Part shown: positions 1-32,000 of the stretch, piece after piece
Numbering within the stretch: position 1 is the stretch's first letter
Layout: each line of letters opens with the position of its first letter
Assembly (NCBI GenBank): GCA_964543385.1
Contig: CAZIYE010000001.1
Location: forward strand, 120,001-152,000
DNA from: an uncultured Candidatus Saccharibacteria bacterium
GTDB taxonomy: Bacteria; Patescibacteriota; UBA1384; XYA2-FULL-43-10; 1-14-0-10-43-13
Direction of reading: 5' to 3'
Length of the DNA stretch: 32,000 bases
The notes under the pieces: model-generated
Told to the model about the DNA's origin: nothing
What the model saw: the letters and a program-made list of their open reading frames with translations, nothing else
Database searches by the model: none
Translations under genes and position numbers: made by a program

Positions 1-1
1 A

Positions 2-205
2 TTTATGGCTGTAATTCTTGTCTTTGCGATTGAAATAATAAACACAGCAATTGAAAAGGTCTTTGATGTTCTGCATCCAGAAAAACATAATATTATAAGG
101 GCTGTTAAAGACGCGATGGCTGGTGCAGTCCTAATCAGTGCCATCATTGCCATCGTAGTTGCGCTTTTAATATTCTTGCCATACATTAAGAAACTAGTAT
201 TGTAG
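2..205 (+). CDS. dgkA: Diacylglycerol/undecaprenol kinase family protein, C-terminal fragment (5' end lies before the window)
   Basis: The frame is open from the window edge. The EIINTAIE...D...KDAMAGAV pattern followed by a terminal TM helix matches the prokaryotic DAGK family. Confidence 0.75.
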   Translation, partial: FMAVILVFAIEIINTAIEKVFDVLHPEKHNIIRAVKDAMAGAVLISAIIAIVVALLIFLPYIKKLVL

Positions 206-270
206 TCTTGCGAAGTAATCATCTATAAGGTAAAATTTACCTTATAGAAAAGTCATTTTTGGAGGGAACC

Positions 271-1506
271 GTGCGAGAATCCAACATTTCAGTCGGTATA
301 GATATAGGAAACACAAAGGTTATTACGTGTGTTGGTAAAATTGATAATGGTTCAATCGACATTATTGGCGTAGGTAAAAGCGAAAATCAAGGCATCAGAA
401 AGGGCGTGATTGTCGATATTGAGGAAACTGTTTCAGCAATATCAGCATCGCTAAATGAAGCTGAGAGAATGGCTGGACTTGCAATAGATAATGCCACTCT
501 TGGTATTTCCGGACCTTTCATCGAGTCAGAACAAAGCAGGGGAGTCATAGCTGTTTCTAGGCAAGATGGTGAGATTAGCCAGGAAGATACACTACGTGTA
601 ATCGAAGCAGCACGCGCAATTCCAAGTCGACCCAACAGAGAAGTTCTTCATGTCTTGCCGATGAACTTTATTATTGATAGCAATGAGGTAGTAAAAGATC
701 CTATCGGAATGACAGGCATTAGACTAGAAGTCCTTTCAAATATTATTTCCGCTTCCTCAAACGCTGTGAAATCATTACTTCGCTCCGTCGAGCAAGCAGG
801 GCTTGCAAGCACAGAAATGGTGTTTTCTCCGTTAGCTACTGCTAAAGTTTTGCTAACAAAAAGACAAATGGATATTGGAGTTATGCTGGTAGATATTGGT
901 GCAGCTACCACTTCATATGCAGTTTACGAAGAGGGCGAACTGATAACATGCGGCGTAGTGCCGGTAGGATCGATGCACATAACAAATGATATTGCTATTG
1001 GATTACGAACTAATATTGATCTTGCTGAGATTATAAAGATAAAATATGGCTATGCTCTTCCTGATAGAGTTGGAGAGAAAGAAGAAATTGACCTTTCTAA
1101 ACTAGATAAAAATGAGGATGGAAAAGTAAATCTTCGGTATGTAGCTGAGATTATAGAAGCACGATTAAATGAAATTTTCTCTTTAATAAAAGATAACCTC
1201 ACACGACTAGACTGCAATGTCGCCCTACCTGCAGGTGTTATCATTACCGGTGGTGGCTCGAAAATTGATGGTATTATTGAAATGACAAAAGAAACAATGA
1301 GATTGCCAGCGGCTTATGGCAAACCGAACATTGAGATCTCCGGCCTTATTGACAAGTTAGATGATCCAATATATTCTACAAGCATAGGTTTGATGTATTG
1401 GGGCAAAGACAGTTCTAATACCCCCTCTACATTAAATTTTGACATACCAGGAATTGACAAAATTGTTGGTAAATTCAAGTCTGCATTTAAAAATTTCATA
1501 CCATAA
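271..1506 (+). CDS. ftsA: Cell division protein FtsA (actin-like ATPase)
   Basis: The track ORF starts at TTG 259, but GTG 271 is preferred because GGAGGG at 261-266 precedes it. It has the [10 protein letters not shown] phosphate-binding motif, an ITGGGS motif and a C-terminal amphipathic helix ([11 protein letters not shown]). It sits immediately upstream of ftsZ. Confidence 0.93.
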
Positions 1507-1538
1507 AAGTATTAAGTATTCATACCATAAGGACCAGC

Positions 1539-2699
1539 ATGATTGAAAAGAATTCGGAATTAGCCAATTTTGCCAATATCAAAGTTATTGGCGTTGGCGG
1601 CTCTGGAGGGAGCGCAGTCACTCGAATGATAAATTCGAAGCTGCGTGGTATTGAATTTATCGCAATTAATACAGATTCTCAGGCACTCGCTTTCAATGAA
1701 GCACCTGTAAAAATTCAGATAGGCAAAGAGTCAACTAGAGGATTAGGCGCTGGTGCTGATCCAGAAGTTGGTCGCAAAGCTGTTGAGGAAAACAAAGAAG
1801 AAGTATATGAAGCCTTAAAAGGTGCTGATATGGTCTTTGTTACTTGTGGTATGGGTGGTGGTACTGGCACTGGTGCCGCTCCTTTCGTAGCAGATATTGC
1901 AAAAGAACTCGGAGCTTTGACAGTTGGTGTTGTTACCAAGCCTTTTACTTTTGAAGGTATGCGAAGAAAGAAAATCGCCGAGCTCGGTATTGCCGAAATG
2001 AAAGAAAAAGTAGACACATTAATTACCATTCCAAACGATAGATTACTACAGGTAATAGATAAAAAGACTTCGCTTTTTGACGCATTTGGAATTGTTGACG
2101 ATGTCCTCAGACAAGGTGTTCAGGGCATTGCTGATCTTATCATCTACCATGGTCTTATAAACGTTGACTTTGCCGATGTTAAAGCTATCATGTCAGATGC
2201 TGGTAGCGCCCTAATGGGTATAGGTCACGGCACAGGAGACAACAGAGCTATCGAAGCAGCTAGAGCGGCTATTGATTCGCCACTTCTTGAGCTTTCAATA
2301 GATGGAGCAAAAGGCATTTTGTTCAACATTACTGGCGGTCCAGATCTTGGTATGTATGAAATCGATGAAGCTGCAAAAGCTATCACTGAAGCAGCAGATG
2401 CTGATGCCAATATTATCTTTGGCGCCATCATCGATGAAGCCATGCAAGGAGAAGTCAAAATTACAGTTATAGCTACCGGTTTTGAATCAGAACAGAATAG
2501 AACCCAGAAGAAACTTTTCTCTCCGGCTGAAACACCAGTATCAAACATTCCATCTTCTCAAATACTCAGACGAAATGAGAGAGCTTCATTTTTCTCAGAG
2601 CCTGAGCCTCCTCGAATTATGGACCAAAGGATTGTAGAAGAGGAAAACGATGAAGATGAGCTTGAAGTTCCTGCATTCATCCGCAGAAAATTAAAATAG
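1539..2699 (+). CDS. ftsZ: Cell division GTPase FtsZ
   Basis: It carries [10 protein letters not shown] and the tubulin signature [10 protein letters not shown], plus the conserved C-terminal peptide ([10 protein letters not shown]). AAGGA lies upstream of the ATG. Confidence 0.98.
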
Positions 2700-2718
2700 T
2701 CAAATACATAGTTACTAG

Positions 2719-2746
2719 AAAAACAGACTGTTAACAGTCTGTTTTT
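2719..2746 (+). terminator. Rho-independent terminator after ftsZ
   Basis: A perfect 12-bp stem aaaaacagactg / cagtctgttttt has loop ttaa and ends in a T-run. Confidence 0.8.
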
Positions 2747-2775
2747 CATTTTGCTTTACTTTCTGCTTCTGGGTA

Positions 2776-2804
2776 TTGACTACTATATATAGCGGTATTA
2801 TAAT
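2776..2804 (+). promoter_or_regulatory. Sigma70-type promoter TTGACT-17 bp-TATAAT upstream of nrdR
   Basis: TTGACT lies at 2776-2781 and TATAAT at 2799-2804, with an exact 17-bp spacer. Confidence 0.7.
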
Positions 2805-2826
2805 AAATGTATACTATATCTACTTT
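2780..2826 (+). promoter_or_regulatory. Two NrdR-box-like palindromes overlapping the nrdR promoter and 5' UTR
   Basis: Box 1 (2780-2795) has the perfect 10-bp palindromic core CTATATATAG. Box 2 (2811-2826) has the core CTATATCTAC. Each matches about 12/16 positions of the remembered consensus acaCwAtATaTwGtgt, and the centres are 31 bp apart. Confidence 0.5.
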
Positions 2827-2854
2827 ATTATTTTATAATCTTTATACTAAACCT

Positions 2855-3307
2855 ATGCTTTGCCCAGAATGTAAAAAATCAGACACAAAGGTTCTAGACT
2901 CACGGGACGACAGTCGTCTAATACGGAGAAGAAGGGAATGTTTGCGATGTCATTATCGTTTTACTACATATGAGAGAATAGAGTCACCTCGACTTAAAGT
3001 GATAAAGCGAAATGGTATTTCTGAAGAATATGAAAGAGAAAAATTGGCTCGAGGCATTCATCTTGCTTTAGAAAAAAGACCGATTTCCTGTAATCAAATT
3101 GAGAGTACAATTGATAGCATTGAGCACGACATTACTAAACTCAAGACCAAGTATATTACGAGCAAACAAATAGGTAAGTTCGTTATTGAAAGATTGAAAG
3201 AGGTTGATGAAGTAGCGTATCTACGCTTCCTCTCTGTATACAAGAGTTTCGGTAGCGCCTCAAAATTTCAGAAAGAGGCAGAGAAACTAACAAAAGATAA
3301 ACAATAG
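2855..3307 (+). CDS. nrdR: Transcriptional repressor NrdR (Zn-ribbon + ATP-cone)
   Basis: The protein starts MLCPECKKSDTKVLDSRD...CLRCHYRFTTYERIE, which is the canonical NrdR N-terminus. The track start at 2807 would add 16 non-homologous residues and lies inside the promoter. Confidence 0.93.
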   Translation: MLCPECKKSDTKVLDSRDDSRLIRRRRECLRCHYRFTTYERIESPRLKVIKRNGISEEYEREKLARGIHLALEKRPISCNQIESTIDSIEHDITKLKTKYITSKQIGKFVIERLKEVDEVAYLRFLSVYKSFGSASKFQKEAEKLTKDKQ

Positions 3308-3343
3308 AAAAAAACCAAAATATAATTAAATTAAGGAGTACTT

Positions 3344-3673
3344 ATGGCAATTTTGCACCCAGAAACTAAAGATGAGTTTGAGAAAATAGTTAAAGGCGAT
3401 AAACCTGTTTTGGCCGATTTCTATGCAGAGTGGTGTGGTCCATGTCAAATGATGGGACCAATCCTAGACGGTATGGTTGATAATTATAAGAATATAAAAA
3501 AAGTTGAAATAATAAAGGTTGATATTGATAAACTACGAGATGTTGCCTTGGACTTTGGCGTCATGAGCGTACCAACATTTATAATTTTCAAAGATGGTAA
3601 AGCGATAGATACTATGGTTGGAATGAGATCTCAATCGGATTTAGAGTCTAAGCTTGATGATCAATTAAAGTAA
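3344..3673 (+). CDS. trxA: Thioredoxin
   Basis: It is 109 aa with a WCGPC active site and an AAGGAG Shine-Dalgarno upstream. Confidence 0.95.
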   Translation: MAILHPETKDEFEKIVKGDKPVLADFYAEWCGPCQMMGPILDGMVDNYKNIKKVEIIKVDIDKLRDVALDFGVMSVPTFIIFKDGKAIDTMVGMRSQSDLESKLDDQLK

Positions 3674-3712
3674 ATGCTCACAAAGTCACTTTAATTGAAT
3701 CCATCTAAAAAC

Positions 3713-3740
3713 AAAAAAAGCGTTTTAAAACGCTTTTTTT
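3713..3740 (+). terminator. Bidirectional-type intrinsic terminator after trxA
   Basis: The palindrome A7-GCGTTTTAAAACGC-T7 forms a stem flanked by an A-tract and a T-tract. Confidence 0.8.
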
Positions 3741-3741
3741 G

Positions 3742-3770
3742 TTGACCTTTCTTAAAAAAAGTAGTATGAT
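3742..3770 (+). promoter_or_regulatory. Sigma70-type promoter TTGACC-17 bp-TATGAT driving the ORF-free region
   Basis: TTGACC lies at 3742-3747 and TATGAT at 3765-3770 with a 17-bp spacer. No ORF follows for more than 800 nt. Confidence 0.6.
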
Positions 3771-3776
3771 TCTACA

Positions 3777-4210
3777 CGTTTGTGAAACTTCGCATGCAAA
3801 GGAGGTAACAGATTTTGCGTCGAAATATGTGAGTAGTTCCCGTGATGGAGGGAGCGGCATCTAGCTCTTATGCACCTTTCGGAGAAATCTGAGAACGAAA
3901 GATGTTAAACGGAGTGCATATATCAAGCCGTGCCATCACGGGAACTACAGTGAAACACAAAAAAGCAGCTATGCTGCAATACCCCCTTGCCATATTAAAT
4001 ATGGCATTTCTTGCCTGCACCTAGCAGGGTCCTCGAAAGAGGATGCTTTCATCCTATGGCGGCCCCAGACCACGCCTGCTCTCCGAAATATATCGGATCA
4101 AGAGAAACTGGTGCTAAAGTGTGAAACGCGCACTCGCACATGCCTGTTCGGCCAGGCTTCTGGGAGACTTTACATAGGGCGGCTCGGTTAGTATATCGAG
4201 CCGCCCATTG
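3777..4210 (+). ncRNA. Unclassified ~430-nt G+C-rich structured RNA (module 1)
   Basis: No ORF of 60 aa or more occurs on either strand, and G+C is visibly above the flanks. A perfect 16-bp helix pairs 3833-3848 with 3933-3948 and encloses further pairings. Downstream is a series of short perfect hairpins (gcagc/gctgc 3965-3977, gccatat/atatggc, cctc-GAAA-gagg 4031-4042, aggatg/catcct 4040-4055, gcctg/caggc). It ends in a perfect 10-bp GC-rich hairpin, 4177-4186 with 4197-4206. The 5' end is inferred from the promoter. Confidence 0.5.
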
Positions 4211-4219
4211 CTTTACCTA

Positions 4220-4249
4220 TTGACTAATCACTAATAAGTGTGTTATAAT
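4220..4249 (+). promoter_or_regulatory. Candidate promoter TTGACT-18 bp-TATAAT (module 2)
   Basis: TTGACT lies at 4220-4225 and TATAAT at 4244-4249. Confidence 0.5.
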
Positions 4250-4255
4250 ATAATT

Positions 4256-4368
4256 GTTGACAGAGACTAGTGGAATACCTAGTAGCTGCAAAGTTCTTTG
4301 ATGATTTCCTCACCATTTGGTGAGGAAGCATGAGAGAGCAAACCACCTAATTTATGGGTGGTTTTTAT
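4256..4368 (+). ncRNA. Candidate ~110-nt small RNA (module 2) ending in a terminator-like hairpin
   Basis: It contains hairpins actag/ctagt (4266-4283) and a 9-bp ttcctcacc/ggtgaggaa (4306-4327). The terminal stem aaaccacc/ggtggttt (4340-4364) runs into TTTTT. Confidence 0.4.
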
Positions 4369-4377
4369 TATATATAG

Positions 4378-4510
4378 AAAAACGGGTCAGCAAGGTAGCC
4401 GCCCGTTGGAATGAACCTATAGCTCTCTCACAGGAGTGGCCTCTTGCTTTTGCAAGGAGAGGCTTAACTATAGGCTCTGACACTTTATATCTTATAGCGA
4501 GGCCATTGTC
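4378..4510. ncRNA. Structured element (module 3) upstream of pit; strand unresolved
   Basis: Helix tgagagagc (4331-4339) / gctctctca (4422-4430) crosses helix cctatag (4416-4422) / ctatagg (4468-4474), a pseudoknot topology. There is also an internal hairpin at 4439-4463. The minus strand offers ATGACA-17-TATAAG (about 4504-4532) and an acggg/cccgt+T5 terminator, so orientation is ambiguous. Confidence 0.35.
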
Positions 4511-4588
4511 AATTGTCATAAAGGATAATTGCACTTGTTGATAACTTTACTAGACAGAAACTAATTGCCCTTGATAGTATGACAAAGG

Positions 4589-5587
4589 ATGATAACAACT
4601 ACACTAATTCTCATAATAGTGATTATAATTCTGGCGCTGGTCTTTGATTTTACTAATGGGTTCCATGATGCTGCAAACTCTATTGCAACCGTAGTCTCAA
4701 CCCGTGTTCTATCGCCAAAACAAGCTGTCATATGGGCAGCCTTTTTTAATTTTATCGCCTTTTTAGTATTTGGTACTGCTGTTGCAAAAACAATTGGCAA
4801 GGGCATGATTGATATCAGTCAAGTAGATCAAATAGTAATCCTTGCAGGATTAGTCGGCACTATCATTTGGAATCTAACTACTTGGTATTTAGGTCTGCCA
4901 ACTAGCTCTTCACACGCCCTTATCGGTGGATATGCCGGAGCAGCAATCGCCAAAGCAGGTTTTGGAGTCATTATTGCAAGTGGCTGGACTAAAACCTTAA
5001 TTTTTATTGTTTTAGCCCCCACTATCGGTCTAGTTATAGGATTAGTTCTAATTACCACCATTAGCTGGCTTATTCAAAAACAGCCACTTGCCAAGGTGAA
5101 CAAGTGGTCAAAAATACTACAACTATTTTCTGCTGCTCTCTATAGTCTTGGTCATGGCGGTAATGATGCACAAAAGACAATGGGCATCATTGCTAGTCTT
5201 CTATTTTCTGCTGGCATCATGAAAACATTTGATATTCCGCTTTGGATAGTATTATCCTGTCATGGCGCAATTGCGCTTGGAACATTATTTGGTGGCTGGA
5301 GAATAGTCAAGACTATGGGCTCAAAAATTACAAAGCTTCGGCCCATCGATGGCTTTGCAGCAGAAACAGCAAGTGCTATCAGCATCTTCGTAGCTACTCA
5401 TATGGGCGTTCCCGTAAGCACAACTCATGTAATCACTGGCGCCATCTCCGGAGTAGGTGCAGCTAAGAGAATGTCAGCTGTCCGATGGGGAATAACACTA
5501 AGTATTGTTTGGGCTTGGCTTCTTACCATCCCTTTAGCTGCAATATTTTCTTTCACAACTTATCATATAATTAAACTTTTTAGCTAA
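4589..5587 (+). CDS. pit: Inorganic phosphate transporter, PiT (PHO4) family
   Basis: It is a 332-aa polytopic membrane protein. It carries the duplicated signature GFHDAANSIAT ... GGNDAQKTMGII ... STTHVITGAI. Confidence 0.93.
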   Translation: MITTTLILIIVIIILALVFDFTNGFHDAANSIATVVSTRVLSPKQAVIWAAFFNFIAFLVFGTAVAKTIGKGMIDISQVDQIVILAGLVGTIIWNLTTWYLGLPTSSSHALIGGYAGAAIAKAGFGVIIASGWTKTLIFIVLAPTIGLVIGLVLITTISWLIQKQPLAKVNKWSKILQLFSAALYSLGHGGNDAQKTMGIIASLLFSAGIMKTFDIPLWIVLSCHGAIALGTLFGGWRIVKTMGSKITKLRPIDGFAAETASAISIFVATHMGVPVSTTHVITGAISGVGAAKRMSAVRWGITLSIVWAWLLTIPLAAIFSFTTYHIIKLFS

Positions 5588-5596
5588 GGAGTAGCA

Positions 5597-6214
5597 ATGC
5601 AAATTTTCCCTAAAAATATCGACTTCTTTAAGCTTTTTGAAGAACAGGTCGCAGAGCTACAAAAAGCCGTACGTATCTTTCGTGATCTCGAAGAAAACAA
5701 TGATGTGAAGCGCCAAGCCATTAGAATAAAGAAAATCGAGCATTCTGCTGACGAAATCACTCATAAAATAATAATGACTCTAAATCAGACTTTTATTACT
5801 CCTATAGACAGAGAGGATATTGCCTCATTAGCAAGTCATCTCGATGATATTGTCGATGTAATGGATATGGCAATACACCGAATGTACATTTATAGGATGG
5901 AACCAATTCCAAAGGATACGTTCCTATATTTGCATCTGTCCGAAAAAGCAATTACCGAAATAGCTAAAGGCATAAAAGCTTTGAGTCACAAAAAAGGTGA
6001 GAATGAAGTTCTTAAACACTGCGAATTTGTGAATTTTATTGAGAATGAAGCGGATGATCATCATCGTAAAACTCTTGAAAAATTATTCAATGAAGAAAAA
6101 GACGCCATCGAACTTATTAAGAAAAAAGAAATATATGAGCTACTTGAAAGCATTACTGATAGATGCGAGGATGTGGCGAATACCCTTGAAACAATTGTAA
6201 TTAAAAATTCCTGA
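5597..6214 (+). CDS. DUF47 / PhoU-like Pit accessory protein
   Basis: It is 205 aa and helical, with the FITPIDREDI...LDDIVD pattern typical of the DUF47 (TIGR00153) family that pairs with pit. AAGGAG lies upstream. Confidence 0.85.
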   Translation: MQIFPKNIDFFKLFEEQVAELQKAVRIFRDLEENNDVKRQAIRIKKIEHSADEITHKIIMTLNQTFITPIDREDIASLASHLDDIVDVMDMAIHRMYIYRMEPIPKDTFLYLHLSEKAITEIAKGIKALSHKKGENEVLKHCEFVNFIENEADDHHRKTLEKLFNEEKDAIELIKKKEIYELLESITDRCEDVANTLETIVIKNS

Positions 6215-6384
6215 TACAAACAATAACAGTTAAAAAATCCCCCCAGCATATTAAAATATCCTGAGGGGGCGGAATGCTAGGGTAGGCAAAAAACCTGACT
6301 CTAACAATATATCTTTATTATATCACTATATATATTATATGTCAATAGGTGTTCAAGTTCTGTTCGTTCGTCTATAATAGTCTC

Positions 6385-9297
6385 ATGCAGCAGGATCTAT
6401 TCTCACACAGTCCATCAAAAAGCAAAATTTTAGATGGCCTAAATGAAGCCCAAGCCCAAGCAGTAGCTCATAATACTGGCCCGCTTTTGATTATTGCCGG
6501 TGCGGGAACAGGCAAGACAACAGTTATCACACGTCGTATCGCTTATCTGATAGAACGAAAAATTGCTAAACCCTCAGAAATCCTAGCTCTTACTTTTACA
6601 GAAAAAGCCGCTTCCGAGATGGAGGAGAGGGTTGATCAATTAGTTCCTTACGGCTATACAGACATGTGGATTTCCACCTTTCACGCTTTTGGCGACAGAC
6701 TGCTTAGGGACTTCTCTCTAGACCTCGGTTTGCCAGCCAATTTCAAAGTTTTGACGGCAACTGAACAAGCGATTTTCATGCGCCAAAATATCTACGCTTT
6801 TGATTTAAATTATTTTCGTCCGATCGCAAATCCACTTTCGCATATTAGCGCTCTGTTAAATCACTTTTCCAGACTCAAAGACGAATTAATTAACTCAGAA
6901 CAATATCTTGGATTTGCGCAACAAAATAAAGCCAAGGCAAACACTAAAGATGAGATCATCGAGGCTGAAAAAATACTTGAATTAGCAAGTGCCTATCAAA
7001 GATATCAAGATTTAATGATCCAATCAGGTAACCTTGATTTCGGCGATCAGATATACCTAACTTATAAATTATTAAAAGAAAATAAAAAAGTTTTAAATGA
7101 GTGCCAAGATCGCTTCAAATATATCTTGGTTGATGAATTTCAAGATACCAACCTTGCTCAGAATGAAATTGTAAAACTACTGGCAAGTCGAGATAAAAAT
7201 ATCACCGTAGTTGGAGATGATGACCAATCCATTTACCGTTTCAGAGGCGCATCCATTTCCAACATTATGGATTTCGTAGATTATTATTCTGATGCAAAAC
7301 AAGTAGTCCTAAATAATAATTACCGATCTACACAGGAAATCCTGGATTCTTCATACAAATTAATCAGCCACAATAATCCAGATCGGTTAGAAATACAAAA
7401 CAATATTAATAAGAGGCTAATTTCGCCCAAGCACGGTAGCAATCCAGAATTATTATTCTGCGATAATCTTAGTTGCGAAGCAGATAAAGTTGTCGAAAAA
7501 ATTAAAGGACTAAAAGAAAAACATAATTTTAAGAATAATGATTTTGCATTACTCGTAAGAGCTAACAGCCAAGCCGAACCTTTCCTGCAGTCACTAAATA
7601 TTGCCGGCATTCCATATATTTTCTCCGGTACCTCCGGTTTATTCTCACAAACAGAGATCAAAATGCTCGTGGCATTCCTAAAATCTCTTGTTTATACAGA
7701 CGACTCATTAGCCCTATACCAACTCGCAACTTCAGAGATTTACTCCATATCTCATGAGACTTTAGCTGAATATTATACTAAAGCAAAAAGATACAACCGC
7801 TCGCTAAAAACTATCCTAGAACAATCAGAGAGACAATCTCTTTTTAATGATGACATAAATGAGAATGGTAAATTAAAAGAATTAATCCTTGATATTCAGT
7901 CATATTCCGAAAAGAAAAATGATCCCTGCGGTGAAGTCCTTTATGATTATCTAAAAGAAAAAAAGTATCTAAAAAAACTGATAGAACAAACGTCGGTTGA
8001 AAATGAATTAAAGATTTACAATATTGCGAAATTTTTTGACAGGATTGCCCAATTCAATCACTCTAGCGACGACAAAGGAGTACACGCTTTCTTGAATAAT
8101 CTAGAGCTAATTCTAGAAGTAGGGGATGAAGTTATCACCTCCGACATCGACCCAGATATTGATGCTATTAATATTTTGACGGCTCATGCCTCAAAAGGAT
8201 TAGAGTGGCCAGTCGTTTTTATAGTGAATTGTGTTTCAGATAAATTTCCCGGAAGAAATAGGAGAGATCCGTTACCTATTCCACAAGAGCTCATTAAGGA
8301 AAGACTCCCTGAGGGGGACTTTCATCTGCAAGAGGAGCGAAGATTGTTCTATGTCGCTGCCACTCGTGCCAAGAACTATCTCTTTTTGACCTCAGCAGAG
8401 GATTATGGAGGTAAGCGTACGAAAAAGCTATCTCAGTTCGTCCTAGAGCTCCTGGACCAGCCAGATACCGATAAACTAAAGCACAAACTCTCCCCGTTAG
8501 AAAAGATTGAACGGTTTAAAAAACTTGAGCTTAAAAAGGCCAAACTCCCAAATAAATTTACCGCCGATATTATCAGACTCTCACGCCAGCAAATTGATGA
8601 TTATTTTTCATGTCCAAAAAAGTTTTACTTTGCTCATGTAATAAAGATACCGCTCTTAGAAAACCACTATCTTATGTACGGCACAGCGATTCATGCAGCT
8701 CTTGATCATTATTTTTCAAGAAAAATAAATGGCGCAACTCCAACTTTTGATCAATTAGTAGCTGATTACAATCAAGCTTTTCATAGTATTGGCTTTATTA
8801 CTCGTGATCAGGAAGAGCTTCGTCATAAGCAAGGGATAATTACACTGACCCGGTTCTACGATGAAGACCAGAATAATCCGACCATGCCGACCAAAGTTGA
8901 AGATGCTTTCGAATTTTATGAAAATAAAGTTCGAGTAAATGGCCGTTATGACTTGGTCTGTGGAGAAGGGGATACAACCGAAATAAGAGACTTCAAAACC
9001 TCAGACGTTAAAGAACAAAAAGATGCCGATCGAAGAATAAAAGATTCAACTCAGATGATGATCTATGCTCTTGCTTGGTATGAAAAATATAAAATAATTC
9101 CAAAAACGTCTCTAATTTTTATAGAATCTGGTCTTATGGGCAGTAAAACATTCAGTCTTAAAGATCTTGATAATACCAAGCAGATGATCTTCGAAGTTGC
9201 CGAAGGAATCAGAAAACAAGATATGACTGCCAAACCAGATAGTTACCAATGCAAACTGTGCCCATACTCAGACATATGCCCAGATAGTAAAGTTTAA
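6385..9297 (+). CDS. UvrD/PcrA-type SF1 helicase fused to a C-terminal Cas4/AddB-like PD-(D/E)XK Fe-S nuclease
   Basis: Helicase motifs are present: AGAGTGKTT, ILVDEFQDTN, VVGDDDQSIYRFRGA, NYRST, and LTAHASKGLEWPVVFI...RRLFYVAATRAK. The C-terminal domain (about 8570-9297) has Cys 8611 plus the CKLCPYSDIC cluster (Cys codons at 9250, 9259, 9277) and GRYDLV...EIRDFKT. ATG 6385 is preferred to the track's GTG 6349 (TATAAT at 6373-6378). Confidence 0.9.
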   Translation: MQQDLFSHSPSKSKILDGLNEAQAQAVAHNTGPLLIIAGAGTGKTTVITRRIAYLIERKIAKPSEILALTFTEKAASEMEERVDQLVPYGYTDMWISTFHAFGDRLLRDFSLDLGLPANFKVLTATEQAIFMRQNIYAFDLNYFRPIANPLSHISALLNHFSRLKDELINSEQYLGFAQQNKAKANTKDEIIEAEKILELASAYQRYQDLMIQSGNLDFGDQIYLTYKLLKENKKVLNECQDRFKYILVDEFQDTNLAQNEIVKLLASRDKNITVVGDDDQSIYRFRGASISNIMDFVDYYSDAKQVVLNNNYRSTQEILDSSYKLISHNNPDRLEIQNNINKRLISPKHGSNPELLFCDNLSCEADKVVEKIKGLKEKHNFKNNDFALLVRANSQAEPFLQSLNIAGIPYIFSGTSGLFSQTEIKMLVAFLKSLVYTDDSLALYQLATSEIYSISHETLAEYYTKAKRYNRSLKTILEQSERQSLFNDDINENGKLKELILDIQSYSEKKNDPCGEVLYDYLKEKKYLKKLIEQTSVENELKIYNIAKFFDRIAQFNHSSDDKGVHAFLNNLELILEVGDEVITSDIDPDIDAINILTAHASKGLEWPVVFIVNCVSDKFPGRNRRDPLPIPQELIKERLPEGDFHLQEERRLFYVAATRAKNYLFLTSAEDYGGKRTKKLSQFVLELLDQPDTDKLKHKLSPLEKIERFKKLELKKAKLPNKFTADIIRLSRQQIDDYFSCPKKFYFAHVIKIPLLENHYLMYGTAIHAALDHYFSRKINGATPTFDQLVADYNQAFHSIGFITRDQEELRHKQGIITLTRFYDEDQNNPTMPTKVEDAFEFYENKVRVNGRYDLVCGEGDTTEIRDFKTSDVKEQKDADRRIKDSTQMMIYALAWYEKYKIIPKTSLIFIESGLMGSKTFSLKDLDNTKQMIFEVAEGIRKQDMTAKPDSYQCKLCPYSDICPDSKV

Positions 9298-9307
9298 AGG
9301 GAATAAA

Positions 9308-9898
9308 ATGAAAAAAATATTATTAAATGGCAAAGCCATTGATCTCTCAGAAAACGACTTGTCAATGATTATACATGGCAAAGAGGGGAGCGGTGCTTCA
9401 TTTTTTGCCATTGACGCTGTTGCCAATTTATTCTTGAATGGTTCAAAAGTTCTCTTTTTTACTGCCTTTCCGGCAGCAAAAGAAGAAATTGAGAATCAGC
9501 TTGACGATACTGATCAAGAAAACAATCTCTTTTATCTCGAAGATATAACTGAGATTAATGCTGCAAAATCAGCCAATTTAATCATCATAAAAAGCGGTGA
9601 TACAAGTTTTTTTCATACCGTATTAAAAAAACTCCCGGATATTCAAGAAAGAGTAATCTTTATTAAGAATATTGAAACCCTGCTAAATTTAAATCTGCTT
9701 AACACTATACCGAAGAATAAGTTGCTGCTTTCTGGAGATCTAGGTAAATCTCAGATAAAAGAAGATATTGCTAAACTTAGCTTCAAATCAAAAATTCTCT
9801 TTTCAAGTTGCCAACTACTGGTAGATAACATGCCTATTTTAGATAAATATGAATCATATGCCTGGGGCACAGTCAGAGGAAAATTAACATTGCAATAG
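9308..9898 (+). CDS. Hypothetical protein, RecA/KaiC-like fold suspected, with a degenerate P-loop (GKEGSGAS)
   Basis: This 196-aa ORF lies 10 nt after the helicase stop. A Walker-A-like segment at 9377-9400 lacks the invariant Lys, and a hydrophobic strand + D (LIIIKSGD) resembles Walker B. Confidence 0.6.
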   Translation: MKKILLNGKAIDLSENDLSMIIHGKEGSGASFFAIDAVANLFLNGSKVLFFTAFPAAKEEIENQLDDTDQENNLFYLEDITEINAAKSANLIIIKSGDTSFFHTVLKKLPDIQERVIFIKNIETLLNLNLLNTIPKNKLLLSGDLGKSQIKEDIAKLSFKSKILFSSCQLLVDNMPILDKYESYAWGTVRGKLTLQ

Positions 9899-9916
9899 TT
9901 TAAAGCGGTGTAATCA

Positions 9917-10108
9917 ATGGGAAAAATCAACAAGGAGTGGCACTTGGCCAACAAAATGCCCAAGAATCCAACCACTAAAGAGAGAATCAATTGGCATATT
10001 GAGCATGCCAAACATTGCCAATGTCGGCAAATGCCAGAGAGCATTAAACAAATGATCTTCGACGTCGCCGCCGACATCTGCCAGAACAAAAGGTTTAATA
10101 AGAAATAA
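9917..10108 (+). CDS. Small hypothetical protein with an H..H...C.C motif (possible Zn site)
   Basis: It is 63 aa, with KEWHLANKMPKNPT..ERI.WHIEHAKHCQCR. I have seen this pattern in many uncharacterised small bacterial proteins, but I cannot name a family. Confidence 0.55.
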   Translation: MGKINKEWHLANKMPKNPTTKERINWHIEHAKHCQCRQMPESIKQMIFDVAADICQNKRFNKK

Positions 10109-10188
10109 CGACCACTAGTTTTTAATATTATTAAATTGCTATCATATTTATAGAAACTGCCCTATCTTGTGAAAAGGAGGATGGGTTT

Positions 10189-10662
10189 ATGCGCACCCCG
10201 GATTATCGGCAGTTCAGAGTAGCCAGCCGCCTCGAAGGCACGGCAAGAGAGCAAAAGATAAGAGACATTGCTCTCGCTCTTGTTAACACGGGTAATCTTA
10301 ACGGCTTCTACGCCGCTTGGGATTCCGGCAACCCTGAGCTATGCAGTATTGCATCAGCCGCGATTTGCCTGAACATCCCCGAGATGGTTACCCTCCTCTA
10401 CGATGAGGAATTCGCCTGTGAAATCGCTTGCATCCTTGCAAAGCAGGGTCTCACATCATCCGACCCTGCCATCAGAGGTGAGGCGATCCCCGCATTACAA
10501 TGGATAGCACTTTGTGGTGGCATAAGTTCCATCGCTAAACCGCTATCCAATCTCGTTGGCCAGTTCAACTCCGATGACTTTGTGCCTGAAGAATTCGAGC
10601 AGATACTCGATCTTCATGCAGATATTGCACAAGCCTATGGACCATTTGACCAGGCCGCATGA
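10189..10662 (+). CDS. Hypothetical protein, G+C-rich cassette 1
   Basis: It is 157 aa with a strong SD AAGGAGG (10174-10180) 8 nt before the ATG. Its codon composition is clearly G+C-richer than its neighbours. I recognised no family. Confidence 0.6.
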   Translation: MRTPDYRQFRVASRLEGTAREQKIRDIALALVNTGNLNGFYAAWDSGNPELCSIASAAICLNIPEMVTLLYDEEFACEIACILAKQGLTSSDPAIRGEAIPALQWIALCGGISSIAKPLSNLVGQFNSDDFVPEEFEQILDLHADIAQAYGPFDQAA

Positions 10663-10672
10663 GACCGTTTCC

Positions 10673-10710
10673 GTTGGCGTGGGATCGCAGATTTGCGATC
10701 CCACGCCAAC
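10673..10710 (+). terminator. Perfect 17-bp GC-rich hairpin after cassette 1
   Basis: gttggcgtgggatcgca (10673-10689) pairs with tgcgatcccacgccaac (10694-10710) around loop gatt. There is no strong T-tract, so it may be a terminator or an RNA-stability/insulator element. Confidence 0.6.
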
Positions 10711-10740
10711 CATACAAATTCATTTATAATTTACACGAAA

Positions 10741-11343
10741 ATGATTATGACAAAGATAATTTTAGCTTCCGGCTCACAAGCCAGAAAAAATATAATCTCA
10801 TCACTTAATTTTCCATATATCACGATACCTGCCGATATCGACGAAAAAAGTATTCAAGATAGTGATCCTGCCAAAAGAGCAGAGATGATCGCTATTGCTA
10901 AAGCGGAAAAGATCTCCAAAGAAGAAAAGGCAATAGTTATTGCCGCTGATACCTTCTGTGTTCATGAAAGTGGCAAAGTGCTTGAAAAACCAGAGTCATT
11001 AAATGAAGCAAAAGAAATGCTTAAACTACAGTCTGATTCAGTTGATTTTATTTATAGCGGCTTTTGTTACATCGATAGCATCAATAACTTTAGATTCTCA
11101 GGAGCTGCTGTCACAAAAGTTTATTTTAGAAAATTTTCCGAAGAAGAAATTAATAATTGCATAGAAAATATGCCTGTGCTGACTTGGTCTGGTGCATTTT
11201 ACCCTGGTATTCCTTATGGAGCATCGTTAATCAAAAAAGTTGAAGGCTCGCTTTCTTCTTTTCTATACGGCTTGCCTACAGAATTGCTTATCCCCCAATT
11301 AGAAAAGTCTGGAATTAAATTTTCACCAAAACAAGGATTTTAA
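10741..11343 (+). CDS. maf: Maf-like nucleoside triphosphate pyrophosphatase
   Basis: It has the IILASGSQARKNI and IAADT motifs. The start is moved from track position 10693 (which lies inside the hairpin) to ATG 10741, with 10747 as an alternative. TATAAT lies at 10725-10730. Confidence 0.85.
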   Translation: MIMTKIILASGSQARKNIISSLNFPYITIPADIDEKSIQDSDPAKRAEMIAIAKAEKISKEEKAIVIAADTFCVHESGKVLEKPESLNEAKEMLKLQSDSVDFIYSGFCYIDSINNFRFSGAAVTKVYFRKFSEEEINNCIENMPVLTWSGAFYPGIPYGASLIKKVEGSLSSFLYGLPTELLIPQLEKSGIKFSPKQGF

Positions 11344-11937
11344 ATGAAATTGATTATTGTAAGACACGGTGAGACAGAGGATAACGCAAAGAAAATAATT
11401 CAGGGTCAAAATCCCGGAAAACTATCAGCACTAGGCAAAGAACAGGCTAAGAAAGTAGCTAGCAGATTAAAAAACGAAAAGATTGATTTTATTTATTGCA
11501 GCGATCTTGGAAGAGCAAAAGAAACGCTTGTTCCCATAGTAGAAAGCCACCAGAACATACCCACAATATATGAACCCATGCTAAGAGAGCGTAAGTTTGG
11601 CGTTTTTGATGGCAAAACAATGAAGGATTACAAACAGGCAAAAGACGCCGCAAATGATAGGAAATGGCGACCAGAAAATGGCGAGAACTTTTATGATGTT
11701 AAAAGAAGGATCAGGAAATTTCTAAAACATTTATTAAAAAATCATAGCGGAAATGATACTATATTGATAATTACTCATGGTGGCTGGAAGGGGACATTTT
11801 TCAGTCAAATCATGCAAATACCAAGAGAGAAAGCCTTCTTTCTTCAGTTCGATAATACCTCCGTCTCTAAAATAGAATTACGAGGAGATGGTAAGCACAA
11901 ATTCGGAGTGATCAATTGTACTAAACACCTAGACTGA
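11344..11937 (+). CDS. Histidine phosphatase family protein (phosphoglycerate-mutase-like)
   Basis: It has the N-terminal RHGET..N motif and a second catalytic His in IITHGG. Its start directly abuts the maf stop (TAA-ATG). Confidence 0.85.
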   Translation: MKLIIVRHGETEDNAKKIIQGQNPGKLSALGKEQAKKVASRLKNEKIDFIYCSDLGRAKETLVPIVESHQNIPTIYEPMLRERKFGVFDGKTMKDYKQAKDAANDRKWRPENGENFYDVKRRIRKFLKHLLKNHSGNDTILIITHGGWKGTFFSQIMQIPREKAFFLQFDNTSVSKIELRGDGKHKFGVINCTKHLD

Positions 11938-12015
11938 GATTTGCTATTTTGTTCTTTTTTGTTATATTGAGCTCATCTCCAAAAGAGATAAATCCACTCT
12001 GCATGAGGTGATGTT

Positions 12016-12825
12016 ATGAAGCCCTGGATTGAAGCTTTGCGGTTACCCGCTGGCTTGTTCACAGCATTTACTGTATTTGCCAGCTTCAATCTTGCTGGCC
12101 TGGACTACAAGCTGGCCATCATGCCAGCAATCGTGACTATTACTATATTCTCTGCCACTGTAGCATTGAATGATTGGCACGACCGTCATCGGGATAGTCT
12201 GGCAGGAAAAACCTTTGCTTCCGACAAGGGCGAGACGTACGAATCGTTCTGTTCTGCCCTCTGTCTACTGGCCGTAGGATCAGTCGCACTAATCCGGGAA
12301 ATAAACGGTATGCTCTTGAGCATACTTATGATCTTCTTCGGTTTCACTTACCACAAAACCGAAAAGGTCACTGGATTATCGATGGTAATTGTGGCGATCA
12401 CCACCGCCATTCCAGCGCTGTTTCCACTAACAGTAGTATTTAGTCTTGCTTCGATACTAGTTGCAGTATTTATTGTTGTTATTATGAATGTGCGTGAGAT
12501 CTTCAAGGATTTCAAAGACGTCCCTGTCGACTCTCATCCGACACTAGGGAAAGCAACACTGCCAGTAAAGATTGGTACTGAGAAGTCTATCGTCGTAATA
12601 AGGATCGGACTAATAATAGCCTCTGGGCTGCTAAGTGCCCTGATCTCATGCGATAGTAATCCACTTACTCATGGATTGCTGACATTCTCAATGATTCTGA
12701 TGATCGCTATTGTCCTGATGATATATAACGATCAGAAGAACATCGAAACAATGCACCTACTCCTCGATATCGCCCTCGGGATCGCCGCCATAGCTACTGG
12801 CATCCTTTGGCCGATATTCCACTGA
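12016..12825 (+). CDS. UbiA-family membrane prenyltransferase (G+C-rich cassette 2)
   Basis: It is a 269-aa polytopic protein. The first Asp-rich motif is NDWHDRHRD and the second region is KDFKDVPVD...G..TLPV..G. The SD is GAGGTGA. Confidence 0.75.
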   Translation: MKPWIEALRLPAGLFTAFTVFASFNLAGLDYKLAIMPAIVTITIFSATVALNDWHDRHRDSLAGKTFASDKGETYESFCSALCLLAVGSVALIREINGMLLSILMIFFGFTYHKTEKVTGLSMVIVAITTAIPALFPLTVVFSLASILVAVFIVVIMNVREIFKDFKDVPVDSHPTLGKATLPVKIGTEKSIVVIRIGLIIASGLLSALISCDSNPLTHGLLTFSMILMIAIVLMIYNDQKNIETMHLLLDIALGIAAIATGILWPIFH

Positions 12826-12830
12826 CCCAA

Positions 12831-12869
12831 CCCCTCGCGCAGAGCCTCTCGCCCGAGGGGTTTCTGTTT
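12831..12869 (+). terminator. Intrinsic terminator after the UbiA gene
   Basis: The stem cccctcg...cgagggg is followed by tttctgttt. Confidence 0.65.
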
Positions 12870-12894
12870 AAGTTGGTTTTGGTATAATTAGTCC

Positions 12895-13368
12895 ATGAAT
12901 TTAGACCAAAATAAATTTAAAGACTTCTTGTTCAAAGCAAACGCAAATGGCTATGCTGCAAATGAAGCACGCATCCTTCCCGAGAGGCCAGGCTTTAAGG
13001 AGCTAGAATACAGAGAAGGGGAATGGTATTTTCGTGATTCATACGCTGGACATTTTTGTGCACCAGGGCAAGAAGTTGTCTACTACAAAAATCAACCAAT
13101 TTGGACCATGTCATATAGCGGTGGCATGAAAACAGAGTACCGAAATGACGAATATTTTACAGACGAAACCTTCAAATTTCTAAAAGAAACATTACTGGAA
13201 ATGGACAAGGATAAACCGTTCCGCGGACCATCAAATTACCGTAGAGAAGAATGGTGGTATATTAGTAAGATAAAGGGTGATATCGATGATTTTATAGGCA
13301 ACGAAAAAATATACAATAACAATAAGCTTGTTTTCGAGCAAAACTTTATCGGCGGAATAATAATATAA
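12895..13368 (+). CDS. Hypothetical protein (resembles DUF5680-type proteins; low certainty)
   Basis: It is a 157-aa ORF. An extended -10 TGgTATAAT (12880-12888) ends 6 nt before the ATG and no SD is present, which suggests a leaderless transcript. Confidence 0.6.
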   Translation: MNLDQNKFKDFLFKANANGYAANEARILPERPGFKELEYREGEWYFRDSYAGHFCAPGQEVVYYKNQPIWTMSYSGGMKTEYRNDEYFTDETFKFLKETLLEMDKDKPFRGPSNYRREEWWYISKIKGDIDDFIGNEKIYNNNKLVFEQNFIGGIII

Positions 13369-13381
13369 ATAAAGGAAATAT

Positions 13382-13660
13382 ATGGGACAAAATGAAGTTA
13401 ATATCAAAGCTGACGATCAAACTATCAAGGGAGCTTATTCAAACAACCTAATAGTTCAGCACACACCCGAAGAATTTGTCTTGGATTTCCTGAATGTTTT
13501 TCCGCCACAAGGAAGTTTAGTTTCACGTATTGTTACTAGCCCTGGCCATATGAAAAGAATTGTTAAAGTAATCGAAGAAAATTTGAAGCTCTATGAGAAA
13601 AATTTCGGACAGATCAAAGAAGCCGATGAACCCAAAAGAAGTATTGGTTTTAAAGTCTAA
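13382..13660 (+). CDS. Hypothetical protein (DUF3467-like)
   Basis: It is 92 aa, and the pattern Y.N...V.HTPEEFVLDF is reminiscent of DUF3467. AAGGAAA lies upstream. Confidence 0.6.
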   Translation: MGQNEVNIKADDQTIKGAYSNNLIVQHTPEEFVLDFLNVFPPQGSLVSRIVTSPGHMKRIVKVIEENLKLYEKNFGQIKEADEPKRSIGFKV

Positions 13661-13691
13661 AATTTTAAACTATTTTTAAAAAAGGAATCGA

Positions 13692-14378
13692 TTGCCTGGC
13701 GAAATCCCTAGTGGTCTTGGAGAAATAATGCCTCCAAAAACTGAAGTAAATACACTTCGGTCGATTGAAGGCGCAGACACTCAAATACAGCGTACCGATA
13801 GGGGACTTGGATCATACGAAGATATCTTTGGCCCACTATATAAAGAAGTAAAAGATAAAGTTGTATTGGATCTTGGCTCAGGTCCGACCCAGCGTTTTGC
13901 ACGAGAGCTAGAAGCTTGGTATGAACCAAAAATGGTCGTCAATATTGACCCTTTTGCCGAAGAAGAACACGCACGGCATGTTATAAAAGCAAGAGCCGAG
14001 AAATTACCATTCCCTGACGAAAGCATCGATTTAATATATTCGAATAACTCAATTCCCCAATATTTAAGAACAAGAGAAAGTATTATCCACTCACTAAGAG
14101 AGGTAATTAGAGTTCTAAAGCCTGATGGAAAAGCCAATCTTTTTCCTTTAGCTTATATACCTATACCGAGCCAAGAAGGAGAGGAAAGCTATCCTGCGCA
14201 GTATGACGATGATCCAGCCTTTTTCGATGAAATTATCAAGACTTTGCTAGATGAATATAAAGAAGCAATGCGTATATACATACAAAGGACAGGTATCGAG
14301 AGACCATCGTTAATAAATGAGAATCATCAAATTGATGCCAGAAAACTTTTAATTCAAAAGATGAAAAGCCTTAAATAA
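13692..14378 (+). CDS. Class I SAM-dependent methyltransferase
   Basis: It has motif I VLDLGSGP, LPFPDESIDLIYS, and LREVIRVLKPDG. The start is ambiguous between TTG 13692 and ATG 13728. Confidence 0.8.
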   Translation: MPGEIPSGLGEIMPPKTEVNTLRSIEGADTQIQRTDRGLGSYEDIFGPLYKEVKDKVVLDLGSGPTQRFARELEAWYEPKMVVNIDPFAEEEHARHVIKARAEKLPFPDESIDLIYSNNSIPQYLRTRESIIHSLREVIRVLKPDGKANLFPLAYIPIPSQEGEESYPAQYDDDPAFFDEIIKTLLDEYKEAMRIYIQRTGIERPSLINENHQIDARKLLIQKMKSLK

Positions 14379-14402
14379 TTTTTGTCCTGGACTCTTAAAC
14401 TG

Positions 14403-14431
14403 TTGACAAACAGTGACTTTACGTTTATAAT
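14403..14431 (+). promoter_or_regulatory. Consensus sigma70 promoter TTGACA-17 bp-TATAAT (cassette 3)
   Basis: TTGACA lies at 14403-14408 and TATAAT at 14426-14431. It is followed by a ~90-nt leader with hairpins at about 14444-14463 and about 14476-14497. Confidence 0.7.
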
Positions 14432-14527
14432 ATCAAGGTTGTCTAACAAGAGTTCTCTTGTTTGACGCAATAAAAAAGCGCCATGTACTTTTGGCGTTTC
14501 ATATATCCTACCCAGAGGAGGCATTCA

Positions 14528-14929
14528 ATGCCAACAACAGTCCCAACACGCACTCCTGTGGTGCCGGCACCAAAGTTAACAACCGAATTTCGGCGGTTAA
14601 CACGCTGGGAGAGATACTATCGTATGGTATATCTCATCAATCTCGGCGAATCTATACTTGCTGAGATTAGGAATCCAGTGACCCTAGATCCCGGTGATGA
14701 CGCCTCGATACTAGCGCTCAGCCTGGAGCATGCAGAAGCAGACTACCTAACCGCACTTGCACACAAGCGCATTCTCGTAGCAAAACGACTGCAATGTTTC
14801 TTGCATGACCCGCTACCTTCGCACCGAAGAAAGGCCCACTTGGCCTTACGCACTATCATGTGCATGGACATCCTGCCGTTCGCCATCACTTGGCGCACAG
14901 CAATCGCACATGCGAAATGTGCCTCATAA
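14528..14929 (+). CDS. Hypothetical protein, G+C-rich cassette 3
   Basis: It is 133 aa from ATG 14528, preceded by GAGGAGG (14514-14521). The track start at 14483 has no SD. Composition is G+C-rich and I recognised no family. Confidence 0.5.
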   Translation: MPTTVPTRTPVVPAPKLTTEFRRLTRWERYYRMVYLINLGESILAEIRNPVTLDPGDDASILALSLEHAEADYLTALAHKRILVAKRLQCFLHDPLPSHRRKAHLALRTIMCMDILPFAITWRTAIAHAKCAS

Positions 14930-14950
14930 CCATTTCGCAAGATCAGAATT

Positions 14951-14973
14951 CGACCCACACCAGGGTCGTTTTC
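14951..14973 (+). terminator. Intrinsic terminator after cassette 3
   Basis: The stem cgaccc/gggtcg has loop acacca and is followed by TTTT. Confidence 0.7.
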
Positions 14974-14988
14974 TATATATAGAACATT

Positions 14989-16221
14989 TTATTTTGCAGC
15001 ATTATTTCCGGCCACATAGCCACTAGACCAAGCCCATTGCAGGTTGAAACCACCAGAATCACCATCGACGTCCAAGACTTCGCCAGCAAAATATAAATTG
15101 GACACGATTTTAGATTCAAGAGTCTTGGAATTTATTTCTTTTAAGCTCACACCACCGGAAGTGACCTGAGCCTCTTTAAGAGGTCTTAATTCCTTTACTG
15201 TTAGGGTCATTTCTTTCATATTATCAACAATTTTCGTTCGCTCTGTTTTGGAGATCTCAGCAGCCTTTTTAGAAGCATCCACTCCGGCATTTCTCAGAAT
15301 TATCGGTAAGATATTAATAGGAGCAACTCCAATCAAAGAATTTTTAACCGTTTTGGCCCCACTATTAGAAAATATCATCGCTAATTTTTTATCAAGATCC
15401 TCAGCACTCAATTCAGTGAATATATCAATTTTTAATTTTACAATCCCATCTTCAAGAAGAGGAGCAATCTTACTTGACTGAGCCATAACTGCAGGACCGG
15501 ATAATCCAAAATGAGTGAATAAAAGGTCACCAGATTTTTGTGAAATGATTTTACCACCAACCTCAACCCCAACGTTTGCTTCTAGTTTGATACCAGAAAC
15601 TTCTTTTGGCCAAGATTCTGTAGTTTCAATAGGGACAAGGGCAGCATAAATAGGTGATACAATATGACCAAATTTTTTAGCCCAAAAGAAGCCATCGCCA
15701 GAAGATCCAAGTTGATATGCCGCACGCCCGCCAGTTGATATTATTAGCTTCGAACTCTCAACCATTTGACCATTAGCATCGGTAATTTTCCAAAACCCAT
15801 CTTTTATAATATTTTTGACTTCAAAACTGGTCAATACAGTAATGTTATTATGTCTAATCTCTAAACCGAGTATGTCGACAACACTTGAAGCCTGGTTTGT
15901 TCGTGGAAACATCCTTCCATTATTTTCCTCTTTCAAAATAAGCCCCATGGACTCAAAAAAATCTATTGTAGTATCTTGATCAAATTGTCTCAATACATCA
16001 GCAATAAAATATTTGTCAGAACCGCGATAATCGGATTCTGCAATATTCCTATTTGTAATATTGCATCTGCCATTACCAGTTGCTAATATTTTCCGGCCAA
16101 TCTTTTCATTTTTTTCTAAAAGTACAACTTTTTTACCATTTTTAGCCGCAAAAATAGCCGCCATTATCCCAGCCGGTCCAGCACCAATTATTGCAATGTC
16201 AAAATTTTTATTCATATTCAT
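14989..16221 (-). CDS. HI0933-family FAD-dependent oxidoreductase (NAD(P)/FAD-binding flavoprotein)
   Basis: It is 410 aa. The N-terminus DIAIIGAGPAG...LLEKN.KIGRKILATGNGRCNITN and the C-terminal GG..L.E...KT..S......YFAGEVLDVDG..GG(F/Y)N pattern are typical of this family. Confidence 0.88.
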   Translation of the reverse strand: MNMNKNFDIAIIGAGPAGIMAAIFAAKNGKKVVLLEKNEKIGRKILATGNGRCNITNRNIAESDYRGSDKYFIADVLRQFDQDTTIDFFESMGLILKEENNGRMFPRTNQASSVVDILGLEIRHNNITVLTSFEVKNIIKDGFWKITDANGQMVESSKLIISTGGRAAYQLGSSGDGFFWAKKFGHIVSPIYAALVPIETTESWPKEVSGIKLEANVGVEVGGKIISQKSGDLLFTHFGLSGPAVMAQSSKIAPLLEDGIVKLKIDIFTELSAEDLDKKLAMIFSNSGAKTVKNSLIGVAPINILPIILRNAGVDASKKAAEISKTERTKIVDNMKEMTLTVKELRPLKEAQVTSGGVSLKEINSKTLESKIVSNLYFAGEVLDVDGDSGGFNLQWAWSSGYVAGNNAAK

Positions 16222-16261
16222 TCTTTACTATACAATATTTTATCATTTTTGTGAAGTATAC

Positions 16262-16435
16262 AAAAGAGAAACCTCACCCAGCAAGCTAGGTGAGGCGAAA
16301 ATTGGCGGGAAGCCATGGAAATCAGACCGTGCGGCTTAACGGTGAAAAAGCGAGCTTTTACAATAAGCTCATTATTGCTTGTTCACACCGCAAGAGCTTT
16401 ATGTTGCTAGTATCTGAACATCAGGCTTCCACGCA
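16262..16435 (-). ncRNA. Candidate ~175-nt small RNA (or cis-leader) with its own promoter and terminator
   Basis: The minus strand carries TTGACA-18-TATAAA, and about 7 nt later the RNA starts gtgcgtggaagcc. The 5' ggaagcc pairs with the 3' ggcttcc (plus gcg/cgc) to close a long irregular hairpin. It ends in cctcacc(tagcttgctg)ggtgagg (plus coordinates 16272-16295) followed by TTTCTCTTTT. No ORF is present. Confidence 0.55.
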
Positions 16436-16441
16436 CAATGA

Positions 16442-16471
16442 TTTATACCACTAGTACCTACCACTTGTCAA
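16442..16471 (-). promoter_or_regulatory. Promoter of the minus-strand sRNA candidate
   Basis: The -35 TTGACA corresponds to plus 16466-16471 and the -10 TATAAA to plus 16442-16447, with an 18-bp spacer. It sits back-to-back with a plus-strand extended -10 TGgTATTAT (16480-16488) for the HD gene. Confidence 0.6.
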
Positions 16472-16517
16472 AATAATTGTGGTATTATGGCAACAGAAAA
16501 AATAAAGAAGGATAACC

Positions 16518-17105
16518 GTGGAAGATATCAGAAAATTTTGTTCAGAAATCCAAATGCTAAAAAGATTAGAGCACATTGGTTTTAAACTTGCAGGAGTAGA
16601 AGAAAAAGATGTACTTGCTGGCCATATAGTCATCTCTGCTCAAATTGCTTTTATCATTGCCGAGCTAGAAGGTGCAGACCCCTTTAAAGCTGCTACTATA
16701 AATCTATTTCATGACAATCATGAGACTAGAATCGGCGACCATAATAAAGTAAGTGCCAGGTACATTGATACCCACAGGGCCGAAACAGAATCGGAAATAG
16801 AACAATTTGCTAATCTCCCGAATAGAATAGGAGATCGTATACTAAAAATGCTTGAAGAAAAACATACTAGAAATACAAAAGAAGGGATAATTGCTCAAGA
16901 TGCCGATTGGTTAGAAGTAGCAATTCAGGCAAAGATTTTTGTAGAACATGGCTATAACGGATGTAGCGATTGGATTGAAAATGTAGAAAAAGCCCTCGAA
17001 ACAGAATCGGCAAAGAAAATACTTGCCGAGATAAAAACAGACCCGGACTTTACTAATTGCTGGTGGCAAGGATTAAAAAAAATGACCTACAACAAACTAA
17101 AATAG
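16518..17105 (+). CDS. HD-domain phosphohydrolase (YfbR-like 5'-nucleotidase family)
   Basis: It has the H...HDNHETRIGD metal-binding pattern (H, HD, E, D) and a later QDADWLE. It starts at a GTG with GAAGGA upstream. Confidence 0.8.
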   Translation: MEDIRKFCSEIQMLKRLEHIGFKLAGVEEKDVLAGHIVISAQIAFIIAELEGADPFKAATINLFHDNHETRIGDHNKVSARYIDTHRAETESEIEQFANLPNRIGDRILKMLEEKHTRNTKEGIIAQDADWLEVAIQAKIFVEHGYNGCSDWIENVEKALETESAKKILAEIKTDPDFTNCWWQGLKKMTYNKLK

Positions 17106-17387
17106 CTCCTTAGAAAAACATAACAATTACATTAAAATAGGATCAGCAGATCAAAGGTGGTAGCGATATCTCAAGAAACTTACAATCGTGCTCTTGATTG
17201 CTCTCATCCTAGCTCCGATGTGGCTAGAAATTTACATAAAAGCTTTCGGAAACAATAAGCATCGGAAGCTATGATTCAGCCTTTTTCTAATAAGACTAGG
17301 ATCGTTTATATTCTTGTTCTTATTTTGTTCGGTATGATATAATTAACCAATAAAGTTAGTAATTGTTGACACAGAAGAAGGGATTTC

Positions 17388-18518
17388 ATGAATTATATAT
17401 TAGTCACTGTTTGTGCATTTGTTGCTGCAATGCTTGGCACTATAGCAGTAACGTTGTTATTGAGGAAAAGTAACAAATCCGATATTGAAGAAAAAGGCCT
17501 TGAAGATAAGATAGCCCGAATATCAAGCGATGCCTTAAAAAATAATACTGAGCAATTTTTGATTTTAGCAAAAGAAGTCTTGGGTGCACAAAAAAATGAA
17601 ATCAAAGTTGATCTTGACGGTAAAAAATCAGCAATATCCAATCTGATTGATGAAATTAGAAAAGATATTAGGAAAAACGAAGAAAGACTTACAAAAAGTG
17701 ACGAGGATAGGGTTCGTTCGTTTTCAACTCTTCAAAACGAACTAAAATCATATAAAGAGATAACAAATGATCTGAAAATGAGCACCGATAAGCTAAAAAG
17801 TCTGCTCTCCAATAATCAGCTCAGAGGGGCCTTTGGAGAACAAGTAGCGGAAGATTTATTAAAAATGGCCGGCTTTGTTGAAGGAACTTCATATACTAAA
17901 AACGAAACACAACAGACACAGAGCACCAGACCGGACTTTACTATTCTGCTGCCAGATCAAACAAAGATCAATATCGATGTTAAATTTCCATATTCTGCTC
18001 TTGTTAAAACACTTGAGTCAGAAAACGATACAGACAAGAAAAAACACTTTATGCAGTTCCGCACAGATGTCAAGGAAAAAATCAAACAAGTGTCTACCCG
18101 CGATTATATAAACCCCGAGGAAAAGACCGTCGATTTCGTCATACTTTTTATCCCTAACGAGATGATCTTTAGCTACATTTACGATCAGATGAACGATGTC
18201 TGGGAAGAAGCAATGCGCAAGAAAGTTGTATTAGCTGGACCATTTAGCTTTACTGCAATTCTTCGAATGGTTGGTCAAGCCTATTCTAATTTCCGATATC
18301 AGGAAAACCTTCAACATATTATTGGATTAATTCACAAATTCGACGAAGAATATCAGAAATACTCTGCAGCAGTTGATACGCTTGGAGACAGGATAAGTTC
18401 GACCAGTAAACAATTTGAAGTTGTCACAACCACCAGAAACCGCCAGTTAACATCAGTCGTTGATAAAATAAAAAACCAGAATATTATAGATGATAATAAG
18501 CCCAGTCTAATTGAATAA
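17388..18518 (+). CDS. rmuC: DNA recombination protein RmuC
   Basis: It has an N-terminal TM helix and a long coiled-coil. The C-terminal RmuC domain shows RPDF...D.K....Y and FV.LFIPNE. Confidence 0.85.
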   Translation: MNYILVTVCAFVAAMLGTIAVTLLLRKSNKSDIEEKGLEDKIARISSDALKNNTEQFLILAKEVLGAQKNEIKVDLDGKKSAISNLIDEIRKDIRKNEERLTKSDEDRVRSFSTLQNELKSYKEITNDLKMSTDKLKSLLSNNQLRGAFGEQVAEDLLKMAGFVEGTSYTKNETQQTQSTRPDFTILLPDQTKINIDVKFPYSALVKTLESENDTDKKKHFMQFRTDVKEKIKQVSTRDYINPEEKTVDFVILFIPNEMIFSYIYDQMNDVWEEAMRKKVVLAGPFSFTAILRMVGQAYSNFRYQENLQHIIGLIHKFDEEYQKYSAAVDTLGDRISSTSKQFEVVTTTRNRQLTSVVDKIKNQNIIDDNKPSLIE

Positions 18519-19377
18519 AATGAAACAAAAAAAGAAGATTTTCAATCCTATAATTCTGCTAGTTTTTACAGCCATTGCCCTGATGGCCCTAATTGTATTG
18601 AAGCAAGAAGCACATGCACCAATAGCTGCAAGAGATTCTGTCCCTGAAAATATTGAAGCAAACACAGAGACAAGCCCTTCTGCCATACAACTAATCGCTG
18701 AGCAAAAGGATGTCAAAATACAAGAAACTATCAATGATTTAAATATACCAATCCTAATGTATCACTATATCAGGATTGTCGAAGATACAAGCGACCAACT
18801 TGGCATTAATTTGTCAGTAACGCCAGAAAAATTTGCCCAGCAATTGGATTCAATCAAAAGCAAGGGATATGCAACTATAACCTTTGAAGATATTGTGAAG
18901 GGCGAAATCCCAGCCAAGCCGATTATCCTAACATTTGATGACGGATATAAAGATTTCTATACAAACGCTTATCCAGAATTAAAAAAACACAATATGACCG
19001 CTGTTTCCTATATAATCGGAAACAAAAATAATACTCAATATATGAACGAAAAAGAGATACTGGAGATTTCTCAAAACAATATTGAGCTAGGATCGCATAC
19101 TTTATCACACCCAGATTTAGCAAAGACCTCTTCTCAAACGGCGATCAAAGAGATCACTGAAAGCAAAGAGAGGATTGAAAATATAATCGGCAAAAAGATT
19201 GTAAGTTTTTGCTATCCAGCCGGAAAATACAACGACGAGACAATCAGCATAGTTAAAAGTGCAGGCTATTCTTTCGCTGTAACAACGAACCCAGGGCTAG
19301 GAGAACTTAAATCACCGCTTACTTTAAATCGTCACAGAATAAATGCAGATACAGACATTAATACATACCTAAAATAA
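18511..19377 (+). CDS. Polysaccharide deacetylase (NodB/CE4 domain), membrane-anchored
   Basis: It has an N-terminal TM segment and the NodB motifs LTFDDGY and GSHT.SHPDL. It overlaps rmuC by 8 nt. Confidence 0.85.
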   Translation: MNKMKQKKKIFNPIILLVFTAIALMALIVLKQEAHAPIAARDSVPENIEANTETSPSAIQLIAEQKDVKIQETINDLNIPILMYHYIRIVEDTSDQLGINLSVTPEKFAQQLDSIKSKGYATITFEDIVKGEIPAKPIILTFDDGYKDFYTNAYPELKKHNMTAVSYIIGNKNNTQYMNEKEILEISQNNIELGSHTLSHPDLAKTSSQTAIKEITESKERIENIIGKKIVSFCYPAGKYNDETISIVKSAGYSFAVTTNPGLGELKSPLTLNRHRINADTDINTYLK

Positions 19378-20348
19378 TGAAAGAAAAAATTACAATTACA
19401 GTCAATAAAGACGAAATAGGGGAGAGAATTGACTCTTTTCTAGCAAAAAGGTTTCCTGATTTCTCCAGATCATATTTTGGTAACTTGCTAAAAAAAGACT
19501 TAATCCTTGTGAATAAGGAAAAGCAAAAAGCAAGCCATAGAATTAAAGAAAATGATCAGATTGAGATTAATTTTCAAGATAATGCTCCTCCCGATTTAAT
19601 CCCTGAGGCAGTCAACCTTGATATCATCTACGAAGACAATAACGTGCTGGTAATAAATAAACAGCCAGGAATTATCGTCCACCCTGGTGCTGGTAATCCT
19701 CAAGGGACAATAGCAAATGCACTGTTAGCATATGTACCAAAAATTGGAGAAGCTGTTTTTGAAAAAGGAAATCCACTCTCTGAATCAAGACCAGGCTTAG
19801 TACATCGTCTAGATAAAGATACTTCTGGCGTTATGATTATCGCAAAGAATAGTGATACCATGTACTATCTTTCAAAACAAATAAAAGACAGAACTGTCAA
19901 AAAATCATATTTAGCCCTCTGCTATGGTTGGCCTAAAAACGATGATGGTAGAGTAGTAAACTTTCTCGGCAGGCACCCTGTTAATAGAAAAATGATTACC
20001 GATATTGGAGATGATAAAGGAAAAATAGCAATATCTAATTACCACGTCGATAAATACTTTACCAAAGGAAAAAATAAAATATCTTTGGTTAAATTTGATA
20101 TACAAACAGGCAGAACACATCAGATTAGAACTCAAGCAAAAATATTAGGCTTTCCTGTTTTAGGGGATAGCACTTATAATACAAAAGAGTCTATTCAATT
20201 ATCCAAAGAACTAAATGCACAAAGGCAGTTACTACATGCTTATAAACTAACAATTACATTGCCTGGCAATGCTAAGCCTAACGATTTTATAGCTCCCACT
20301 CCGAAAGATTTTGAAATTATAATAAATAAGCTCAATCTAGAGTACTAA
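19377..20348 (+). CDS. rluD: RluA-family 23S rRNA pseudouridine synthase (RluD-like) with an S4 domain
   Basis: It has the HRLDKDTSGVMIIAK catalytic motif, the GRTHQIR motif and an N-terminal S4-like region. Its ATG overlaps the upstream stop codon by 1 nt (TAATG). Confidence 0.9.
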   Translation: MKEKITITVNKDEIGERIDSFLAKRFPDFSRSYFGNLLKKDLILVNKEKQKASHRIKENDQIEINFQDNAPPDLIPEAVNLDIIYEDNNVLVINKQPGIIVHPGAGNPQGTIANALLAYVPKIGEAVFEKGNPLSESRPGLVHRLDKDTSGVMIIAKNSDTMYYLSKQIKDRTVKKSYLALCYGWPKNDDGRVVNFLGRHPVNRKMITDIGDDKGKIAISNYHVDKYFTKGKNKISLVKFDIQTGRTHQIRTQAKILGFPVLGDSTYNTKESIQLSKELNAQRQLLHAYKLTITLPGNAKPNDFIAPTPKDFEIIINKLNLEY

Positions 20349-20431
20349 TCTACTCATAAAAAATCATAATTATATTTGACTCTGTTTTTAGAGGTGTGAT
20401 AAATTATGAGTATTATTAATGATTGGAGTTT

Positions 20432-21064
20432 ATGGACAGAGAAAGAATTACAATTTCAATTAAGAAAAATGTTCTTGAGAAGATTGATCAAGTAATTGAC
20501 GGTACTAATATCAGGAATAGGTCACATGCGGTTGAAACGTTAACGTTGAAATCTCTAGGCTCCGCAACATCAAATCAAGCTATTATAATACTCGGCGGCG
20601 GCGATGCTATCAGGGCTATACCGGCAGCTAAGGCATACCTGCCGAAGTTAAAAGACGCAGGATTTGACAGTGTTATTATAGCTGTGGGCTTCCTGGCTGA
20701 TAAGGTCAAGGAGAAAATTGGATTTGGCATCGAATTTGATCTTGCAATCAAATATTGCGACAAAGGCGAGGGCTCTGGCGGTGCACTAAATGTAATAAGA
20801 AAAGATCTAAAATCTACTTTTATTATCATAAATACTGCCAAAGATTATGATATAGACCTTAAGTCTTTATTGGAATATCACAGAAACCACAAGTCAAAGT
20901 TTACCGTTGCTACAGATGACTTAAGATCAATGCTTGGTATTTATGTAGTTGAGCCAGAAATGCTTTCCCTAATTCCTAAAGGCTTTTCCATGCTAGATGA
21001 GGATCTAATTCCAAAACTAATAAATAATAAGGAGCTGGTTGTTTTTCCAGCATATAATAGATAA
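20432..21064 (+). CDS. Ribbon-helix-helix domain fused to a nucleotidyltransferase-like (degenerate) domain
   Basis: The N-terminus ITISIKKNVLEKID....RNRSHAVETL looks CopG/RHH-like. The remainder resembles sugar-phosphate nucleotidyltransferases but has LGGGDAIR instead of GGxGTRL. ATG 20432 is preferred to TTG 20423. Confidence 0.6.
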   Translation: MDRERITISIKKNVLEKIDQVIDGTNIRNRSHAVETLTLKSLGSATSNQAIIILGGGDAIRAIPAAKAYLPKLKDAGFDSVIIAVGFLADKVKEKIGFGIEFDLAIKYCDKGEGSGGALNVIRKDLKSTFIIINTAKDYDIDLKSLLEYHRNHKSKFTVATDDLRSMLGIYVVEPEMLSLIPKGFSMLDEDLIPKLINNKELVVFPAYNR

Positions 21065-21123
21065 GTAATAGATTGACTAATTATTATCTGCTATATTATA
21101 TTAAATAGCAGGAGAAAATTTTT

Positions 21124-22419
21124 ATGAAAACAAAACTTTGGGTGCTCCTTTCAGTAATTATTATAGTAATTGGCTTCAGCGTTCTTATTGTAATGCCAAA
21201 AAGTCCACTTGGCGGTGAAAAGATTAAAGCCTCTCTCGGGCTTGATTTGGTAGGAGGAACCGAACTTACATATGAAGCCGACCTCACCCAATCCAAAGAT
21301 AAAATAAAAGACCTTGATAATCTAAAAAATGTTTTTGAAAAAAGAGTTAATGAGTTGGGTGTCTCGGAACCAACAATCCAAACAAGCGGTGGCAACAAGG
21401 TGATTATTGAGCTACCAGGCATCAAAGAAATAGACACTGCAATTCAAAAAATTGGTGCTACCTATGAGCTATCTTTTATGACGGAAACTACTGATGATGA
21501 CGGCATTTCCCTGAGTGATTACTATGACTCAAGTTATATATATCCAGGTAAATGGAAAAAATCAGATCTCACGGGCAGAAATCTTGTCAAAGCTGACGCC
21601 ACTTTTGAAGGAGGTACTCAAACATCGGTAAACACTACTCCTGTCGTTTCAATCAAGTTTGACAACTCTGGAAAAGAAAGATTCCGCAATCTCACCAAAA
21701 ATAATGTTAATAAAAGAATTGCGATCGTACTAGATAACCAGATCGTTTCCGCACCGAGTGTAAATGAAGAAATAGCAAGCGGAGAAGCTATCATTACTGG
21801 ATCAAAAGACATTAAAGAAGCTCAACAATTAGCAAAAAGATTAAATGAAGGCATTCTACCCGTACCAACCAAGTTGATCGGACAACAAAATATCGGTGCC
21901 ACACTCGGTCAAGATTCACTAAAACTGAGTATAGTTGCAGGATTGATAGGAATGATTTTGATAACTATATTTATGCTATCATTCTACAAATTCCCAGGCC
22001 TTATCGCTGTTGTCGCACTTTTCATTTATGCATTAATAACCTTAGCAATATACAAACTAATTCCAGTAACGTTAACCCTTGCTGGTATTGCCGGTTTTAT
22101 ACTCTCCATTGGCATGGCTATAGACGCGAATATCCTAATTTTCGAAAGAATGAAGGAAGAACTGAGATCAGGCAAGGAGCTTAATCTATCGATTTTAGAT
22201 GGTTTCAAGAGATCTTGGAATTCTATTAGAGACTCAAATATATCTTCTATTATTACCTGCCTTATCCTTTATCTTGCAACCGGATCAGGCCCTATCCGAG
22301 GTTTTGCCCTTACACTTCTTATTGGTATTATTATAAGTCTATTCACAGCCATCACTGTTACCAGAACAATGTTATTATTGCTATCAACTAGCCCATTAAA
22401 GAGGTTTATCCATGTTTAG
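21124..22419 (+). CDS. secD: Protein translocase subunit SecD
   Basis: It is 431 aa with an N-terminal TM helix, a periplasmic-type domain (LGLDLVGG, IVLDNQIVSAP) and a C-terminal 5-TM block. The SD is AGGAGA. Confidence 0.93.
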   Translation: MKTKLWVLLSVIIIVIGFSVLIVMPKSPLGGEKIKASLGLDLVGGTELTYEADLTQSKDKIKDLDNLKNVFEKRVNELGVSEPTIQTSGGNKVIIELPGIKEIDTAIQKIGATYELSFMTETTDDDGISLSDYYDSSYIYPGKWKKSDLTGRNLVKADATFEGGTQTSVNTTPVVSIKFDNSGKERFRNLTKNNVNKRIAIVLDNQIVSAPSVNEEIASGEAIITGSKDIKEAQQLAKRLNEGILPVPTKLIGQQNIGATLGQDSLKLSIVAGLIGMILITIFMLSFYKFPGLIAVVALFIYALITLAIYKLIPVTLTLAGIAGFILSIGMAIDANILIFERMKEELRSGKELNLSILDGFKRSWNSIRDSNISSIITCLILYLATGSGPIRGFALTLLIGIIISLFTAITVTRTMLLLLSTSPLKRFIHV

Positions 22420-23314
22420 AATAGTCAAAAATTCCTGGGTATGGTTTTCTGTATCCATAGCTTTAGCAGTATTGTCTATTGTCGCCATAGCTGTTTTCGG
22501 CCTTAGAATCGGAATCGATTATAGGGGTGGCACAGTGATAGAGTTCACATCGTCACAAGAGCAAAAACTCGATCTCACAAAAGAGGTATTGAACAATGAA
22601 AAATACAATGGTTATCAGATCAAAGAGAGTGGCCCAAACAAGATAATCTTGAGAATGCAAACTCTAACGAATGATGAGCATAAAAAATTGGAAAATAGCT
22701 TCAAAGATAAATTGCCTGATTACACAGAAACCCAATATGATACAGTCGGTCCAACAATTGGCAAGGAATTAACCAATAAGTCAATCTTCGCTGTTATCCT
22801 GGCTTCTTTGGGCATAATTATATTTATTGCATTTGCCTTTAGAAAAGTTCCAAAGCCACTATCATCATGGAAGTTTGGAGCTTGTGCCGTAGTAGCTCTA
22901 ATGCATGATCTTCTTATTACTACCGGATTTGTTGCTGTTATGGGACATTTCTTTATTTGGATGGAAGTTGATGCCCTTTTTATCACAGCCCTTCTTACAA
23001 TTATGGGTTTCTCTGTTCATGACACAATCGTAGTTTATGACAGACTTAGAGAAAATTTCATTAAAAATCCTCATGAGGATATCGAGCTAGCCGCAGAAGA
23101 AAGTATTAACCAAACGATAGCGCGATCGATCAATACATCTATGACAACCATCATTGTGCTTACCGCACTATTAATCTTCGGCAGCTTCTCAATACGACAC
23201 TTTATCCTGATATTAGTCTTCGGTATTGTTTTGGGAACTTATTCGTCAATCTTCAATGCTACACCGCTATTAGTCCTTTGGCAGAAAAAAGGCCTTAAGA
23301 ATGCTCAGAAATAG
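22412..23314 (+). CDS. secF: Protein translocase subunit SecF
   Basis: It is 300 aa with GIDYRGGT and a HDTIVVYDR.RE motif. It overlaps secD by 8 nt. Confidence 0.93.
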   Translation: MFRIVKNSWVWFSVSIALAVLSIVAIAVFGLRIGIDYRGGTVIEFTSSQEQKLDLTKEVLNNEKYNGYQIKESGPNKIILRMQTLTNDEHKKLENSFKDKLPDYTETQYDTVGPTIGKELTNKSIFAVILASLGIIIFIAFAFRKVPKPLSSWKFGACAVVALMHDLLITTGFVAVMGHFFIWMEVDALFITALLTIMGFSVHDTIVVYDRLRENFIKNPHEDIELAAEESINQTIARSINTSMTTIIVLTALLIFGSFSIRHFILILVFGIVLGTYSSIFNATPLLVLWQKKGLKNAQK

Positions 23315-23436
23315 GGGAGTGAGCAGAGACAAAAACATCAATTTTATATTTTAATAACTATTTTATGAAATTGGTTTTCAAGAGGCAGTAGGCTACTCTG
23401 GATATTTGAGAAAATAGAATTTATAATAAAAACATC

Positions 23437-23457
23437 TTAATTTTTAATTTTTAATTT
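23437..23457 (+). repeat. 3 x TTAATTT tandem heptamer immediately upstream of sbp
   Basis: Three exact copies lie at 23437-23443, 23444-23450 and 23451-23457. They are downstream of a TGGATA-17-TATAAT promoter candidate (23399-23427). Confidence 0.8.
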
Positions 23458-23461
23458 AATT

Positions 23462-23821
23462 ATGTACCTAATTATTCTTGGTCTAGCTTTGGGACTTATC
23501 ATCGGGGGATTCCTGCAATTTGATATACCCCCTGAATATGCCCGCTACACTGCAGTGGCTATTATAGGAATACTTGACTCTTTATTTGGCGCTGTCAGAG
23601 CTTCTGTTGAGAAAAAATATGATACAACCGTTTTTATAACCGGTCTTGCATTTAATATGGCTATAGCCGTTCTTATTACATTCTTTGGCGATAAATTAAA
23701 TCTAGATCTTTATCTCGCGATTCTTGTCGCCTTTATGATTAGAATATTCTCTAACATCGGTCAAATAAAAACCACAACTCTCAATAAGATACAGAAAAAG
23801 GTGACAGAGAAAGCCGAATAG
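23462..23821 (+). CDS. sbp: Small basic membrane protein Sbp (DUF1290)
   Basis: It is a 119-aa membrane protein. Its pattern (YTAVAI.GILDS.FGA.RA........F..G...N) resembles B. subtilis Sbp/DUF1290. Confidence 0.75.
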   Translation: MYLIILGLALGLIIGGFLQFDIPPEYARYTAVAIIGILDSLFGAVRASVEKKYDTTVFITGLAFNMAIAVLITFFGDKLNLDLYLAILVAFMIRIFSNIGQIKTTTLNKIQKKVTEKAE

Positions 23822-23856
23822 TCTTTATTTGACACACAAACAGTCATCCTAGATAT

Positions 23857-23890
23857 AAAAAGGCCCTAGAAACGATTCTAGGGCCTTTTA
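23857..23890 (+). terminator. Bidirectional intrinsic terminator after sbp
   Basis: aaaaaggccctagaa pairs with ttctagggccttttt around loop acga, flanked by A and T runs. Confidence 0.8.
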
Positions 23891-24432
23891 TATATGATTA
23901 TTGCCATAGCCATTAAAGACACTGTTATATAGCGGTGGGAGATAGTAAATAAAGTTTTTTTGACACTGATAGAACATAAGATAAGAGAGGAACGAGAAGC
24001 ATCATCAAATATATAAATAAGCCTATAACATCAGGCCTTGATTGGGCAGGGAAGACGAACCTTTTGCAATCAAACGGAATAATAGGGGAATAATATCACT
24101 ATTCTAATGATTATCTAATGTCGCATAATGTATGTTATGCGACGCTTTACGCCATGATCAACGAACTCATTTTGAGCTTAATTATAGTTAGCTACCGTTA
24201 GGCTGATAATCGCCTAATAAAATCCCAAAAATCAGTGGACAAAAAAACATTTTTACCAAAGATTCTATTCTCCAATCTATTCTGCTTAAATTTTAGACAA
24301 CAGTCGATTCTTATTAATGTGCGCCCGCAACAAGTGCTTTTCTATAATAAAAGCAACGATAATGACCACTCCCCCAAGCAGCCACTTCCCTACCGTTTTT
24401 AAAGAAAAATAGCTTCCAAAAATCCAGTCTTT

Positions 24433-27400
24433 CTACTCGGATAAGTTAACTGGCTTACCTTCCTCAAGATGTTTATGATCGGCAATATTATGAGTATTAT
24501 TAACAATTAAGTCCTTATCCTGCTGTGCGGATACTTCCCTGCTCTCTTTCACTGCAGGCACAGATATAAAAACATTTTCCTCTGCTGAAATAATAGATGT
24601 CTGTTGCGTCGATAATGCTCTCGACTCCGGTATTATCGGCAAGTTCTGACTATTATCAGGCTTCTGATTATCAGCAACTAGATCAGGCTCAGTCTTACTT
24701 TCGGTATCAGGTGATTGCTTTATATCTTTATTTAAATGACTGGAATCATTCTTTTTTTCAGCATTTTGATCATTGGAGTGATGTTTATCATTCGCTAACG
24801 ACCCATTCTTATTTTTCTGGTCATGATGCATACTTTTTGGATTCTTCTCGGTCTTTTGATCGGCAACTTTTCGAGATAGATCAATAATCTTTTGGCCGTT
24901 ATCATCTATAATTGTACCTGACTTTTCTATTTTTTCTTTATCAATTTCTTCGCCCAAATACCACTTCACTCCCCCTCTAGCAGTGCGTTCCTTATAAATT
25001 TTACCATGCAAGATATTATCGTACCTAATAACACGAGGCTCCTTTTTTTTCTCGATCTCCCCCACCTCGCTATCTGCAGTAGTAACATCAGCATTGGATT
25101 GATTAGAGCCAGAAGCTACTTCAGGCTCGGCAGCAGCTAAATTAACTACAGTTTTCGACTCTATTTGCTGAGATAAAGGAGCAGCCGCTGATATACTAGT
25201 GTTAGCAGTGTTTGTAGCAGCATGAGTAGTAATAGGAGTAACTACGGGGGCAGAAACAGGAGTATGTGTAGTAGGAGCTGGTCGGTCGTGCTTTTTCAAA
25301 AGAATTGCCTCCAGACCACCCTTTTTAAAAGCCTCTGCTTCAGCTTTCAATTCATGTTCTTCCTGGGTACTTCGACCGCTTATCATCTCCTCGACATCAA
25401 CACGTCGAGTAGAATAAGTAGCGTGAGAATGCTCAATAACCTTTTGAATATTGCCTGTTAATCTCTGTACTGGTGGTAATGTTTTGGCAGAAAATGCGGG
25501 AGCAGCAACACCATCAACTAACAATTTGATATAGATATTAAATTTCTCAAGATTCAAAAGATCATTGGTTGTGAAAACTGGCTCAAACTCTTTTACCAAG
25601 ACATCTGCATCAGCTCCACCTACCCTAAATGAAATAAGCGTACCAGCGTTACCAAAGATCGCATCTCTAAGCTCTTCCGGAAGCTGTGTTATGTACTGGT
25701 GAGCCATCGTTAGACCGAGACCGTATTTTCTGGCTTCTGACAATATCACTGCAAAAGCTTCTGTTGCAAAGTTCTGAAACTCGTCCACATATAAGAAGCA
25801 ATCGGGGCGTTTATCCACAGTTACATTTGCCCGACTCATAGCTGCGAGCTGAATTTTAGTAATCATCATAGCACCAAGCAGTGCAGAGTTATCTTCACCA
25901 ATTTTCCCCCGAGATAGATTTACAATCAATATCTTTTCCTGATCCATTATCTCTCGGATGTTTATCCGTGATTTTGGTTGACCAACTATATTTCTAATTG
26001 TTGAAGAAGAAAGAAATTGACCGACTTTGTTTAGAATTGGTGAAACGGCTTCCGTTCTAAATTTATTATCAAATGAAGCAAACTCATTCATCCAGAACTC
26101 TTTAATAATAGGATCTTTGACATTTAATAAAACATTGTCCCTAAAGCGATTATTTGTTAACATTCGCGGAATATCAAGCATGGTAGCCCCCGGATGATCA
26201 AGAAGAGCCAAAACCGTGTTTCTAAGAATATGTTCCAGTCTTGGACCCCATGATTTATCGAAAAGTTTTTTAATAATACCAATAAAACCAGAGGCGACTA
26301 ATCCCTTGAAATCATCGTCAACAGTTTCTAGAAGATTAAAGGCAATTGGAAAATCGCGATCCGAAGGATCAAATACTATTACATCATTTACTCTCTCATC
26401 TGGTATACAAGATAAAACTTTTTCAGCAAGTTCTCCATGAGGATCAACAACAATAACACCAGATCCCTTGCATACATCGTTTATCGCCATATTCTCAATC
26501 AAAACAGATTTACCTACACCAGATTTACCTACAAGATAAATATGTCTTCTTCTATCGTCTCTCTTAATACCAAATTCAGTGAAAACATTGCGAAAATTAG
26601 TCATGCCAATAACCGTAAAATCCTCTGGCGGAATATTTGACCTAATTGGTAAATTTGCTGGCGGTTCACCCTTTTTCGAACCAGACCACACAATATTAGG
26701 TGTTGACACGGTGCTAGATGGAAAATGGAATAAAGATGCAAGCTCGGCGATATTAAATATATTGCCATCATCCTCGAAAGAACGACCGACATAATCTTGC
26801 CAAAGAGTATGGTCATTCGACTTTATCTCCCCTACTCTAAAACCATTTAGATTTGTTGTATTAAACTGTTTAAAAGCAGCGCAAACATTTCGACACTTTA
26901 ATTTGGCCGAGGTTGGATCTGTGCCCAATGCAACTATTCTTATCTTTGTCTCAAAACCTAATTTTGTAATTTTTTGCTCAATTCCCTTCAAAGCTTCCTC
27001 GACAGAAGCCTGTAGTTTGATATCTTTCTTATCATCTTTTTCGGAATAACCAGGATTAACAGCCTGAGACAAAAGACCCTTACCAACATTAGTAAATTCC
27101 TTTAGGAGAAGATTTGCAAAACCAAGTTTGGCTGTCGGCTTGCCACCAGATCGGACTGAATTTACCCTCGTATGCCCCTTTTCCTGCCAACGGTCACCCT
27201 TTGGTCTAATTATCATCTGAAACCAAATTTCTTCTCCTGCGCTCAATTGTGACATTACAGAAGTAATCGCTGAGATTGGGTCAACTTCGAAGTCTGTAAA
27301 TTGCTTGATAGGATATACATCGGGCTTTGTAAGCGCTAATTCAGTAATTGCAAAATTCTTTGATTCAACATCTGGCCGAACTGTATAATCCTCAACTTCA

Positions 27401-27756
27401 TGAATTTCAACATTCGGATATTGAGCGTAGACCTGCCCTTCAACAAAATCCTTCAAGTGAACTGGCAAATAGACGAAAAACTGTATGAATTTTTCCTTGG
27501 AAATAATCTCAAAACTTAAATGATATTGAAATTTAGCACTCTCTGAATAGATACCATGAATTGTAGCGAACATCTGTTCGGCAGCCATCGGTGATTTCTC
27601 ATTCATCCTAGGCACATCTATGCGAATAACGGTGTATTCCTGTGATGTCATCCACTGTATCTTCTTCATTCTATGATTAATACGAAAAATCGCCCATATC
27701 AAATAGATTGGACCAAAAATTAGAATAATATATAAAAGGTATAGGATAAAAGACAT
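24433..27756 (-). CDS. VirD4/TraD-like (FtsK-HerA superfamily) ATPase, paralogue B: N-terminal TM helix, shared ~350-aa N-domain, P-loop core, ~320-aa low-complexity tail
   Basis: It is 1107 aa. Walker A GKSGVGKS lies at 26506-26529 and Walker B CFLYVDEF at 25777-25800, followed by QNF...ILSEARKYGLGL..AHQY..QL......GNAGTLISFRVG. The TM segment is ILYLLYIILIFGPIYLIWAIF. Confidence 0.85.
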   Translation of the reverse strand: MSFILYLLYIILIFGPIYLIWAIFRINHRMKKIQWMTSQEYTVIRIDVPRMNEKSPMAAEQMFATIHGIYSESAKFQYHLSFEIISKEKFIQFFVYLPVHLKDFVEGQVYAQYPNVEIHEVEDYTVRPDVESKNFAITELALTKPDVYPIKQFTDFEVDPISAITSVMSQLSAGEEIWFQMIIRPKGDRWQEKGHTRVNSVRSGGKPTAKLGFANLLLKEFTNVGKGLLSQAVNPGYSEKDDKKDIKLQASVEEALKGIEQKITKLGFETKIRIVALGTDPTSAKLKCRNVCAAFKQFNTTNLNGFRVGEIKSNDHTLWQDYVGRSFEDDGNIFNIAELASLFHFPSSTVSTPNIVWSGSKKGEPPANLPIRSNIPPEDFTVIGMTNFRNVFTEFGIKRDDRRRHIYLVGKSGVGKSVLIENMAINDVCKGSGVIVVDPHGELAEKVLSCIPDERVNDVIVFDPSDRDFPIAFNLLETVDDDFKGLVASGFIGIIKKLFDKSWGPRLEHILRNTVLALLDHPGATMLDIPRMLTNNRFRDNVLLNVKDPIIKEFWMNEFASFDNKFRTEAVSPILNKVGQFLSSSTIRNIVGQPKSRINIREIMDQEKILIVNLSRGKIGEDNSALLGAMMITKIQLAAMSRANVTVDKRPDCFLYVDEFQNFATEAFAVILSEARKYGLGLTMAHQYITQLPEELRDAIFGNAGTLISFRVGGADADVLVKEFEPVFTTNDLLNLEKFNIYIKLLVDGVAAPAFSAKTLPPVQRLTGNIQKVIEHSHATYSTRRVDVEEMISGRSTQEEHELKAEAEAFKKGGLEAILLKKHDRPAPTTHTPVSAPVVTPITTHAATNTANTSISAAAPLSQQIESKTVVNLAAAEPEVASGSNQSNADVTTADSEVGEIEKKKEPRVIRYDNILHGKIYKERTARGGVKWYLGEEIDKEKIEKSGTIIDDNGQKIIDLSRKVADQKTEKNPKSMHHDQKNKNGSLANDKHHSNDQNAEKKNDSSHLNKDIKQSPDTESKTEPDLVADNQKPDNSQNLPIIPESRALSTQQTSIISAEENVFISVPAVKESREVSAQQDKDLIVNNTHNIADHKHLEEGKPVNLSE

Positions 27757-27802
27757 TTAAACCTTCAATAAATCTGGGAAGGATAATATTCCTTCTAACA
27801 AT

Positions 27803-27831
27803 ATTATATAAGAGATTAGATTTTTTTGCAA
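27803..27831 (-). promoter_or_regulatory. Promoter TTGCAA-17 bp-TATAAT for ATPase paralogue B
   Basis: On the minus strand the -35 is at plus 27826-27831 and the -10 at plus 27803-27808, with a 17-bp spacer. Confidence 0.6.
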
Positions 27832-27842
27832 AGAGATCGAAG

Positions 27843-27884
27843 ATAAAAATGACCTTTTGCGGCCGTAAAGCGCCATGGCAAAGG
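27843..27884 (-). terminator. Probable terminator after the sigma-r4/HARE-HTH gene
   Basis: On the minus strand, cctttgc...gcaaaagg encloses a GC-rich inner stem and is followed by TCATTTTTA. Confidence 0.45.
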
Positions 27885-27885
27885 A

Positions 27886-28914
27886 TTATGCCAAGATATA
27901 TTTGTCCTTAGCCGACTTTTTGAAAAATGGCTTGGTCTGAAGATTTATAAGTATTGTATTTTTTTTAACTAGTCTTTGCTTCAAAACAGCCTCGATAATA
28001 GCAGATGCGCTCATGCCATCTGATTTGTCGGATAAGATATTTTTAATTATGTCAGCAACAGTTCCCTCTTGGTATCCCCACTCTTTCAAGGCATAAATAC
28101 CTCTACCAACTAAGATAAATCTATCATCAGCAATCAGCTCATTATGAACAGTAGCTTTCACAATATTTTTACCATCGAAACTTTGCTCCCCTATTTTTTT
28201 TGCGATTTCATCGAAATGCATAGGTTTTGCTATCCTCTTCAAAATATAATAGATTTTGTCTCTAACATTTTTTGGATTTACTTCTGGCCATGAAGCCAAA
28301 CCGATATGACCGGTTTCTGTCTTAACCAATTTCTTGCTGATATGAGGAAGCTCCGATAAAAATGCTACCTGATACTTCGAATGACCTGGATGATTATCTA
28401 TTAGTACATCTAGCGTTTCAGGCTTCTTACTCTTTTTCAAATGTTCGGCCCAATCATTTATGACTTTTATTGCATCGTCTTTTGACAATGATGCAAGTAA
28501 CCAACCAGCCTCTAGCTCTTTTGTTTTTTCAATTTTCATAATCTGAGGCATCAGACTTAAAATTAAATGCAGAGAATTGAACTCATTCTTATTTCTCCAG
28601 AACGATTCTTCTAGAAATTTTTCAGTAATTTTTTCATGGCATGTGATTCCACCGCTCTTTTCAAAAGTATCAACTATTTGCTCGATATAAAGATTATTCT
28701 TTTCAACAAAAAATCTAGCCAACTTTCTCAAGCCCTCACGCTCAATTTGACGAATTCTTTCACGAGATAATTTCAGTTCCTTACCAATTGCTGATAGAGT
28801 TTTATGACTTGTTTCAATACCAAAACGACCCGAAATAACTATATTTTCATTCGGCTTCAAATCGTTTATAACCTCTTTAACAATCTTGTAAGGGCTAAAA
28901 TTTTTAATAACCAT
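27886..28914 (-). CDS. DNA-binding protein with sigma-70 region-4 HTH (N-terminal) and HARE-HTH/RpoE-delta-like winged helix (C-terminal); no sigma region 2
   Basis: The N-terminal part has ISGRFGI....TL.AIGKELKLSRERIRQIEREGLRKL, a sigma r4.2 signature. The C-terminal part has MHFDEIAKKI.....VHNELIADDRFILVGRGIYALKEWGY, which is HARE-HTH-like. Confidence 0.75.
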   Translation of the reverse strand: MVIKNFSPYKIVKEVINDLKPNENIVISGRFGIETSHKTLSAIGKELKLSRERIRQIEREGLRKLARFFVEKNNLYIEQIVDTFEKSGGITCHEKITEKFLEESFWRNKNEFNSLHLILSLMPQIMKIEKTKELEAGWLLASLSKDDAIKVINDWAEHLKKSKKPETLDVLIDNHPGHSKYQVAFLSELPHISKKLVKTETGHIGLASWPEVNPKNVRDKIYYILKRIAKPMHFDEIAKKIGEQSFDGKNIVKATVHNELIADDRFILVGRGIYALKEWGYQEGTVADIIKNILSDKSDGMSASAIIEAVLKQRLVKKNTILINLQTKPFFKKSAKDKYILA

Positions 28915-28927
28915 TATATTTCCTTGT

Positions 28928-29440
28928 CTAATTAGTTTTATCTAATAGATTTTCAACTGCAGCCCATTCGCTGGGTCTATCCTCGGGAACAAGTATTGTA
29001 AGTTTGTTTCCTGGTTCTGCTTTGAAATAACTTATTGATGCTGGCAACACTCGATATTGCATGCTTTCACAATTAACCACATATTTACCTTCTGATAATT
29101 CCTTTAAAAGACCAATCTTTTTCTGCCTTTTTACGGGGCCAATTTGTTTATACAAGAAAGTCCCATCGGGCAAAATCGTAAGCTTTAGGATATCTCCGGC
29201 AACAAGTTTTGACTTAGAGGCATAGTTCGCCGGTATATCATAATGCCTTTTGTCTGAACCAATCATGCCTTCGCCGTCGAAAACACCTTCTATAATCTTA
29301 CTATCTTTATCATCTCCACCCAATTCTTCAACTTTTTGTGATAGTTCTCGCGAAAAAAGTAAGTCCTTTGCTTGGCAGATATTATTTTCAGCAAGGTCTA
29401 AAAGCTGTTTTATTGAGGATAGGTCTTTATTTGTCAACAT
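28928..29440 (-). CDS. Conserved hypothetical protein, coiled-coil N-terminus + beta-rich C-terminus
   Basis: It is 170 aa. The pattern IEGVFDGEGMIG.D...Y.IPANYASKSKLV.GD.LKLTI..DG...YKQIGP recalls proteins I have seen widely in Patescibacteria genomes. It ends 13 nt upstream of the following gene. Confidence 0.65.
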   Translation of the reverse strand: MLTNKDLSSIKQLLDLAENNICQAKDLLFSRELSQKVEELGGDDKDSKIIEGVFDGEGMIGSDKRHYDIPANYASKSKLVAGDILKLTILPDGTFLYKQIGPVKRQKKIGLLKELSEGKYVVNCESMQYRVLPASISYFKAEPGNKLTILVPEDRPSEWAAVENLLDKTN

Positions 29441-29553
29441 TTTTTCTCTTTGTTTTTATTTAAATGTGTTTTAGCATTTCATATACACAAAATTACATTA
29501 CCACATAATTGGCAATGCGTCAACACATTTTAGATAACTTTTTTTACATAAAA

Positions 29554-32000
29554 TTATAGTGTTGGCTGAGAAGATGTCGGCTGCAGGCCAGGGAGATCTA
29601 TTTTATCTACTCGAGAACGTTCAAGTATTTCTGCCTCTACTAGCTCCTTGGGTTTACCATATTTTAATCGAGACAACTCTTTTATCGCTGCTCCTAATTT
29701 TTGGTTGCCATCATAATCATCCGGCCAAATACTCTGACCATTGAATGGTCTCGTTGGCGCTCCATCAATCAGCTCCTTGATATAAAAATTATATTTGTCG
29801 ATTGTAGTCAAGTCCTCGATTTTTAATGGATCAAATTCCTTTACAAAGAATTCTGCATCAGCGGCACCCATTCTAAAAGCAATTAGGGTTCCGGCGTTTC
29901 CCACTACAGCTGCTCTTATCTTCTCATCAAGCTGTTCAATATACTGATTTGTAATTGCTAGGCCCAATTTATATTTACGAGACTCTGACAAAATAGTTGC
30001 AAAAACATCTGTAATAAAATTCTGGAACTCATCAACATATAAGAAAAATGGAATTCTATCCTTCTCTAATATATCTTGGCGTGAAAATGCACCCATCGCA
30101 ATTTTGGAAACTATAATCATACCAAGAAGAAATGCATTAATCTCCCCTATCATACCTTTCGATAGATTGCAGATTAGAATCTTCTTGTTATCCATTACAT
30201 CACGGAAATCAAAAGATGATTTTGTCTGGCCTATGATATTGCGCATCATATCATTGGTCATAAAGCGGCCAAACTTTGAAGTAAAATAGTTAAGCATTTC
30301 TGATTTATGGAAATCAGCTGTTTTAGCCATTTGCTTTTCCCAAAAAGATTTAACCACAGGATCAGTCACATATTGGACTCTATCTTTTTCGAAATCAGGA
30401 TCAGTAAACAATCTTGGAACATCTATAATTGTTCCTCCTTCTGGATGAGACATCAAAGTAAGCGCAGCATTCCTCATCCAATGCTCAAACTGAGGGCCTA
30501 CCATGCCTGTCTGATTTGGATCAAACAGTTTATAGAATATTTGTATTGATTCCTGAACTAAGAAGTCCCTCTGATCTGGTGTTTTCCATTCCAACATGTT
30601 GAGACCCATCGGTCTTTCCTTATCTGCAGGATTGAAATAGATGACATCATCAGCACGCTCTTTTGGTATATGATTTAGGATCCATTCTGCGGCATCACCA
30701 TTTGGATCAAGATAACAAACTCCATGACCTTCTTTGATGTCTTGCAAAATCATATTTTGAAATAAAACAGTTTTACCCACACCAGTTTTACCTATCTGAT
30801 AAACATGTCTAAGGCGGTCTGATTGCTTGACCCTAATCATTTTCTCTTCACCTCGGAATATTGCCTTACCGACAACAGTACCCTCGGTTGGCAGATTTGC
30901 TGGCGGCGCCTCACGTCTAGCTAATAGCCAAGAAATATTAGGTGTATCAACATAGCGATTTGGCAGGTGAAAAATAGACGCAAGTTCTTCCGTATTAAGT
31001 GCAAATCTCGGCATAACACTAAATATCCTAAAAATATATGAGGTGATCTCCTCATTTTTCTGACGTGCTTTCTTGACCGAGAAACCATTTGAGTCAGGAG
31101 AATGAAATTGATTAAATGCAGCAGCAGTATTCTTACAAATCTGTGCAGCAGTAAGTTTGTCTTTTGCAACTGCAACAATTCTAATCTGAGCGTCAAAGCC
31201 AAGTTTAGCAGCCTTTTCGCCTAACAATTTTACTTGTGCTTCTTGCTGTGGCGTCATTTTCATTGGATTCTTTGGATCATAGAGAGCGCTATGTTCCTCT
31301 TCCTGATTTCCTTTAGCTGCATTTGTTGCAGCACCAACAAAATTGAAAAATGATTCACTACCCCGCACAAAAGCAGAATTGGAGTGAGAAATTCGAGATT
31401 TGCCATGTTGTATGTTAAAAGCGGTCCTCTCTCCCTGTAACCGCCAAGATCCATCCGTCGGCCTAACTAGCATCTGGACTCCGGCGAACTGGTCTGCGCT
31501 CAATTTTGAGAGAGAGTTTGTAAGCGAATTAAGCGGATCTTCTTCTAAGTTTTTATAAGTCTTGATTGGGAAATAGTGTCTTTTTATTAAACCAAGATTT
31601 AAAATTTCCACCTTAAGAGGTTTCTCGGGAAAAATAGAATATTCTGAGTCCTCTTGTATTTCAGCATAAGGATATTGAGCTTGAAGATTTTTCAGAACCA
31701 TATCAGATATGCATCGTGGACAGCCAACGTAGAAAAAGATAAGACCATCCTTAGCAATTAATTCCACAGAAATGTGAGGCTGACCTTTCAGTCTATTTAC
31801 AACCGAAAAATCAAATAACGAATTTAGATTTGCATAAAATGGTTCAATAACTGCCAACATTTCCTGGAAATTCTTTCGCTGATCATCTTCCTCAGCATGA
31901 CGATCCTTGGGAACCATTATTTTAAACATTACCCAATCTTTTGTCATCTCAAGTTGAGAACTTCGCACAAACATTTTCCTTAAATAAATAACTAACCAAA
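29554..32000 (-). CDS. VirD4/TraD-like (FtsK-HerA superfamily) ATPase, paralogue A; probably 5'-truncated by the window edge
   Basis: It is 806 aa from ATG 31974. Walker A GKTGVGKT lies at 30769-30792 and Walker B FFLYVDEF at 30025-30048. The frame stays open from 31975 to 32000 (...WLVIYLRK-MFVRSS) and aligns with the end of the TM helix of paralogue B (IWAIFRINHRM), so the true start is probably beyond position 32000. Confidence 0.85.
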   Translation of the reverse strand, partial: WLVIYLRKMFVRSSQLEMTKDWVMFKIMVPKDRHAEEDDQRKNFQEMLAVIEPFYANLNSLFDFSVVNRLKGQPHISVELIAKDGLIFFYVGCPRCISDMVLKNLQAQYPYAEIQEDSEYSIFPEKPLKVEILNLGLIKRHYFPIKTYKNLEEDPLNSLTNSLSKLSADQFAGVQMLVRPTDGSWRLQGERTAFNIQHGKSRISHSNSAFVRGSESFFNFVGAATNAAKGNQEEEHSALYDPKNPMKMTPQQEAQVKLLGEKAAKLGFDAQIRIVAVAKDKLTAAQICKNTAAAFNQFHSPDSNGFSVKKARQKNEEITSYIFRIFSVMPRFALNTEELASIFHLPNRYVDTPNISWLLARREAPPANLPTEGTVVGKAIFRGEEKMIRVKQSDRLRHVYQIGKTGVGKTVLFQNMILQDIKEGHGVCYLDPNGDAAEWILNHIPKERADDVIYFNPADKERPMGLNMLEWKTPDQRDFLVQESIQIFYKLFDPNQTGMVGPQFEHWMRNAALTLMSHPEGGTIIDVPRLFTDPDFEKDRVQYVTDPVVKSFWEKQMAKTADFHKSEMLNYFTSKFGRFMTNDMMRNIIGQTKSSFDFRDVMDNKKILICNLSKGMIGEINAFLLGMIIVSKIAMGAFSRQDILEKDRIPFFLYVDEFQNFITDVFATILSESRKYKLGLAITNQYIEQLDEKIRAAVVGNAGTLIAFRMGAADAEFFVKEFDPLKIEDLTTIDKYNFYIKELIDGAPTRPFNGQSIWPDDYDGNQKLGAAIKELSRLKYGKPKELVEAEILERSRVDKIDLPGLQPTSSQPTL

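Follow-up and report, generated by a model that had tools for sequence, protein, structure and literature searches.

Type IV coupling protein (T4CP) homologues of the VirD4 type have been reported as 'orphans' across Patescibacteria, with 5,713 homologues found in 2,918 of 3,035 genomes (96%, about two per genome), whereas VirB4 was found in 2,417 of the 3,035 and just 148 of the 5,713 homologues lie near virB4 (PMC12102498). At least about 500 genomes thus have a T4CP homologue and no detected VirB4, a number for which MAG incompleteness could account in part. The two paralogous ATPases described here, A and B, belong to this orphan group. They are encoded in a 32,000-nucleotide stretch of DNA (the window) from an uncultured Candidatus Saccharibacteria bacterium, and several groups of described systems resemble them. 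With the T4CPs (VirD4/TrwB/TraD/DotL) they share an N-terminal membrane anchor and a homologous motor comprising Walker A, DPxG, a helical insert, Walker B and a TraG-D_C region, and the disordered C-terminal tail of TraD has its like in A. VirB4/TrwK and the stand-alone VirB4-NTD-like TrsD resemble them in having a large N-terminal domain and a C-terminal FtsK/HerA-class motor. FtsK, Streptomyces TraB and the archaeal Ced ATPases are membrane-associated ring ATPases, moving nucleic acid without a relaxase.

The locus and its chromosomal setting

The four open reading frames of the locus lie exactly at the coordinates given by the original prediction, and the genes for A and B bracket, as it had described, a sigma-r4/HARE-HTH gene and a gene for a mostly beta protein of 170 aa (S170). 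The features are as follows.

24433..27756, minus strand: paralogue A, 1107 aa (ORF), with a TM helix, DUF8128 N-domain, T4CP-type motor and low-complexity C-tail
27673..27756, minus strand: A residues 1-28, single N-terminal TM helix, then RINHRMKK (hydropathy scan)
26641..27651, minus strand: A residues 36-372, DUF8128 N-domain, predicted VirB4 N-terminal-domain-like fold (AlphaFold2 and Foldseek)
25357..26640, minus strand: A residues ~373-800, VirD4/TrwB-like nucleotide-binding domain with helical insert (hhalign, PDB profile search, motifs)
24436..25356, minus strand: A residues 801-1107, low-complexity C-terminal tail, A type only (composition)
24943..25035, minus strand: conserved island in the A tail, RVIRYDNILHGKIYKERTARGGVKWYLGEEI (motif search)
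27803..27831, minus strand: promoter-like TTGCAA-17-TATAAT upstream of A, present, statistically undistinctive
27886..28914, minus strand: basic protein of 342 aa (pI 9.4) with sigma-70 region 4 and HARE-HTH (Pfam)
28928..29440, minus strand: S170, 170 aa, long N-terminal helix and two OB/S1-like beta-barrels (predicted structure)
29554..32000, minus strand: paralogue B, cut by the window end, with one TM helix, DUF8128 and T4CP-type motor

The frame of B is open as far as 31998, that is, to the window edge. Its full length was obtained from a contig (L086) identical to the window over a 17,568 bp overlap with 0 mismatches, in which B has 852 aa, one TM helix and a start 112 nt past position 32000.

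The neighbours in the locus are housekeeping genes, including FtsA/FtsZ and SecDF, and in GC content (0.35-0.42) the region does not differ from the remainder of the window. Throughout the window, no tRNA gene and no family of T4SS, relaxase or integrase proteins was detected; beyond position 32000 no T4SS, VirB4, relaxase, integrase or tRNA gene was found, nor any VirB4, relaxase or integrase over 10 kb in relatives. The absence of conjugation genes and the host-like base composition, both noted originally, were therefore borne out, and these observations support a chromosomal locus passed on vertically and speak against the remnant of a conjugative element. The same setting bears on a role in defence, with a HerA/mad8-like ATPase acting against phages and the locus being either a defence system or what remains of a domesticated mobile element. 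PADLOC matched the motor to mad8 (6.5e-15) and weakly to HerA, the HTH protein has region-4 similarity to MzaA, and homologues are present in phages and plasmids; these matches, however, are limited to the generic motor or to region 4, the locus has none of the other mad/Mza components such as a nuclease, Sir2 or a methyltransferase, and the family is near-universal, vertically inherited and in housekeeping synteny, with typical base composition and no integrase, tRNA or repeat boundary. A defence role is considered highly improbable.

Architecture and ancestry of the two ATPases

A (residues 34-803) and B (residues 7-794) can be aligned with 37% identity over about 800 aa (E = 2e-168), and all the strings previously quoted as shared between them fall inside this alignment. 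The ATPase motifs that had been pointed out are present in both, namely Walker A (GKxGxGK[ST]), DPxG, Walker B (YVDEFQNF), ARKY and GN[AV]G, with none of them disrupted in any of the 96 CPR homologues that were compared, in the A and B clades alike. The A clade is sister to the entire B clade and the two subtrees are congruent, which shows that A and B, as judged from their sequences, arose by an ancient duplication and have been co-inherited, with catalytic motifs intact in both.

By sequence, the motor of both proteins is T4CP-type. Pfam matches are to TrwB_AAD_bind in A (33.4 bits vs a cutoff of 20.5) and to T4SS-DNA_transf in B (27.7 bits vs 20.1), the family profile matches TrwB in hhalign with a probability of 94.5% (E 7.6e-8, 276 columns) vs 2.4% for TrwK/VirB4, and a profile search of the motor against the PDB matched DotL and TrwB. 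Matches to NCBIfam T4CP families reach 39-55 bits, far under the equivalog cutoffs (>= 366). A protein 100% identical to A (P0121) carries precomputed PF26449 and PF10412 assignments; PF26449 (DUF8128) was found on it and on all homologues among the matches listed, and is carried by the B homologues.

The N-domain had been described as an unusual element. It is uncharacterised, but is already in Pfam as DUF8128. The AlphaFold2 model of this domain in A (pLDDT 87.8, pTM 0.83) gave 14 matches at E <= 1e-3 in a Foldseek search of the PDB, 13 of them to R388 TrwK/VirB4 (probability 1.0, TMq 0.44-0.50). A viral structure library returned phage G gp156, the VirB4-like phage G gp155 and a phage protein labelled 'Component of type IV transporter system', with the CagE/TrbE/VirB description. 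Modelling thus shows a predicted VirB4-NTD-like fold for this domain of about 340 aa. At the sequence level, no similarity to the VirB4 N- or C-terminal domain and no CagE_TrbE_VirB or AAA_10 match was detected.

The earlier description of membrane-anchored T4CP-class ATPases, with an unusual N-domain in place of a two-TM N-terminus, is therefore supported. In contrast to the T4CPs, A and B have one TM helix instead of two, carry the cytoplasmic DUF8128 domain before the motor, stand without an adjacent relaxase or T4SS, and occur as two ancient paralogues per genome. They differ from VirB4/TrwK in the class of their motor and in having no neighbouring VirB3 or VirB6, bona fide VirB4 being separate in Patescibacteria. 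The likeness to FtsK, TraB and the Ced ATPases is confined to the generic motor, with a weak NCBIfam match to CedD in the P-loop region and Streptomyces plasmid 'ATP/GTP-binding proteins' among the motor's relatives, whereas an FtsK_SpoIIIE match, a multi-pass membrane domain and a gamma domain are absent from A and B. The positive-inside rule suggests that A is oriented N-out/C-in, which would place the remainder of the protein in the cytoplasm. A-type homologues have 1000-1180 aa vs about 850 aa for the B type, and the A tail is disordered and holds one conserved island, a possible docking motif whose pattern, [YF]K[ED].T[AS]RG..[KR]W, is found in 42 of 42 A-type rows of the alignment (A2).

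Homologues that are alike over the full length, N-domain included, are encoded by lytic Bacillus phages, a setting different from that of A and B. These proteins (PHROG 5156, to which A has a full-length match at 1.6e-99) include phage G gp156, gp129 of the SPO1-like CampHawk and the SP8 'VirD4 component-like' protein, with a Foldseek TMq of 0.68 and 22-25% identity over 70-93% of the query.

The genes between A and B

The position of S170 next to B, on its downstream side, is conserved in several lineages; S170 lies there on the same strand in 18 loci that contain the family and in three contexts from a reciprocal look-up. The family has at least 7958 members without Pfam assignment, and S170 itself matched no Pfam family. 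The model (pLDDT 87.6) is predicted to be mostly beta, and its Foldseek matches are weak but consistent (RNase R, the best at 4e-4, an S1-repeat protein, the Rho RNA-binding domain and the ARC coiled-coil-OB), giving a weak assignment as a putative OB fold.

In the HTH protein, Pfam detected Sigma70_r4 (residues 16-65, 1.5e-11) and HARE-HTH (2.8e-10) and nothing else. The original prediction regarded B, S170, this protein and A as one possibly heteromeric module for translocating DNA (or protein), with the HTH protein as its DNA-recognition adaptor. The B-S170-HTH-A order is indeed kept, and with little space between the genes, in every relative with 63% identity to B or more (L001-L008); L091 and another contig, which came up through S170 homologues, have it too. 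A gap of 13 nt separates S170 from the HTH gene, whose product is basic, and phage relatives likewise have DNA-binding or Replic_Relax genes after them. The full block does not extend beyond these cases: other lineages have B-A (L009-L011), B-S170-A (L089) or B-S170 without the HTH gene, and in most B stands alone within 22 kb. In L020, L040 and L048 members of the HTH family are found some 8 kb off, on one strand or the other, which argues for a lineage-specific insertion and not for a dedicated adaptor. With the insertion limited to a narrow clade, a four-gene module with its own adaptor does not generalise and is thought unlikely; the HTH gene probably encodes a general transcription or DNA-binding factor outside the machine. 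The division into transcription units that had been proposed also stays putative, since promoter-like hexamers do exist but are no commoner than chance (28 sites vs 26.9 expected), and the supposed terminator at 27843-27884 is only a weak hairpin (-10 kcal/mol, z = -1.06).

Possible functions of the pair

A and B are most likely membrane translocation motors. As a tentative reading, with a probability somewhat short of even, these Patescibacteria-wide T4CP-class paralogues would serve as the coupling ATPases of a T4SS encoded elsewhere. VirB4 dimerises through its N-domain region, which hints at how A and B could pair: they would form membrane-docked ring ATPases, possibly mixed, joined by their VirB4-like domains as VirB4 dimers are. 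A polymer, most probably single-stranded nucleic acid, would pass through such rings, S170 perhaps binding this substrate or acting as an accessory collar, and the VirB4-like head would dock to the relaxase-less Patescibacteria T4SS, of which A and B may be the missing coupling ATPases. T4CP genes are often located apart from virB4, and the Patescibacteria T4SS is normally encoded at another chromosomal place. In phage G, a TrbL/VirB6-like gene, a small gene and a VirB4-like gene stand immediately before gp156, and no coupling protein can be recognised within the T4SS locus of S. epibionticum (PMC10633639). Against a coupling role stand the small share of homologues near virB4 (148 of 5,713; PMC12102498), the genomes with a homologue and no detected VirB4, and the dispensability of the S. 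epibionticum t4cp homologue for epibiotic growth, in which the T4SS genes are essential, although paralogue redundancy could mask its role. Also against it, 397 of the motor's 487 plasmid relatives are on plasmids predicted to be non-mobilizable, and the CampHawk homologue shares its operon with a Replic_Relax protein and a segregation protein of the Alp7A/ParM-like actin type, without T4SS genes.

These plasmid and phage contexts and the non-essential t4cp homologue favour a nucleic-acid translocase free of any T4SS, a possible but doubtful alternative. A and B would then work as a membrane motor on their own, on the principle of Streptomyces TraB or FtsK, with S170 as a single-strand-binding partner, moving chromosomal, plasmid or scavenged DNA or RNA in segregation, uptake or export. 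None of 83 clustered non-redundant loci has a T4SS gene near B, neighbours of B there act in DNA metabolism or division (RNR/NrdR, XerC/D-type recombinase, DivIC, GyrA/B, DnaX), T4CP homologues occur in more genomes than VirB4, and the OB-like fold of S170 would suit such a role. These neighbours are, however, lineage-specific and may reflect mere synteny, a single TM helix in each subunit would hardly make a channel unless other membrane proteins took part, and ftsK is annotated separately in TM7x, leaving no evident gap in chromosome segregation; the linkage in phage G and the VirB4-like head, which suggests docking to T4SS-type partners, also weigh against autonomy.

Protein export is the presumed task of the relaxase-less T4SSs of Patescibacteria, and A and B might accordingly be protein-substrate motors that, like effector-translocating T4CPs, recruit effectors for export, which is regarded as improbable. 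The candidate substrates would be the disordered, fast-evolving proteins upstream of B, whose genes are closely packed and of low complexity, as is typical of secreted or surface proteins, and the island in the A tail offers a possible binding site for adaptors or substrates. These upstream genes are nonetheless kept only in the nearest relatives, and the OB-like S170 and DNA-handling phage contexts favour nucleic acid.

The A/B pair refines an oddity already on record and is not a new kind of system. The presence of orphan T4CP homologues in nearly all Patescibacteria (PMC12102498) and the N-domain family in Pfam were already known. What is new is the combination of a T4CP-type motor with a predicted VirB4-NTD-like N-domain, the ancient duplication and co-inheritance of A and B, the retention of S170 downstream of B, the location of Bacillus phage relatives beside VirB6-like and VirB4-like genes and the restriction of the HTH insertion to a narrow clade.

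Layout of the locus and its chromosomal setting

The end of the window holds four minus-strand open reading frames, found where the original prediction had placed them, in which two paralogous T4CP-like ATPases (A and B) flank two smaller genes:

24433-27756, minus strand, A, T4CP-like ATPase of 1107 aa
27886-28914, minus strand, HTH gene, sigma-r4/HARE-HTH protein of 342 aa
28928-29440, minus strand, S170, beta-rich protein of 170 aa
29554-31974, minus strand, B, paralogue of A cut by the window end, its frame open to 31998

A and B had been described as collinear paralogues, and they align over ~790 residues at 37% identity (E = 2e-168), an alignment that contains all of the shared strings originally quoted. 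A database protein 100% identical to A (P0121), which begins at a later start codon, lies on contig L086, and this contig shares 17,568 bp with the window, with 0 mismatches. Because of this mismatch-free overlap, L086 1-5669 can be taken as the true sequence past position 32000; it gives a full-length B of 852 aa, with its start 112 nt past the window edge, and the residues upstream of the truncated B match the end of the TM helix in ~850-aa homologues. The regulatory signals that had been proposed fared less well. Promoter-like hexamers are present but not above chance (28 found vs 26.9 expected), and the supposed terminator (27843-27884) is a weak hairpin not distinguishable from chance (z = -1.06). 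The fold of the 113-nt spacer between B and S170 (29441-29553, minus strand) is somewhat more stable than those of shuffled sequences (-18.2 kcal/mol, z = -1.98); within the spacer lie a promoter-like site, TTGACG-17-TAATGT, and a hairpin of 9 bp with a U-rich stretch after it.

Elsewhere the window is core chromosome and encodes FtsA, FtsZ, a phosphate transporter, an AddA-like helicase-nuclease, Maf, RmuC, RluD, SecD/F and DUF1290, and GC content is uniform throughout, in line with the proposed match to the host's base composition. The AddA-type protein (982 aa, 6349-9297; UvrD helicase and PD-(D/E)XK nuclease) is encoded a few kb from FtsA/FtsZ, an ordinary placement that supports the core-chromosome context. 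No tRNA genes were found in the window, and neither the window nor the L086 flank contains an integrase, relaxase, VirB4, att/tRNA boundary or atypical base composition. Relaxase and T4SS genes were likewise not found in the window, the L086 flank or 83 non-redundant clustered loci, at least 50 of which had ~10 kb on each side. In a relative at 85% identity, the next genes are tgt and those of ribosomal proteins. The claim that the locus is not a conjugative-element remnant stands, with no T4SS or ICE adjoining it even in the real sequence past position 32000, and an ICE-remnant reading was rejected on the uniform GC, the lack of integrase, relaxase and VirB4, and the lack of a tRNA boundary. 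Assignment to a defence system (HerA/MADS mad8, Mza) was also rejected, given only partial or generic-domain PADLOC matches, no other components in the window and a housekeeping context; a defence or mobile-remnant origin is regarded as highly improbable.

Past the window edge, upstream of B, lies a further gene cluster:

L086 307-5542, four tightly spaced genes encoding proteins of 351 aa, 115 aa (DUF5663), 947 aa and 236 aa

The products are low-complexity and very fast-evolving, with a Pfam family only for DUF5663, and the genes are kept only in the nearest relatives, except DUF5663, which recurs in 9 loci. The 351-aa protein is disordered, the 947-aa protein has glycine-rich hydrophobic stretches, and the 236-aa protein begins with a signal-like sequence and ends in a TM helix. 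The genes may share a transcript with B, and their products could be found at the surface or serve as substrates. They were also considered as hidden T4SS parts, a reading rejected in view of no Pfam match besides DUF5663, no polytopic VirB6-like protein and conservation in nearest relatives only.

Domain architecture of A and B

The C-terminal nucleotide-binding domain (NBD), or motor, of both proteins is assigned to the T4CP class by sequence comparison. In Pfam, A matches TrwB_AAD_bind (33.4 bits, above the 20.5 cutoff) and B matches T4SS-DNA_transf (27.7 bits, above the 20.1 cutoff); TraG-D_C passes for A (22.4 bits vs a cutoff of 22) and is just short for B (19.3), and neither AAA_10 nor CagE is matched. 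Both proteins fall far under all NCBIfam equivalog cutoffs, the best being SXT_TraD at 39-55 bits vs 366. The assignment rests on the profile comparisons, since a family profile built from 73 sequences aligns by hhalign to R388 TrwB with a probability of 94.5% (E 7.6e-8, 276 columns that start upstream of Walker A and end downstream of Walker B) and to R388 TrwK/VirB4 over the P-loop only, with a probability of 2.4%, and since DotL and TrwB were the sole returns of a PDB profile search. The hhalign and Pfam alignments also cover the part of the NBD in which T4CPs carry an all-alpha insert (TrwB 108-393; TrwB_AAD_bind 11-303), and the sequence there looks helical. Walker A, DPxG and Walker B motifs are present, and the catalytic motifs are intact in 96/96 CPR sequences examined from both clades.

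Ahead of the P-loop, the unusual N-terminal part that had been proposed in place of the two-TM VirD4 N-terminus consists of one TM helix and a ~340-aa domain. Basic residues follow the helix, which implies an N-out/C-in topology. The domain carries PF26449 (DUF8128) in P0121, in the L086 copy of B and in all listed homologues, as assigned by the databases' precomputed annotation, though the local Pfam search did not report it; a literature search on DUF8128 found no papers. Its family comprises 3,270 representatives at 50% identity, with the domain always N-terminal. When an AlphaFold2 model of the domain (pLDDT 87.8, pTM 0.83) was compared with the PDB by Foldseek, 13/14 matches at E <= 1e-3 were TrwK/VirB4 chains from R388 T4SS structures (probability 1.0, TMq 0.44-0.50, identity 8-11%). 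As the domain lacks a P-loop and no other P-loop ATPase was matched, these matches are taken to reflect the VirB4-specific N-terminal domain, and we infer a VirB4-NTD-like fold from the model. In a viral library the same model matched the family's Bacillus phage members, phage G gp155, which is VirB4-like by Pfam (P-loop_TraG/AAA_10), and a phage protein whose annotation reads "Component of type IV transporter system".

The predicted architecture is thus a hybrid, in which a TM helix is followed by a VirB4-NTD-like head and a VirD4-type motor, and it was not found described in the searchable literature. Unlike the coupling proteins VirD4, TrwB and TraD, A and B do not have a two-TM domain directly before the NBD, having instead one TM helix and then the 340-aa DUF8128; unlike VirB4, their C-terminal ATPase sequence is not VirB4-type; and in contrast to FtsK/SpoIIIE, they have a single TM helix and no multi-pass N-terminal membrane domain. 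A role as FtsK replacement was rejected, as TM7x has an annotated ftsK and neither Pfam nor NCBIfam gives an FtsK_SpoIIIE family match for A or B. The A type only has a low-complexity C-terminal tail of ~300 aa, in which a conserved island (residues 908-938; 24943-25035) with the pattern [YF]K[ED].T[AS]RG..[KR]W occurs in 42/42 A-type homologues and is absent from the B type, making it a candidate partner-docking motif. Taken together, A and B are predicted to be catalytically competent ATPases of the T4CP class, each anchored in the membrane by a single pass and bearing a VirB4-like head.

Gene order, duplication and distant relatives

The original prediction treated the four genes as a chromosomal, possibly heteromeric DNA (or protein) translocation module with its own DNA-recognition adaptor. 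Its description of the presumed adaptor was borne out, in that Pfam and NCBIfam find only sigma-70 region 4 (residues 16-65) and HARE-HTH in the 342-aa protein, which is basic (pI 9.4); sigma-70 region 2 was not found in these searches, so the protein is not considered a sigma factor. The block itself does not hold as a general module. Scanning species-representative genomes yielded at least 598 relatives, and the 80 loci kept, all B-type, span most Patescibacteria classes; the order B-S170-HTH-A is confined to relatives whose identity to B is at least 63% (L001-L008), to L091 and to one further contig, the last (without DNA) and L091 having been retrieved through S170 homologues. B directly abuts A in three loci (L009-L011), and the HTH gene is absent from the B-S170-A arrangement of L089. 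In about a dozen loci from Doudnabacteria, Uhrbacteria and relatives, S170 lies 27 nt to 4.6 kb downstream of B with no A within 10 kb; a Kazan locus (L019) has an A-type copy ~8 kb upstream of B; and B stands alone in Microgenomatia, Saccharimonadia, Paceibacteria and Gracilibacteria. In three other loci HTH homologues occur ~8 kb off, on one strand or the other; iterated HMM searches brought in no further loci for the S170 and HTH families, and in unbiased neighbour clustering no family besides the ATPase occurs in more than ~20/83 loci. The four-gene adaptor model is considered improbable.

Lineage-specific neighbours of B are housekeeping genes, including RNR/NrdR, an XerC/D-type recombinase, DivIC, GyrA/B and DnaX. 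In ~13-17 Microgenomatia loci (e.g. L026 5252-13911), a lone B separates the genes for NrdR, ribonucleotide reductase and cobalamin adenosyltransferase from those for an XerC/D-type tyrosine recombinase and DivIC; GyrB, GyrA and DnaX are found near B in other lineages. Such neighbours could reflect no more than synteny, or they could point to a connection with DNA replication or division.

S170 falls in no Pfam family, despite having at least 7,958 relatives. Its model (pLDDT 87.6) comprises a helix of 36 residues and, after it, two small beta-barrels; for this model Foldseek gives weak but uniform matches to OB/S1/cold-shock-type nucleic-acid binders (best E 4e-4, TMq ~0.3) and also the coiled-coil-OB N-domain of proteasomal ATPases. 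A homologue 77% identical to S170 (P0246) is annotated in one source as 'antitoxin component of MazEF toxin-antitoxin module', probably a mis-annotation, as the predicted fold, a helix and two OB-like barrels, does not fit.

In a neighbour-joining distance tree rooted on phage homologues, to which long-branch caveats apply, the A clade is sister to the entire B clade and the subtrees are congruent, indicating that the duplication predates the sampled radiation and that the pair has been co-inherited. Approximately two orphan T4CP-like genes per genome were already known, having been counted among 5,713 VirD4-type T4CP homologues in 2,918/3,035 Patescibacteria genomes (Quinonero-Coronel et al., 2025; PMC12102498). 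At the locus this known gene pair, near-universal in Patescibacteria, is arranged in a lineage-specific way; A and B are chromosomal and vertically inherited, and the OB-like S170 is genetically linked to B. Literature searches for accounts of the A/B family in phages or CPR found nothing besides the same study, and three points are new relative to the searchable literature, namely the domain architecture, how deep the duplication lies and the linkage of S170.

Full-length homologues at 22-25% identity occur in Bacillus phages (PHROG 5156 at 1e-99), two of which offer a gene context:

L095 1920-7484, phage G gp153-gp156, T4SS-like inner-membrane gene set, then an HNH endonuclease
L087 2584-8109, CampHawk (SPO1-like Bacillus phage) gp134-gp128

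In phage G, gp153 (TrbL/VirB6 family), the small gp154 and the VirB4-like gp155 precede the DUF8128 T4CP-like gp156, by annotation a compact T4SS-type inner-membrane gene set in a lytic jumbo phage. The gene for the 906-aa CampHawk homologue shares its operon with that of an Alp7A/ParM-like actin and overlaps a downstream Replic_Relax (plasmid replication-relaxation) gene, a setting that points to segregation or DNA processing rather than secretion. Motor-only relatives are found on 487 plasmids, mainly of Bacillus, Streptomyces, Staphylococcus, haloarchaea and Sulfolobus, and 397 of these plasmids are predicted to be non-mobilizable. A 395-aa motor-only protein on Sulfitobacter mediterraneus plasmid NZ_CP081110.1 (L093 8989-10176) is 40.6% identical to the A motor, closer than any phage or Firmicute relative, and the record holds a second match; it may reflect horizontal transfer of the motor module. 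As a motor-only fragment amid transposases, on an alphaproteobacterial plasmid predicted to be non-mobilizable, it was set aside as an uninformative relative.

Possible roles in Patescibacteria

Patescibacteria account for much of bacterial diversity and rely on hosts for their nucleotides. VirB4 is known to dimerise through its N-terminal domain in R388 structures, and for this reason A and B are proposed to pair through their VirB4-like domains. Ring assemblies of the two at the membrane would translocate a polymer, probably nucleic acid, and S170 could serve as substrate binder or collar; a role in protein export is considered improbable.

The reading tentatively favoured is that A and B act in trans with the Patescibacteria T4SS, because this system has no other coupling protein, because the head domain is VirB4-like and because VirB6-like and VirB4-like genes accompany the phage G member. 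An essential T4SS without recognisable coupling and relaxase proteins has been described in S. epibionticum (Wang et al., 2023; PMC10633639). The main rival, an autonomous translocase, is somewhat less likely. It is supported by the lack of linkage to T4SS genes, only 148/5,713 T4CP homologues being near virB4, by the plasmid and CampHawk contexts, and by the finding that the S. epibionticum homologue is not essential; the family also occurs in more genomes than VirB4, which is present in 2,417 (96% vs 80%), although MAG incompleteness, acting on a family with two copies, could account for part of this excess. The genome counts and the note on the non-essential homologue come from the genome survey cited above (Quinonero-Coronel et al., 2025; PMC12102498), according to which exaptation of the T4CP "cannot be ruled out".

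A bolder form of the in-trans reading, given only a small chance of being right, holds that A and B are a previously unrecognised hybrid class of T4SS ATPase with a VirB4-type head and a VirD4-type motor, paired before the Patescibacteria radiation, which with S170 pulls host RNA or DNA in through the relaxase-less T4SS. If true, the A/B/S170 motor would be the missing coupling and energising step in the feeding of nucleotide-auxotrophic epibionts. Patescibacteria need a T4SS for epibiotic growth, one without a recognised coupling protein, relaxase or substrate, and the A/B family, near-universal in the phylum, has so far been dismissed as "orphan T4CPs". These findings lead to hypotheses that can be tested, namely that A and B form heteromers, that they dock to the T4SS inner-membrane complex and that they handle nucleic acid, and they bear on the Patescibacteria lifestyle and on the divergence of VirB4 and VirD4 ATPases.
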